Shown here piece by piece: positions 1 to 43,558 of a stretch of 43,558 bases of DNA (positions are counted from its first letter, which is position 1; every line of letters starts with the position of its first letter). Under the pieces are notes generated by a model that was given only the letters and a program-made list of their open reading frames with translations, ran no database searches and was not told where the DNA came from. The position numbers were made by a program, and so were the translations under genes. The stretch spans positions 1 to 43,558 of the forward strand of contig JABCSY010000025.1 in assembly GCA_018238625.1 (NCBI GenBank), read 5' to 3'. The stretch is from Promethearchaeota archaeon (GTDB lineage: Archaea; Asgardarchaeota; Lokiarchaeia; Sigyniarchaeales; SOKP01).

Positions 1-2
1 TT

Positions 3-296
3 ATACTTGGGGGCTATACCGAGGTGTATATAGGCCTTTTAACACTAGCTGGTGCTTTTTTGACTTCTTATACAAGAGCTAAAATTGAAGCCTTAGGCAC
101 TCCAAGCTTATACGGCGTAGGATTATTGGAAAGAACGGATAGAATACCAATTATTTTAATAGGTTCGATTTTGCAAATTTGGTTTCCCACCGCTATCTGG
201 TGGACCATGATTTTTCTTGCTATTGGGACTAATATTACAGCAATTCAACGCATTGTTTACGCCGTTAAGAAGTTTTCAATAAAAAATAGTAAATGA
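3..296 (+). CDS. CDP-alcohol phosphatidyltransferase family protein (archaetidylinositol-phosphate synthase-like), 5'-truncated by window edge
   Basis: Frame is open from base 3. C-terminal family signature SYTRAKIEALG...VGLLERTDR...TAIQRI with hydrophobic helices. Confidence 0.85.
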   Translation: MLGGYTEVYIGLLTLAGAFLTSYTRAKIEALGTPSLYGVGLLERTDRIPIILIGSILQIWFPTAIWWTMIFLAIGTNITAIQRIVYAVKKFSIKNSK

Positions 297-394
297 CCAC
301 TTTTAGATAGAACATATTTAAATAAATCTCTTGTTATAATCTATTAAATTCTATTAAATTTTTAAATTAAGAATTTATAATTAATTGAGAAATT

Positions 395-1390
395 ATGATT
401 GTCTCTGAGATTAACATCAAACTCACTATTGTGGGACTTTGGGGAGTTGGCAAAACCTCAGTAGTAAATAGTTTTGTAGGTAAAGATTTCCCCTCGATGT
501 ACATTCCAACTATAGGGTCAAATATTGCAAGAAAGGAGTATAAATTAAGCGATATTCATATTAGATTGAATATTTGGGATATTGGGGGTCAGAAAAGTTT
601 TAACCCGTTGAATCCAGTATTTTTCAGTAATTTAGATGTAGCTTTTTTGATTTTTGACCTTAGCAACCCTAAAGAATCATTACAAGAAATCAAAAAAACG
701 TATTTAAAAAACTTATCTAATCTTTCTCCAGATTGTATCACCTATTTAATAGGAAACAAATCAGATTTGATAAAACCAGAAGAATTTGAAATTCTTCTAA
801 ACAATATTCGTCAATACCAAATTGAAGGATACCCTATTATTTTCGTGTCAGCGAAGTCTCAAGATAATATTTCCGAGGTATTTTCCTTGGTCGTATTAGA
901 CTTTTTGAAAAAATTAGAAGAAGAAAGCAATGATTTGCAATTCAAAGGAGTTTACGGGCAGTTTCTTGATTTAATTAAGAAAAAAGAGGAAGAATTGCAA
1001 AAATTAATTATAAATTTAGAAGAAATCGATTCAAGTAAGCTTCATAGAATTATAACTCCAAAAGTCATAAAAAAAATTATAAAATCCTCAGAAAATGATA
1101 TTGTCACTCTTAAAGAAATCATTGATTTTAAAAAGATTAACGAAAGCGACATCGATATCAACTTAATTAAAGAAAACATTGTTAATGCATTCGTTAATAA
1201 CATAGCGATGATCTCAGACATAATTAATCATTTAAAGAAAAGTCCAATCGATAAACTTATGGTTAATATCGATAAAACCCTAAATGAGCTAACTCATTTT
1301 AAAAAAGATTTTGAATTAAAACTAGACTCAATATTAAAGCTACAATCAATCGAAGAAGTTAGTAAAATTAAAGGTGGTCAAAATTCCTAA
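395..1390 (+). CDS. Ras-superfamily (Rab-like) small GTPase with ~160-aa C-terminal helical/coiled-coil extension
   Basis: G1 GLWGVGKTS, G2 PTIG, G3 WDIGGQ, G4 NKSD, G5 SAK. K/E/I/L-rich helical tail. Confidence 0.9.
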   Translation: MIVSEINIKLTIVGLWGVGKTSVVNSFVGKDFPSMYIPTIGSNIARKEYKLSDIHIRLNIWDIGGQKSFNPLNPVFFSNLDVAFLIFDLSNPKESLQEIKKTYLKNLSNLSPDCITYLIGNKSDLIKPEEFEILLNNIRQYQIEGYPIIFVSAKSQDNISEVFSLVVLDFLKKLEEESNDLQFKGVYGQFLDLIKKKEEELQKLIINLEEIDSSKLHRIITPKVIKKIIKSSENDIVTLKEIIDFKKINESDIDINLIKENIVNAFVNNIAMISDIINHLKKSPIDKLMVNIDKTLNELTHFKKDFELKLDSILKLQSIEEVSKIKGGQNS

Positions 1391-2054
1391 AAAAGATAAT
1401 AAAATAGAAGAAATCTCCCCTAAGGATTTTCAAAATCTAATTGAACAAACAAAAAAATTAAACAGCGCGATCAATTCGTTGAAAAGCATGCCAAAAAGAA
1501 TAAAAAGTTTAGAAGAACGATTTGATAAAGCTCAAGATAAAATAGATTCGGTAAAAAAAAACTCTGAAACTATTCAAAATTTAACAGATCAAATAAACAA
1601 ATTAGAAATATCTTTAGAATCGGCAGGAAAAGAGATTTCAACGATAAAAAGAAATATCTCGTTAAATCAAGAAAGAATGGAGCAAACTATTAAAACTCAA
1701 GAAGAAATCATCATGGATATGATTAATAAATTTAACGAACAACTACTAATACATAAATCTAAAATGCAAGAAGATGTTGAAACTCTTAAAACTCAACAGG
1801 ATGTTTTGAGAATATCATATACAGTAAACGAAAAGAAACTCATGGATAAAATTAATGCCTCAATAACCAAAGCTTTAAGGAAACTAATTCAAGGAAAAGA
1901 AAACGAATTGCTAATGAAAATTTGGGTTGATGAATTAAAAGAAATAATTGAAAATTTTGAAAACTTGAAGAAATTAAAACCAAAAGAATTTTCCATAAAA
2001 TTAATTGAAATTTCTGACACAATAGAGATATTCAAGCAAAAAATTAAAGGATAG
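1374..2054 (+). CDS. Coiled-coil protein, hypothetical
   Basis: Heptad-rich K/E/Q/I/L composition over the whole length. GTG start overlaps the GTPase 3' end by 17 nt. Confidence 0.75.
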   Translation: MVKIPKKDNKIEEISPKDFQNLIEQTKKLNSAINSLKSMPKRIKSLEERFDKAQDKIDSVKKNSETIQNLTDQINKLEISLESAGKEISTIKRNISLNQERMEQTIKTQEEIIMDMINKFNEQLLIHKSKMQEDVETLKTQQDVLRISYTVNEKKLMDKINASITKALRKLIQGKENELLMKIWVDELKEIIENFENLKKLKPKEFSIKLIEISDTIEIFKQKIKG

Positions 2055-2097
2055 TAATAAAAGTAAAAAAAAATATTATCGTTAAAGTAATAAAAGA

Positions 2098-3249
2098 TTA
2101 TTTTCTCAACCTAGGGGGAGGTACAAAGACTCTCCTCATGCCTTCTAAAAGCAAGATTGCGTCTTCTGGACAAAAATGAGAGCAAACTCCACATCCAATG
2201 CAGAATTCGGATTTAACTCGTGCGATATTATTGTCGTCTAATTCAATAGCGTCTACAGAGCAATATTCTACGCACGTTCCGCATCCCTTGCATAAATCTT
2301 CGTTTACTTGTGCTAGATAATTAGTTGAATTAATCATAGCAGCTAGGCCTAATTTCCACCATTCTATTGTCCCACAACAATCGTTACAGCAATTACATAT
2401 GCTAGTCTCGTCTTTGCTTATATCAGAATGTGGATGAAAGGCTTTATGCACTAGTCCGTCCTCTTCAGAAGCTTTCATTATTTTTAGCGCTTCTTCTTTT
2501 GATACAAAACGAGCAAAACCTTGCTCAGTCACATATTTTGCCGATTTGCCGAAAGTAAAGCAGTTTTCTCTAAGGTCTGTTTGCTTACATGGTTTTCCTA
2601 ATAAATCTCTGTGATGTCTACAAAAACAATGCCCTACTGCGATAACATCGTATTTCTCAATGATTTCCTCGACTTTTTGAATTGGTAAAACTATTTCTTC
2701 AGGAACTTCTATATTTTTATTGATAGAAATGTTTATATCAGCTCCTTGAACGCTTTTGTTTAGATTTGGTACGGTTCTATCGATCGGAAGCATTTTTTCA
2801 AAAACTGGTAAGATCATATCGTAATTTTCTTGTATAAAATCCGCTATTTCGTCAAAATAGACTTCAAACATTTTTGCTATTTTCTTTTCGGTTTCAGAAA
2901 ATTCGATTTTTTTCATAAAAATATATTCGAAAACGCCGACCATTACTATTGGCATTAATCTATAGACCATCAAACCTTTTGAGCTCGGTTGATTAAAAAT
3001 AAATCCTTTTTTAGCTAATGGGGTAATAAACGACAAAATTTGACTTTCCGATAGCTTACTACTTTTTATTAATTGATCCATCGTCTGAGAGGTTTTTCTC
3101 TTAAAAGCGTCGATAAAATTTAATTCCTCCTCTGAAAGGAGTAATTTTAAAATTTCAATCAATGTATCGTTAACCGGGAAAGGGAGCGAGCCTGCCTTTA
3201 TAATTATGTTTGCTGTTTTTTTATATTTTTCTTCTGACATTTTTATCAT
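2098..3249 (-). CDS. 4Fe-4S ferredoxin-domain protein with N-terminal HTH-like region
   Basis: C-terminal CKGCGTCVEYC and CIGCGVCSHFCP, plus CFCR..C..C and ICNCCNDCC clusters. Start may be the second ATG (MSEEKY, 3240). Confidence 0.85.
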   Translation of the reverse strand: MIKMSEEKYKKTANIIIKAGSLPFPVNDTLIEILKLLLSEEELNFIDAFKRKTSQTMDQLIKSSKLSESQILSFITPLAKKGFIFNQPSSKGLMVYRLMPIVMVGVFEYIFMKKIEFSETEKKIAKMFEVYFDEIADFIQENYDMILPVFEKMLPIDRTVPNLNKSVQGADINISINKNIEVPEEIVLPIQKVEEIIEKYDVIAVGHCFCRHHRDLLGKPCKQTDLRENCFTFGKSAKYVTEQGFARFVSKEEALKIMKASEEDGLVHKAFHPHSDISKDETSICNCCNDCCGTIEWWKLGLAAMINSTNYLAQVNEDLCKGCGTCVEYCSVDAIELDDNNIARVKSEFCIGCGVCSHFCPEDAILLLEGMRRVFVPPPRLRK

Positions 3250-3843
3250 TGAAAATTTAATATTATTTTATAATTAATTCGATAACGTTCCTTATAACCT
3301 TTAAACTTTTTTTTCTTTAGTGTTTATATGTTTCAAGAACGATTAAAAATCATAATAACAAATAAACAAAATATAATAAATAAAAACAAATTAAAAACAA
3401 GGAGGATAATATTATGAACAATAACATCAAAGAATCGTTAAAATCTGGAATAATTGGAGCAATTTTTGGAGTTATAATGAGCTTTCTCATGAACTTTTTC
3501 GTAATACCATTTCCAACAGATAATATAATAAACGGAATGAATCATGCTATTAGTGGTTTAATTAGTGGATTTATGGGAGGATTCATGGGTGTGTTAATGT
3601 ATATCAAAATAGCGGTAAAGAAAAATGAGATATAATTAATACCAGGAAAATTAATAATCTAATAGTATATCTTAAAGATAAATGATATATTTTATAAAAG
3701 AAATGTCAATAAAATAGATGCAAAATTAAAAAGAAAGCATATAAATCTCTTACTTATGTAATAATATCTTTAAGCCTTTTTCACTGACATTTTTATCAAT
3801 GCAAATTAAAAGTTTATATGTTTTAAGAAAGAATAAAGATCAT
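3234..3843. repeat. Imperfect duplication of gene-start/promoter blocks: 3234-3260 ~ 3784-3810 and 3322-3353 ~ 3812-3843
   Basis: Hand alignment gives 24/27 and 28/32 identical nt. Confidence 0.8.
3414..3635 (+). CDS. Small Gly-rich two-helix membrane protein
   Basis: AAGGAGG SD just upstream. Two hydrophobic GxxxG-rich helices and a basic tail. Confidence 0.7.
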   Translation: MNNNIKESLKSGIIGAIFGVIMSFLMNFFVIPFPTDNIINGMNHAISGLISGFMGGFMGVLMYIKIAVKKNEI

Positions 3844-3869
3844 TAATTAGAAATTTAGAGGTATTAAAA

Positions 3870-4025
3870 ATGGAAGAATTTTCAAAAAAACCAAATTATG
3901 CTACTGAAGAAGAGATTAATGAAGCGATTGGAAAAATATTATGGGGAAAGGATGGTAAGCCTTTTTCGATGAGACGTTTAATTTTTGCTTATATGAAAAA
4001 GAAAAAGGGAGGTAAAAATAAGTAA
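3870..4025 (+). CDS. Small 51-aa hypothetical protein (not in ORF track)
   Basis: MEEFSKKPNYATEEEINEAIGKILWGKDGKPFSMRRLIFAYMKKKKGGKNK*. GAGGT SD upstream, and TAATG stop/start overlap with the corrinoid gene. Confidence 0.6.
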   Translation: MEEFSKKPNYATEEEINEAIGKILWGKDGKPFSMRRLIFAYMKKKKGGKNK

Positions 4026-4666
4026 TGGGTGCTAAAGAAGAACTTCTCCAAGCAATTGCAGAATTAGAAGAAGAGAAATCTTATACGCTTGTAAAAAAAG
4101 CTCTTGACGAAGGAGTCAATCCAAAGGAAATTATCGATATATTACGCAAAGGAGTAGAAATTGTTGGAGAAAGATTTAATAAAAAAGAATATTTTTTAAC
4201 CGAACTGGTTATGTCCGGCGAAATTTTCCAGCAATCCGCTAAAATTCTTGAAACGGCAATGAAAGAAGGATCCGAAGCGAGTGAGAGTTTAGGAGTTGTT
4301 GTAATAGGAACAGTTAAAGGAGATGTCCACGATATTGGAAAAAATATTTTCGTAACTCTTTTACAAGCAGCAGGTTTTGAAGTTCATGATTTAGGAGTTG
4401 ATATAGCCGCTGAAAAATTTATTAATAAAGTTAAAGAAACTAAAGCAAATATTGTTGCCTATTCAGGATTATTAACCGTAGCGTTAGATTCAATGAAAAA
4501 AACAACTGAAGCTTTAAAGTTGGCTGGATTGAGAGAAGAAGTCAAAATTATTATTGGTGGATTGCCTGTTGATGAAATGTGGATGGAGCAAGCAGGAGCT
4601 GACGCATATACCGATAATGCGTTTAAAGGGGTAAAGATAATAACTGACTGGTTAAAGGAGGGATAA
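4025..4666 (+). CDS. Cobalamin-binding corrinoid protein (MtaC/MtbC/MttC-like)
   Basis: N-terminal cap (GVEIVGERF..EYFLTEL), B12 motif GDVHDIGKN, SGLL and IIIGG. Confidence 0.93.
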   Translation: MGAKEELLQAIAELEEEKSYTLVKKALDEGVNPKEIIDILRKGVEIVGERFNKKEYFLTELVMSGEIFQQSAKILETAMKEGSEASESLGVVVIGTVKGDVHDIGKNIFVTLLQAAGFEVHDLGVDIAAEKFINKVKETKANIVAYSGLLTVALDSMKKTTEALKLAGLREEVKIIIGGLPVDEMWMEQAGADAYTDNAFKGVKIITDWLKEG

Positions 4667-4668
4667 AA

Positions 4669-5820
4669 ATGGAGCCTATTAAAGAAGAACCTATGACTTC
4701 GGTTGAAAGAGTGTTAACAGCAATGGCCTTAAAAGAGCCCGATAGGGTTCCCGTCTGGCCGTTAATAGATTTCCTTCCCATTAATTATTACGATATTACA
4801 GCCCAAGAGATGATCGAGGATCCAGATAAATCACAAGAAGCTTACGAATGGATTTACCATAAGTTAGGTGGTTATGACATTGCCATGGCTGGAGGTGGAA
4901 TGTTTATGCAATACATTAACCCCTTTCCTGATATATTTTCAGCTCTTTATCTTGACTGGAGGTTACCCGGGCGGATGTTGGGTCCAAATGAGCCTCCTCA
5001 ACTCGTTGAACAAAGCCTAGATAATCCCTTTATAACAGAGAAAGATTACGATAAAATTATTGAAAAAGGGCTATTGTGGCTCGGTAATTTCAAAAGAGCT
5101 AGTATGAAAGATATGAAGAAATTGGGTAAAATAGGACCGAAAGTTGCTGAAAATGTAGTTAGATGGTGGACTCATTTTCAAGTTCCTACCTTTACTGATG
5201 GGGTTGGAACAACTCCATTTGATTTATTATCTGTTTTTCGAGGTTCTACTAATTTTATGAAAGATATTTATCGATTCCCAGATAAAATAAAAGAAGTTAG
5301 CGATTTCTTGATTGACAACATGATATTAATGGGAGAATATGGTGCTAAGATGAGTGGTGGTAAAACGCTCTTAATTGGTGGAGCAAGAGCTAGCGCTGAT
5401 TTCATTTCAATAAAACATTTTGAAGAACTTTATTGGCCTTACTTTAAAAAAATGGTAACAAGATATGTAAACGATGGATTTATAGTTCAAATGCATCTCG
5501 ATACGGATTGGACAGATCGATTACACTACTTTAAAGAATTGCCTAAAGGAAAAATATATTTGCATATGGACGAAAGGACAGATATTTTTAAAGCTAAAGA
5601 AATTCTTGGCGATCACATGTGCATACAAGGAAACCTCAAACCTTCATTATTTAGATTAGGAACACCCGCTATGATCGAAAAGCAGGTAAAAGAGATTATT
5701 GACAGATGTGCTGAAGGAGGAGGATTACTTGTTGGAGCTGAAATTCCTGACGACGCAAAACTCGAAAATGTAAAAGCTATGGTTGACACTTGCAAGACAT
5801 ACGGGGTATATAGAAAATAG
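4669..5820 (+). CDS. Uroporphyrinogen-decarboxylase-fold corrinoid methyltransferase family protein
   Basis: MTSVERV...EPDRVPV N-terminus, AKEILGDHMCIQGNL, GGGLL...IP...ENVKAM C-terminus. Starts 2 nt after the corrinoid gene. Confidence 0.85.
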   Translation: MEPIKEEPMTSVERVLTAMALKEPDRVPVWPLIDFLPINYYDITAQEMIEDPDKSQEAYEWIYHKLGGYDIAMAGGGMFMQYINPFPDIFSALYLDWRLPGRMLGPNEPPQLVEQSLDNPFITEKDYDKIIEKGLLWLGNFKRASMKDMKKLGKIGPKVAENVVRWWTHFQVPTFTDGVGTTPFDLLSVFRGSTNFMKDIYRFPDKIKEVSDFLIDNMILMGEYGAKMSGGKTLLIGGARASADFISIKHFEELYWPYFKKMVTRYVNDGFIVQMHLDTDWTDRLHYFKELPKGKIYLHMDERTDIFKAKEILGDHMCIQGNLKPSLFRLGTPAMIEKQVKEIIDRCAEGGGLLVGAEIPDDAKLENVKAMVDTCKTYGVYRK

Positions 5821-6003
5821 ATCGATTAACTTTTATTTTTTTTATAATATTACAGAATTAAAAAAATTGGACTATGAATTTTTTATATAATAATGTTTAT
5901 TCTATTCCTATAATAAGAAATATTATTTTTTAAAATTTAAAATAACATAAACAAATAAATATCCAAATTATCTAAACATAATTAAAAGAAAAGGATTATA
6001 AAA

Positions 6004-6588
6004 ATGTCAGAATCAGATTTAAATATTAGTCTAAAAGGTAATGCAGACGCAGTTTATGCGACTTTAGCCAAACGTAAAGAATTCTTTATCACCGTTCAAA
6101 ATCTTACTGAAAATTATATGCCTCAAGTAAGAGTAAAATTAGCCGTACCCCCCCAGGTTAAATTATTAGTTAAATCAGAATGGTACGGTGGAATTGCAAA
6201 GCATTATAGTAAAAATCGTCTATTTACAATAATGGTTAGAGAGAATGGCGTTTACGAGATAACTGCAACGCTTACGACTAAGAAGGGACACAATATCGCT
6301 TTCCCATTTATAGTTAAAGCTGGAACGACTCAAGCTCAAGCATCTACAAAATCGATATCATTACTTTCCAGACCAAGCGTTGATAAACCAGTTTCAAAAG
6401 TAAATTGCCCTTATTGCCATACAGAAATAAGTCAAGACGCGAAGTTTTGTCCTCACTGTGGGTCAGGTGTAGAAGAAAAGCTAAAAGAAATTCAAGAAAA
6501 AGATTTGTCAGGTAGGCACTGCGTAAATTGTGGTGTAGAACTGCTTGAGGAAGCTAAATTTTGCGCCAAATGTGGTCAAAAAGTTTAA
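6004..6588 (+). CDS. Double zinc-ribbon protein with N-terminal beta-rich domain
   Basis: CPYC-x10-CPHCG and CVNCG-x9-CAKCG. Confidence 0.85.
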   Translation: MSESDLNISLKGNADAVYATLAKRKEFFITVQNLTENYMPQVRVKLAVPPQVKLLVKSEWYGGIAKHYSKNRLFTIMVRENGVYEITATLTTKKGHNIAFPFIVKAGTTQAQASTKSISLLSRPSVDKPVSKVNCPYCHTEISQDAKFCPHCGSGVEEKLKEIQEKDLSGRHCVNCGVELLEEAKFCAKCGQKV

Positions 6589-6669
6589 TGATATAATCAA
6601 TATAAGCAGTTATTCTTGAGAAATTCTTTATTTATGAATATCTTAGCATTCGTGAGTAGTATATCTAAT

Positions 6670-9306
6670 TCAAATTAGTTCAATTAGGAGTTTTTGATTT
6701 TCTCTAATAGAAAATGTTTCTGAAATAGAAATTTCTATGCTCGAATTGTTGCGTATTAATTTTGCGTTTATTACTTTGTCCTCCTTTTCAGTGTCTAATA
6801 TTTTACAATATTTGATTTTATCAAGATTGAGTTTTCCTATAGATTTTAAAAGAATTGATTTAAGACTGAGGTTTCCATAAGAGACACATATAGAAAATTT
6901 TAATCCTCTCTCACTTAGTTCTTGACTCACTTTACCCCAAGCAGTATTAGTAATAAAAAACGATCGAAAATTTGATGGATTTAATCTCGGTGCGAGTAAA
7001 AATTGTTTAAGCTCTACAGAATAAGAGATCCCCGTTAACGCGTGAAGTAAAGTCCACGAAGACATGGGTCTTACATAGTGATCGCCACATTCCACTTCAT
7101 TCCAAGGACTTCTATGTGAACCATCGTATCTTTTTCTAATCGAATTAATAATCTTTAAACCTTCATCAATTCGGTTTGTATAGATACATAATGCGGCAAT
7201 TTCATATTCTAGACCAGTCCATACTTCATCTGTGTAATATGTTGGAACGGTAGGTTTATTTCCATGAGGCCAAGTACAAGTTAATAATCCAGAGTCCGTA
7301 GGTGATGCAAATATCCTTGGAGTTTGGGTTATTCCTTCAAGCGATTCTTTAAAATTGTATTTAATTATTGATTCTATTGCCTTATCCACATGTTCAGTGG
7401 GTAAAATATATCCAAAACCTAAGTGAAACGCCCACCATTGGCCAAATAATTGGTCAGAAAAACATCCAATTCCATATTGATATTCTTTTATTTCAGTTTC
7501 GTCGTATTTTTGGATGTAATATTCACCGTTCCAACATTCTTTATCAAGAATCATTCGACCAGATTCAAATAAATTCCTACATTTGCTAGCCCAATCTTCT
7601 AAATTTAATTTCGTAGCAATTTGTTCACAGGCAAGAAGTGCTACTAAATAAAGCGATCCTATAAATGTATTAACGCCATAAATAGAACAATCGTACGTAT
7701 TAGGTTGAGCACAAGAAATTATGCCATCTAAATTATTGTCGTAATCTTTAAATATATACTCCATTAGTTTTTGAACATTAGGCCAAGATTCCTCTAAGAA
7801 TTTTAAATCGGCGGAGATTAGAAAATCGCGATAGATCTTTAAAATCATTCCAAACATTCCGTCTATAGCAGGAGGGACATCTCCTGGGTCAGGAGTCATT
7901 TCAAATTGTGGTAAGTACAATGGAATAACAGCGCGATGAGGTAAATAACCTAATTTATGTTGAGTCTTAAACTCCGTTGCTCGCATAGTTCTTTCCAGTG
8001 TAGGAAATAGATGTGCTAGGCTAAATTCATAATTCCAAACATGTGTACAGTTTAGAGGGCAACTCCCTCCTGATTTCTTTCCAGTAGAAACTCCGTTGCA
8101 TCCCTCAAATCCGTAAAAAGACCCGTCTCTTACCCAAAAACAAGTTGGAGTCCTAATTGTCGAAAGTGTTGCAGAAATCGAAGTCAATACTTCAGAAGGA
8201 AGCGTACTATAAAAAAAGTCTTCGTGAAACCTAAATGTGTTGTCTAATAGAGATGATCGATTGTTTCTCACATATTCTATAACTCTTATTGAATTGCTAA
8301 ACCACTCGTTATATCGATTCCCTATCCAATATTCCGTTTTCATATCCGGAAATAAAGCATTATTCAAACGCCAATCCATAAAGCGATTTGGAAAGTTCCA
8401 AGCCAAATAAAACGTCATTACTGCTTCTTCATCGGGTTTTAAGATTCTTTTCGATGCTAGGCTTCCTGTATATGTCTTTCCGATTTTACTCGTATCGTTC
8501 TCGCTTGGTTCCATCAAAACTCCTTTTTGCGAAAATTGAGACCAGAAACTTTCAAGATCCTCCCATTGAGTTGATATCATAGCATCAGGTTGGTCAATAG
8601 CTAGCGTTAAGTCACCGTATCGTTTATCGGTTTTGAGAAGTAATTTTGATTTCATATGAATAGCATTCCAATTACCCACACGTTTGTGAATGTTCAAATT
8701 ACCTCCAAATAGAGGGTTAGAATCGCCTCTTAATGTTTTTAGTCCATCCCATCCTATATAATTTAATAAATTTCCTAAAAGAATTACTTCGATATTCTCT
8801 TTAGTAATGTTTTTAACTTGAAATTGGAAAATTATTACAGGCAGTCCTGAGTTTTTTGGATCTAAAGGTATAAACGGATTAAAGGCTGTCAAATTGATCT
8901 CAATTGGGAGCAGAGCATCCTTAAATTGCAAAAATGAAATAGGATATTCGCCGTCAAATTTAATGTCTTCAACTTGAGGTAGCGCATTAAATAATTTTTC
9001 CATTTCTTTACTTATTCTGTGATCCCCAATGGATTTAGCCGGGATAAAATTAGGTCTTTCATGAGGTTTGGAACTAATCAATGCACGTGAAATTATTTTT
9101 TCATCTGAAACATTTAATTGGCGCGTTCTCACGGCAAAAAAACAATTTGGTACATACGAGCGATGATCTATCTGATTATTGATTTGCCATTGTTTTAAAA
9201 GTCCGTCTCCACCTATAGCAATAGAGCCCGTACCTATCCCTCCAAGAGGCATAGCAGAACATCTTAGTTTTCCATCGGTTAGAGTGAGAATCCCTTTAGG
9301 TATCAT
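6670..9306 (-). CDS. GH116 family glycoside hydrolase (non-lysosomal glucosylceramidase/GBA2-like)
   Basis: AMPLGGIGTGSI N-terminus, FYGFEGC, CTHVWNY, QPNTYD, SDQLFGQ, EVWTG, SPWNEVECGDHYVRPMSSW. Confidence 0.9.
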   Translation of the reverse strand: MIPKGILTLTDGKLRCSAMPLGGIGTGSIAIGGDGLLKQWQINNQIDHRSYVPNCFFAVRTRQLNVSDEKIISRALISSKPHERPNFIPAKSIGDHRISKEMEKLFNALPQVEDIKFDGEYPISFLQFKDALLPIEINLTAFNPFIPLDPKNSGLPVIIFQFQVKNITKENIEVILLGNLLNYIGWDGLKTLRGDSNPLFGGNLNIHKRVGNWNAIHMKSKLLLKTDKRYGDLTLAIDQPDAMISTQWEDLESFWSQFSQKGVLMEPSENDTSKIGKTYTGSLASKRILKPDEEAVMTFYLAWNFPNRFMDWRLNNALFPDMKTEYWIGNRYNEWFSNSIRVIEYVRNNRSSLLDNTFRFHEDFFYSTLPSEVLTSISATLSTIRTPTCFWVRDGSFYGFEGCNGVSTGKKSGGSCPLNCTHVWNYEFSLAHLFPTLERTMRATEFKTQHKLGYLPHRAVIPLYLPQFEMTPDPGDVPPAIDGMFGMILKIYRDFLISADLKFLEESWPNVQKLMEYIFKDYDNNLDGIISCAQPNTYDCSIYGVNTFIGSLYLVALLACEQIATKLNLEDWASKCRNLFESGRMILDKECWNGEYYIQKYDETEIKEYQYGIGCFSDQLFGQWWAFHLGFGYILPTEHVDKAIESIIKYNFKESLEGITQTPRIFASPTDSGLLTCTWPHGNKPTVPTYYTDEVWTGLEYEIAALCIYTNRIDEGLKIINSIRKRYDGSHRSPWNEVECGDHYVRPMSSWTLLHALTGISYSVELKQFLLAPRLNPSNFRSFFITNTAWGKVSQELSERGLKFSICVSYGNLSLKSILLKSIGKLNLDKIKYCKILDTEKEDKVINAKLIRNNSSIEISISETFSIRENQKLLIELI

Positions 9307-9714
9307 AAAGCTTGCATTATCCTAATTTTAATTATATTTAGTTTAATTTCTATATTAAAGTTTCGATAGGTGTTTTTAATTATATAATTAATTAAATTCT
9401 CGTTTAAATAGAGTTAGATTAGATAACATTTGACTATTCTTTTTAATCTATTAATAAATTCTCCCCAATCAACCTAATTGGAACTATATATCAAATTAAA
9501 GTATTATAAATCCAAAATATTAATTAAAATTATGAATTTAAACATAATTATCTGATTTTCAACCGATTAGGATTACCTATTAGTATAAAAAACCTAATTG
9601 ATAATATCGTAGTTCATAATTTTACCAGATTGGTTTAAAAGAAGAAGTTGAAGATCTATTTCATAAGGATATTTAATTATAAAAATTGATTTAAGAAATT
9701 AGGAGATAATTATT

Positions 9715-10740
9715 ATGAAATTAAAGAAATACAATTTATTTGGGATAATATTTTTAGGTATTTTAATTCTTATGAGTACATCGAGTTTAGTTTCTGCTAG
9801 CGATGACGATGACGATGGAGTCGATGATGAACTTGAGGAATTACATAAGAGAGATATTAGCATCGAATTCGAACCTAGTCAAATCCAAATCGAGTCCTTA
9901 ATGAGAAATGGAGCTCAAAAAGACGAGATTCAGTTGCAAATAACTTTTGATAGTGACGGATTAGGTATTGAAATTAGCTATGAATCAGAGATTTCTTCGG
10001 AAAATGCGACTGAGTTCGAAATAGAATTTGGAGTATCATTTCAAGAGCTAATTGAATTTGTTGATTTGGATGATGATGGGATTTTCAGTCCATTAATTGA
10101 TGATACTATTCAAGAAGTTCCTTTAGATAGCTTTCAACCTGTTGTTTACACTCCAATAAATATTTCTGATGATACTAGGCTTCATTATTTTATTATTAAC
10201 ACAACTGATGGGGTATTTACGGCTCACATTTACTTAGTAGAGGAGTTTGAAATCATTAATGGAACTTTCATCAAACCAACGCAAACGAAAATTGATATTG
10301 AGATTACTGACTTTAACTATATCAATAGTTCCTCCCAACTTGCTTTATATACGAAATTAGAATCTGAAGTTGAATATGAAGATGATGAACACACTGAAAA
10401 CGAAGAAGAAGGATATGCAAGCGAAGAAAAGGGAATCATTGCTTCAAATAATGATTACGCAGGCTTTTTTACATGGACAGAAAATGCGTCAATAGATGGT
10501 GTGTCCAAGGTGGTTTTAGGAAGTCCTATCCAAGTGGATGACGACGATGAAAACGAACAAAAAATATATTTGAATTATCCTCGCGGTAATCATATATATC
10601 ACGATCCTGTAATGGGTGTTATGGTGTTTCCTAAAGCATCAGAGATAATACCTATTATAGTTATTATATCTATTGTATCAAGTGTAGGAATTGGTGGCGT
10701 TATATTAATTCTAGTACTCAGAAGAAGACGAAACTTCTAA
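9715..10740 (+). CDS. Acidic secreted single-pass membrane (surface) protein, paralog A
   Basis: Signal peptide, DDDDDGVDD and DLDDDG Ca-loop-like motifs, IYHDP, C-terminal TM followed by RRRR. GGAG SD. Confidence 0.8.
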   Translation: MKLKKYNLFGIIFLGILILMSTSSLVSASDDDDDGVDDELEELHKRDISIEFEPSQIQIESLMRNGAQKDEIQLQITFDSDGLGIEISYESEISSENATEFEIEFGVSFQELIEFVDLDDDGIFSPLIDDTIQEVPLDSFQPVVYTPINISDDTRLHYFIINTTDGVFTAHIYLVEEFEIINGTFIKPTQTKIDIEITDFNYINSSSQLALYTKLESEVEYEDDEHTENEEEGYASEEKGIIASNNDYAGFFTWTENASIDGVSKVVLGSPIQVDDDDENEQKIYLNYPRGNHIYHDPVMGVMVFPKASEIIPIIVIISIVSSVGIGGVILILVLRRRRNF

Positions 10741-10891
10741 TAAATACCTAATACAACATTAATCTTTTTTTTATTTTATTTAAGTAAAAGTTTTTAATCA
10801 AGTCTATAAGAATAAAACTTAAAGTTGCCGATTTATGAAATTTATCAAAAATAATTAAATAAAAAAGTAATTCGTTAGAAGGGAATTAAAA

Positions 10892-12271
10892 TTGAGTAAG
10901 AGAAGTAGTCTTTTTATAATGATTCTAATTGGAATATCTTTAATGAGTCTCAATTTTAATTACGCTACTGCTTCTGACGACGATGGCGATGGCATCGATG
11001 ATGACTTAGAAGATTTAAATAAAAGAAACATAACAATTGAAATAGAAGCTGATCAAATTCAAATCGAATCCTCTTTAAGAAGCGGTAATCAAATTGATGA
11101 AATTCAGCTGAAAATAACAAACGATAGCGAAGGATTAGGTATAGAGGTCAGCTATGATTCTGAAATAAATTCGACAGAATTCGAATTAGAATTTGGAATA
11201 AAATTTCGTAAACTCGTTGAGTTCGTTGATATTAATAGTAATTCTATATACGATCCACTAATCGATGATACAATACAAAATTTTGATCTAGACGATTTTC
11301 AACCTGTTATTTATAGTCAATTTAATATTAATGACGATTCAAAACTTCATTACTTCATAATTAACTCAACAGACGGAGTATTTACTGCTCATATCTATTT
11401 TGCTGAAGAGTTTCACGTTGTTAATGGAACTTTAATTTCTCCCATTCAAACGAAAATCGACATAGAGATTTCTAGTTTTCCATATATTAACGCTAGCTCT
11501 CAAATAGCGTTGTATACTTCCTTAGAATCTGAGATTGATTATGAAGAAGAAGATGATACGGAAGACGAAATAAGAGAATATGCTACCAACGAAAAAGGAA
11601 TAACTACTAAAATCAATAATTTTATAGGTATATTTACATGGAACAACAACGCTACTATTGACGGGACTTCTATAGATGTGTTAACGAGTGATTTAGATAT
11701 TGACGATTACGACGAAGACGAGCAAAAATTATATCTTACCTATTCTCGAGGGTCACATATTTACCACGATCCTAAAGTGGGTATCGCAGGTATTCTTAGA
11801 TTTAAAAATATTATCGATAATCCTTTTTTTCTAATATTTTTAATAGCTATTATAAGCTCATTGAGTATAAGTATTGGTTATGCAGTTTATCGATATAGAG
11901 ACCGGCTTTTTTCAAGTCAGTATACGGAATTAGAATTAAAGAAGGATACGAGTGGAATTCTTGGTAAGATAAAATATGACTCGGAAAGATTAGGCGCTTT
12001 ATTCGATAATAAACGACTTTTGCGTCAATTAGAAGATTTTGCATCTGATAAAATGTCAAATATAGAGGATATAAAAGTAACAGCACTCTCAGAAGACTTT
12101 TTTAAAGTTATTAATACTTTTGATTGGGAGGAAGATGATTTAATAGACTTTACCCGGGAAATGATCGCTCTACCTCCAGAAGAAAGGGATGCGGTTTTCA
12201 AAGAAATGATAAATAAATCTGAGCAACAAAAGAAAAATAGGGTTGACGATACTAAGAGGCTTTACACATAA
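10892..12271 (+). CDS. Acidic surface protein, paralog B, with TM helix and ~125-aa cytoplasmic domain
   Basis: Ectodomain collinear with 9715..10740 (QIQIES, IQL, LHYFIIN.TDGVFTAHIY, QTKIDIEI, SSQ.ALYT.LESE, HIYHDP), then TM and helical tail. Confidence 0.8.
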   Translation: MSKRSSLFIMILIGISLMSLNFNYATASDDDGDGIDDDLEDLNKRNITIEIEADQIQIESSLRSGNQIDEIQLKITNDSEGLGIEVSYDSEINSTEFELEFGIKFRKLVEFVDINSNSIYDPLIDDTIQNFDLDDFQPVIYSQFNINDDSKLHYFIINSTDGVFTAHIYFAEEFHVVNGTLISPIQTKIDIEISSFPYINASSQIALYTSLESEIDYEEEDDTEDEIREYATNEKGITTKINNFIGIFTWNNNATIDGTSIDVLTSDLDIDDYDEDEQKLYLTYSRGSHIYHDPKVGIAGILRFKNIIDNPFFLIFLIAIISSLSISIGYAVYRYRDRLFSSQYTELELKKDTSGILGKIKYDSERLGALFDNKRLLRQLEDFASDKMSNIEDIKVTALSEDFFKVINTFDWEEDDLIDFTREMIALPPEERDAVFKEMINKSEQQKKNRVDDTKRLYT

Positions 12272-12272
12272 T

Positions 12273-12917
12273 ATGGAATTAGAGCTGGTTGAAGACGAAA
12301 AAACTATTTTAAACATTGTCCACGATTATTTGAATAAAAATCGTCAATTCACTTTTGAAGAAATTATACCATATATAAATTCAAGAATTAGACTAAGTTC
12401 TATAAATATTAGCAACGAGGGAGTTAGGAAGATTTTAATATCCATAACAAACAAAAGATTAATTGTAGAAGGATCTAAGTTAACTAAGGCTGAAATATTG
12501 AATAATGAAAAGCGTAATGAAATTTACGATTTTATTTTAAAAAACCCAGGAACTTATTTTAATAGAATACTTCACGAGTTAAATTATGGAAATCATATCA
12601 TTGTTTGGCATCTAAGTATGTTATTAAAATTCAATTTTATATCCAAAGAAATCTTAGAGAACCACGAAATATATTTTGATACAACTACAGAATTTAAAGA
12701 TAAAAAGGCTAAGTATTTTACTACAAAAGTAAAAAGTCAAAAGATTATTAACTTCATGAAAAATGACAATTTAGGGTGTTCAAAAACGAAATTATCGCGT
12801 GAGCTAAATATGCATATGAATACCCTTGCAAAATATCTCAACCTCCTCGAAAAATACGGCGTAATTGTTAAAAAGAAGATTGATGACAGATATTTATTCT
12901 TTTTAAGCGAGTATTAA
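12273..12917 (+). CDS. Multi-winged-HTH transcriptional regulator
   Basis: RNEIYDFILKNPG..FNRI...L....IIVWHL and SKTKLSRELNMHMNTLAKYLNLLEKYGVI. ATG at 12273 lies 1 nt after the upstream stop and is more likely than the TTG at 12243. Confidence 0.85.
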   Translation: MELELVEDEKTILNIVHDYLNKNRQFTFEEIIPYINSRIRLSSINISNEGVRKILISITNKRLIVEGSKLTKAEILNNEKRNEIYDFILKNPGTYFNRILHELNYGNHIIVWHLSMLLKFNFISKEILENHEIYFDTTTEFKDKKAKYFTTKVKSQKIINFMKNDNLGCSKTKLSRELNMHMNTLAKYLNLLEKYGVIVKKKIDDRYLFFLSEY

Positions 12918-13035
12918 GTTAGTTATACTTTATAATCTGTGATTAATAATTACTTTAAATTTTGTATAAAACAATTTAAATTCAATTACATAATCTTATA
13001 AACAAGAGAAATTCATTTTAAGGTGAATAAAATTT

Positions 13036-14358
13036 TTGACGGTTAAAACTCTTATAATTGGACATGGAGCAAGGGAACACGTAATAGGAGAGACTTTAGT
13101 TAGGGATGGCGCCACTTTATACGCGTTCATGAGCTCCAAGAATGCGGGCTTAGAAGACCTAAGCCAAGGAAGGATAAAGATTCACTCAGAAACAGATTTT
13201 AAGGAAATAATAGATTTTTCTAAAAAAAACAACATTGATTTTGTTATTATTGGTCCAGAGGCTCCTTTGGTTGTTGGAATCGTCGATGCTTTGGAAAAGA
13301 ATGGAATTCCTTGCGTAGGACCTAGAATAGAGGCTGCTCAATTAGAAGGATCAAAATTATTCACTAGAGCTCTTTTGAAAAAATATAAAATCACATCGAA
13401 TATCAGAAGTAAAAGTTTCAATTCCATGGAAAATGTAGAAAGCTATCTTAAAGATTTGGGCGTAGAAAACGTTGTTGTTAAGCCAGATGGCCTAACTGGA
13501 GGAAAAGGAGTAAAAGTTTATGGTGACCATCTTTATTCGAAACAAGATATTTTAGATTATTGTCAAGCGTTAATTAAACAAAAATCACCATTTCTAATTG
13601 AAGAAAAAATCTCAGGAGAAGAATTCACACTTCAGACATTTGTTGACGGGAAAAATGTCGTAGGTACGCCCTTAGTCCAAGATCATAAAAGAGCTTACGA
13701 AGACGATACTGGCCCAAATACAGGCGGTATGGGAAGTTACTCAATGGCGAATCATCTGATGCCATTTATCACTCAAAATGATGTGGACGAGGCTCTCGAA
13801 GATATGAAGAAAGTTATTGCCGCAGTTAAGGCAGAGACGGGCATTGAATATAAAGGATTTTTGTACGGAGGGTACATGAAAACGGTAAAAGGCATTAAAT
13901 TAATTGAATTTAATTCTAGGTTAGGAGATCCTGAAGCAATGAACGTGTTGCCTATATTAAAAACTAATTTCATTGATGTTTGTATGGGAATAATAAATGG
14001 CAACTTAAAATCCAACATTGAATTTGAGAACAAAGCTACAGTATGCAAGTATTTGGCACCCGAAGGATATCCTGACGCTCCCAAGAAAGACGAATTGGTA
14101 AAAATAGATAAAAATAAGTTGAAACAGATTGATGCGAGATATTATTATTCTTCGGTTTACCGCAAAGATGATGAAATTTATACTACAACTTCAAGAGCTA
14201 TAGGAGTCGTTGGGATTGCGAACGATTTAGAAAGTGCGGAAAAGATTGCTGAACAAGGAGTTGGATGTATAAGTGGGAAATTATTTTATAGAAAAGATGT
14301 TGGAACCTTGGAGTTATTGCAAAAAAGAATAGATCACATGAATTCTCTCTTGAAATAA
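13036..14358 (+). CDS. purD: Phosphoribosylamine--glycine ligase
   Basis: IIGHGAREH, IGPEAPL, AAQLEGSK, VVKPDGLTGGKGV, QDHKRAYEDDTGPNTGGMG, EFNSRLGDPE. Confidence 0.97.
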   Translation: MTVKTLIIGHGAREHVIGETLVRDGATLYAFMSSKNAGLEDLSQGRIKIHSETDFKEIIDFSKKNNIDFVIIGPEAPLVVGIVDALEKNGIPCVGPRIEAAQLEGSKLFTRALLKKYKITSNIRSKSFNSMENVESYLKDLGVENVVVKPDGLTGGKGVKVYGDHLYSKQDILDYCQALIKQKSPFLIEEKISGEEFTLQTFVDGKNVVGTPLVQDHKRAYEDDTGPNTGGMGSYSMANHLMPFITQNDVDEALEDMKKVIAAVKAETGIEYKGFLYGGYMKTVKGIKLIEFNSRLGDPEAMNVLPILKTNFIDVCMGIINGNLKSNIEFENKATVCKYLAPEGYPDAPKKDELVKIDKNKLKQIDARYYYSSVYRKDDEIYTTTSRAIGVVGIANDLESAEKIAEQGVGCISGKLFYRKDVGTLELLQKRIDHMNSLLK

Positions 14359-14361
14359 TAT
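14316..14361 (+). repeat. 46-bp direct repeat, copy 1 (purD 3' end)
   Basis: ATTGCAAAAAAGAATAGATCACATGAATTCTCTCTTGAAATAATAT, 45/46 identical to 16099-16144. Confidence 0.95.
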
Positions 14362-14536
14362 CAAAAAATTAAATGTGTATAAATTAGAGATTTTTCAATA
14401 GATGAATTCTCTTTTACCAAATTATTACAAAATTAGGATTTAAAATTCGGAGATTTCCCAATACTCCCGTTAAAATTAAAGGTTGCATATTTAGCGAGCA
14501 AATCTTATAATATTTGTAATAATTATAATATTCATA

Positions 14537-15991
14537 ATGAAAACAGAAAATCAAGATAAATTTCGTACAACAATTCTCATCATCTATGAGATAATAACAT
14601 TCTTTCATTTTGTAAATCCTTTATTGATATTTTATGATTCTATATATCCAGTTAACCCACTTATTACTATACTAATTGGATATGTATTTTCGGGGAGCTT
14701 CTTTTTCGTGATCTCAATCTATATACTCTATAGGAAGAATTCTTCGATATTCCTGATCTCGGGATTCATTGGATGGTTGATGACGGGATATTTGGTTTTT
14801 AACTATTTCGATAACATTCAATCCATGACTTTAAATCTCTGGTTATTCAGTCTCTGGTTATTCAGTCTCTGGTTATTTACAGGGGTTTTTCTGCTCTTTC
14901 TTCAATTCAATCGAGAAAAACTTGGACTCACTTCTTTAAAGAGCCGTACAGCATCAGAACAGATAGTTTCAACGCTAAAGGAGAAGATTTATATAATCAT
15001 CCCAATAAGTGGTCCTATCGTGATCTTGTTCACTATCGTTGCCTTAACCTTACTTACTTCAGGGTTATCACGCTCATTGTCTTTTTTAATTTTATTCATT
15101 CCTTTCTCAATTTCCACAATATTGCTTAATGATAAAAACACTATTAGAATAAGCTTGTTTCACTTCGCAGGATATTCAGCTCTGCTTATTGATACGGTTA
15201 TTTCCCTTAATTATAATTGGATTCCTGCCTTATGGAATGCAGATGATCTCGTTCCCTTATTGGGACTTCACTATTCCATTCACGATTTAATTTTTACAGT
15301 GTTATGGCCTATTTTCGGCACCATACTATTATTATTGTGTTTTTCAAGGATAATTAGTCATCTTTATCTTAAATATAAAGCTTTCACTATGAGAAAATAT
15401 GAAAACACATATGTCCAAATACAAGATAATTATAGGTTGTCTTCAAAAAAGTTAATGTCACGAGTGCTTTATGTAGTTTTAATGAGTTTTGGGATGATTC
15501 GCTTTTTGATTTCCTTGAATTTGTATTCTCCTGAGATAATCGCGTCGAATTGGCAGTCTTTTTACCATGATTTACCAGATAAATACCTACTTTTTAACTC
15601 TCCCCTTCTTGTATTACCTATTATTGTTGCAATTTCGTCTATTGGGTGGATACTTGAGGATATAGGATTAATGCATTATAAATATGATGGAAAAAAGAAC
15701 TTCTTCGAGTTCGAACCAATTCATTATCGATATAATAGCTTTTTAAAGGGATTTGCTGGCATCTCTACAATTTTCTTCATATTTTCTTATATTATTGAAG
15801 GCTTGTTATTGCCTTATAATTCGATCAGTTATATAAATCAATACCTCATATTTAACCTCATGATGGGTTTTCTCTCTGCTGCAGCAATGCTTCCAGGCTA
15901 TTTTATCTATAATAGATTAAACAAGGACCACTTGATAAAGAATCTGCAAAAATTAACAGATCTCTTTGAGATTAAATCTAAGGAAATGTGA
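14537..15991 (+). CDS. Polytopic membrane protein, hypothetical
   Basis: 484-aa ORF with roughly a dozen hydrophobic segments. WILED.GL..Y and GFAGIS motifs near the C-terminus. Confidence 0.75.
   Translation: MKTENQDKFRTTILIIYEIITFFHFVNPLLIFYDSIYPVNPLITILIGYVFSGSFFFVISIYILYRKNSSIFLISGFIGWLMTGYLVFNYFDNIQSMTLNLWLFSLWLFSLWLFTGVFLLFLQFNREKLGLTSLKSRTASEQIVSTLKEKIYIIIPISGPIVILFTIVALTLLTSGLSRSLSFLILFIPFSISTILLNDKNTIRISLFHFAGYSALLIDTVISLNYNWIPALWNADDLVPLLGLHYSIHDLIFTVLWPIFGTILLLLCFSRIISHLYLKYKAFTMRKYENTYVQIQDNYRLSSKKLMSRVLYVVLMSFGMIRFLISLNLYSPEIIASNWQSFYHDLPDKYLLFNSPLLVLPIIVAISSIGWILEDIGLMHYKYDGKKNFFEFEPIHYRYNSFLKGFAGISTIFFIFSYIIEGLLLPYNSISYINQYLIFNLMMGFLSAAAMLPGYFIYNRLNKDHLIKNLQKLTDLFEIKSKEM
14836..14877 (+). 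repeat. In-frame 15-bp tandem repeat (TCTCTGGTTATTCAG x2.8)
   Basis: Read directly. Encodes LWLFS-LWLFS-LWLF. Confidence 0.95.
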
Positions 15992-16098
15992 AATAAAAGA
16001 GACAATTATAACGAAACCTATTTTGAAAACTTTACATAGATGATTTAGAGTTAGGGCATGCAAATTAATGTTGCAAATTATGTTTAAGGTTGAAAATA

Positions 16099-16144
16099 AT
16101 TGCAAAAAAGAATAGATCACATGAATTCTCTTTTGAAATAATAT
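16099..16144 (+). repeat. 46-bp direct repeat, copy 2 (orphan purD 3' end)
   Basis: One C>T mismatch versus 14316-14361. Confidence 0.95.
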
Positions 16145-16146
16145 TA

Positions 16147-16168
16147 AAATATACACATGTGTATATTT
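16147..16168. promoter_or_regulatory. 22-bp perfect palindrome (candidate operator or recombination site)
   Basis: AAATATACACATGTGTATATTT is self-complementary. Function is inferred only. Confidence 0.5.
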
Positions 16169-16215
16169 AACATATAGAACATTTTGAATATTAAAATTAA
16201 TCTTGAGGCTTAAAA

Positions 16216-16410
16216 ATGGATAAAATAATGAAATTGGAAATACACGGCTCAATCTTATTGATTACTGGTATGATTTTGGTTTTGATTTGGTCTTATTATA
16301 AGTTAGAATGGTGGTCTTCTGTGTTTGGTTATTTAGCTTTATTCTTTTTAATTGAAGCAATCTGGCATTATTGTACTGCTGATTATAAAAGAATTAAAAA
16401 AGAAAATTGA
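16216..16410 (+). CDS. Small two-TM membrane protein
   Basis: GAGG SD upstream, two hydrophobic helices, basic C-terminus. Confidence 0.65.
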   Translation: MDKIMKLEIHGSILLITGMILVLIWSYYKLEWWSSVFGYLALFFLIEAIWHYCTADYKRIKKEN

Positions 16411-16510
16411 TGAATTATCAATTAAAATAAGCTGGTACAAACCTTTTTTCTAAATTATATTTTATAAAGATTAGATTCTAATATCTGTAGCTCTTATTTT
16501 AAATTGAATT

Positions 16511-17002
16511 ATGGATTGGCATGCTAGAAACGCTAATTTTAACGCCTTAATCAAACAATTATTTCACGAGAAAGAAGCCGAGAAAAGAGCTGAAGCGGCG
16601 AGACAACTTGGTTTTTTAAAGGATGGAAGAGCCGTCAATTTATTGTGTCGTGCGTTAAATATCGAAAACGAACCGATGGTTGTTAATAGAATTATTGAAG
16701 CTTTAGGGCAAATAGCAGATGGCCGGGCAACGCTAAGAATAATAGAGAAATTGAAAGAGGAAATTGAAAAACCAGAAATTGAGTTGGATAAGTTAAAAGT
16801 GATTTTTATCATCGAAAGTTTTGCAAAAATAAAAGATAAAAGAGCTTTAGAATACTTAGGACATTTTCTTAAATCATCTGACGACAAATTGCGAGAACTT
16901 ACCGAAAATGTGTTTGATATGATCGAACCAGATTGGCGTAGAATCGTTGAAAAAGCTCGTAGAGAAAGATCAATCCCGGATATTTTTAAAGTTAAAATGT
17001 AG
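16511..17002 (+). CDS. HEAT/PBS-lyase repeat protein
   Basis: RAEAARQLG..KDGRAV..L, IIEALGQI.DGRA, IKDKRALEYL. Confidence 0.85.
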   Translation: MDWHARNANFNALIKQLFHEKEAEKRAEAARQLGFLKDGRAVNLLCRALNIENEPMVVNRIIEALGQIADGRATLRIIEKLKEEIEKPEIELDKLKVIFIIESFAKIKDKRALEYLGHFLKSSDDKLRELTENVFDMIEPDWRRIVEKARRERSIPDIFKVKM

Positions 17003-17126
17003 CTAATTTTATTTCTCTAAAAAAAAATAATAATTACTTAATAAGAAGTTATTTTAATCTCTTGTTATTCAATTTATCTAATTTCTTCTACACTAATTAT
17101 ATCTCATTAATTTAGGCAATTTAATT

Positions 17127-18236
17127 ATGACTCAAAAAAACGTTTGTTGCTTTGATTTAGAAGGACCTATAAGCGTTCTAGACTTCGCTGCTGAATTAAG
17201 CCGCTTATTAAGTAAAAAAACCAAGCTTGATTTACAAAAGTTTAATATGGGCGAATTTTTTGAGATGATTTCTAATTACGACGATTACCTTATCGATGTT
17301 TCTGGCGTAAAAAAGAAGTTAAACATTCCAAATTATCAACCTGGGGATACTTTGAGATTGATGGCTCCGTTATATATGTCTTGTTTTTCCGATGAAGAAT
17401 TAGTTGAATTAGCAAATTATAATCTTGGTTTATTGCCTGGTTGCATAGAATTAATGGGAGTATTACACAAAGATTGGGATATATTCATTATTTCTACGAG
17501 TTATCGTCATTTCGCACATAGTGTAGCAAAAAGGTTGGATATTCCACTAGATCACGTCTATTGCACAGATTTAAACATTAAAGAAGCAAATAAAACTATT
17601 TACGATATTGAAGGAGATGTAAAAAACTTAGTAGGCACCATATTCCAAAACTACATAGATAACGATAAAAATTTGGATTTAGTTATAAAAGATCTAAATA
17701 AATTTTTTTGGAATAATAAAGAATCTGATTACGTTAAAGCAATGAACTTGGTTGAAGTTAGGGGCGGTAAAAGAAAAGAAATGGCAGTTGAAAGCATCTC
17801 TAATATAACTCAAGTTCCAATATCTGAAATGGTAGCGCTTGGAGACTCGATTACTGATATTAACATGCTTCAAAGATTAAAAGACGAAGGGGGAATTGCG
17901 GTTTCCTTTAATGGAAATCGATTTACTGTAGGTAGATCGAACATTGCGATTACTACACCGAACAATTTAGGAACGCTAGCAATTTTCGAATCTAAAAATA
18001 ACATCGAAAACTTTCTCGATTCTTGGGAAAAACTTTATAGTAGCTTTAAAAATAACCCTGAAAGAATACCAAGTAAATTAGTATCAAAAGAAGTTAAAAA
18101 TTATTTTATTAAATATAAATTTGTACCCGAAATTGATAATTTGTCTAATAGAACTGAAAAAGAGCTCGATCTAATAATTTTAAAACAAGAAAAATTCAGA
18201 AAAAAAGTCCGAGGATGGGCGGGAAACTTAGCGTAA
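17127..18236 (+). CDS. HAD-superfamily hydrolase (archaeal EhaR/COG4030-like)
   Basis: Motif I FDLEGP, YDD and PGDTL segments, motif II ISTSY, GGKRK, motif IV GDSITD, VSFNGN. Confidence 0.8.
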   Translation: MTQKNVCCFDLEGPISVLDFAAELSRLLSKKTKLDLQKFNMGEFFEMISNYDDYLIDVSGVKKKLNIPNYQPGDTLRLMAPLYMSCFSDEELVELANYNLGLLPGCIELMGVLHKDWDIFIISTSYRHFAHSVAKRLDIPLDHVYCTDLNIKEANKTIYDIEGDVKNLVGTIFQNYIDNDKNLDLVIKDLNKFFWNNKESDYVKAMNLVEVRGGKRKEMAVESISNITQVPISEMVALGDSITDINMLQRLKDEGGIAVSFNGNRFTVGRSNIAITTPNNLGTLAIFESKNNIENFLDSWEKLYSSFKNNPERIPSKLVSKEVKNYFIKYKFVPEIDNLSNRTEKELDLIILKQEKFRKKVRGWAGNLA

Positions 18237-18262
18237 ACTAGAAAATTAGAAAAAGATTCATT

Positions 18263-18883
18263 TTATCGAGGTTTGTCTCGGAAATGTTTATCGTAGAATC
18301 TCTTTCCTTTTATTAAGTCCATTAAAAAAAGACTGTAATGGAAATATTGCTTAATAATGAACTTTAAAATGATAACAACGAAGAAAGACCCGAGCGCTAA
18401 TATTAAATTAGTTGGATAGGGATTAACGAGTGAAAATAAAACTGGTGTATAAAAAAATAAAGCCTCCCAAAATCTTTTGGTAAAATATTCATCAAACTTC
18501 TTTTTTTTTAAGCTTTCATAGCAACTACAACAAATTAAAGGCATTTTCATCTGAAATTTTTCCTCTAAATAAATTTTTTGTATGATGGTTAACATGCGAT
18601 CGATTTTATTACCACAAAGGTTGCATTCAAAGCGAGTTCTGTTGATCCTATCGAATTCAATTTTATCTATATCAGCCTTAGGAAAAAAACAATCGTCGTT
18701 TTTATAATGTGTACAAGTTTTACACGTTAATTGGGTTTCCATCTGCATATCTTCAAATGGCGTCTTCTCTGGTTTAATAAATTGAGGATAATTTGAATGA
18801 GATTGACATATAACTCTACCTTTTTCATCGATTTCAAAAGAAGGTTCAATAAATGTCATGATGTATTTTTTATTTCCATTCAA
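18263..18883 (-). CDS. Cys-rich (putative Zn-binding) protein with two C-terminal TM helices
   Basis: CQSH, CKTC..C, CNLC, CCSC, then a hydrophobic hairpin. Confidence 0.7.
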   Translation of the reverse strand: MNGNKKYIMTFIEPSFEIDEKGRVICQSHSNYPQFIKPEKTPFEDMQMETQLTCKTCTHYKNDDCFFPKADIDKIEFDRINRTRFECNLCGNKIDRMLTIIQKIYLEEKFQMKMPLICCSCYESLKKKKFDEYFTKRFWEALFFYTPVLFSLVNPYPTNLILALGSFFVVIILKFIIKQYFHYSLFLMDLIKGKRFYDKHFRDKPR

Positions 18884-19069
18884 TAATTGCAGATTAGAAA
18901 AATCTCTTCTATATTTTTACTATAAGGTGTGATCAGTAATTAAAAAATGCCATTATCCTCAAGTTGAAGTTAGTGATTTAAATAAATCTTATATTCTTAT
19001 TATTATAAGATAATATCTTATTTTTTAATAAGATATTAATCTACTAATTTAAAGAGGTTTTTACGAAAT

Positions 19070-22000
19070 ATGGCATCAATTTCCGATTTTGGAAAAGAAC
19101 ATAATATTGGCGATATTCTTAAAGATAATTTTGATGATTTAGTTTTTATTTTAAATGAAAACTTCGAATGCGAATATGTTAACGAAAAAGTTCATCTAGA
19201 AAAATTAGGCTACTCCTGTTTAGCTCATAAAATCTTAGATAACTTTTATTTCGACGATTTAGATCGAGGTTTGAATTTTCTTCAAAACGTCTTAGAAGCA
19301 GGAAAAGCAATCGAGCAGCTAAGGATTCGTCAAAATGAAGGATATGGATATTACGAATTAAAAGGAAAACGATTTATTAACGACGCTGATAAAGTTAAAA
19401 TATTAATAATTTCTCGAGACATCTCTAAATTTAAACAACAAGAAGAAGAATGGTATAAACGCGAGTTTAACTTAAGGAGATTAGCAGAAACCATGCCAGA
19501 ACTTCGATTCTGGAAACTAATGCAAACTAAAGGTGAGAAAACATCGTTTCAAAAATCGCGTGAGATGTTGGACTCCGTAATCGATAATATCCCTCAATTA
19601 ATTTATTGGAAAGATAAAAATCTAACCTATCTTGGCTGTAACCAAAATTATGCTTTAGTAAATAATATTGAAGATCCTGATTTTATTATCGGAAAAACTG
19701 ATGAGAATTTACCATGGGCAAAAGCTAACTTAAATTCAATTCAAGAAAATGAAAAAAGGGTTATGAAAACTAATCGAAGCGAAGAAAAGATTGAATCGTG
19801 GATATTAAGTAATGGAAGTAAAGCGTGGTTTGAAATAAACCGAGTACCACTTCATAATATTGAAGGGGATATCGTAGGAATTTTATGCACTTATAACAAT
19901 ATCACAAATAAAGTGAACGCTGAGCAAAAGTTAAAAGAATCTGAGAACAAATATAGAAGCATATTAGAAAACATTAAAGAAGGGTATTTTGAAGTTGATT
20001 TAAAAGGAATTTTTACGTTTTTCAATGAATCCTTTTGCGAAATGACGGGTTATTCAAAAGAAGAACTACTTGGGAAAAGTTATCAAAGTATGTCAGATGA
20101 ATTCAATAGGAAAAAAGTGTTTAACTTCTATAACCAAGTTTATAAAACAGAGGTGGAGCAACGTAATTTCCAGTTTGAGTTTTTTCAAAAAAATAGGCAA
20201 AAAATCGCAGTAAATTCATCAGTATATTTAAAATACGATGCTAAAGGTGCTAAATCTGGTTTTTGTGGAATGGTACAAGACTTTACAGAGAAAATTATTT
20301 TAGAAGAGAAACTTAAACACTCAGAAGAAAGATATGAATTGATATCAGAAAATGCAAATGATTTAATTTCTATTTTAAATCAAAATCTTAAATTTGAATA
20401 CATGAACGAAAAACCATGTTTATTAACATTAGGATATTCAAGAGACGAAATAATTAGAAAATCAGTTCTTGATTTTGTTCATCCCGATGATAAGAAGAAA
20501 GCAATTAAAAAATTAGTTGATGGTCTAGAAAAAGGTAAAAATGTTCTCGAACTTAGGATAAAACACAAAAAAGGTTATTGGGTGTGGATAGAAGTTAAAG
20601 GCAACGCTTTTAAAGATAAGGACGGTAAGATCAAAGGAATACTTATTGGAAGAGATATTACAGAACGCAAAGAAGCCAATAGAAGAATTAAAGAATCAGA
20701 AGAAAAATATCGTACTATTTTTAATGCCAGCCCTGAATTTATATATCTCACTGATTTAAAAGGCAATATATTGGATGCCAATCAAGCATTTCTAAAGAAA
20801 ACGAAAATAAGTTTAAACGAAACACAAAATAAACGAATTCTAGACTATTTTGTTGGAGAAAATCTCGAAGATTTAAAGGCAAAAATTAATGAATTGAGAG
20901 CAGGTAAAGTAATAACAAATCTTGAGGCTACAGTAGAAAACGTTCTGGGTGAAATTTATGATTGTGAAATAAATGCGGTTCCTTTGAAAGAAAACGGAAA
21001 AATTACTAAAGCTATAAGTTTTGCCAGAGACATAACCGCCCGTAAACAAGCGGAACAAAAATTAATTAGATCGGAGAAAAAATATCGACACTTATTTGAA
21101 AGTTCTCCGTTTTCCATATGGATAGTGGATTTAAAGGGAGTAATAATTGACTGTAATTCGACGATGAAGATATTACCCTCGAAATACGAGAGAGGTGACC
21201 TTATTGGAAAAAACTTTATGGAGGTTTTAACTTTATTCGATCGACCAGAATACTTTATTCCGCTTTTTAAAAACAATTTTGAAGGTTTTATTAATAATGA
21301 GAGATTAAAACCGTTAGAATTCAAAATGACTCGCGTAGATAAAGTGGAAAAATGGATGAATATACGAGCATCTAAGATTAAATTAGGAGATGAAACTTTG
21401 GTACAAGTTTTAATTCAGAACATTACTGAAAAGAAAGAAGCTGCCTTAAAATTAGAGAAGTCTGAAGAAGAATTAAAAATTTTGAATAGAGAACTTGAAG
21501 AAATAGTTTTTGAAAGAACGAAGGAGCTAAGAGAATCTGAACGTAAATATCGACACTTATTCGAAAATTCACCGTTCAGTATTGCGCTCTTAAATACTAA
21601 AGGTATAATCATTGATGTTAATTCTACAACTTCTAAATTATTCGGTTTTAAAAAAGATGACCTTATCGGTAAAAATTATTTAAAACTTTCATACCTTTTT
21701 CCTTCAGATACAAGACCAGGATTGAGAACGTTTCAGGAGCTAGATCGTAAAAAGGACCCAAAGAGTATCGTAATAAAACCTTCAACCGTACAAATATTTA
21801 ACAAAGATAACAAAATGATATGGGTTGAATCGGAATTATCCACTATTGAAATAGGTGGTGAATTAATGATTCAAGCAATAATACAAGATGTAACCGATAA
21901 AAAGATCGCAGAAGAGAAATTGAAAGAATCCGAACGAATGTTAAGGCAACAAAATATAGAACTAAAAGAATTTGATAGATTAAAAACCGATTTTATTAGC

Positions 22001-22663
22001 ATTGCCGCTCACGACTTAAAAACTCCGTTAATTTCGGTAGGGGGTTATATAGATTTAATATTACTAAGAGAGAAAGATTTAAAAGACGATATTAAAGAAG
22101 ATTTAAATCGAGTATTAAGCAATGTAGCCCGTTTGGAAAGTTACATTAATCGGTTATTGGACGTGATGAAAATAGATGCGGGCAAAATTGAAATAATTAA
22201 GAAGGTCGAAAATATTTACGATATAATAACAGATTGTCTTTCTGAATTAGAATACCAAATAAGTCAAAAAAATATAACTATAAACTTAAATGTCCCTGAG
22301 GATCTTGAACTAATAGTGGATCGATTTAGAATCACGCAAGTTTTCTCGAATATTTTATCAAACGCCGTGAAATTTTCTTCTAACGACGATATAATTAACA
22401 TTAATGTTTTGGAAGAAAACCAAAATTTTCTTTTTAAAATAGAGGACCACGGAAAGGGGTTAACTCTAAAAGAAATTGAAAAATTATTTGGTAAATTTGT
22501 TACAATTGGACAAGCCACTGAAAGTTATTCTGCCTTTGAAAAAGGAAGTGGATTAGGACTTTACATTAGTAAAGGAATGATTGAAGTACACGGTGGTAAA
22601 ATTTGGGTGGAATCAGAAGGAAGGGATAAGGGAGCCGAGTTTAGCTTTACTTTACCAAAGTAA
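19070..22663 (+). CDS. Cytoplasmic multi-PAS (about 7) sensor histidine kinase
   Basis: Repeated SE.KYR..FE...D..G / RDIT.RK PAS-PAC units. H-box AAHDLKTPL, N-box NILSNAVKF, DHGKG, GSGLGL. Confidence 0.95.
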   Translation: MASISDFGKEHNIGDILKDNFDDLVFILNENFECEYVNEKVHLEKLGYSCLAHKILDNFYFDDLDRGLNFLQNVLEAGKAIEQLRIRQNEGYGYYELKGKRFINDADKVKILIISRDISKFKQQEEEWYKREFNLRRLAETMPELRFWKLMQTKGEKTSFQKSREMLDSVIDNIPQLIYWKDKNLTYLGCNQNYALVNNIEDPDFIIGKTDENLPWAKANLNSIQENEKRVMKTNRSEEKIESWILSNGSKAWFEINRVPLHNIEGDIVGILCTYNNITNKVNAEQKLKESENKYRSILENIKEGYFEVDLKGIFTFFNESFCEMTGYSKEELLGKSYQSMSDEFNRKKVFNFYNQVYKTEVEQRNFQFEFFQKNRQKIAVNSSVYLKYDAKGAKSGFCGMVQDFTEKIILEEKLKHSEERYELISENANDLISILNQNLKFEYMNEKPCLLTLGYSRDEIIRKSVLDFVHPDDKKKAIKKLVDGLEKGKNVLELRIKHKKGYWVWIEVKGNAFKDKDGKIKGILIGRDITERKEANRRIKESEEKYRTIFNASPEFIYLTDLKGNILDANQAFLKKTKISLNETQNKRILDYFVGENLEDLKAKINELRAGKVITNLEATVENVLGEIYDCEINAVPLKENGKITKAISFARDITARKQAEQKLIRSEKKYRHLFESSPFSIWIVDLKGVIIDCNSTMKILPSKYERGDLIGKNFMEVLTLFDRPEYFIPLFKNNFEGFINNERLKPLEFKMTRVDKVEKWMNIRASKIKLGDETLVQVLIQNITEKKEAALKLEKSEEELKILNRELEEIVFERTKELRESERKYRHLFENSPFSIALLNTKGIIIDVNSTTSKLFGFKKDDLIGKNYLKLSYLFPSDTRPGLRTFQELDRKKDPKSIVIKPSTVQIFNKDNKMIWVESELSTIEIGGELMIQAIIQDVTDKKIAEEKLKESERMLRQQNIELKEFDRLKTDFISIAAHDLKTPLISVGGYIDLILLREKDLKDDIKEDLNRVLSNVARLESYINRLLDVMKIDAGKIEIIKKVENIYDIITDCLSELEYQISQKNITINLNVPEDLELIVDRFRITQVFSNILSNAVKFSSNDDIININVLEENQNFLFKIEDHGKGLTLKEIEKLFGKFVTIGQATESYSAFEKGSGLGLYISKGMIEVHGGKIWVESEGRDKGAEFSFTLPK

Positions 22664-22876
22664 TAAATTTGAAATCTATTCCGGTAATTGAGAGTTGAGT
22701 AGTGAAAATAATAAATACATAATAGTAAATTATAATAAGGTAAATTATCTTATTTCTCTTGAAATTTTTCATTTATAAGTAAGCAAGCAATTAGTAATTT
22801 AAGTTTCTGTTAACTTTTATAATCGAATGAAATTACTTTAATATAAAAGCGAATTTAGCTAAAGAAAAATAGTTTA

Positions 22877-25063
22877 ATGACGATTTTAATAATATCGGAA
22901 AAAAATAAAGCCGCAAAGGCAATAGCCGAAGCATTAGGTCCTGTTACGATTATAAGCAAAACAAAATTCTTAAAAGTATATCGGGTAAATTCTAAGGATA
23001 TTTACGTTGTTCCTCTTCGAGGACATATTTTAGAGTATAAAAACACCGATCAATATAAAAGTTGGACGAAATCTAACCCTAGGGAAATAATTACGAATCC
23101 AAGCGCAATCGAAAAAGCCTCCAAAAGTTATTCTCGACCATATATTAGCGCGCTAAAAGAGTACGCTAGATTATGCGACGAATGCGTTATCGGTACCGAT
23201 GCGGATATTGAAGGATGTAACATTGGACTTTTCGACGCCTTACCGTTCGTTATTAAAGCTAATAAAACGATTAAGGTGCGTCAGCTATGGTTAAGCTCGT
23301 TACAAAAAAAAGAGATTATTTCTAAATATTCAAATTTGATAAATCCAAAGTGGAGTTGGGGTGAGACAGGCGAGGCAAGAGCAATAATTGACGCAGTAAT
23401 TGGGTTTTCAAGCACTAGAGAGGTTACAAATACGCTCAGACCACTTTTAACCGAGATTAATGCTAAGTTTGTGTCGATAGGAAGGGTACAAACGTCTCTG
23501 CTCTATTTAATATTTTTAAGGGACCAAGAAATAGGTCACTTTGTACCTGAACCATATTGGACAATTAAAGCGAACTTAAGCTATAAAACCCATATACTAA
23601 AAGCCTTCCACGATAAGAACCCTTTTATTAAAGAGAAAGAACTTGAAGCAAAAAACATTCATCATAAAATAAAAAATGAAAAAATAGCTGTAATATTGAG
23701 CAATAGTAAAAATACTAATGTTATAAACCCTCCAACGCCTTTAAATACTTCAAAAGCGCTTGTTTTATTAACTAGGAAATTAAAGATTAGCGCAAACGCT
23801 GCCATGAACGCCATGAACGCGCTCTACTTAAATAAGATAATTTCTTATCCTAGGACCGATAGCGATAAATACCAAACAAATTTTAACCATACCCAATATT
23901 TGGATAAATTCAAACTTCACACTAACTATGGAACTTACACATCAAAATTGTTAACTCAAAAACACGTAACTCCTACAATAGGGAAAGTTGACGCCGGAGA
24001 TCATCCTCCCATTACTCCCTTAGAGAGCTTGGAACAAAATAGCTCTAGATTTGAACATAACATTCAAAGAAGAGTTTACGATTTGTTAGCTCGACATTAT
24101 TTAGCTCTTTTTGGAGAACAGGCAAAAGAATCGAGGACAATTTTAAAAATATCTATAAAAGAAGAACCATTTACATCACGATTGGTTTCGTTAGTCTCAA
24201 CTGGGTTTTATGGAATTGCGCCTTTCTTAAAGAAATCCTATCAACCAACGATAGAGATCGATGCAAAGCAGCTTCCAATTAAGGATATTCAATTAAACGC
24301 AAAAGAAACTCAACCCCCACCAAAATACACTGATACTACTCTTTTGAAATTGATGGAGAGAGAACACTTAGGAACTAAATCGACTCGTCCAACTATAATA
24401 AAAATACTTATAGACCGCAAATTAATCTTGCGAATTGACAAAAACCGTTTTAAAACAACGGAGTGGGGCAAATTTATAATAGAAGAGCTAATTAAAGTAT
24501 GGCTACCATTCTTAAAACCTGAATTTACGCGATTTGTGGAAAAATTACTCGAAGACATAAAGGAAAAAAGGAAGTCTAAAGAAGAAGTTTTAAAAATTGT
24601 AAAAAAGATTTTCCTTGAATTGTTTGATAAGTTCCTTAACAACAAAAATGCTATTACGGTAAGATTCGATAGCGTTAAAGCTAATTTAAAAATAGCAATG
24701 CAACAGGACTTTAAACAAAAAAGATTTCCAATGACTACTGCTAATTGCCCAACTTGTAAAAAAGTTCCAATGAAACTAGTTACGACCTCGCAAAAGAAAA
24801 GGTTTCTCGCGTGTTCAGACGCAAACTGCAAATCTTATCTCTCCGTTCCTAAAACAGGTAGAATTACAATATTAAAATCTTCCTTCTGCTCGTTATGTGG
24901 ATTTAATGTCTTTAAAATTGTGAAAAGAAAAAATGGTAAGCCTTTACCTTATTACATTTGCCCAAAATGTTGGAGCGCTAGCTTTAAGAACGATTCTGTT
25001 AATGGATTTTGTTCTAAATGTGAAACTCATAAAATATTAAATGAACAGTGCGTAAAAAAATAA
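22877..25063 (+). CDS. topA: Type IA DNA topoisomerase with C-terminal zinc fingers
   Basis: Toprim ISEK and GTDADIEG, SIGRVQT, catalytic ISYPRTD, DHPPITP, LGTKSTR, several CxxC pairs. Confidence 0.93.
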   Translation: MTILIISEKNKAAKAIAEALGPVTIISKTKFLKVYRVNSKDIYVVPLRGHILEYKNTDQYKSWTKSNPREIITNPSAIEKASKSYSRPYISALKEYARLCDECVIGTDADIEGCNIGLFDALPFVIKANKTIKVRQLWLSSLQKKEIISKYSNLINPKWSWGETGEARAIIDAVIGFSSTREVTNTLRPLLTEINAKFVSIGRVQTSLLYLIFLRDQEIGHFVPEPYWTIKANLSYKTHILKAFHDKNPFIKEKELEAKNIHHKIKNEKIAVILSNSKNTNVINPPTPLNTSKALVLLTRKLKISANAAMNAMNALYLNKIISYPRTDSDKYQTNFNHTQYLDKFKLHTNYGTYTSKLLTQKHVTPTIGKVDAGDHPPITPLESLEQNSSRFEHNIQRRVYDLLARHYLALFGEQAKESRTILKISIKEEPFTSRLVSLVSTGFYGIAPFLKKSYQPTIEIDAKQLPIKDIQLNAKETQPPPKYTDTTLLKLMEREHLGTKSTRPTIIKILIDRKLILRIDKNRFKTTEWGKFIIEELIKVWLPFLKPEFTRFVEKLLEDIKEKRKSKEEVLKIVKKIFLELFDKFLNNKNAITVRFDSVKANLKIAMQQDFKQKRFPMTTANCPTCKKVPMKLVTTSQKKRFLACSDANCKSYLSVPKTGRITILKSSFCSLCGFNVFKIVKRKNGKPLPYYICPKCWSASFKNDSVNGFCSKCETHKILNEQCVKK

Positions 25064-25117
25064 GATAAAAAATAAGCATCAAAAAAAAGAATAAATAGTA
25101 AAAAGACTTTACAATTA

Positions 25118-25501
25118 CTAATCCATTTTGGGTGTATATTTGTTATAAGCAGCTCGAGTAAGACCTACGTAATTATCGGAAATCTTATAATACAACTTTC
25201 CGTTAACTACTTTCTTTTCAAGATAGTCGCTTTTTAAACTGTGGTTCAAAGCATGGATCATCGTCCCTAAAGTAACGGCACCCATGTATTTATGTTGCTT
25301 TTTTGCGATCCTTATCAAATCTAATTCCGAATGCCAAACGCCATCAATTAACCCGACTAATATTTCTTTTTTGATAGGAGCTTTAATTTCTTTAATTTTG
25401 TTAAACAATTGAGAGTAATCTGGTTTATAATATTTTTTCAAGACTTTTGCTTGTTCATATCTATTTTTTGGAAAACCTAATTCCATATTTAAAAACACCA
25501 C
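25118..25501 (-). CDS. Small basic winged-helix-like protein
   Basis: IKKEILVGL...SELDLIR...GAVTLGTMI...LEKK...YYKIS helix-helix-wing pattern. Confidence 0.6.
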   Translation of the reverse strand: MVFLNMELGFPKNRYEQAKVLKKYYKPDYSQLFNKIKEIKAPIKKEILVGLIDGVWHSELDLIRIAKKQHKYMGAVTLGTMIHALNHSLKSDYLEKKVVNGKLYYKISDNYVGLTRAAYNKYTPKMD

Positions 25502-25636
25502 TTAAGATGATATTATATTAAGAAATAATACCCAAGTAATAGTTTTAATAAATTGTAATACGCTTGTAATACGTTTATCGTAAAAATACAATTGAAAACG
25601 AGTAAAATTTATCTTGAACGAACTTTGAACTATTTA

Positions 25637-26752
25637 CTATAATAGGTTCTCTGGGATGCCATCTTTAAAATATTTAGCACGCGTTACCCAATTACTTTGA
25701 AATTCAGGAATGCTAGCTAAGATCGAGCCACCAACCCAAACAGAAAAGACTCTTTCTCGAGGTGCTATAATTTTGATCACTTGGTTCTTTTTCTTTCTCC
25801 GTGCTAATTCAAATTCTAATTCTTGATACATTCTAGATTTGAAATTTGGAAACATCGAAGAGCCTCCAGATAGAAAGATGTTATTCAATAAGTCTGGGCG
25901 GATATCGACGTCACACATTTCAATTACGTCCATAATGGCTTCTGTTAAAGAATCTTCTTCCAAATCTAATGCTGGATTAAAAAAAAGCTCAGGTACAGCA
26001 AATCTTTCTTTACTCAAAGAAATGGTAGAACCATCTGGTAGAGAATATTCTTTTTCATATTGTTCAACTCTTTTTAAATCTTCTTTATAATCGAGCGAGA
26101 CGAAGCAAGCTTTTTCTTTGAGAGCTCTTACCAGTTCTTTTCTAATTGAAGAGTCAGCTGAAAAGCCACTTTCTCCTAATATTTTTTCCATGTACTTTGT
26201 TAAGGTTCTTCCACCAATCTCAAGAATCCTTACTGCATGGTCTAACTTGTATCCCTCGTAAATTGGCACTATTCTCGTAATACTATCCCCTATCTCAACC
26301 ACTAACCCTGTTTGAAATCCTCCAGCATATAAAGTAAGCATAGAATCTAAAACGGGATAAAACGCGTTGCACTGGTATTTTTCTAAAAACAATTCAAATA
26401 ACCGCTTTATATCCCCGTATGGAAACAATGGGTGTACGGCAAATAGTACGTTGACTAAAGATGGATCAACTCTTAAATTGTAGAAAATATAATCAATTAT
26501 TTTTTCAAACGAGAGCCAGTCTTGAATTATTCCTTTATCTATAGGATAAAAAACTTTATACAAACCTATTGATTGGATTTCGTCCCCTACATAATATTCG
26601 TCTTGTTTAATACCCGCGTATTCGTAATCGATCTGCCTATATTTAGGTTTTCCTACTATGGTAAAAAAGATTTGAGTTGGCATATCTTCCCCAGCATAAC
26701 CGGCTTTTGTCGAGAATTGCCCAATATCCAAAACAACAGTAAGATTGCCCAT
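25637..26752 (-). CDS. Actin-family protein (divergent Asgard actin-related protein)
   Basis: Collinear with actin: VVLDIG..STKAGYAGED.P, YVGDE, YPI..GII.DW, GD...IVPIYEGY, LKEKACFV, YSLPDG, ERF.VPE.FF.P, CDVDIR.DL..NI.LSGGSSMFP, R..SVWVGGSILAS. Confidence 0.95.
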   Translation of the reverse strand: MGNLTVVLDIGQFSTKAGYAGEDMPTQIFFTIVGKPKYRQIDYEYAGIKQDEYYVGDEIQSIGLYKVFYPIDKGIIQDWLSFEKIIDYIFYNLRVDPSLVNVLFAVHPLFPYGDIKRLFELFLEKYQCNAFYPVLDSMLTLYAGGFQTGLVVEIGDSITRIVPIYEGYKLDHAVRILEIGGRTLTKYMEKILGESGFSADSSIRKELVRALKEKACFVSLDYKEDLKRVEQYEKEYSLPDGSTISLSKERFAVPELFFNPALDLEEDSLTEAIMDVIEMCDVDIRPDLLNNIFLSGGSSMFPNFKSRMYQELEFELARRKKKNQVIKIIAPRERVFSVWVGGSILASIPEFQSNWVTRAKYFKDGIPENLL

Positions 26753-26777
26753 AATTTCTATTATTATACAATGCTTA

Positions 26778-26797
26778 ATTAATATAACTTATTTTCT
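26778..26797 (-). promoter_or_regulatory. Candidate archaeal BRE/TATA promoter for the actin-related gene
   Basis: Minus strand reads AGAAAATAAG-TTATAT about 30-35 nt before the ATG at 26752. AT-rich background makes this weak. Confidence 0.35.
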
Positions 26798-26822
26798 AAT
26801 TCTCCAATTAATCTATTTATTT

Positions 26823-27569
26823 TTAGATTAATAAAATCTTCAAAGGAGTGTATTCTGTCATCGGAATATAAGCTTCTCCATACTTTGAATTAATTTCGTT
26901 ACCGCGTAAAATTGAAGTATCTTCAGCCCAATCCAAAACTCTTTCTAACACTTCTTTCTGAGATTTATAAACCTTATTAAAAATTTCTTTTTTTTCTACC
27001 CAATATTTTTCAATATTAACTATTACAAAGACAGAACCTTCTATATATTGAAATTTACAAGAGGGCGATTCGTAATAATATACCCCTAGAGGTTTCCAGT
27101 TTCTCTCGTGTCCTCCGTAGGCTTTTCCCGTCGAACAATGATAAATAGCTTCTCTTGTAATTAAAGATAAATTCCTATGAACTCTATGAAAATCTGAAAA
27201 GTGGGGTAATAAAATCACCTGAGGGCGGAAGTCTCTTATAAGATTTGTGACTTCAGAGATTATTTCTCTTTTGACTTCCAAATCTGAATATCCTAATTCG
27301 ATAACCCTACACTTTAAAGCAGTTCTGACTAAATCCAGTTCTTGTTTTCGCTGTTCTAAGATATTCTCCTTGTGGGCAGTTTTAGCATATCCACCTAACC
27401 CACTTGTAGCTACTACTACAATAATTTCGGAGCCTAATGCTTGATATTTAAGAATTGTTCCGCCACATGAGACAATTTCGTCATCTGGATGACCCGCAAA
27501 GACCATTAATCGTTTAGGAACAACAATCGGAATATCTTTTTCAGTTACAAGAAAATTTTTTATCTCCAC
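26823..27569 (-). CDS. PIG-L/LmbE family Zn-dependent N-deacetylase
   Basis: FAGHPDDE..CGGT, R..E, IRDFRP, D.H..H, KSQ, YGEAY. Confidence 0.9.
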   Translation of the reverse strand: MEIKNFLVTEKDIPIVVPKRLMVFAGHPDDEIVSCGGTILKYQALGSEIIVVVATSGLGGYAKTAHKENILEQRKQELDLVRTALKCRVIELGYSDLEVKREIISEVTNLIRDFRPQVILLPHFSDFHRVHRNLSLITREAIYHCSTGKAYGGHERNWKPLGVYYYESPSCKFQYIEGSVFVIVNIEKYWVEKKEIFNKVYKSQKEVLERVLDWAEDTSILRGNEINSKYGEAYIPMTEYTPLKILLI

Positions 27570-27651
27570 AAATAATGTCTTCTCGTTTTAGGATTTAAAA
27601 TTTTGCGAATTATTACAATAAAAATAAAAAAATGCTAGAAGTATATCGCTT

Positions 27652-28362
27652 TTATTCTCCTCTCATTATTTTCTTTAGGCGATTTAACTCTTCTAACATT
27701 TCATCGCGTAAAGAACTCAATCCTCCTCCCGCACTAGGTGCCGTTGCTGGGGCCGCTATAGGAGCTGCAGGTCGAGGGGGTGCACCCGATACGGGCGCAG
27801 CGGGAGGTGCTGGTCTTTTGGCAAATGATGGAGCTTGAACTACTCCCGAATTAGGAGCTTGTGGAGGTCCACCAGATGTTGGAGGTAATTTTGGAGCCGG
27901 TGGTAGATTAGCGCGCTTAGGAGGAACGCCAGCCTTTGGAGCTTGTGGAGGTCCACTTGTTGCGGGTCTCTTTGGAGGTCCACCGGAAGCTGGAGCTTTT
28001 GGAGGACCGCTTCCAGGTTTCTTAGGGGGAACGCCAATTGCGGGAGCCATGCTCGCTTGAGCAGTAGCAGGTGCATGTTGTGCAGAACCGGCACTACCGC
28101 TCAATAAACTAAATAATGTGCTCGCAGCAGCAGTCTTTGCAGTTCCACTTGCGGGAGCAACAACTTTTTTAGAAGAACTACTAACAGTTTGAACTTCTGG
28201 TTTTAATGAAACTTCTTTCAAATCCTTTAACGCTTTATTTAACGACTTTATGAAATCGTTTATTCCCTTAACTGTGTCGTCTAGGTCGTCACTTAACGAT
28301 TGTAGACCTTTTTTCATAAAGTTTACGACGCGCTCTATCTTTTTGTATTCCTTAGAAACCAA
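27652..28362 (-). CDS. Coiled-coil / Pro-Ala-Gly-rich / C-terminal amphipathic-helix (WH2-like) protein
   Basis: N-terminal heptads, repeated (S)GGPP[KQ][AR]P units, C-terminus GGGLSSLRDEMLEELNRLKKIMRGE. GAGG SD before a TTG start. Confidence 0.8.
   Translation of the reverse strand: MVSKEYKKIERVVNFMKKGLQSLSDDLDDTVKGINDFIKSLNKALKDLKEVSLKPEVQTVSSSSKKVVAPASGTAKTAAASTLFSLLSGSAGSAQHAPATAQASMAPAIGVPPKKPGSGPPKAPASGGPPKRPATSGPPQAPKAGVPPKRANLPPAPKLPPTSGGPPQAPNSGVVQAPSFAKRPAPPAAPVSGAPPRPAAPIAAPATAPSAGGGLSSLRDEMLEELNRLKKIMRGE
27854..27956. repeat. 19-bp internal direct repeat in the Pro-rich gene
   Basis: GGAGCTTGTGGAGGTCCAC at 27854-27872 and 27938-27956 (GPPQAP units). Confidence 0.9.
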
Positions 28363-28657
28363 TATTTAATCAATTCCTCTAATTTTTCTAATCTATTATA
28401 AGTAGAATAATTTAGTAATATAGTAGTAATTGTATTATATTAATTTATATTTTTATTTTTAATTTTTTATAATACTTGAATATGGATATATGGAAAAAAT
28501 ATCAATGGTCTGAGTTTATTTTGCTAGTTTTATTATTCGAACATTCTTGAACTCTATAAAAAAAAAACAATTAAAAGTGCCAAATCTTATAATATTATAT
28601 ATCATTCTTCATTTGAAAATTTAATAATTATTTTTTAATATTAATAGGTGTTAAAGT

Positions 28658-28924
28658 ATTCCAAAGCGAGAACTCTTCATTAAACGAGTTTATGAAATTG
28701 TAAATGAGTTAAAAATCCCATTGATCGATGAGCGTGTATACGATAAAGTCACTTTTAGTGGTAGCGCCGCCATAGCGAAAGTTGTGTTTAAATTTGAGGA
28801 AGACGAATCTGTAATTCGTGGATTCTTAGGTTTGGCTGAATACTTTCATACTGTGGTAATAAAATCTAAAGACCAATTCTATATACCACACGCAAATATT
28901 CTCTTTCAATTGATCAGCTCATAA
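28658..28924 (+). CDS. Small hypothetical protein, probably 88 aa from an ATT start
   Basis: Frame is open back to the TAA at 28652. AGGTG SD (28646-28650) precedes ATT at 28658, giving (M)PKRELFIKRVYEIVNELKIPLIDERVYDK... Confidence 0.65.
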   Translation: MPKRELFIKRVYEIVNELKIPLIDERVYDKVTFSGSAAIAKVVFKFEEDESVIRGFLGLAEYFHTVVIKSKDQFYIPHANILFQLISS

Positions 28925-29079
28925 ATCTTTATTTTTTTTACTTTTCTTTTATAGTTTTTAAAGTGCCTAGAAGCTAACTAATTAGCTTTTTTATTGTCAA
29001 TCAAGAAGTTTATATAGCTCTGTTGTTACATGATTTATAACACTTTTTTTACATTTATAATAAAGATTTAATTATTTAT

Positions 29080-29955
29080 GTGGTAAAAATGAAAAGAAAA
29101 GAAAAATTAGCTATCGCGCTATTTAGCACATTACTCCTTTTATCGTTCGCAAATTCTTCCACGGCTGCTCCTCCTAGTTATGTAGGAGTAGCAATAGGAG
29201 ACGAATTTGTATGGAGACCTTCACTTAATATGGCAAATGTTAATACAACGATGATTGGATTAATTGGTGAAGAAAATTGGACAATTGCATATGACATGAT
29301 TTTGGAACAGTATGAAAATAACACAGGGATGGATTTCGGTTCTTTTTCGGGAGCTGGCATAAAAGTTATCGTCAAAAATGTTTCTGATGAGATAACAGTC
29401 GCACCCGGAATATTTGGATCAAATTTAACTATGGACATTTATACATCCGCAGGACTGAACAATTGGACATCGGCTGCGAATAATACAGCAGCAATGATAT
29501 ACGATCCTAATTGCTTAAATGAAACTACCATATTGGACGGTTTTGGTGGAATGCCTTTAATAATGGCCAAAGGATTTAATTATACCATGTTTGTCAATTA
29601 CATGAGTACAATGATTGCAGATGATCCGTATATGAATGGGAACATAACCATTCAAACTCAAGGGCGTGGTTTCAAGTTTACGCTTAAATCAGATTACTTA
29701 GAATCCTCGATAAATATGAGCGAAGTACCTTTTAATTTTACATTGGGTGATGTAGACTTCATTGTTAGGTGGAATGTTAATGGTGTTTTTGAATATGGTT
29801 CAATAGATTATGGCGGCCTAACAATTGTGTCCATCAAATTAATCACAGTTGATGATATGATACCCGGATTTGAAATCGTCACTATTATAGGCGTCTCGAT
29901 TACAACTATTGTCGCGATAGTTTACATAAAACGCAAGAAGAATATTCAAAATTGA
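29080..29955 (+). CDS. Cell-surface glycoprotein with IPGF (Loki-CTERM/PGF-CTERM-like) sorting signal
   Basis: Signal peptide, YVGVAIGDEFVW domain start, many NxS/T sequons, IPGFE-TM-KRKK. ATG at 29089 is the likely start. Confidence 0.85.
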   Translation: MVKMKRKEKLAIALFSTLLLLSFANSSTAAPPSYVGVAIGDEFVWRPSLNMANVNTTMIGLIGEENWTIAYDMILEQYENNTGMDFGSFSGAGIKVIVKNVSDEITVAPGIFGSNLTMDIYTSAGLNNWTSAANNTAAMIYDPNCLNETTILDGFGGMPLIMAKGFNYTMFVNYMSTMIADDPYMNGNITIQTQGRGFKFTLKSDYLESSINMSEVPFNFTLGDVDFIVRWNVNGVFEYGSIDYGGLTIVSIKLITVDDMIPGFEIVTIIGVSITTIVAIVYIKRKKNIQN

Positions 29956-29997
29956 AAACTTTAACTTTTTTTTATTTTTTATTATCAAATATCAAAG

Positions 29998-30288
29998 TTG
30001 AGTAATATGGATTTTTTTAATTCCTTGATTTTTTTACTTATTCTTTTAATGCTTCTAGTCTCTATTAAAGCAGATTTCTTTTTCATAATATTTGGTTTAG
30101 TTATTTTATTCTACGTCGTTATTTCACTGTTTTTGAAGGGCCCCTATGAAATCCTTTTTTCGGTCGTGTCTTTTGTTTTTTTAAATCCTATTGGTTTTAC
30201 GATAATATTTATACCTTTAATAATAAATTACGTCCATAGATTCTTAAGTAAGTACTTTAAGGCTATAAGGGATTTAGAAAGGAATTAG
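29998..30288 (+). CDS. Possible small hydrophobic membrane protein
   Basis: 96-aa F/I/L-rich ORF filling the gap. Could be a chance ORF in T-rich DNA. Confidence 0.4.
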   Translation: MSNMDFFNSLIFLLILLMLLVSIKADFFFIIFGLVILFYVVISLFLKGPYEILFSVVSFVFLNPIGFTIIFIPLIINYVHRFLSKYFKAIRDLERN

Positions 30289-31937
30289 TCGGTTCTATTT
30301 AATTTAAAGATTCCTATAGAAAGCATGAGAAATGCAATTATCGATGATATTCCGATATTGGTTAGGAGTATATACAGAAATCCTAGAGAATAATCAACAA
30401 CAATAGGCAATAAAGGAATGTTAATAAATAGCGAAATAAGTAATGAAATAAATTGTAAGACAAAAATAAAATAGATTTTAAAGTATATTTGTTTCCCACG
30501 TTCGTCAAAAAAAGGTCTAATACACTGTAATCCAACTACCTGGAAAAGAACTATGGAACAATAAATAAAATATATACAGAAAAAAAACCCGACACTGTAA
30601 ATAGTTAAATTAAATAATAAAGTGAAAAAAATCGTTAAAATAATATCGTAAAATAATATTAAAAACGCCATTTGGTATAAAAAGGCAAATATTGAAGCAT
30701 GGACGCCTCTTATTGACTTTTTATAGAGATAAAGAATGTTTTTAGAATCAAATATGACACTAATTCCCATCATCATACCAAAAATTAAACCACCCATCCA
30801 TGCGATAATAAAAATTACTAAAACGCTAAAATATTCGACCGGTATTGAAACAATTCCAAGTAATGAAAACTCACTTATTTCTGTAATTGGGCTATCTAAA
30901 GATAGAAAAATAAAAAGCCCCAATACACCCGTAAATGCAATTGAATAGATTAGTTTTGTAATATTTTCTTTTTTTCTTAAGAAATTTTTAAATTGAACCA
31001 TTACCAATACTTTGTATTTTTTTAAGGTCATCTTCTTTATAATTTTTAAAATAACTCCTTCTGTTTTAACAATCAATAGTTTCTTTTCAGATCGAAGATC
31101 AATGCTATAAAATTTTTCAGCTTTTTTGTATGAGAAATAAAGTAGGACCATAGGAATTCCGATTGCTAATCCCACGCTTAACCAAATATTGATTACGTAA
31201 GATTCAATAAGTAATGGATTAACAAGATATAAAATTATATTTGAATACCAAAAAGAGGGGAAAATTGACATCCAATTTTTAAAAATGGGATTGTTATAAG
31301 CAATATTAAAAGTATAATGAAATAGATAAAACGAGATTATTACAATAAACGAAAGCAATAGAAGAGCAGAATTACTTGAATCTTTAATTTTTTTGTTTGA
31401 TGATAATTTTAATTCAATGAAGTTAGCCAAAATTGTTCCAATTATTAAACTAAAGTTCATCATTAAAAAGATTACTAAATATATAAGAAAATAATGCAAA
31501 ATTGTCAATTGGGAGTTAACCTGCCCTAACAAACTTATTAGCGCAGGTCCAATTGCTAAAACAATTAGAAAATGAAAGGGCAACTGCCCAACAAATTCAC
31601 CAAGGAAGATATCACCCGATTTTACGGGTGAAGATAATATCACATCTTTAACTCCAATTTCCGATTTTCTAAAAAGTAAAAAAATGGGATATAGTATCAT
31701 CATTATAAACATAGTCGTTAAAGAAACTTCAATTACAAATTGAAGAACAAATTCAAGAACACCTGAAAGTGTTAGTAAAATGTCTGGTAATATAGCATCA
31801 AAAATCACAGGTCCCAAATAGGTTGCCCAAAAAAGGAAGATTGCATAAATTACGACGAAAAAAGAATTTCTATGAGCTCTAAATTTAGCAGTTTTTATTC
31901 TAATCTCATTTTTTGCTATTAATATCCAAAGACTCAT
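30285..31937 (-). CDS. ABC transporter permease (ABC-2-like, duplicated membrane domains)
   Basis: IAKNEIR N-terminus, ILSSPVKSGDIFLG, about 12-14 TM helices. Directly downstream of the ABC ATPase. Confidence 0.8.
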   Translation of the reverse strand: MSLWILIAKNEIRIKTAKFRAHRNSFFVVIYAIFLFWATYLGPVIFDAILPDILLTLSGVLEFVLQFVIEVSLTTMFIMMILYPIFLLFRKSEIGVKDVILSSPVKSGDIFLGEFVGQLPFHFLIVLAIGPALISLLGQVNSQLTILHYFLIYLVIFLMMNFSLIIGTILANFIELKLSSNKKIKDSSNSALLLLSFIVIISFYLFHYTFNIAYNNPIFKNWMSIFPSFWYSNIILYLVNPLLIESYVINIWLSVGLAIGIPMVLLYFSYKKAEKFYSIDLRSEKKLLIVKTEGVILKIIKKMTLKKYKVLVMVQFKNFLRKKENITKLIYSIAFTGVLGLFIFLSLDSPITEISEFSLLGIVSIPVEYFSVLVIFIIAWMGGLIFGMMMGISVIFDSKNILYLYKKSIRGVHASIFAFLYQMAFLILFYDIILTIFFTLLFNLTIYSVGFFFCIYFIYCSIVLFQVVGLQCIRPFFDERGKQIYFKIYFIFVLQFISLLISLFINIPLLPIVVDYSLGFLYILLTNIGISSIIAFLMLSIGIFKLNRTD

Positions 31938-31987
31938 TGTTTTTCTTCTTAACTTTTAATATAATTTATTTTCGGTGTCAAGAGTTT

Positions 31988-32752
31988 TCATCTCCATGCC
32001 AAGTAATCTTTATTATCGACGGGTTTCATTATTTTTATATAAGCTTCTTCCAAATTACTAGCATTTACCGAATCTATCACTTCTTTTGGACTTCCTTCAA
32101 TTATTAAAACCCCTTTATCGATAATTCCTATAACGTCACATAGTTCTTTAGCAATATCGAGTAAGTGAGTACAAATAAAGAGGGTTTTATTTGCTTTTTT
32201 TACTAAATCTAAAATAATATTTTTAACAATTCTAGCTGCAATTGGATCTAAATTTGCTGTAGGCTCATCAAGGAATAGAACTTTGGGATCGTGTATCAAT
32301 GTAGCACATAAACAGACTTTCTGCTTCATTCCTCTAGAAAATCCTTCTAAAAGATGGTTTTCTCTTTTTTTTAAATCAAAGATTTTTAAGAATTCATCAA
32401 TTCGCGAGTTGATTAATTTTTTAGGTAAGTTATATAGTTCACCTACAAACTCTAAAAATTCTCTTGCGGTTAATTTCTCATATATACTTAGCGATTCTGA
32501 TAAAAAACCACAGTTTAATTTTACTTTCTGTTTTTGTGATACGATATTATATCCCATAACTTCAGCATCTCCAGATGAAGGTTTTATTATTGAATTTAAC
32601 ATCTTAACAGTTGTAGTTTTGCCTGCTCCATTTGGACCTAGTAATCCATAAGTTGTTCCATAAGGAATTTTTAAGTTTAAATTATTTAAAGCGCGTAATT
32701 TCCCATAATACTTCGTAAGATTTTTAGTATATATTGCTAGATTATTCGACAT
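31988..32752 (-). CDS. ABC transporter ATP-binding protein (multidrug/CcmA-like)
   Basis: Walker A GPNGAGKTT, signature FSRGMKQK, Walker B LFLDEP, CTH switch. Confidence 0.95.
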   Translation of the reverse strand: MSNNLAIYTKNLTKYYGKLRALNNLNLKIPYGTTYGLLGPNGAGKTTTVKMLNSIIKPSSGDAEVMGYNIVSQKQKVKLNCGFLSESLSIYEKLTAREFLEFVGELYNLPKKLINSRIDEFLKIFDLKKRENHLLEGFSRGMKQKVCLCATLIHDPKVLFLDEPTANLDPIAARIVKNIILDLVKKANKTLFICTHLLDIAKELCDVIGIIDKGVLIIEGSPKEVIDSVNASNLEEAYIKIMKPVDNKDYLAWR

Positions 32753-32951
32753 AACTAAATCTAATCACTAATTTGATTGTTTTATCATAATCTTTCATAT
32801 CTAATTTTAGTTTACTAAAATTAATTTTAAGTTGATGAATTTCAACAAGCTTATCTATTTCATTAATATTAAAAAGCAATAACCTATAATCTATTTAGAC
32901 TTTTTTATCTAAATCGTTAAACTTAAGTTATACTTATTAGGTGTTGTATTT

Positions 32952-34469
32952 ATGGGTTTTCAAGAGCTTAAAAGTTCATACCTAAAAGAGACAGTTCCTC
33001 TGAAAAAAATACAAATAATCGAATCAGTGGCTCTACATTTTGAAAATGGTGGGCTAGAATTTCTAATGTCCCAGTATAAAAGCGAAAGCGATGGTAAAGT
33101 AAGAAAGAAAATAATTGATCTTGCTGGGAAAAATATAAACGACATCTCCATCCAATTACTAATCAAGGCTCTTACAGACAATAACATTGAGTCAAGAAAG
33201 GCAGCTGTGATAGCTTTAGGAAAAGCAAAAGCATCCATAGCCTTAATTCCTTTAATAAGCATGCTCCAAAATCCCTCTTTAGAGATTAAAGACGCCGTAC
33301 TTGCTTCTATTATAAGGGTTGGGAAAGTAGGATCCTCAGACATAATATTCGATTACATAAACAAAGGAAATATTCACGTTAAAAGATTAATCCCATACAT
33401 ATTAGGAAAGATTGGTAGTGAAGAGTGCATTGAGAGACTAAAAGAATTATTAGCACACGAAGACCCGCTAATTCGTAAGAATTCAGTCAAAGGATTAGAA
33501 AGATTAATTCAATTAAAAGACGCAAAGTTTATTCTGAACGCTTTAAACGACGAAGATTTACGCGTAAAAAAAGCTGCAATCAAAGCATTAAGCACGATAA
33601 AAAGTAAAAGGGCTATTCCTCATTTAATTAAATTTTTAAAAGAAAAAAATCCTGAGATTCGAAAGTTATCTGTTCGAACTTTATTCTCAATTTTATCAAA
33701 TCAACCTCCTCCATACGATAAAATCTACGAAATTTTGAACGGACTGAATATTATATCTAGAAGAGAAGCGATAAAAATTTTGAGCTTATTAGAGGATAAA
33801 AACTCTGTCGATTACCTTGTAAGAACATTTAATAGTAAAGATGCAAAATTGAGAAGGTTAGCACATAAGGCAATCTTAAATATATCTAAAGATACGGTTC
33901 CAACTCAAATAGTTGATGGTTTGAACGCAAAAGAATGGAAAATTAGGAGTTTATGCGCAAGAGTTATCGGAGAAATTGGTGATGAAAAACTAATCAAAGC
34001 ACTTTTTGCTTTATTAAGTGATAATGATAGTAAGGTAAGGGACGCAGCAATAGAAGCGCTATCAAGCTTTGAGAGCGAAAATGTAATTGAAAGCGCAAAA
34101 AATTTAACAACCAATTTAAATTGGAAAACAAGAAGAGCAGCAGTTAAACTTTTAATAAAAATTGGTAATGATAAGTCTACCGAATCTTTAATTGGATTAA
34201 TGAGCGATAAAGATGTATTTATTCGAAGTTGGGTAGCAATGTCGTTAGGAAAACTAGAAAATATTAACGATATAACTCCCTTTACATCATTGCTAAAAGA
34301 TAGAGATCCTAAATTGCGGATTGCTGCGGCAAAAGCATTGGGTCAAATTGGAGATAAAGAAGCGTTAGAATATTTGGCTAAATCACTTTGGGACGACAAT
34401 TGGAAAGTAAGAAAAGAAATTGAAGGAGCTCTTAATAAAATCGACCCTAATTGGTTAGGATTAATTTAG
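32952..34469 (+). CDS. Long HEAT-repeat protein
   Basis: More than a dozen ~31-aa L.D.D..VR.AA..ALG.IG repeats. Confidence 0.92.
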   Translation: MGFQELKSSYLKETVPLKKIQIIESVALHFENGGLEFLMSQYKSESDGKVRKKIIDLAGKNINDISIQLLIKALTDNNIESRKAAVIALGKAKASIALIPLISMLQNPSLEIKDAVLASIIRVGKVGSSDIIFDYINKGNIHVKRLIPYILGKIGSEECIERLKELLAHEDPLIRKNSVKGLERLIQLKDAKFILNALNDEDLRVKKAAIKALSTIKSKRAIPHLIKFLKEKNPEIRKLSVRTLFSILSNQPPPYDKIYEILNGLNIISRREAIKILSLLEDKNSVDYLVRTFNSKDAKLRRLAHKAILNISKDTVPTQIVDGLNAKEWKIRSLCARVIGEIGDEKLIKALFALLSDNDSKVRDAAIEALSSFESENVIESAKNLTTNLNWKTRRAAVKLLIKIGNDKSTESLIGLMSDKDVFIRSWVAMSLGKLENINDITPFTSLLKDRDPKLRIAAAKALGQIGDKEALEYLAKSLWDDNWKVRKEIEGALNKIDPNWLGLI

Positions 34470-34629
34470 TATAAATCTTTAGGATTTATTATCAATAAAT
34501 TTCATATTCACCCTACAATATTGTCTAATTCTTAACTTAGCACCTTTATGCAATTATTTATAACACAATAACTTTATATAAAAAATATCAAAAATTTAAA
34601 AAAAAACAATTTTAATTAGGGTTGAATAA

Positions 34630-37053
34630 ATGAAAAAAGTAAGAACAAAAAAGCAATCAATTGTAGTTCTGTTAATCATTCTATTTTCAGCAATAAATTT
34701 GAGCTTTCTGGCTACTATGATTAAAGCTGGACCGAATGTCCCCGAAGAACACGCAAATAACAGTTGGCATTGGGGCGTTGATGTTGGAGACGAACTTTAT
34801 TGGGAAGTTGAGATTATAACGACAAACGCATCAAGCGGAGAAGTTACCATGATGTTTAAAGATGTCTGGATTTATAATATAACCTCTATTGAAAATGTTA
34901 CTATAGATTATTTAGGAGTAAACGATTTTTCGCAAGTAAACGCTACTCAATGCTATTATAACCTTACAACTGACGAAATAGATCCGTATGATGATCCCTC
35001 AGAATTCGCTCTTTTTGGATATAATAATTCAGATTCCATTCAGCATAAATATCGAGCAGGGATGGGTGCAGCTCCATACATACTTCCCTTAAATGGATCA
35101 AACAATATAGAAGTTGAGATTCTAGCTGGTATCCTTAATGATTCATTATATAACCCTCTTTCTAATCAACCAGTCAATCAATTCGACGCTTATTCATTCA
35201 ACACGGGGGATAATAGTATTACTTTTACAAATTCGACCGATAATTATTACCTTTACATGGAGTACGATTCAACAAGTGGGATTATGCTATATGCCGAAGG
35301 GTATTTATTAATCGACATGGAAGATCCGATGTTATTAAATTTCACAACGCAAAGAGTTTATGATTATGATATAACTGACGAAGTTGAATGGGGTGTTGAT
35401 GTTGGAGATACTATATATTACGATTGGACAGAATATGGTGAATATTACGATGTCGAATTTTATATTACTAATATTTCTGAGGTGATGCTCCCGAAATCAT
35501 ATAATTGTTTCTTTGAAGAGGATATTCCAATGATGTTCGAAGTTGTTTATGCAAATATATCATTATGGAATGGAACACATTACTCTTTAAAAGACCCTTT
35601 ATATGATATTCCAATTGGGACTGCAAATAATTTCTATATCCAATATTTTGAATCTGAACCAAGAGAGTTCATCATACTCATTCCCAATAATACGCTTAGA
35701 GAAGATATTGAATATATGTGGAATCTTGACACCATACGTATTATGGAAATGCCATTTACTGAAGTTATTTTAACCGAGAATGGTAATTTTGAATTTACAC
35801 TGCAAAATTCTTCGAGTAATTTTATAGTGAAAACTATAATGGAAAAATCAACTGGAATAACTCAATCGTTTTTAATGCAAGATGGTTCAGACTTAGTATA
35901 CTACGAAATAAAAAATATGACGCTAGTCGAATGGGATGTTGAAATAGGCGATGTTGTTTACTATAAGCTAAATTCTCGAGATGGAGAGATATATATGAGA
36001 GCAACAATTGTCGAAACTGACGGTGAGTTCTATAATTTGACAGAATGGGAGCTGGAGAGCGACGGACTTTTCACGAAAATACCTGGACAACCTGAAATGC
36101 AATTCTTTGTGAGTGTCTTTGCTGATTTTGAAGCGTTTGACAAAGAAACAGGAACTTGGGAAAGTGAAGAAGGTGGCTTGTTCCTTGAAGCCAATACATA
36201 TTGGCCAATCTCACTTACCGCTATGTTTGGAGCTACAGCACCACCATTATTTATACCTCTAGGTTTTACAGGAGAGGATTTTGAGGGTCTCTTTGGAATA
36301 TTAAGCAGCGTGTTTGATGAGATGACCTTCACTGAAGGTCGCGCTAATCTTAGAAATTCAACGCTCGGCAAAGAATATGATACGTATATCGACATATCTA
36401 CAGGTCAAATAACATTTATGGGAGGTTGGTTGAATATGCCTTGGGGAGATGACACTGATTGGATGTATATGACATTATATCCAATGCACAACGAAACGCT
36501 TCATTCTGGAACAAATAGCATTTCCGTCTCTAGTGATGCGGTAAGTGAATTAGCAGTATCTAATATTGAAATTATTACTAACAATACAGGTATAGAAGCA
36601 GTAAATGCTCTTTTAGCTTATAATCCTACAAATACCTCGATCACCAATGGAACTGTCCTTTATTATAACGATCTTTTAATAAGCAACAGTACGGGATTAG
36701 AGAACTTAACATTCTACATAAAATTCGATGATACCTTTGACCTAAATAACTATAACCTTACATTTTGGGCGTGGAACATGAGTGGTAACAACGAATGGGA
36801 AGCAGCACCTCCAGAGGAGATAGCAGATATAATCGTTTATGATTACGACGATAATTCTTTGACAATTTACTTTCCAGTAGAAGGTAGCTCAGGGGCGATT
36901 TCAATTATTATGGCGCTCTCATATGTATATATAGGCAGTGATCCAACTCCTGGAGGTATCCCGGGATACCCCCTATTACTAACTCTTGGAATGCTATCAA
37001 TAGGTTTGATTGCTTTAATAGTGATACACTTAAAAAAAGTTAAGAAATTTTAA
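34630..37053 (+). CDS. Large acidic cell-surface glycoprotein with three repeated domains and IPGY sorting signal
   Basis: Signal peptide, WGVDVGDELYW / WGVDVGDTIYY / WDVEIGDVVYY domain starts, many sequons, GIPGYP-TM-KKVKK. Confidence 0.88.
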   Translation: MKKVRTKKQSIVVLLIILFSAINLSFLATMIKAGPNVPEEHANNSWHWGVDVGDELYWEVEIITTNASSGEVTMMFKDVWIYNITSIENVTIDYLGVNDFSQVNATQCYYNLTTDEIDPYDDPSEFALFGYNNSDSIQHKYRAGMGAAPYILPLNGSNNIEVEILAGILNDSLYNPLSNQPVNQFDAYSFNTGDNSITFTNSTDNYYLYMEYDSTSGIMLYAEGYLLIDMEDPMLLNFTTQRVYDYDITDEVEWGVDVGDTIYYDWTEYGEYYDVEFYITNISEVMLPKSYNCFFEEDIPMMFEVVYANISLWNGTHYSLKDPLYDIPIGTANNFYIQYFESEPREFIILIPNNTLREDIEYMWNLDTIRIMEMPFTEVILTENGNFEFTLQNSSSNFIVKTIMEKSTGITQSFLMQDGSDLVYYEIKNMTLVEWDVEIGDVVYYKLNSRDGEIYMRATIVETDGEFYNLTEWELESDGLFTKIPGQPEMQFFVSVFADFEAFDKETGTWESEEGGLFLEANTYWPISLTAMFGATAPPLFIPLGFTGEDFEGLFGILSSVFDEMTFTEGRANLRNSTLGKEYDTYIDISTGQITFMGGWLNMPWGDDTDWMYMTLYPMHNETLHSGTNSISVSSDAVSELAVSNIEIITNNTGIEAVNALLAYNPTNTSITNGTVLYYNDLLISNSTGLENLTFYIKFDDTFDLNNYNLTFWAWNMSGNNEWEAAPPEEIADIIVYDYDDNSLTIYFPVEGSSGAISIIMALSYVYIGSDPTPGGIPGYPLLLTLGMLSIGLIALIVIHLKKVKKF

Positions 37054-37059
37054 AAATAA

Positions 37060-37080
37060 TTTTTTTTTTTTTAATTTTTA
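37060..37080 (+). terminator. Oligo-T archaeal-type terminator candidate
   Basis: T13 run starting just after the stop at 37053. Similar T-tracts follow stops at 5820, 10740, 28924 and 29955. Confidence 0.5.
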
Positions 37081-37288
37081 ATAATTTAGTTGCAACTAAT
37101 TTTCTATTTAAAAAAGTTAGAATTCTATATTTCTTTACTGAATCGATTAAATTCTTTATTTAGATTTATATATGCAAACAAATTTCTAAGAATAATTAAA
37201 AAATTTTAAATATATTCGAATCTTAATTAATTATTAAGAATATGAACGAAAGTTTATCCTTAAATTCATCTGACGACGATGATGACAT

Positions 37289-37843
37289 ATGGAAGCTCGA
37301 GATACAAAAGGCAAAATTGTTAAAGAGACTTTTCCATCTGAAATGGTTTCAATTGTGGGAGATATTTTCGCGGGAATCGTTCTTTCTATTTTTATAGCCT
37401 CTTTTGAGAGCTTTATAATACTTATTCTAATTATACCCGCTTTGCTTTCTCTAAGGGGAAATTTAAGCGGTCCTTTTATAGCAAGGACATCAAGAGATTT
37501 AATTATCGGAGAGTTCAATTTAAAATCATGGTTAGAGAATATACTAGCAACCTATGCGCTAGCTTTAATAACTGCGATAGTAATTGGAATTCTGAGTATT
37601 TTTTTAAATCTGTTATTAGTTAGACTCTTTATTTTTCCTATTGGTTTGTTAATTGTTATACCGATAATTTCGATTCTATTGACATTAACGGTTTCAATTC
37701 CTTGTTCGACTGCCTTAAATTATCTCGCGTTTAAGCGCGGTTTAGATCCAAATAACATTGTTAATCCTATAATGACAGCCATAGATGATTTTATTACGGT
37801 TATTAGCTTCTCTTTAACAATTATTTTGCTGGGGGTGCCGTAA
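37289..37843 (+). CDS. mgtE: MgtE/SLC41-type divalent-cation transporter membrane half 1
   Basis: IPALLSLRGNLSG, GLDPNNIVNPIMTAIDD. True start may be 37242 with a frameshift (see findings). Confidence 0.85.
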   Translation: MEARDTKGKIVKETFPSEMVSIVGDIFAGIVLSIFIASFESFIILILIIPALLSLRGNLSGPFIARTSRDLIIGEFNLKSWLENILATYALALITAIVIGILSIFLNLLLVRLFIFPIGLLIVIPIISILLTLTVSIPCSTALNYLAFKRGLDPNNIVNPIMTAIDDFITVISFSLTIILLGVP

Positions 37844-37846
37844 ATT

Positions 37847-38398
37847 TTGAATTACTTTAAAAAGATATTTAAGGAGTCTATAATAGTCGTTATTATTAGT
37901 TCCATTATGGGTCTCTTCTCAGGAACGCTTTTATCCAACAATAAAGAGATTTTATATGCCTTTCCAATTATTTTATTAGTTTTACCTTCTCTAAATTCTT
38001 TAATTGGTGATATTTCTACGGTTTTAATTTCGCGTCTTACTTCACACCTATATTTAGGTACCCTTTCTCCAAAAATACAAGTTTCTGATAGATTAAAGCA
38101 AGATTTTTATGGGTTACTTATAACAATTTTATTAAGCCTAGTTGCATTAATAAGCTTAGGATACATATTTGGAAGTGCAACTGGAATAGAAATCGTTAAT
38201 CCGTTGTTGATAATATCTATTATAATTATTACTATTTTGATTCTTTTTGGCTTGATGTTTGTGTTATTATTTATTAGTTCTATTTTAATATTTAAGAAAG
38301 GTAAAGATCCCAATAATTTTTTAATTCCCATGGTAACATCTTTAGCAGATTTTCTAACGCCAATGTTTATTATAATTTTTATACAATTATTTATTTAA
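37847..38398 (+). CDS. mgtE: MgtE/SLC41-type divalent-cation transporter membrane half 2
   Basis: LPSLNSLIGDI...SRLTSHLYLG, GKDPNNFLIPMVTSLADF. Confidence 0.85.
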   Translation: MNYFKKIFKESIIVVIISSIMGLFSGTLLSNNKEILYAFPIILLVLPSLNSLIGDISTVLISRLTSHLYLGTLSPKIQVSDRLKQDFYGLLITILLSLVALISLGYIFGSATGIEIVNPLLIISIIIITILILFGLMFVLLFISSILIFKKGKDPNNFLIPMVTSLADFLTPMFIIIFIQLFI

Positions 38399-38414
38399 AT
38401 ACATAAAAACGAGA

Positions 38415-38840
38415 GTGAGAAATTCAATTAAGCCACTTGAAAAAAAAAGAAAGAAGAAAGAATTTCAATACCAACCTATATCTCTAAAAGATATTTTGAG
38501 AGAGATGAAACAAAAAATTGATCTAATGATCGACCTCGCCTATAGCGCGATTAAATTTAGTAGTAAAGAGATAGCAGACGAAGCTACTAAAATCGAAAAG
38601 CGCATCCACGAGTTAACTTTTCTGTTGAATTTACAAATTACTCAAACACAGATAGGGGGTTTTAAAGAAGCCAAGAGATTAGAACCAATTGTAGTAATGG
38701 GTTATTCAATTGATAAAATGTCGGACGCCCTTGCGGATATTGCTCGCGTTGTTTATATAAATAGCGACATATCTGAATTTACACAACTCTTTTGGGACGA
38801 AGTTCCTGAACCAATAGTAAAAATAAACATTAAAGAGAAT
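38415..38840 (+). CDS. N-terminal fragment of archaeal PhoU + TrkA-C regulatory protein, truncated at an in-frame junction
   Basis: LREMK...DLMIDLAYSA...IADE...IE and IDKMSDALADIA, the usual partner of archaeal MgtE genes. Breaks at the start of TrkA-C (EPIVKINIKEN). Confidence 0.75.
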
Positions 38841-39980
38841 GTCCACACCTTTTATGTAAAAGCAGAAGGTACTGATGGTACAACAAGCAATTATGCCTCA
38901 ATCACATTTTCAATTGATACCACATTTATAGATACAGATGATGATGGATGGTCAGACTCAGATGAACAAAAATATGGTACCGATCCAAATAATCCAGATA
39001 ATTATCCATTAGACACTGATGGTGATGGCATACCTAACTCTGTTGATAACGATGATGATGCCGATGGTTACAGTGATGATATGGAACAATCATATGGAAC
39101 AAATCCCCTTAACCTAGATGATTATCCACTTGATACTGACAATGATGGCGTACCAGATGAGGATTCACCTGATGAAAAATACACTGGAGATATTGATGAT
39201 GACGATGATAATTTAATCGATACCATAGAAACTCGTCTTGGATCAAATCCAAAAGATGAATCAGACGTAAAGAAAATTTATATCACTGGAGAAGCGTACT
39301 ATCTTGTCGATACATCTCAGAACGGAATCTATGATATTCTCTACAATCCAACCAGTGATACAACAACAGCGGTAGAAAAACAAGGTGAAACCTATCTCAT
39401 CGACAAAAATGGAGATGCTGCTTGGGATTACACCTATAATATTGCAGATGGATCAATATCTACTCATGAAAAAGAACAATTCATCATATGGATATTCCTA
39501 TTCTTAACAATAATAATATTTATCATATCCTCTATCTTTTTGTATTATCGGAGATATCAACCTAGAAGAGTTCATAAAATACCTAAACGCTTTAAAATCC
39601 CATTTGAAATACCATCAATTAGAAAAAAACATTTGGAAGACTATGCAGGTGACCAAGATACTGCAGTAATGATCAACCAAACAAAAATATTACTCCAAAA
39701 CATACAACATGATGTTACAAGATATATGGACAAACTTAGTCAGATAGAAGATCAAATTGCAATAACCCAACTAAGTAAAGACAAACAGATAACAATTCCT
39801 CAAGAAGAAGAGATTGTTGAATTAGATGATACTCCCGATATAACAAAACCAGAGTTAAAAGAAACATTTTCTAAAGATATTGAAACAAAGATAGATGAAA
39901 TGTTATCAGATGAATTAGAAAAAAAAGTAGATTGTCTTTTATCAAAACTTGATAAAAAGGATAAAAACCAAATAAAATAA
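38841..39980 (+). CDS. C-terminal fragment of an unrelated surface protein with TSP3-like Ca-binding repeats, TM helix and cytoplasmic coiled coil
   Basis: Ig-domain end (HTFYVKAEG.DG), DTDDDGWSD.DE..YGTDP repeats, TM FIIWIFLF..., acidic tail. Confidence 0.7.
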   Translation, partial: VHTFYVKAEGTDGTTSNYASITFSIDTTFIDTDDDGWSDSDEQKYGTDPNNPDNYPLDTDGDGIPNSVDNDDDADGYSDDMEQSYGTNPLNLDDYPLDTDNDGVPDEDSPDEKYTGDIDDDDDNLIDTIETRLGSNPKDESDVKKIYITGEAYYLVDTSQNGIYDILYNPTSDTTTAVEKQGETYLIDKNGDAAWDYTYNIADGSISTHEKEQFIIWIFLFLTIIIFIISSIFLYYRRYQPRRVHKIPKRFKIPFEIPSIRKKHLEDYAGDQDTAVMINQTKILLQNIQHDVTRYMDKLSQIEDQIAITQLSKDKQITIPQEEEIVELDDTPDITKPELKETFSKDIETKIDEMLSDELEKKVDCLLSKLDKKDKNQIK

Positions 39981-39988
39981 ATTTTAAT

Positions 39989-40347
39989 GTGGAAGAAACA
40001 ATGAATATAAAAAAAACACTTACCATAATAGCATTGCTATTATTTCTACTAATTTTTTCTACAATAACCTCTGCAGATATATCTGTTCAACCCATTGAAA
40101 TATCAATCAATATGAACAATGATTTCATAAATGGAAACACATCAAAAAAAATCACAATAACAAACAATAATGACTACAATTTTAATGTTACATGGTACAA
40201 AGAACATCCAAATTCTATAAGGCCAAATAGAACAAACATATCTGATTTATCCTGGATAGATGTAGAACCAAAATGGATAATTATCCCACCGAAAGAAAAA
40301 GGAGAATTCTACATTTATCTCAACATACCAAATGTTGATGAAAACCT
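39989..40347 (+). CDS. N-terminal fragment of secreted Ig-like beta-sandwich protein
   Basis: Signal peptide (ATG at 40001 likely), ISVQP...ITITNNN...SWIDVEP..IIIPP...FYIYLNIP. Confidence 0.6.
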
Positions 40348-41017
40348 TCATAATGCAGAAGGAGTGGAATTAAAAGGCATAATATATGGAGGAAGAGATT
40401 CAGATACCTCTGTTCCTGTGGAAGAAGCATTTAACTGGGAGCATGGTATTATAACCAAGGGAGCTTCCCTTGAATCAGAAACAACAGCAGCAACACTTGG
40501 TTCTGTTGGAAAAAGAGTTTTTAATCCAATGTCAAACCTTGATTTTTTATCTGTTCCGATTGCTAAATATATAGAAAACAATCTTGATTTTGGTAAAAAC
40601 GCATCAGATCCATTAAAAATATTTTCAGTTAATTATTTTATTAAAGATAAAGAAGGTAATTTTTTAAATGAAAAAACTGATAAATCTATATGGATTAAAT
40701 GGATGGATCTCAGGTGTCATAATGAAGCAAATGCCATTAAAACACCTACAGGGTATATACCTGAATATGAAAATTTAAAAAATTTATTCAGTAATGTTTT
40801 AAATAAAGACTATTCTAAAGAAGATTATAAAAATCAATTTACAATAAGAATACCGGAAAATCTGTCTAAAATTGAAAGGATAATTGATATTTATAAAAAT
40901 AAAATACCAAACACACCTGATATTCTTTTTAAACTGCTTGAAGAGCAAAAACAGCGATTACAGGATTATAAAGATAAATATGGTGACTACATTTCACCAT
41001 TTGATTTAAAGGAATAA
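40330..41017 (+). CDS. pckG: C-terminal fragment of GTP-dependent phosphoenolpyruvate carboxykinase
   Basis: EGVELKGIIYGGRDSDT, AFNWEHG, GASLESETTAA, FNPMSNLDFL, IFSVNYF..D.EG.FL, AIKTPTGYIP.YE.L. Confidence 0.88.
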
Positions 41018-41029
41018 TAGGAGGAAATT

Positions 41030-41464
41030 ATGGCTGCAAAAGAAACAATGGATAGAGAAGTAGAAGAAGAAAAAAACATTAAAACTATTTTATCAGAAGA
41101 TATTGACTATTCCGGAAATCTTAAATTCAGCACATCTTTAAAAATTAAAGGAAAATTTAAAGGTGAAATTGATGCTACCGGTCATCTCTTTATCGGGCAA
41201 AAAGCCTTTGTTAAAGCCAATATTAAAGCAAAACAAATTACCATCTATGGAAAAATTAATGGAAATGTTGAAGCTTTTGAAAAAATTGAGCTTTTAAACA
41301 ATGCAGAATTAACAGGAGACGTTAAGACACCTGATATAATTATCCAGAGCGGTTGTTTTTTTAATGGCAACTGTATTATGACCCAAAAAGATACACATAA
41401 AATACAGCCTATTATAGAACAAAAAAACATCAAACCTGAATTTAAAGACGAAAAAAAGAAATAA
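41030..41464 (+). CDS. Bactofilin (polymer-forming cytoskeletal protein)
   Basis: TILSED...SGNL.F...LKIKG.F.GEI....L.IG..A.V.ANI.A..I.I.G.I.GNV.A...IEL...A.L.GDV....I.I..G..F.GNC. GGAGG SD. Confidence 0.92.
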   Translation: MAAKETMDREVEEEKNIKTILSEDIDYSGNLKFSTSLKIKGKFKGEIDATGHLFIGQKAFVKANIKAKQITIYGKINGNVEAFEKIELLNNAELTGDVKTPDIIIQSGCFFNGNCIMTQKDTHKIQPIIEQKNIKPEFKDEKKK

Positions 41465-41484
41465 TTTAAAAAATAATTTAATAC

Positions 41485-41513
41485 TTGACATTTAAATTAC
41501 ATTTGTTTATTAT
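41485..41513 (+). promoter_or_regulatory. Bacterial sigma70-type promoter
   Basis: TTGACA (41485-41490), 17-nt spacer, TATTAT (41508-41513). Confidence 0.75.
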
Positions 41514-41523
41514 ATGTTAATTC

Positions 41524-41671
41524 GCTGGTTACAGAACCATGTCAAACCAGCATAATTATTACGCTGGTTCGGGTTTCATAAACCGAACCATAATAACATA
41601 AAGGTTCGAGTTGTGAAACTCGAACCAGCATCATTTCATTCGATGGTTTGAGTTTCATAACTTGAACCAGC
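41524..41671. repeat. Cluster of four ~28-30-bp palindromic (REP-like) units
   Basis: Consensus (GC)TGGTTCGAGTT-N4-AACTCGAACCA(GC). Units start near 41524, 41563, 41601 and 41642. Confidence 0.8.
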
Positions 41672-41796
41672 ATAGCTATCTACACAAAAGTTATGGTTAA
41701 TTTATATTGAAATGGGAGGTGGTAAAAGTTAATCTAATCTTCTTAGTCCAACCATATAAACATACATTAAATTAAAAATCCTAAAAAGGAGGAAAC

Positions 41797-43080
41797 ATGA
41801 ATAAATCAAAATTTTTTATATTTTTAATAACTTTATTAATTTTACCAGCTATGGCTTTTGGTTATGGTGTTGACATGAATGGTAAATACGGCAGTTTTGG
41901 AAGTAGGGCAACTGCAGGTATGTGGTATGATGAGACTGATGTTCTTTTTAATGCACCAGTACGACTCTGGGAATTTAATGGAACTGCTCTTTTAACCTCA
42001 TTTGGAAATTACAGAAACTATAATAATTTAGCCGGTGCAACATTTTTGGATTGGAGTACTCCAACCAGTACTTATTATGCTGTTGGTGCTATTGGTAAAC
42101 CATTATGGTTGTTAGGAATGGACAGTATCCGAGGCGGTATTTATACTTTCCAGTTTGGAACAAAAGTAAATACTTATGATTTGGATACAGAAGGAACACC
42201 AGATTCAGAAGGAAACTATAGCAAAAACGATGTAGTCTATAATACAACAGATGGTTCTATTATCAGTAGTGAATCATGGGATGGTAAAGACATGGCTTAC
42301 TATAATGATACATCCATACAGGTTATTTCTGTTGGTTTAGCTTATAAACTAAGTGATGACATGACTTTTGGTGTTGGATTACAACTTGATAAAGATATTG
42401 ATTGTTTAACTACTGCCGGTGAAAAGAATTATTCAGATACTGATCATCTTGCTGTCCCTGTTTTACAAACAAGTGCTAAAATTATTTATCCTGAAAATGA
42501 TGCTGCTGATATGAATTCTGAATCTGAATATGCTTTAAATGCACAATTAGGATTAAAAATGGGAGATCAGATGAAAGTTAATGCACTCTTAATGGTAAAA
42601 TTGGTCTCAAAAAACAATCCTAATTCTTATGATTTAGATGCAATAGACATTTCTGCACAGGTATATGATACTGATATTTATGAAACTTATACTGAAACTA
42701 TAAATGTTAGTCAGGCTGATTATAATGATTATGCATGGGATGCTAATATAGGTGTTACTCTACTTGCTGATGGTGGTCAAAAAGGAACAACTGAATATGA
42801 AGATGACCGATCTGGTATGGATATTGGTTTAGGAGTAGATGTAGATTATGAATATGACAAGATATGTATCCTCACACCAAGTGCTTTCTTTATAACAAGA
42901 ATGGGTATGAGTATTGATGCAACAAAAACTGAAAAATATTCAATCCTAGCAAAACAGAGAGTTGCAGCAGCTACATTAGATACTTACACACATACTGATA
43001 CAGTTGTATATACAGAAGATGATGGTTCAGAAGGACAAACAACATGGGGAGCTGGTTTAAAAATCGATTTTATTAATTTA
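41797..43080 (+). CDS. Secreted/outer-membrane beta-strand-rich protein, truncated at an in-frame junction
   Basis: AAGGAGG SD, Sec signal (AMA|FG), amphipathic strands ISVGLAYKL, MTFGVGLQL, DIGLGVDVDYEY, TWGAGLKIDF. Confidence 0.6.
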
Positions 43081-43308
43081 AAAGATATTATTCATAGGAC
43101 AATCAGTGACAACGATGAAACAGTCATAGCTTCAAGTGAGGGCTCAGTTGTTATGCTGGATGAAAACGAATGGTCAAATATTAAAGAGACCCTTCGACTT
43201 CTCAGTGATAAGGAATCATTAGTTGCACTGATAGAGTCACATGCTATAAGAGATCAGGGTGGAAAGCCGGAAGGTTTGAGCGTTGAAGAAGCTTTTGGCG
43301 ATGTATAA
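43075..43308 (+). CDS. yefM: Phd/YefM antitoxin lacking its N-terminus (fused in frame to the upstream ORF)
   Basis: NLKDIIHRT..DN..TVI.....SVVML...EW..IKETL.LLS pattern. Overlaps the yoeB start. Confidence 0.8.
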   Translation, partial: NLKDIIHRTISDNDETVIASSEGSVVMLDENEWSNIKETLRLLSDKESLVALIESHAIRDQGGKPEGLSVEEAFGDV

Positions 43309-43558
43309 AGTCAATATTCTTAATAAAGCCCAATCAGATTTGGACTGGTTTCGAAGGAACGATAAAAATAGCTACATCAAATCTTTTGATTTGGTAAGAG
43401 AACTTATGATTAAGCCAAGAAAGGGTACAGGGAAGCCGGAAAGACTCAAGTATTTTGAAAAAGAGGTTTATAGCCGACGCGTTAACCACAAAGACAGACT
43501 GGTTTATACTATTTATGAAATACTCAAAGAAATTGATATTACCTCTTTTCGTGGACAT
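43301..43558 (+). CDS. yoeB: Txe/YoeB family mRNA interferase toxin (runs off window; not in ORF track)
   Basis: MYKVNILNKAQSDLDWFRRNDK...PRKGTGKPERLKY...YSRRVNHKDRLVY...SFRGH. Confidence 0.9.
   Translation, partial: MYKVNILNKAQSDLDWFRRNDKNSYIKSFDLVRELMIKPRKGTGKPERLKYFEKEVYSRRVNHKDRLVYTIYEILKEIDITSFRGH

Follow-up and report, generated by a model that had tools for sequence, protein, structure and literature searches.

The genes of the locus

The window, that is the whole stretch of 43,558 nucleotides that was analysed, derives from a Lokiarchaeia-type Asgard archaeon and carries four co-oriented genes on its minus strand, all of which are real. They encode a proline-rich protein (PRO), a PIG-L deacetylase, an actin-family protein (ARP) and a small wHTH-like protein, and the list of open reading frames returns the ends (Table 1) and the gaps of 82, 70 and 135 nt which the first-pass annotation had assigned to them. 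The T-tract behind the PRO gene and the TATA-like box before ARP, on account of which co-transcription had been called uncertain, are both present, with A/T-rich TATA-like boxes lying about 25-33 nt upstream of the PIG-L and ARP starts; such strings are common since the genome has a G+C content of about 31%. RNA-library contigs from relatives (90-95% alike) span the 5' part of PRO, SMALL, PIG-L, ARP and the wHTH-like gene.

Table 1. Position of genes, putative signals and PRO segments in the window
Feature	Position	Strand	Remarks
SMALL	28658..28924	+	88 aa, conserved alpha/beta protein; divergent orientation relative to PRO
PRO	28362..27652	-	236 aa ORF; Pro-rich
PRO residues 4-51	28210..28353	-	One long helix; AF2 pLDDT ~95 over residues 11-40
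PRO residues 75-87	28102..28140	-	Short conserved helix, AASTLFSLLSG type; AF2 confidence low, ~52-61
PRO residues ~105-205	27748..28050	-	Pro-rich disordered arm; pLDDT 45-58 over most
PRO residues 153-161	27880..27906	-	LPPAPKLPP motif; conserved Pro columns
PRO residues 215-233	27664..27720	-	Near-invariant amphipathic helix SLRDEMLEELNRLKKIM; candidate docking helix; AF2 pLDDT ~90
T-run	27616..27633	-	Possible archaeal terminator, directly 3' of the PRO stop codon; read from the sequence
TATA-like TTTTAAAT	~27593..27600	-	After the T-run, 3' of PRO
PIG-L deacetylase	27569..26823	-	248 aa ORF; Pfam PF02585; LmbE-like
ARP	26752..25637	-	371 aa ORF; Pfam PF00022 Actin
Small wHTH-like protein	25501..25118	-	127 aa as called; 3' of ARP
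Type IA topoisomerase-like gene	22877..25063	+	Convergent with the block; Pfam Topoisom_bac E 1.7e-85 and Toprim

ARP matches the Pfam actin family with an E-value of 5.1e-90. It was described earlier as divergent, and rightly so: it is 42-43% identical to the three Lokiactin-type genes of the same genome, which encodes six actin-family genes altogether, and it is not a Lokiactin because it falls into a clade of its own with 100/100 support, in a tree that contained no eukaryotic Arp sequences. The Lokiactin branches of this tree are very short (0.01-0.13), and members of the ARP clade turned up in f1 and f2 alone. Among the best 60 matches to solved structures the closest relatives of ARP are actins, not Arps (9wc4_A, 'HC1 actin', 3.7e-92). 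The P1 loop reads DIGQFSTK against DNGTGISK in Lokiactin, and the catalytic Q and H present in Lokiactins are lost, D standing in place of the Q of the MQAVLSLY motif and R in place of the H of the P2 loop. A basic insertion of four residues (RRKKK) is carried in addition, and the groove-lining residues differ as well (GGFQTG versus SGRTTG, IPEFxxNW versus LKTFxxMW). One Lokiactin and three ARP-like homologues of patchy distribution are described for L. ossiferum in the relevant part of the Nature 2022 report (PMC9834061), and the 371-aa gene encodes an actin-family protein of that kind.

The PIG-L assignment holds, with a match to PF02585 at E 8.7e-24 (84.9 bits, cut-off 28.2); against NCBIfam BshB1 the protein scores 72.4 bits, under the cut-off of 182.5. 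The wHTH label of the 127-aa protein is less secure: Pfam gave no match, and a profile of 12 orthologues weakly matches the archaeal protein AspA (E 0.042-0.15), so that the protein is possibly a winged helix. In f2 the homologous domain stands at the C-terminal end of proteins of 578-791 aa rich in N, Q and S, whose genes lie 5-7 kb from the ARP orthologue.

SMALL has an open frame of 28655..28924, in which the codon aligned with the ATG of its orthologues is ATT. Its AF2 model reaches a mean pLDDT of 92.5; the fold found no match (Foldseek best E 0.14, VIA best Z 4.4) and the sequence found none in Pfam. The family is present in 181 of 400 genomes of the phylum. Among 1.84 billion proteins it is represented by 27 clusters, all of 33-115 aa and none of them a fusion.

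The proline-rich protein and its C-terminal helix

Judged by its sequence relatives, PRO belongs to a previously undescribed family confined to Asgard archaea. The records of its 192 relatives are labelled Lokiarchaeota or Promethearchaeota and, where the proteins are named, they are named hypothetical; the Atlas cluster containing PRO has Asgard members only, and the Pfam search of PRO gave nothing significant. One listed cluster of relatives carries the JGI label 'DNA polymerase-3 subunit gamma/tau'. Of 400 genomes of the phylum, 220 carry a match to the family profile, including 120/134 in f1, 14/14 in f2, 4/4 in f4, 7/7 in f5-f7 and 16/19 in f19.

The order first proposed for the 236-aa protein, a coiled coil followed by a Pro-rich region and a helix with LKKI, is borne out by the AF2 model, which has three helices (residues 4-51, 75-87 and 215-233, the last of them holding LKKI), disorder along the Pro-rich arm and a pTM of 0.22. 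In an alignment of 44 sequences F15, S40, L41, K43, D47 and L48 of the N-terminal helix, presumed to serve assembly or partner binding, are near-invariant, and L83 and L87 of the short helix are invariant. The arm contains 16% Pro. The pattern PP.PK[LMI]PP occurs once among the 7154 ORFs of the genome, and the strings PPPPKLPP and PPPPIMPP are shared with two of the three f2 proteins bearing the wHTH-like domain.

In the end helix L218, R219, E221, M222, E225, R228 and I232 are invariant in the 44 sequences, which come from two classes, and the invariance of the charged residues R219, E221, E225 and R228 suits a protein interface. The hydrophobic moment of the helix stands at the 96.6th percentile of the C-termini of the genome, its net charge is +1 and it holds four acidic residues. 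LKKI lies within this predicted helix and the chain ends four residues beyond it; the second K varies between K, S, T and E across the family (LKSIM, LKTIM, IKEIF). No WH2 domain was found by Pfam in PRO, even at E 10, or in its last 48 residues, and the whole protein has no Trp, acidic tail, connector helix or any element after LKKI.

The build recurs in PRO2 (149 aa), another family found in Asgard archaea only. Among the 7154 C-termini of the genome the tail profile of PRO2 picks those of Arf/Rag-like GTPases (E 0.0047, 0.0076 and 0.019); of the GTPase tails, the PRO tail profile reaches a single one, C122, at a non-significant E of 7.5. The idea of a shared tail rests partly on a post-hoc pattern, since neither tail profile retrieves the other family and hhalign of PRO with PRO2 aligned just five Pro-rich columns. 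The tails of PRO2 and C122 have low hydrophobic moments (33rd-34th percentile).

Conservation of the gene order

The linkage of PRO and ARP stands within f1 and breaks down in the sister family f2. In every one of the 105 f1 genomes whose PRO and ARP share a contig, which represent 13 genera and are kin, hence not independent, the two lie at most 5.9 kb apart, and in 94 of them at most 1.3 kb. In three complete f2 genomes the distance is about 44, 100 and 272 kb, and PRO is unlinked there to any actin-fold gene. An ARP-clade gene was not found in two PRO-bearing genomes of families f4 and f7. Given the f2 distances and these two genomes, the PRO-ARP linkage is not ancestral, and the ancestral ARP-plus-activator module which had been envisaged for the locus is very unlikely.

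Among 13 f1 genus loci SMALL and ARP are each kept in 11, the wHTH-like gene, following ARP, in 9 and PIG-L in 7; the topoisomerase-like gene is near the block (within +-5 kb) in 6. Past SMALL, any one gene recurs in 0-2 of these loci, with the exception of a 505-aa ORF about 4.6 kb out (4 of 13). The steadiest neighbour of PRO is SMALL, on the side opposite ARP: it adjoins PRO in the 11 f1 loci and again, in varying orientation, in f3, f5-f7 and f19, the last of which belongs to another class. The PIG-L gene, which had been tied to the supposed module, is present in the window; it belongs to the block only facultatively, being present between PRO and ARP in 62 of the 105 genomes and missing in 32 (judged from gap size), and it also follows PRO in the one f3 genome. 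In three genomes of the same genus a 310-aa opposite-strand gene lies between PIG-L and ARP. The block runs SMALL, PRO, PIG-L (optional), actin paralogue and small wHTH-like protein. The f1 synteny may partly reflect inherited gene order.

Possible functions of the proline-rich protein

The earlier proposal regarded PRO as a possible WASP/WAVE/WASH-like activator of ARP in an ancestral module to which PIG-L, as a lipid-modifying enzyme, was perhaps linked. With these nucleation-promoting factors (NPFs) and with Ena/VASP PRO does share the order of an oligomerising helix, a Pro-rich region and a short amphipathic helix with Leu and a basic pair (LKKI), and it bears an apparent likeness to the consensus of EVH2 (Ena/VASP) and of WH2. 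The tight linkage in f1 also speaks for an activator, and the literature search turned up no Asgard NPF in print. What defines an NPF is lacking, however: in comparison to eukaryotic WH2 factors PRO has neither a Pfam WH2 nor C and A regions nor Trp, the second K of LKKI is variable, and LKKI sits inside the helix, presumably three residues nearer the hydrophobic face than in WH2. The family is far wider than the ARP clade, PIG-L is lacking between the genes in 32 of 105 genomes and can be split from ARP by the 310-aa gene, and ARP has lost the catalytic Q and H. ARPC2 and ARPC4 were not found in the genome, by a search equally silent in every control genome. Domain order and f1 linkage thus survive from the proposal, and the activator itself is the least likely of the readings weighed here. 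A WH2-like motif of the LKKT type has been described in Asgard two-domain gelsolins, and in the relevant parts of these reports such motifs are placed only between gelsolin domains (PMC9433394, bioRxiv 10.1101/2025.11.30.690169). The tail might alternatively bind an MIT domain of Vps4 or another MIT-like protein, making PRO an ESCRT-linked adaptor with an actin neighbour by coincidence. Like the MIM1 tails of Vps2/24/46, for which Asgard C-terminal Leu-rich MIM1-like helices are reported in the passages concerned (PMC7240154), it closes the chain, behind a flexible region, as a short amphipathic helix rich in Leu. The two ESCRT-III proteins of this genome end in helices similar by eye, ...KELEDELNKLKSRD and ...KLEDEIDKLRKELET, and the genome has nine MIT-like matches. 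The likeness to the MIM1 consensus is presumed. Neither ESCRT-III tail, however, is in the top 25 of 7154 C-termini ranked by the PRO tail profile, a core of the ESCRT-III kind is missing from PRO, which gave no Snf7 match, and ESCRT genes are not neighbours at any examined locus, which leaves this adaptor distinctly improbable. Hardly better placed, and still unlikely, is a membrane-targeting helix which would tether SMALL or a filament via a long spacer, much as the tails of FtsA or MinD and linkers of the ZipA type do. The high hydrophobic moment favours it, as do the related tails of Arf/Rag-like GTPases, which usually require a membrane anchor, and the on-and-off neighbourhood of PIG-L, whose family acts on GlcNAc-lipids and related substrates. 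Membrane helices, however, usually conserve pattern and not sequence, whereas four charged residues are invariant here; the net charge is merely +1 with four acidic residues, and the moments of the tails of PRO2 and C122 are low.

Two further explanations start from the neighbours. ARP and the wHTH-like protein might form a ParM/ParR-like or AspA-like pair for the positioning of DNA, in which a filament-forming or force-generating actin fold would work with a DNA-binding adaptor, PRO and SMALL being accessories. The wHTH-like gene does lie directly 3' of ARP in most f1 genus loci, the topoisomerase-like gene comes next, in convergent orientation, and the best match of the wHTH-like profile (E 0.042) is to AspA, a winged-helix partition protein; the binding of ParR in the groove of ParM is a known mode, as the arcadin-2 report mentions (PMC5173319). 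The AspA match is nevertheless far from significant and DNA binding by the wHTH-like protein is putative; in f2 the domain tails long N/Q/S-rich proteins and is no small adaptor, and the absence of the catalytic Q and H from ARP argues against a dynamic ATP-driven filament. This pair is considered very unlikely. The serious contender, albeit a doubtful one, is that PRO and SMALL constitute a two-gene module of another process, with SMALL as the partner and ARP, PIG-L and the wHTH-like gene as mere neighbours in an inherited order. SMALL-PRO is the sole adjacency kept across classes (f1, f3, f5-f7, f19), in all three relative orientations, and the ranges of the PRO and SMALL families largely coincide (f1-f7, f19, f20, f21, f26, f27). 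Outside f1 the neighbours are housekeeping genes that differ from locus to locus. RNA contigs that bridge PIG-L and ARP in two studies, with none bridging PRO and PIG-L, are a weak hint at most. Against mere inheritance, the f1 block is kept and its far flank is not. Moreover, SMALL in f2/f4 adjoins the wHTH-domain protein in two genomes (G038, G027), is 3 and 12 kb off in two others (G171, G032) and has the ARP orthologue at a distance of 8-19 kb; the same gene set therefore keeps re-associating. The Pro motif of PRO in two of three f2 wHTH-domain proteins likewise speaks against unrelated neighbours.

The reading that we favour, tentatively and for the locus as a whole, is that of a gene block conserved at family level and not of an Arp2/3-NPF module, in which PRO may act as a tether that docks, by its end helix, onto a conserved partner. 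Every binding step of this tether is what we infer from layout, conservation and gene context. The long N-terminal helix would serve assembly or hold a partner, for which the adjacent SMALL is the obvious candidate, and the short conserved helix would be a second module. A flexible Pro-rich arm, about 100 residues long and bearing one conserved short motif (LPPxPKLPP), would then carry the near-invariant amphipathic helix to a very conserved partner; the likeliest docking site would be the hydrophobic groove of a protein with the actin fold. WH2 or thymosin likewise dock in the actin groove.

The closest known counterpart is arcadin-2, the crenactin regulator of Pyrobaculum calidifontis (eLife 2016, PMC5173319). 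In the sections of that report which concern its layout, the core of arcadin-2 is followed by an unstructured linker, which is not conserved, and by a small C-terminal helix, which is; this helix alone binds the hydrophobic groove of crenactin, the arcadin-2 gene sits within an actin gene cluster, and ParR-ParM is named as the bacterial case that works in a like manner (PMC5173319). PRO likewise comprises a core, a linker and a conserved C-terminal helix and has in f1 the same kind of neighbour; the likeness concerns layout and gene context, and docking of PRO is putative. There are also differences: the arcadin-2 contact is attributed, in the passage on the interface, to Trp and other hydrophobic residues (PMC5173319), while PRO has no Trp, the linker of PRO is rich in Pro and contains a motif that is conserved, and in most lineages the PRO family has no neighbouring actin paralogue. 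For L. ossiferum the relevant part of a recent preprint mentions that 'an Arf GTPase' co-precipitated with Lokiactin (bioRxiv 10.1101/2025.11.30.690169), which, together with the GTPase tails picked by the PRO2 profile, lends the tether some side support.

SMALL, as the steadiest neighbour, could instead be the partner of the end helix. Other points that count against the tether are the missing WH2 match, the variable second K of LKKI inside the helix, the f2 genomes in which PRO stands apart from any actin-fold gene, the failure of the PRO and PRO2 tail profiles to recover each other, and the groove-lining residues of ARP, which differ from those of Lokiactin. Under the tether reading, the partner should be very conserved and wider in range than the ARP clade, because PRO ranges broadly, ARP is restricted to f1 and f2 and the Lokiactin branches are short. 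The candidate partners of PRO would therefore be the universal Lokiactin and, in f1, perhaps the neighbouring ARP as well.

The gene block around PRO and its conservation

The four co-oriented genes of the first-pass annotation, separated by gaps of 82, 70 and 135 nt, are matched exactly in the ORF list, and its PIG-L and actin labels are borne out by Pfam, where PF02585 and PF00022 were matched above their cut-offs (see the table of features). The PIG-L protein reached 84.9 bits against a PF02585 cut-off of 28.2 and carries near its N-terminus the sequence GHPDDE, an HPDD-type motif which we take to be metal-binding; it fell under the cut-offs of all NCBIfam thiol-pathway equivalogs (BshB1, Mca, MshB). 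Pfam gave nothing significant for PRO, the Pro-rich protein, or for the 127-aa protein. A profile built from 12 orthologues of the latter matched AspA, a winged-helix protein, with E values of 0.042, 0.05 and 0.15, which lends weak support only to its putative wHTH label. In one genus of f1 (the family of the window in a 400-genome phylum set) this wHTH-like gene is tandemly doubled 3' of ARP, the actin paralogue, and three genomes congeneric with that of the window have an opposite-strand gene between PIG-L and ARP.

As read from the sequence, a T-run follows the PRO stop codon and A/T-rich boxes are placed about 25-33 nt ahead of the PIG-L and ARP starts, in a genome of about 31% G+C. Logan contigs from four RNA-labelled runs are 90-95% like the window and therefore come from relatives, and contigs of this kind show neither strand nor ends. 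The PIG-L/ARP junction is bridged in contigs of two studies (X17, 25502-27272; X19, 25793-27545), and separate RNA contigs cover the 5' part of PRO, the SMALL gene on its other side and the wHTH-like gene. RNA cover is nearly lacking over the Pro-rich middle of PRO (about 27750-28087), and no RNA contig spans the PRO/PIG-L gap, through which one run, judged to be probably DNA, does pass; such lack of cover proves nothing. It can be said that the genes of the block are probably expressed in relatives, and that there is at most a weak hint of PRO being transcribed apart from PIG-L and ARP.

Among the matches listed, PRO was located in 115 f1 genomes, and an ARP-clade gene, taken at E<=1e-125, is present in 116 of 135 genomes. 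Both genes were located in 111 f1 genomes and share a contig in 105 of them (among the matches listed), a count which overstates the independent support because the genomes are kin; in the remaining six, whose assemblies are fragmented, they are found on separate contigs. The gap between them is at most 300 nt, without PIG-L in between, in 32 of these 105 genomes, 301-1300 nt, with room for PIG-L, in 62, 1301-2600 nt in six and 2.7-5.9 kb in five. When gene retention was counted within 5 kb on either side of PRO in 13 f1 genus-level loci, SMALL and ARP were each kept in 11, the wHTH-like gene in nine, PIG-L in seven and a topoisomerase-like gene in six, the three genes just beyond SMALL in one or two and, further beyond, one 505-aa ORF in four and others in none, so that the core block is better kept than its immediate far flank. 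The conserved PRO-ARP linkage stands for the whole of f1 with its 13 genera, where all pairs on one contig lie within 5.9 kb, and fails outside it. In three complete genomes of the sister family f2 the ARP orthologue is 44, 100 and 272 kb away from PRO, in f3 PIG-L stays beside PRO and ARP is absent there, and the neighbours of PRO in f2, f4, f5-f7 and f19 are varying housekeeping genes. Directly ahead of the f2 ARP orthologue there is a conserved Ras-family small GTPase (70-75% identity among the three genomes), and a conserved Zn-ribbon protein of 450-490 aa and a protein of 85-97 aa are also found beside it. A common GTPase link was considered and dropped, since the f2 GTPase shares just 34% identity with the one next to PRO in another genome (G030), a level ordinary for Asgard small GTPases.

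By adjacency, SMALL is a steadier partner of PRO than ARP is. This alpha/beta protein, absent from the first-pass annotation, adjoins PRO in f1, f3, f5-f7 and f19, the pair being divergent, tandem or convergent. At the aligned start the window has ATT and the orthologues ATG; an Ile codon is also found there in several other f1 genomes (IPKRELF, IAKKELF, IGKAELF), and either a non-AUG start is used repeatedly or the position is systematically miscalled. The standard ORF call shortens SMALL to 67 aa, beginning from an internal TTG. The family was detected in 181 of the 400 phylum genomes (f1 122/134, f2 13/14, f19 16/19, f26 3/3, f27 4/4), a range which largely overlaps that of the strong PRO matches. 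SMALL is predicted to fold as a small alpha/beta domain (pLDDT 92.5), for which neither Foldseek against the PDB (best E 0.14) nor VIA-align wide (best Z 4.4) gave a convincing relative; Pfam returned nothing, the Atlas only Asgard hypothetical clusters, and no fusions were found. A second paralogue is encoded in the genome of the window (G000), and many f1 genomes have two profile matches. In f2 and f4 SMALL is adjacent to a wHTH-domain protein in two genomes (G038, G027) and 3 and 12 kb off in two others (G171, G032), and its distance from the ARP orthologue is 8-19 kb. In f2 the wHTH-like domain makes up the C-terminal end of longer proteins (578-791 aa), which are N/Q/S-rich and apparently disordered; PPPPKLPP or PPPPIMPP, like the conserved motif of PRO, is present in two of these three. 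Four gene families thus meet in differing arrangements, which we take as a moderate hint, and not more, that they share a process.

Coordinates of the features discussed (window positions unless a contig of the window's genome, C, or a fetched locus, L, is named)
Feature	Position	Strand	Remarks
PRO	28362..27652	-	ORF, 236 aa
PIG-L protein	27569..26823	-	ORF, 248 aa; Pfam PF02585, E 8.7e-24
ARP (actin family)	26752..25637	-	ORF, 371 aa; Pfam PF00022, E 5.1e-90
wHTH-like small protein	25501..25118	-	ORF, 127 aa; no Pfam match
SMALL	28658..28924	+	ORF, 88 aa; open frame 28655..28924
Second SMALL paralogue	C60:36276-36542	+	88 aa
Actin-family genes of the window's genome	C138, C16, C47, C74, C77 (L001-L006)		three Lokiactin-type and two divergent genes besides ARP
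ORF with PRO-like tail	C74:25468-26205	-	245 aa
PRO2	C188:16030-16479 (L102:4031-4480)	-	149 aa
GTPase with PRO2-like tail	C122:465-1946 (L101)		long C-terminal extension
GTPase with PRO2-like tail	C175:33-794 (L103)		long C-terminal extension
GTPase with PRO2-like tail	C194:13689-14933		long C-terminal extension
Doubled wHTH-like gene, one f1 genus	L057:7132-7503 and 7540-7905	+	
Gene between PIG-L and ARP, window's genus	L046:6439-7371		310 aa; opposite strand; hydrophobic, membrane-like, no Pfam family
Same gene	L047:5781-6716		as above
Same gene	L048:2357-3289		as above
f2 Ras-family GTPase	L098:5280-5864	-	complete genome
f2 Ras-family GTPase	L099:8791-9381	+	complete genome
f2 Ras-family GTPase	L100:7726-8295	-	complete genome
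f2 wHTH-domain protein	L098:11403-13286	-	
f2 wHTH-domain protein	L099:2606-4981	+	
f2 wHTH-domain protein	L100:12170-13906	-	

ARP, the PRO family and the question of Arp2/3 activation

Judged by its sequence, ARP is a member of the PF00022 actin family: it scored 302.4 bits (cut-off 27), covered profile positions 6-401 of 410, and its closest solved relatives are actins, with 9wc4 'HC1 actin' first (the best 60 listed are all actins). The Pfam model finds six actin-family genes in the genome of the window, three at 424-441 bits, ARP at 297 and two lower. The three Lokiactin-type genes are 82-84% identical to each other and 42-43% identical to ARP. Besides ARP there are two more divergent genes of the actin fold, one encoding 506 aa and the other 391 aa. 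When 29 actin-fold proteins, none of them eukaryotic, were placed in a maximum-likelihood tree, the ARP clade stood apart from the tight Lokiactin clade with 100/100 support and a stem length of 1.02. It contains the gene of the window, those of eight further genera of f1 and, for three f2 genomes, one protein each. A search of one f4 and one f7 genome (88% and 94% complete) gave no member of the clade, the best actin matches there being Lokiactins. In comparison with Lokiactins, the P1 loop of the ARP clade reads DIGQFSTK and not DNGTGISK, the Q of the MQAVLSLY motif is replaced by D (f1) or G (f2), the P2-loop H by R, a four-residue insertion is present (basic in f1) and several residues lining the groove are altered. 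The altered positions presumably correspond to the catalytic Q137 and H161 and to the groove; the Q is also named in PMC5173319. With its separate clade and altered catalytic residues, ARP is by these measures not a Lokiactin.

PRO belongs to a family without a name and, as far as literature searches reach, without a paper. The 192 relatives found in a large protein collection are, where named, called hypothetical, with the exception of one cluster, JGI 'DNA polymerase-3 subunit gamma/tau'; their source records are labelled Lokiarchaeota/Promethearchaeota and the Atlas cluster is Asgard-only. The family profile has matches in 220 of the 400 phylum genomes, comprising 120/134 in f1, 14/14 in f2, 1/1 in f3, 4/4 in f4, 7/7 in f5-f7 and full-length ones in 16/19 of f19, which belongs to another class; the weaker matches in several other families may be compositional. 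With an alignment of 44 sequences, AF2 predicts a helix at residues 4-51 (pLDDT about 95), a weak helix at 75-87, a disordered arm and an end helix at 215-233 (pLDDT about 90), with a pTM of 0.22. In the same alignment L218, R219, E221, M222, E225, R228 and I232 of the end helix are invariant, and LKKI varies in the family as LKSIM (f5-f7), LKTIM (f3) and IKEIF (f19). The arm has one conserved motif, LPPxPKLPP, with a single occurrence among the 7154 ORFs of the genome. Searches of PRO in Pfam, NCBIfam and the PDB sequences gave sub-threshold noise only (AIRC, DUF948, an antibody chain at E 1.4), and a search with the PRO tail (residues 190-236) for longer proteins that carry it came back empty, which is weak evidence. 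Among 7154 C-termini the second-best match of the tail profile (E 2e-4) is a 245-aa ORF on contig C74. It has the end ...GLRQEMLGELNSLKNIQKG..., may be part of a split gene because a 217-aa ORF follows directly, and is 15 kb distant from the gene for the 506-aa actin-fold protein on that contig.

The first-pass annotation proposed that PRO is an activator of the neighbouring ARP resembling the nucleation-promoting factors (NPFs) of Arp2/3. An acidic tail with a conserved Trp is a defining feature of WASP-family NPFs. PRO has 0 Trp in its 236 residues and no acidic tail (last 12 residues ELNRLKKIMRGE); its C-terminus, ...LKKIMRGE, ends four residues past an LKKI whose second K is not conserved, without a connector (C) helix, and PF02205 (WH2) has no match in the whole protein at E<=0.1 or in the last 48 residues at E<=10, within the limit that short motifs can escape HMMER. 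On these features PRO is not an NPF by family membership, and what is left of that proposal is the linkage to ARP in f1 and the layout. The idea of an ancestral Arp-plus-activator module is likewise unsupported, as the PRO-ARP linkage dissolves outside f1. PF05856 (ARPC4) and PF04045 (ARPC2) gave nothing in the genome of the window (97.9% complete), nor in the all-prokaryote control genomes, and a literature search, judged by title or abstract, returned no Asgard nucleation promoting factor. PRO may act in a WH2-like mode; in PMC9433394 and bioRxiv 10.1101/2025.11.30.690169 Asgard WH2-like motifs are placed between gelsolin domains.

Possible targets of the end helix

Our preferred but tentative reading is that PRO is a helix-tipped tether which may dock on an actin fold. 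The end helix would insert into the hydrophobic groove of that fold, more plausibly in Lokiactin than in ARP: the target must match PRO in conservation and spread, and Lokiactin fits this better than the fast-evolving, patchy ARP. The layout of PRO equals that of arcadin-2, in which a core is followed by an unstructured linker and then by a small conserved C-terminal helix which, according to PMC5173319, binds the hydrophobic groove of crenactin, an arrangement said there to be the same for ParR on ParM. The arcadin-2 gene is located beside an actin homologue, whereas PRO adjoins ARP in f1 only, and plain inherited synteny is a live explanation of the PRO-ARP block.

Other partners of the helix are also live alternatives. 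Binding to an MIT domain is suggested by both ESCRT-III proteins of the window's genome, which by eye end in similar helices, and by the Asgard MIM1-like tails described in PMC7240154, yet the ESCRT-III tails of this genome do not appear in the ranking by the PRO tail profile. A membrane would suit a helix so strongly amphipathic, but less so one whose charged residues are invariant. The helix might also grip SMALL.

PRO2, GTPase tails and the meaning of the family

A second Asgard-only family of the same build, PRO2, has at least 195 relatives and comprises a helical N-terminal stretch of about 75 aa together with GPPGGPPPPP runs and the invariant tail ...SLRGAIMGELKQLFAKR. In the genome of the window the PRO2 tail profile picks the C-termini of Arf/Rag-like GTPases (E 0.0047-0.019, ranks 2-4 of 7154), and PRO is not among its matches. 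The GTPase on contig C122 is matched by Pfam Gtr1_RagA and Arf, and both it and the one on C175 carry KPPPPPPK just ahead of the tail; the C175 gene, which begins at an end of its contig, may be the C122 gene in a copy from another strain. Homology between PRO and PRO2 was tried with hhalign, which aligned 5 Pro-rich columns only, and the families were not joined. A tail pattern matched 6 ORFs against 0.33 in shuffles, a count which is descriptive only because the pattern was framed after the sequences had been seen. As reported in bioRxiv 10.1101/2025.11.30.690169, the Lokiactin co-precipitate of L. ossiferum included 'An Arf GTPase'. A wider and rather unlikely interpretation is that PRO, PRO2 and several Arf/Rag-like GTPase tails share one module of a Pro-run and a near-invariant helix docking into the Lokiactin groove, and would give Asgard archaea a range of actin adaptors, Pro-rich and tipped with a helix, of which some are directly wired to small GTPases. 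In one Lokiarchaeial family the PRO adaptor would have been recruited beside the catalytically altered ARP and the wHTH-like protein. If this is true, the adaptors would resemble Ena/VASP and WASP-family proteins in their Pro-rich/WH2 logic and might be a foreshadowing of it.

The PRO family is found in nearly every Lokiarchaeia genome searched and its end helix hardly changes across classes. The Asgard actin regulators known, as PMC9433394 and bioRxiv 10.1101/2025.11.30.690169 describe them, are essentially profilins and gelsolins, and the family may bear on how Asgard filaments are nucleated, anchored or coupled to signalling. If the helix grips SMALL, an MIT domain or the membrane, PRO would still be a pan-Lokiarchaeial module and the link to eukaryotic NPFs would be lost. 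If it grips Lokiactin, PRO would be the first Asgard actin adaptor that is neither a gelsolin nor a profilin, and a concrete starting point for tracing how actin assembly factors of the Pro-rich/WH2 type arose.

Follow-up and report, generated by a model that had tools for sequence, protein, structure and literature searches.

A conserved Asgard-archaeal protein family with a proline-rich arm and a near-invariant C-terminal helix, a candidate docking motif outside the recognisable WH2 proteins

The proline-rich protein encoded at 27652..28362 of the window (the whole stretch of 43,558 nucleotides that was analysed) raises the question of what its C-terminal helix binds, and in particular whether that helix is an actin-binding WH2 motif. 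An earlier note, made from the sequence alone, had described an architecture of the WAVE/WASP/VASP type ending in a WH2-like motif, with the MIM1 tail of ESCRT-III proteins as an alternative. The ORF product is a real, strongly conserved and undescribed Asgard-archaeal protein, with 192 protein matches at E<=0.01 in a database search with the 236-aa protein, no Pfam or NCBIfam family above cut-off, and no mention of the family within the Asgard literature searched. A query of the ESM Atlas with the head brought back nothing beyond the cluster of the family itself (357 members, 99% Archaea, score 0.79). The long form of the ORF is taken as the gene because the homologues begin at the identical place, with a codon giving M, L or V (alignment A1), and because the AlphaFold2 helix runs from residue 4. 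Contigs from RNA libraries of related organisms partially cover both this gene and the neighboring gene for an 88-aa protein (runs X1, X3, X4 and X6, from three studies), but this cover is not counted as shown expression because such libraries may contain DNA. A 30-nt insertion is present in relatives; a translational bypass of the T4 gene 60 type was ruled out for it, as matching take-off and landing codons are lacking.

Table 1. Coordinates of the features discussed (positions in the window)
Feature	Position	Strand	Description
Whole gene	27652..28362	-	236 aa, TTG start; member of an undescribed Asgard family
Head helix, residues 4-52	28207..28353	-	AlphaFold2 helix, block pLDDT 86-96; invariant KGLxSLxDDLxxTVxGIxDFxKSLxKAxKDL
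AKTAAASTLFSLLSG, residues 75-89	28096..28140	-	Conserved [FW]xx[LF]-type short motif; invariant in alignment A1
Proline-rich, lysine/arginine-rich arm, residues 100-211	27730..28065	-	Flexible; 30% Pro; pLDDT mostly <60
LPPAPKLPP, residues 153-161	27880..27906	-	Invariant (alignment A1); local pLDDT bump to 71
PSFAKRP, residues 178-184	27811..27831	-	F, K and R invariant in the alignment
Tail GGGLSSLRDEMLEELNRLKKIMRGE, residues 212-236	27655..27729	-	Candidate docking helix at residues 214-233; AlphaFold2 single helix, pLDDT 73-94
Divergent actin paralogue	25637..26752	-	Two genes downstream; Pfam Actin 5.1e-90
88-aa alpha/beta protein	28658..28924	+	Unannotated, divergently transcribed, probable head partner; AlphaFold2 pLDDT 89.3

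The protein is built from a long head helix, an LFxLL-type segment, a floppy proline-rich arm and a near-unchanging end helix (Table 1), and the AlphaFold2 model contains three helices and a disordered arm. The stretches that the earlier note had singled out are all present, its placement of the tail at nt 27655-27729 is exact, and its outline of an N-terminal helical region of ~50 aa, a proline-rich arm and a conserved amphipathic helix at the C-terminus is borne out by sequence, AlphaFold2 and conservation. Compared with Pfam, the head (residues 1-95) yields only sub-threshold rows of coiled-coil type (best DUF948, 17.7 bits against a cut-off of 37.2), and the top match of the whole-family profile among PDB sequences is Mediator subunit 7 (E 1.0). 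The segment STLFSLLS (residues 81-88) lies within a weakly predicted helix (residues 75-87); TLFxLLS occurs in 120/120 close relatives (here and below, motif counts in close relatives are taken over 120 listed of the 192 matches), with LWSLL, LFDFL, VFDMF and LWSSL as variants in other families. Residues 100-212 are 30% proline and contain the GPP[KQ][AR]P repeats that had been pointed out, four copies by count or five if the first G may be V; the looser form [GV]PP[KQ][AKR]P also occurs five times, and the repeat number differs among relatives, as seen from alignment indels. The caveats attached to the original reading hold when the sequence is counted, since the longest proline run is two, the protein has no Trp and there is no acidic/Trp motif. 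Two fixed motifs punctuate the arm, LPPAPKLPP in 117 and FAKR in 112 of the 120 listed close relatives, and FAK is also seen in the membrane-anchored relatives L107 and L112. The proline motif MIM2 has the form (L/V)Px(V/L)P, and on a reading of the sequence only, LPPAP within LPPAPKLPP has A where that motif has V or L.

Few short motifs in the phylum are as conserved as the end helix. The pattern LRDEML[ED]EL[NT]RLKKIMR is found in 119/120 listed close relatives, the remaining protein being truncated, and L, M, E, R and K are invariant across 15 tails from 11 families; a family f23 relative not included in that alignment carries A in place of the near-invariant E221. A tail profile detects the end helix in 264/301 Asgard genomes, including 85/90 of high quality, mostly as one copy per genome. 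Two head types carry the tail in distant loci, a soluble helix form (12/20) and a form with a transmembrane helix and coiled coil (8/20), the latter having housekeeping neighbors (rpiA, a PIN-ATPase and a tRNA-splicing endonuclease). No displaced membrane-type gene was found beside rpiA in five genomes of two tail-less families. The tail type is also reused within this genome: among ORFs of at least 80 aa, the motif occurs four times versus 0.2 in shuffles, and three of those four lie within 20 residues of the C-terminus versus 0.0 in shuffles. The same type of tail is carried by unrelated proteins of the genome, namely a 701-aa DUF11 protein, a 245-aa beta-rich protein and a 157-aa protein. 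A Pfam scan of the neighborhoods of these three look-alike-tail genes found no ESCRT or actin genes, with a gelsolin-domain gene ~4 kb from the 157-aa gene as the lone exception. None of 123 candidates for longer tail-carrying proteins was confirmed at E<=10. Searches of PDB sequences with the whole-family profile, a single tail and the tail profile gave no match below E 0.029, and no WH2, ESCRT-III, VASP, WAVE or actin-binding chain.

The soluble form and the 88-aa protein, whose gene has a probable ATT start after AGGTG, are inherited together. The small gene adjoins the soluble form in 69/80 close loci, in 11/11 distant soluble-type loci and in 5/5 loci of three further families, which makes seven families with the two genes side by side, whether divergent, convergent or in tandem. 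Counted by family, the 88-aa protein is present in 62/68 (f1), 6/7 (f2), 4/4 (f7) and 16/19 (f16) and was not found in families sampled only as the membrane type (f9 0/31, f17 0/3, f19 0/4, f20 0/4). Searches for related folds with its model reached at best an E of 0.24 in Foldseek and a Z of 4.5 in VIA-align, the latter under that tool's own noise level; the protein is not put forward as a new fold and, having no recognisable one, gives no functional clue. The ESM Atlas returned only unrelated ParA-like fragments for it, and a representative-library search with its profile found 27 proteins, all of 33-115 aa, and no informative fusion.

Like WH2 (PF02205), the tail has an amphipathic RxxΦLxxL helix with LKK[IV] after it, and it closes a proline-rich protein. 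The WH2 consensus is approximately LLxxIxxGxxLKKV, in which a helix is followed by a short non-helical linker and then LKK[TV]. The WH2-like motif is nevertheless not supported when it is compared with profiles, spacing, predicted structure and distant relatives. The Pfam WH2 profile has no match at E<=10 in the last 42 aa, the last 54 aa or the whole protein, and when run against six frames of the genome it finds one unrelated place (contig C164, E 2.86, 10.9 bits versus a cut-off of 23.1). The step from L226 to L229 is three residues versus six in the consensus, so that LKK comes three residues early, and AlphaFold2 predicts, for the free chain only, an unbroken helix from 214 to 233 that runs through LKKI. 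Loss of LKK among orthologs had been named as a result that would speak against the motif, and the outcome depends on distance: KKI is kept in 119/120 listed close relatives, but LKK stands in only five of 20 distant loci, the others having IKE/LKE (7), LKA (3), LKR (3), LKS (1) and IKG (1), so that the second K is replaced by E, A, S, R or G in 15/20. Membership among WAVE, WASP and VASP proteins fares no better in the suggested HMM search of the termini, as the tail, the last 54 aa, the head and the whole protein have no Pfam WH2, VASP or WAVE match at E<=10. At this threshold there are likewise no Ena/VASP-type rows (WH1 or VASP_tetra) for head, tail or whole protein; the head has no WAVE homology domain row, and there is no acidic/Trp VCA motif of the WAVE/SCAR kind. 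Unlike WASP/WAVE/WIP-type regulators, the 236-aa protein has neither a central/acidic region nor Trp. As judged from profiles and the predicted structure, it is not a recognisable WH2 actin-binding protein.

The reading proposed here is that the protein would be a modular tether, in which an assembly head carries a flexible proline-rich arm of ~110 residues with the fixed motifs LPPAPKLPP and PSFAKRP. The head, comprising the 50-residue helix and the LFxLL-type motif, would probably be held by the co-inherited 88-aa protein, a binding to which a probability of about 0.5 is given. At the end of the arm, a 20-residue amphipathic helix would dock onto a hub protein that is very conserved, and docking as such is rated at about 0.7. 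Other Asgard classes have the same arm and helix on an N-terminal transmembrane helix and coiled coil; because they occur on such membrane-anchored heads, the job of the protein would be to hold the hub where the head dictates, at the membrane or in a small-protein complex. The membrane-anchored relatives resemble ZipA-type tethers in their N-terminal transmembrane helix, coiled coil and long proline-rich spacer, and the JGI pipeline gives 2/24 of them the automatic name ZipA. The end of ZipA, however, is a globular, peptide-receiving domain, whereas the Asgard tether itself ends in a peptide-like helix, and no homology is shown.

For the hub, the leading candidate is the Vps4 ATPase, whose MIT domain would read the tail as if it were the MIM1 tail of an ESCRT-III subunit of the Vps2/24/46 class; the protein would then be a Vps4 recruiter or client. 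This receptor is given a tentative probability of about 0.3, nearly level with actin. The MIM1 consensus is (D/E)xxLxxRLxxL(K/R) in a C-terminal helix, and the tail fits four of its five key positions, with E for R as in the genome's own ESCRT-III tails, over a profile match that spans half of the tail. The genome encodes Vps4 (C125:12116-13351), with a MIT domain in about its first 85 residues, and two Snf7 genes elsewhere (C125 and C109); the ESCRT-III gene adjoining Vps4 ends in ...KELEDELNKLKSRD, and the ESCRT-III tails of four related genomes end in ...ELEKELNRLKS, sharing ELNRLK with the tail. Scored with a profile built from 13 ESCRT-III tails of other genomes, the tail ranks 19th of 4779 genome C-termini. 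The class pattern E-hydrophobic-x-x-[ED]-hydrophobic-x-x-hydrophobic-K, which was composed after seeing both families, occurs in the last 22 residues of 3/4779 ORFs (this gene, the Vps4-adjacent ESCRT-III and one other). In both kinds the tail forms the very C-terminus and is preceded by a flexible stretch that contains proline, and leucine-rich MIM1-like C-terminal helices are described for Asgard Vps2/24/46 in the sections of the published account drawn on here (PMC7240154). The pattern fit of the MIM1 alternative of the earlier note is at least equal to that of WH2, but it covers only half of the tail and fails in reverse searches. The ESCRT-III-tail profile covers positions 10-16 in the second half (5.8 bits versus 23.0 for the genome's own ESCRT-III), and the SLRxEM half, most typical of the family and the look-alike tails, is absent from ESCRT-III tails. 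In the reverse direction, family tail profiles place no ESCRT-III tail among the best 30 or 40 genome places, only a non-tail segment of the second ESCRT-III appearing at rank 3626, and the look-alike tails rank 269 and 587 under the ESCRT-III-tail profile. Unlike ESCRT-III proteins, the 236-aa protein has no Snf7 core (no Pfam match at E<=10), and its helix is longer, with five hydrophobic turns from L218 to M233. A Pfam scan of nine distant loci (92 ORFs) shows no ESCRT gene within 5 kb; in family f24, 6/6 genomes have Vps4 and 0/6 the tail; and no parallel changes between ESCRT-III tails and the GGGLSSLRDEMLEELNRLKKIMRGE-type tail were seen in f7 or f19.

A somewhat less likely receptor is actin itself, either Lokiactin (C138:17657-18799) or the neighboring paralogue (44% identical to the genome's Lokiactin), whose hydrophobic groove would take up the helix in the manner of WH2 or arcadin-2 without the helix being a WH2 domain; at a membrane or complex the protein would then feed or link actin, the arm possibly recruiting profilin. 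An archaeal precedent exists in arcadin-2 of Pyrobaculum, whose last 17 residues, in the part of the published description used here (PMC5173319, PDB 5LY3), form a conserved helix that alone carries the interaction, binding the crenactin hydrophobic groove with a Kd of 31 nM; arcadin-2 uses a Trp for this, which is absent from the 236-aa protein. Arcadin-2 is also encoded near an actin-family gene, as the 236-aa protein is in close relatives only: the paralogue lies within 5 kb downstream in 74/80 close loci and 0/20 distant loci. As close relatives keep the whole block alike (topoisomerase 68/80, 127-aa ORF 73/80), this proximity looks like inherited gene order. The distribution of the tail across genomes is more favorable, since the 40/46 sampled genomes with the tail all have an actin at least 70% identical to this genome's Lokiactin, while the 6/46 without it have 70%, 67%, 56%, 54%, 54% and none; three further tail-less f21 genomes have 52-54%, and Vps4 is present in 46/46. 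This pattern rests, however, on one or two lineages; next to rpiA, f21 retains a gelsolin-like ORF, and where a lineage is poor in eukaryote-like genes, other causes could account for the loss of both. A tail that hardly varies would fit a partner conserved like actin (alignment A3, mean column identity 83%), and an anchor, tether and helix would make a sensible link from membrane to filament. Against actin stand the missing WH2 profile match, the short spacing, the variable second K and the helical LKKI discussed above, and the main text reporting the L. ossiferum Lokiactin co-IP (10.1101/2025.11.30.690169) names an Arf GTPase, profilin and gelsolins and not this family.

Docking on a different conserved receptor of Asgard archaea, such as a protein of the helical-repeat, GTPase-associated or ubiquitin-system kind, is possible to about the same tentative degree as Vps4. 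The likeness to WH2 and MIM1 would in that case reflect the general appearance of amphipathic helices that begin acidic and end basic, as is suggested by unbiased searches that support neither actin nor Vps4 MIT, by the reuse of the tail on the DUF11, beta-rich and 157-aa proteins with neighbors mostly lacking an ESCRT or actin link, and by the housekeeping neighbors of the membrane-anchored form. This reading has no named candidate and hence nothing positive in its favor, and the pattern common to the ESCRT-III tails is rare in the genome. Self-association of the helix into a short leucine-zipper-like bundle, clustering the proline-rich arms as the VASP tetramerisation helix does, appears very unlikely: M222, L226, L229 and M233 are spaced in a heptad-like manner and the tail profile touches only PDB coiled coils (GCN4 fusions and adhesin necks, E 0.03 to 5, not significant), but the helix has only about two and a half heptads, VASP_tetra has no Pfam match, and the head already has a long assembly helix. 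The invariant polar E, E, R and K and the reuse on unrelated heads also better suit a common receptor. A membrane-targeting role, slightly less probable still, would recall MinD and FtsA, in which a C-terminal amphipathic helix sits on a flexible arm, but the helix is acid-rich (D220, E221, E224, E225), its invariant E, E and R are unexpected for lipid binding, and relatives with a transmembrane anchor retain it.

For the biology of the family, the question at stake is how the membrane attachment of filaments or of the Vps4/ESCRT machine is achieved in Asgard archaea. Within the literature searched, in the parts of it drawn on here, the only established Asgard actin regulators are profilins and gelsolins. 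A doubtful but far-reaching version holds that the end helix grips Lokiactin and that the family is a near-universal Asgard device tying actin filaments or monomers to membranes through the proline-rich arm. If this is true, the family would be a functional forerunner of assembly factors of the WASP/VASP/ActA type that arose without a WH2 domain, lost or changed past recognition only where actin diverged. The partner of the end helix would place a near-universal Asgard protein (264/301 sampled genomes) in the actin or the ESCRT system, both of which are central to ideas on how the eukaryotic cell arose.

The frame that encodes the proline-arm protein is taken in its long form, since homologues share this start, reading M, L or V there, and the first helix of the AlphaFold2 model, built from 39 family sequences, begins at residue 4. 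The model has a mean pLDDT of 62.8 and three helices in total, and the arm between the helices is of low confidence, with a slight rise to 71 at the invariant LPPAPKLPP. Proline accounts for 30% of residues 100-212, and [GV]PP[KQ][AKR]P occurs five times. This architecture of helix, proline-rich arm and tail is as described in the earlier note, which placed the tail exactly and whose remarks that no proline run exceeds two residues and that an acidic/Trp motif is absent are borne out by the sequence, which has no Trp.

Features of the proline-arm locus and of other loci in the same genome, G000 (C, contigs of G000; other nucleotide positions are those of the window)
Feature	Position	Strand	Description
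Proline-arm gene	27652..28362	-	236 residues, TTG start
Helix 1 (head)	residues 4-52		AlphaFold2 block pLDDT 86-96
Helix 2	residues 75-87		AlphaFold2 pLDDT about 50-57
Helix 3 (tail)	residues 214-233		AlphaFold2 pLDDT 73-94
Tail	nt 27655-27729	-	C-terminal end of proline-arm protein, GGGLSSLRDEMLEELNRLKKIMRGE
Actin-family gene	25637..26752	-	two genes downstream of proline-arm gene; Pfam Actin 5.1e-90
Small gene	28658..28924	+	unannotated 88-codon frame, intergenic region upstream of proline-arm gene
Histidine kinase	19070..22663	+	elsewhere in window; 1197 aa, six PAS domains
HEAT-repeat protein	32952..34469	+	elsewhere in window; 505 aa
DUF11 protein	C199:51851-53971	-	701 aa; tail-type motif at end, ...GSLRDEVLAKLKEFKGKYT
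Beta-rich protein	C74:25471-26217	-	245 aa, weak DUF4140 match; tail-type motif near end, ...GLRQEMLGELNSLKNI
157-aa protein	C48:8312-8800	+	tail-type motif internal, FLRDEMLTELSHLK
Second small protein of like build	C188:16033-16545	-	
Paralogue of small gene	C60:36276-36536		

A word-index database search returned 192 proteins matching at E<=0.01, annotated in their sources as hypothetical proteins of Lokiarchaeota or Promethearchaeota and with no precomputed Pfam domain among them, and Pfam and NCBIfam scans of the proline-arm protein gave only sub-threshold rows. Of the 120 relatives listed, every one has TLFxLLS, 117 have LPPAPKLPP, 112 have FAKR and 119 have the tail, the one without a tail being a truncated protein. 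The number of GPPKAP-type repeats differs between relatives in the alignment, and such variation between constant motifs is spacer-like behaviour. The proline-arm proteins are a real Asgard family without earlier description; the family does not appear in the available portions of the literature on Asgard WH2, polyproline/profilin and proline-rich/Lokiactin, in which WH2-like four-residue motifs are described solely within Asgard gelsolins and polyproline motifs are treated generally. Residues 75-89 (containing STLFSLLS) hold a conserved [FW]xx[LF] motif, with matching sites in loci L097-L106 and L189-L192 (variants EDLWSLL, DSLFDFL, DDVFDMF and QELWSSL) and acidic or Ser/Thr residues often just before. 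The STLFSLLS-type motif has the form of a putative Atg8-interacting motif.

When the complete Loki-type protein was used as a profile, 95 of 301 sampled Asgard genomes gave a match; a 30-position tail profile matched in 264 of the 301 (85 of the 90 high-quality ones), mostly at one place per genome, the frames being about 210-360 aa long. In a set of 15 tails drawn from 11 families (the database tool's labels, f), the residues L218, M222, E225, R228 and K230 never vary, and E221 is nearly invariant; an f23 relative outside this set has A there. Among 20 distant loci from other families, 12 encode a soluble helix head (f2, f6, f7, f16) and 8 a membrane-type head (f9, f11, f17, f19, f20), the latter in the order N-terminal hydrophobic transmembrane stretch, basic residues, coiled coil, proline-rich spacer and the same tail; by the positive-inside rule, this arm and tail would be cytoplasmic. 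Relatives of one membrane-type protein have the source names Njordarchaeota or Atabeyarchaeia, and 2 of 24 carry a ZipA label from the JGI pipeline. The tail behaves like a phylum-wide docking-type motif carried by different heads.

The small gene has none of ATG, GTG and TTG at its conserved N-terminus, where an ATT lies seven bases past AGGTG and close relatives have I, L or M. Its product is 66-98% identical in 69 close loci, a conservation exceeding that of the proline-arm protein. The two genes adjoin in 69 of the 80 close loci (some loci end early upstream); the same adjacency is seen at 11 of 11 distant soluble-type loci and, for the further families f5, f23 and f25, at 5 of 5. Their order is divergent in G000, while f5 and f6 have them in tandem and f7, f16, f23 and f25 have them convergent. 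The small gene is not adjacent at the single f2 locus examined (L116), in f12 (0/2), in one f11 genus (0/3) or beside the membrane-anchored form (0 of 8 loci). By family, the small protein was found in f1 (62/68), f2 (6/7), f7 (4/4), f16 (16/19), f23 (6/6) and f25 (3/3), and not in f9 (0/31), f17 (0/3), f19 (0/4) or f20 (0/4); given these distributions, it tracks the soluble head and not the tail. We infer that the head binds the 88-aa protein. AlphaFold2 predicts the small protein (pLDDT 89.3, pTM 0.81) in the order helix, strand, helix, strand, helix and three strands, with no clear match in structure searches and no Pfam family; a search of 1.84 billion representatives gave 27 relatives, all stand-alone and 33-115 aa long. 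A paralogue lies elsewhere in G000. In several relatives (L046:4408-4722, L057, L081, L085, L059, L044, L036 and L028, minus strands) 30 nt that include a stop codon are inserted in frame into the small gene, after the codons of ...ELFI and before those of KRVYEIV..., and at L040:4328-4678 an insertion stands at another site. In the RNAfold prediction the coding sequences on either side pair in an outer helix, followed by an internal loop and, innermost, a hairpin whose stem changes on both sides across three sequence types (dG -8.8 to -17.7 kcal/mol). The insertion is possibly a mini-intron of bulge-helix-bulge-like type, here within a protein-coding gene of Lokiarchaeia; judged by its minimum-energy fold it is not canonical.

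The reading of the protein as WAVE/WASP/VASP-like with a WH2-like C-terminus did not survive searches of the termini. At E<=10 the Pfam WH2 profile matched neither the whole protein nor its last 42 or 54 residues, the VASP, WH1 and WAVE profiles gave no row, and WH2 against all six frames of G000 found one unrelated place alone (E 2.86). PDB sequences were searched with the family profile, with the single tail and with a profile of 15 tails; the best match stood at E 0.029, and no WH2, ESCRT-III or actin-binding chain was returned. Compared with the WH2 consensus, the LKK of the tail comes three residues too early, and LKKI lies inside one unbroken helix of the AlphaFold2 model. WH2/WASP/WAVE/VASP membership is rejected. 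Conservation of LKK among orthologues, on which the same reading depends, fails in part: it holds for 119 of 120 close relatives but only 5 of the 20 distant loci, where these residues are otherwise IKE or LKE (7), LKA (3), LKR (3), LKS (1) or IKG (1).

The pattern L[RK][DEQN]E[MVILF][LIVM]xx[LIVMF]xx[LIVMF][KR] occurs four times in the 6584 G000 ORFs of at least 80 aa, against 0.2 in shuffles, and three of the four lie within 20 residues of the C-terminus, against 0.0. The three other carriers are unrelated proteins, and a search for longer database proteins bearing the exact tail found none. The second small protein of like build (also at L179:5001-5447) is helical in its N-terminal part, continues with a GPPGGPP... 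stretch that includes a five-proline run, and has a C-terminal helix, ...SLRGAIMGELKSLFAKR, that loosely resembles the tail; it has no Pfam or NCBIfam family.

A tentative candidate for the receptor, from sequence likeness, would be the MIT domain of Vps4, which G000 encodes together with two ESCRT-III genes (the product beside Vps4 ends in ...KELEDELNKLKSRD). The ESCRT-III ends of four related genomes (...ELEKELNRLKS) have ELNRLK in common with the tail, which ranks 19th of 4779 G000 C-termini under a profile built on ESCRT-III tails of other genomes (13 sequences); however, that profile covers only the second half of the tail, at 5.8 bits versus 23.0 for G000's own ESCRT-III, and the look-alike tails come 269th and 587th. 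Only 3 of 4779 ORFs have, within their last 22 residues, a class pattern devised after viewing both families, but the reverse search fails (the proline-arm tail profiles match no ESCRT-III tail), the SLRxEM half is foreign to ESCRT-III tails and the protein lacks a Snf7 core. It is likewise possible, at about the same tentative level, that the receptor is another protein than Vps4 or actin, whereas self-association of the tail is improbable and membrane binding slightly more so.

Actin is a candidate receptor too, slightly less likely than Vps4 MIT. The neighbouring paralogue, one of six actin-family places in G000, is 44% identical to its Lokiactin and lies within 5 kb in 74 of the 80 close loci, in a block that otherwise keeps a 127-aa ORF (73), a topoisomerase (68) and PIG-L (49). 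No actin gene is near the proline-arm gene at any of the 20 distant loci, and at 9 of them the 92 ORFs nearby that were scanned with Pfam showed housekeeping genes, no actin and no ESCRT; because the rest of the block is kept equally well in close loci and the actin gene is absent at distant ones, the adjacency looks like inherited gene order. The whole block (small gene, proline-arm gene, PIG-L, actin paralogue, topoisomerase) also stands at L026, in a record titled Nanopelagicaceae bacterium that is probably a mis-binned contig. In 46 genomes checked for both actin and Vps4, each of the 40 with the tail has an actin that matches Lokiactin at 70% identity or more, the 6 tail-less genomes have 70%, 67%, 56%, 54%, 54% and none, and Vps4 is present in 46/46. 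Two families lack a tail-profile match, f24 (0/6) and f21 (0/5), with actins of 52-56% (f21 G041, G052, G071; f24 G062, G078, G085, G091, G108, G117); f24 retains Vps4 (6/6), full-length Vps4 was found in 0/3 of f21 (matches solely Cdc48-like), and no displaced proline-arm gene stands beside rpiA in 5 genomes of f21/f24. Arcadin-2 is a precedent for an archaeal C-terminal helix able to bind the actin groove (PMC5173319). Nevertheless, the co-occurrence hangs on one or two lineages, and f21 retains a gelsolin-like ORF.

The proline-arm protein is, in our reading, a nearly universal Asgard tether, composed of a head for assembly, a proline-rich arm bearing constant short motifs and an end helix with docking-type behaviour. 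If this helix grips actin, the protein may work like a WH2, WASP, WAVE or VASP member without being one, and the tail may equally be directed to Vps4.
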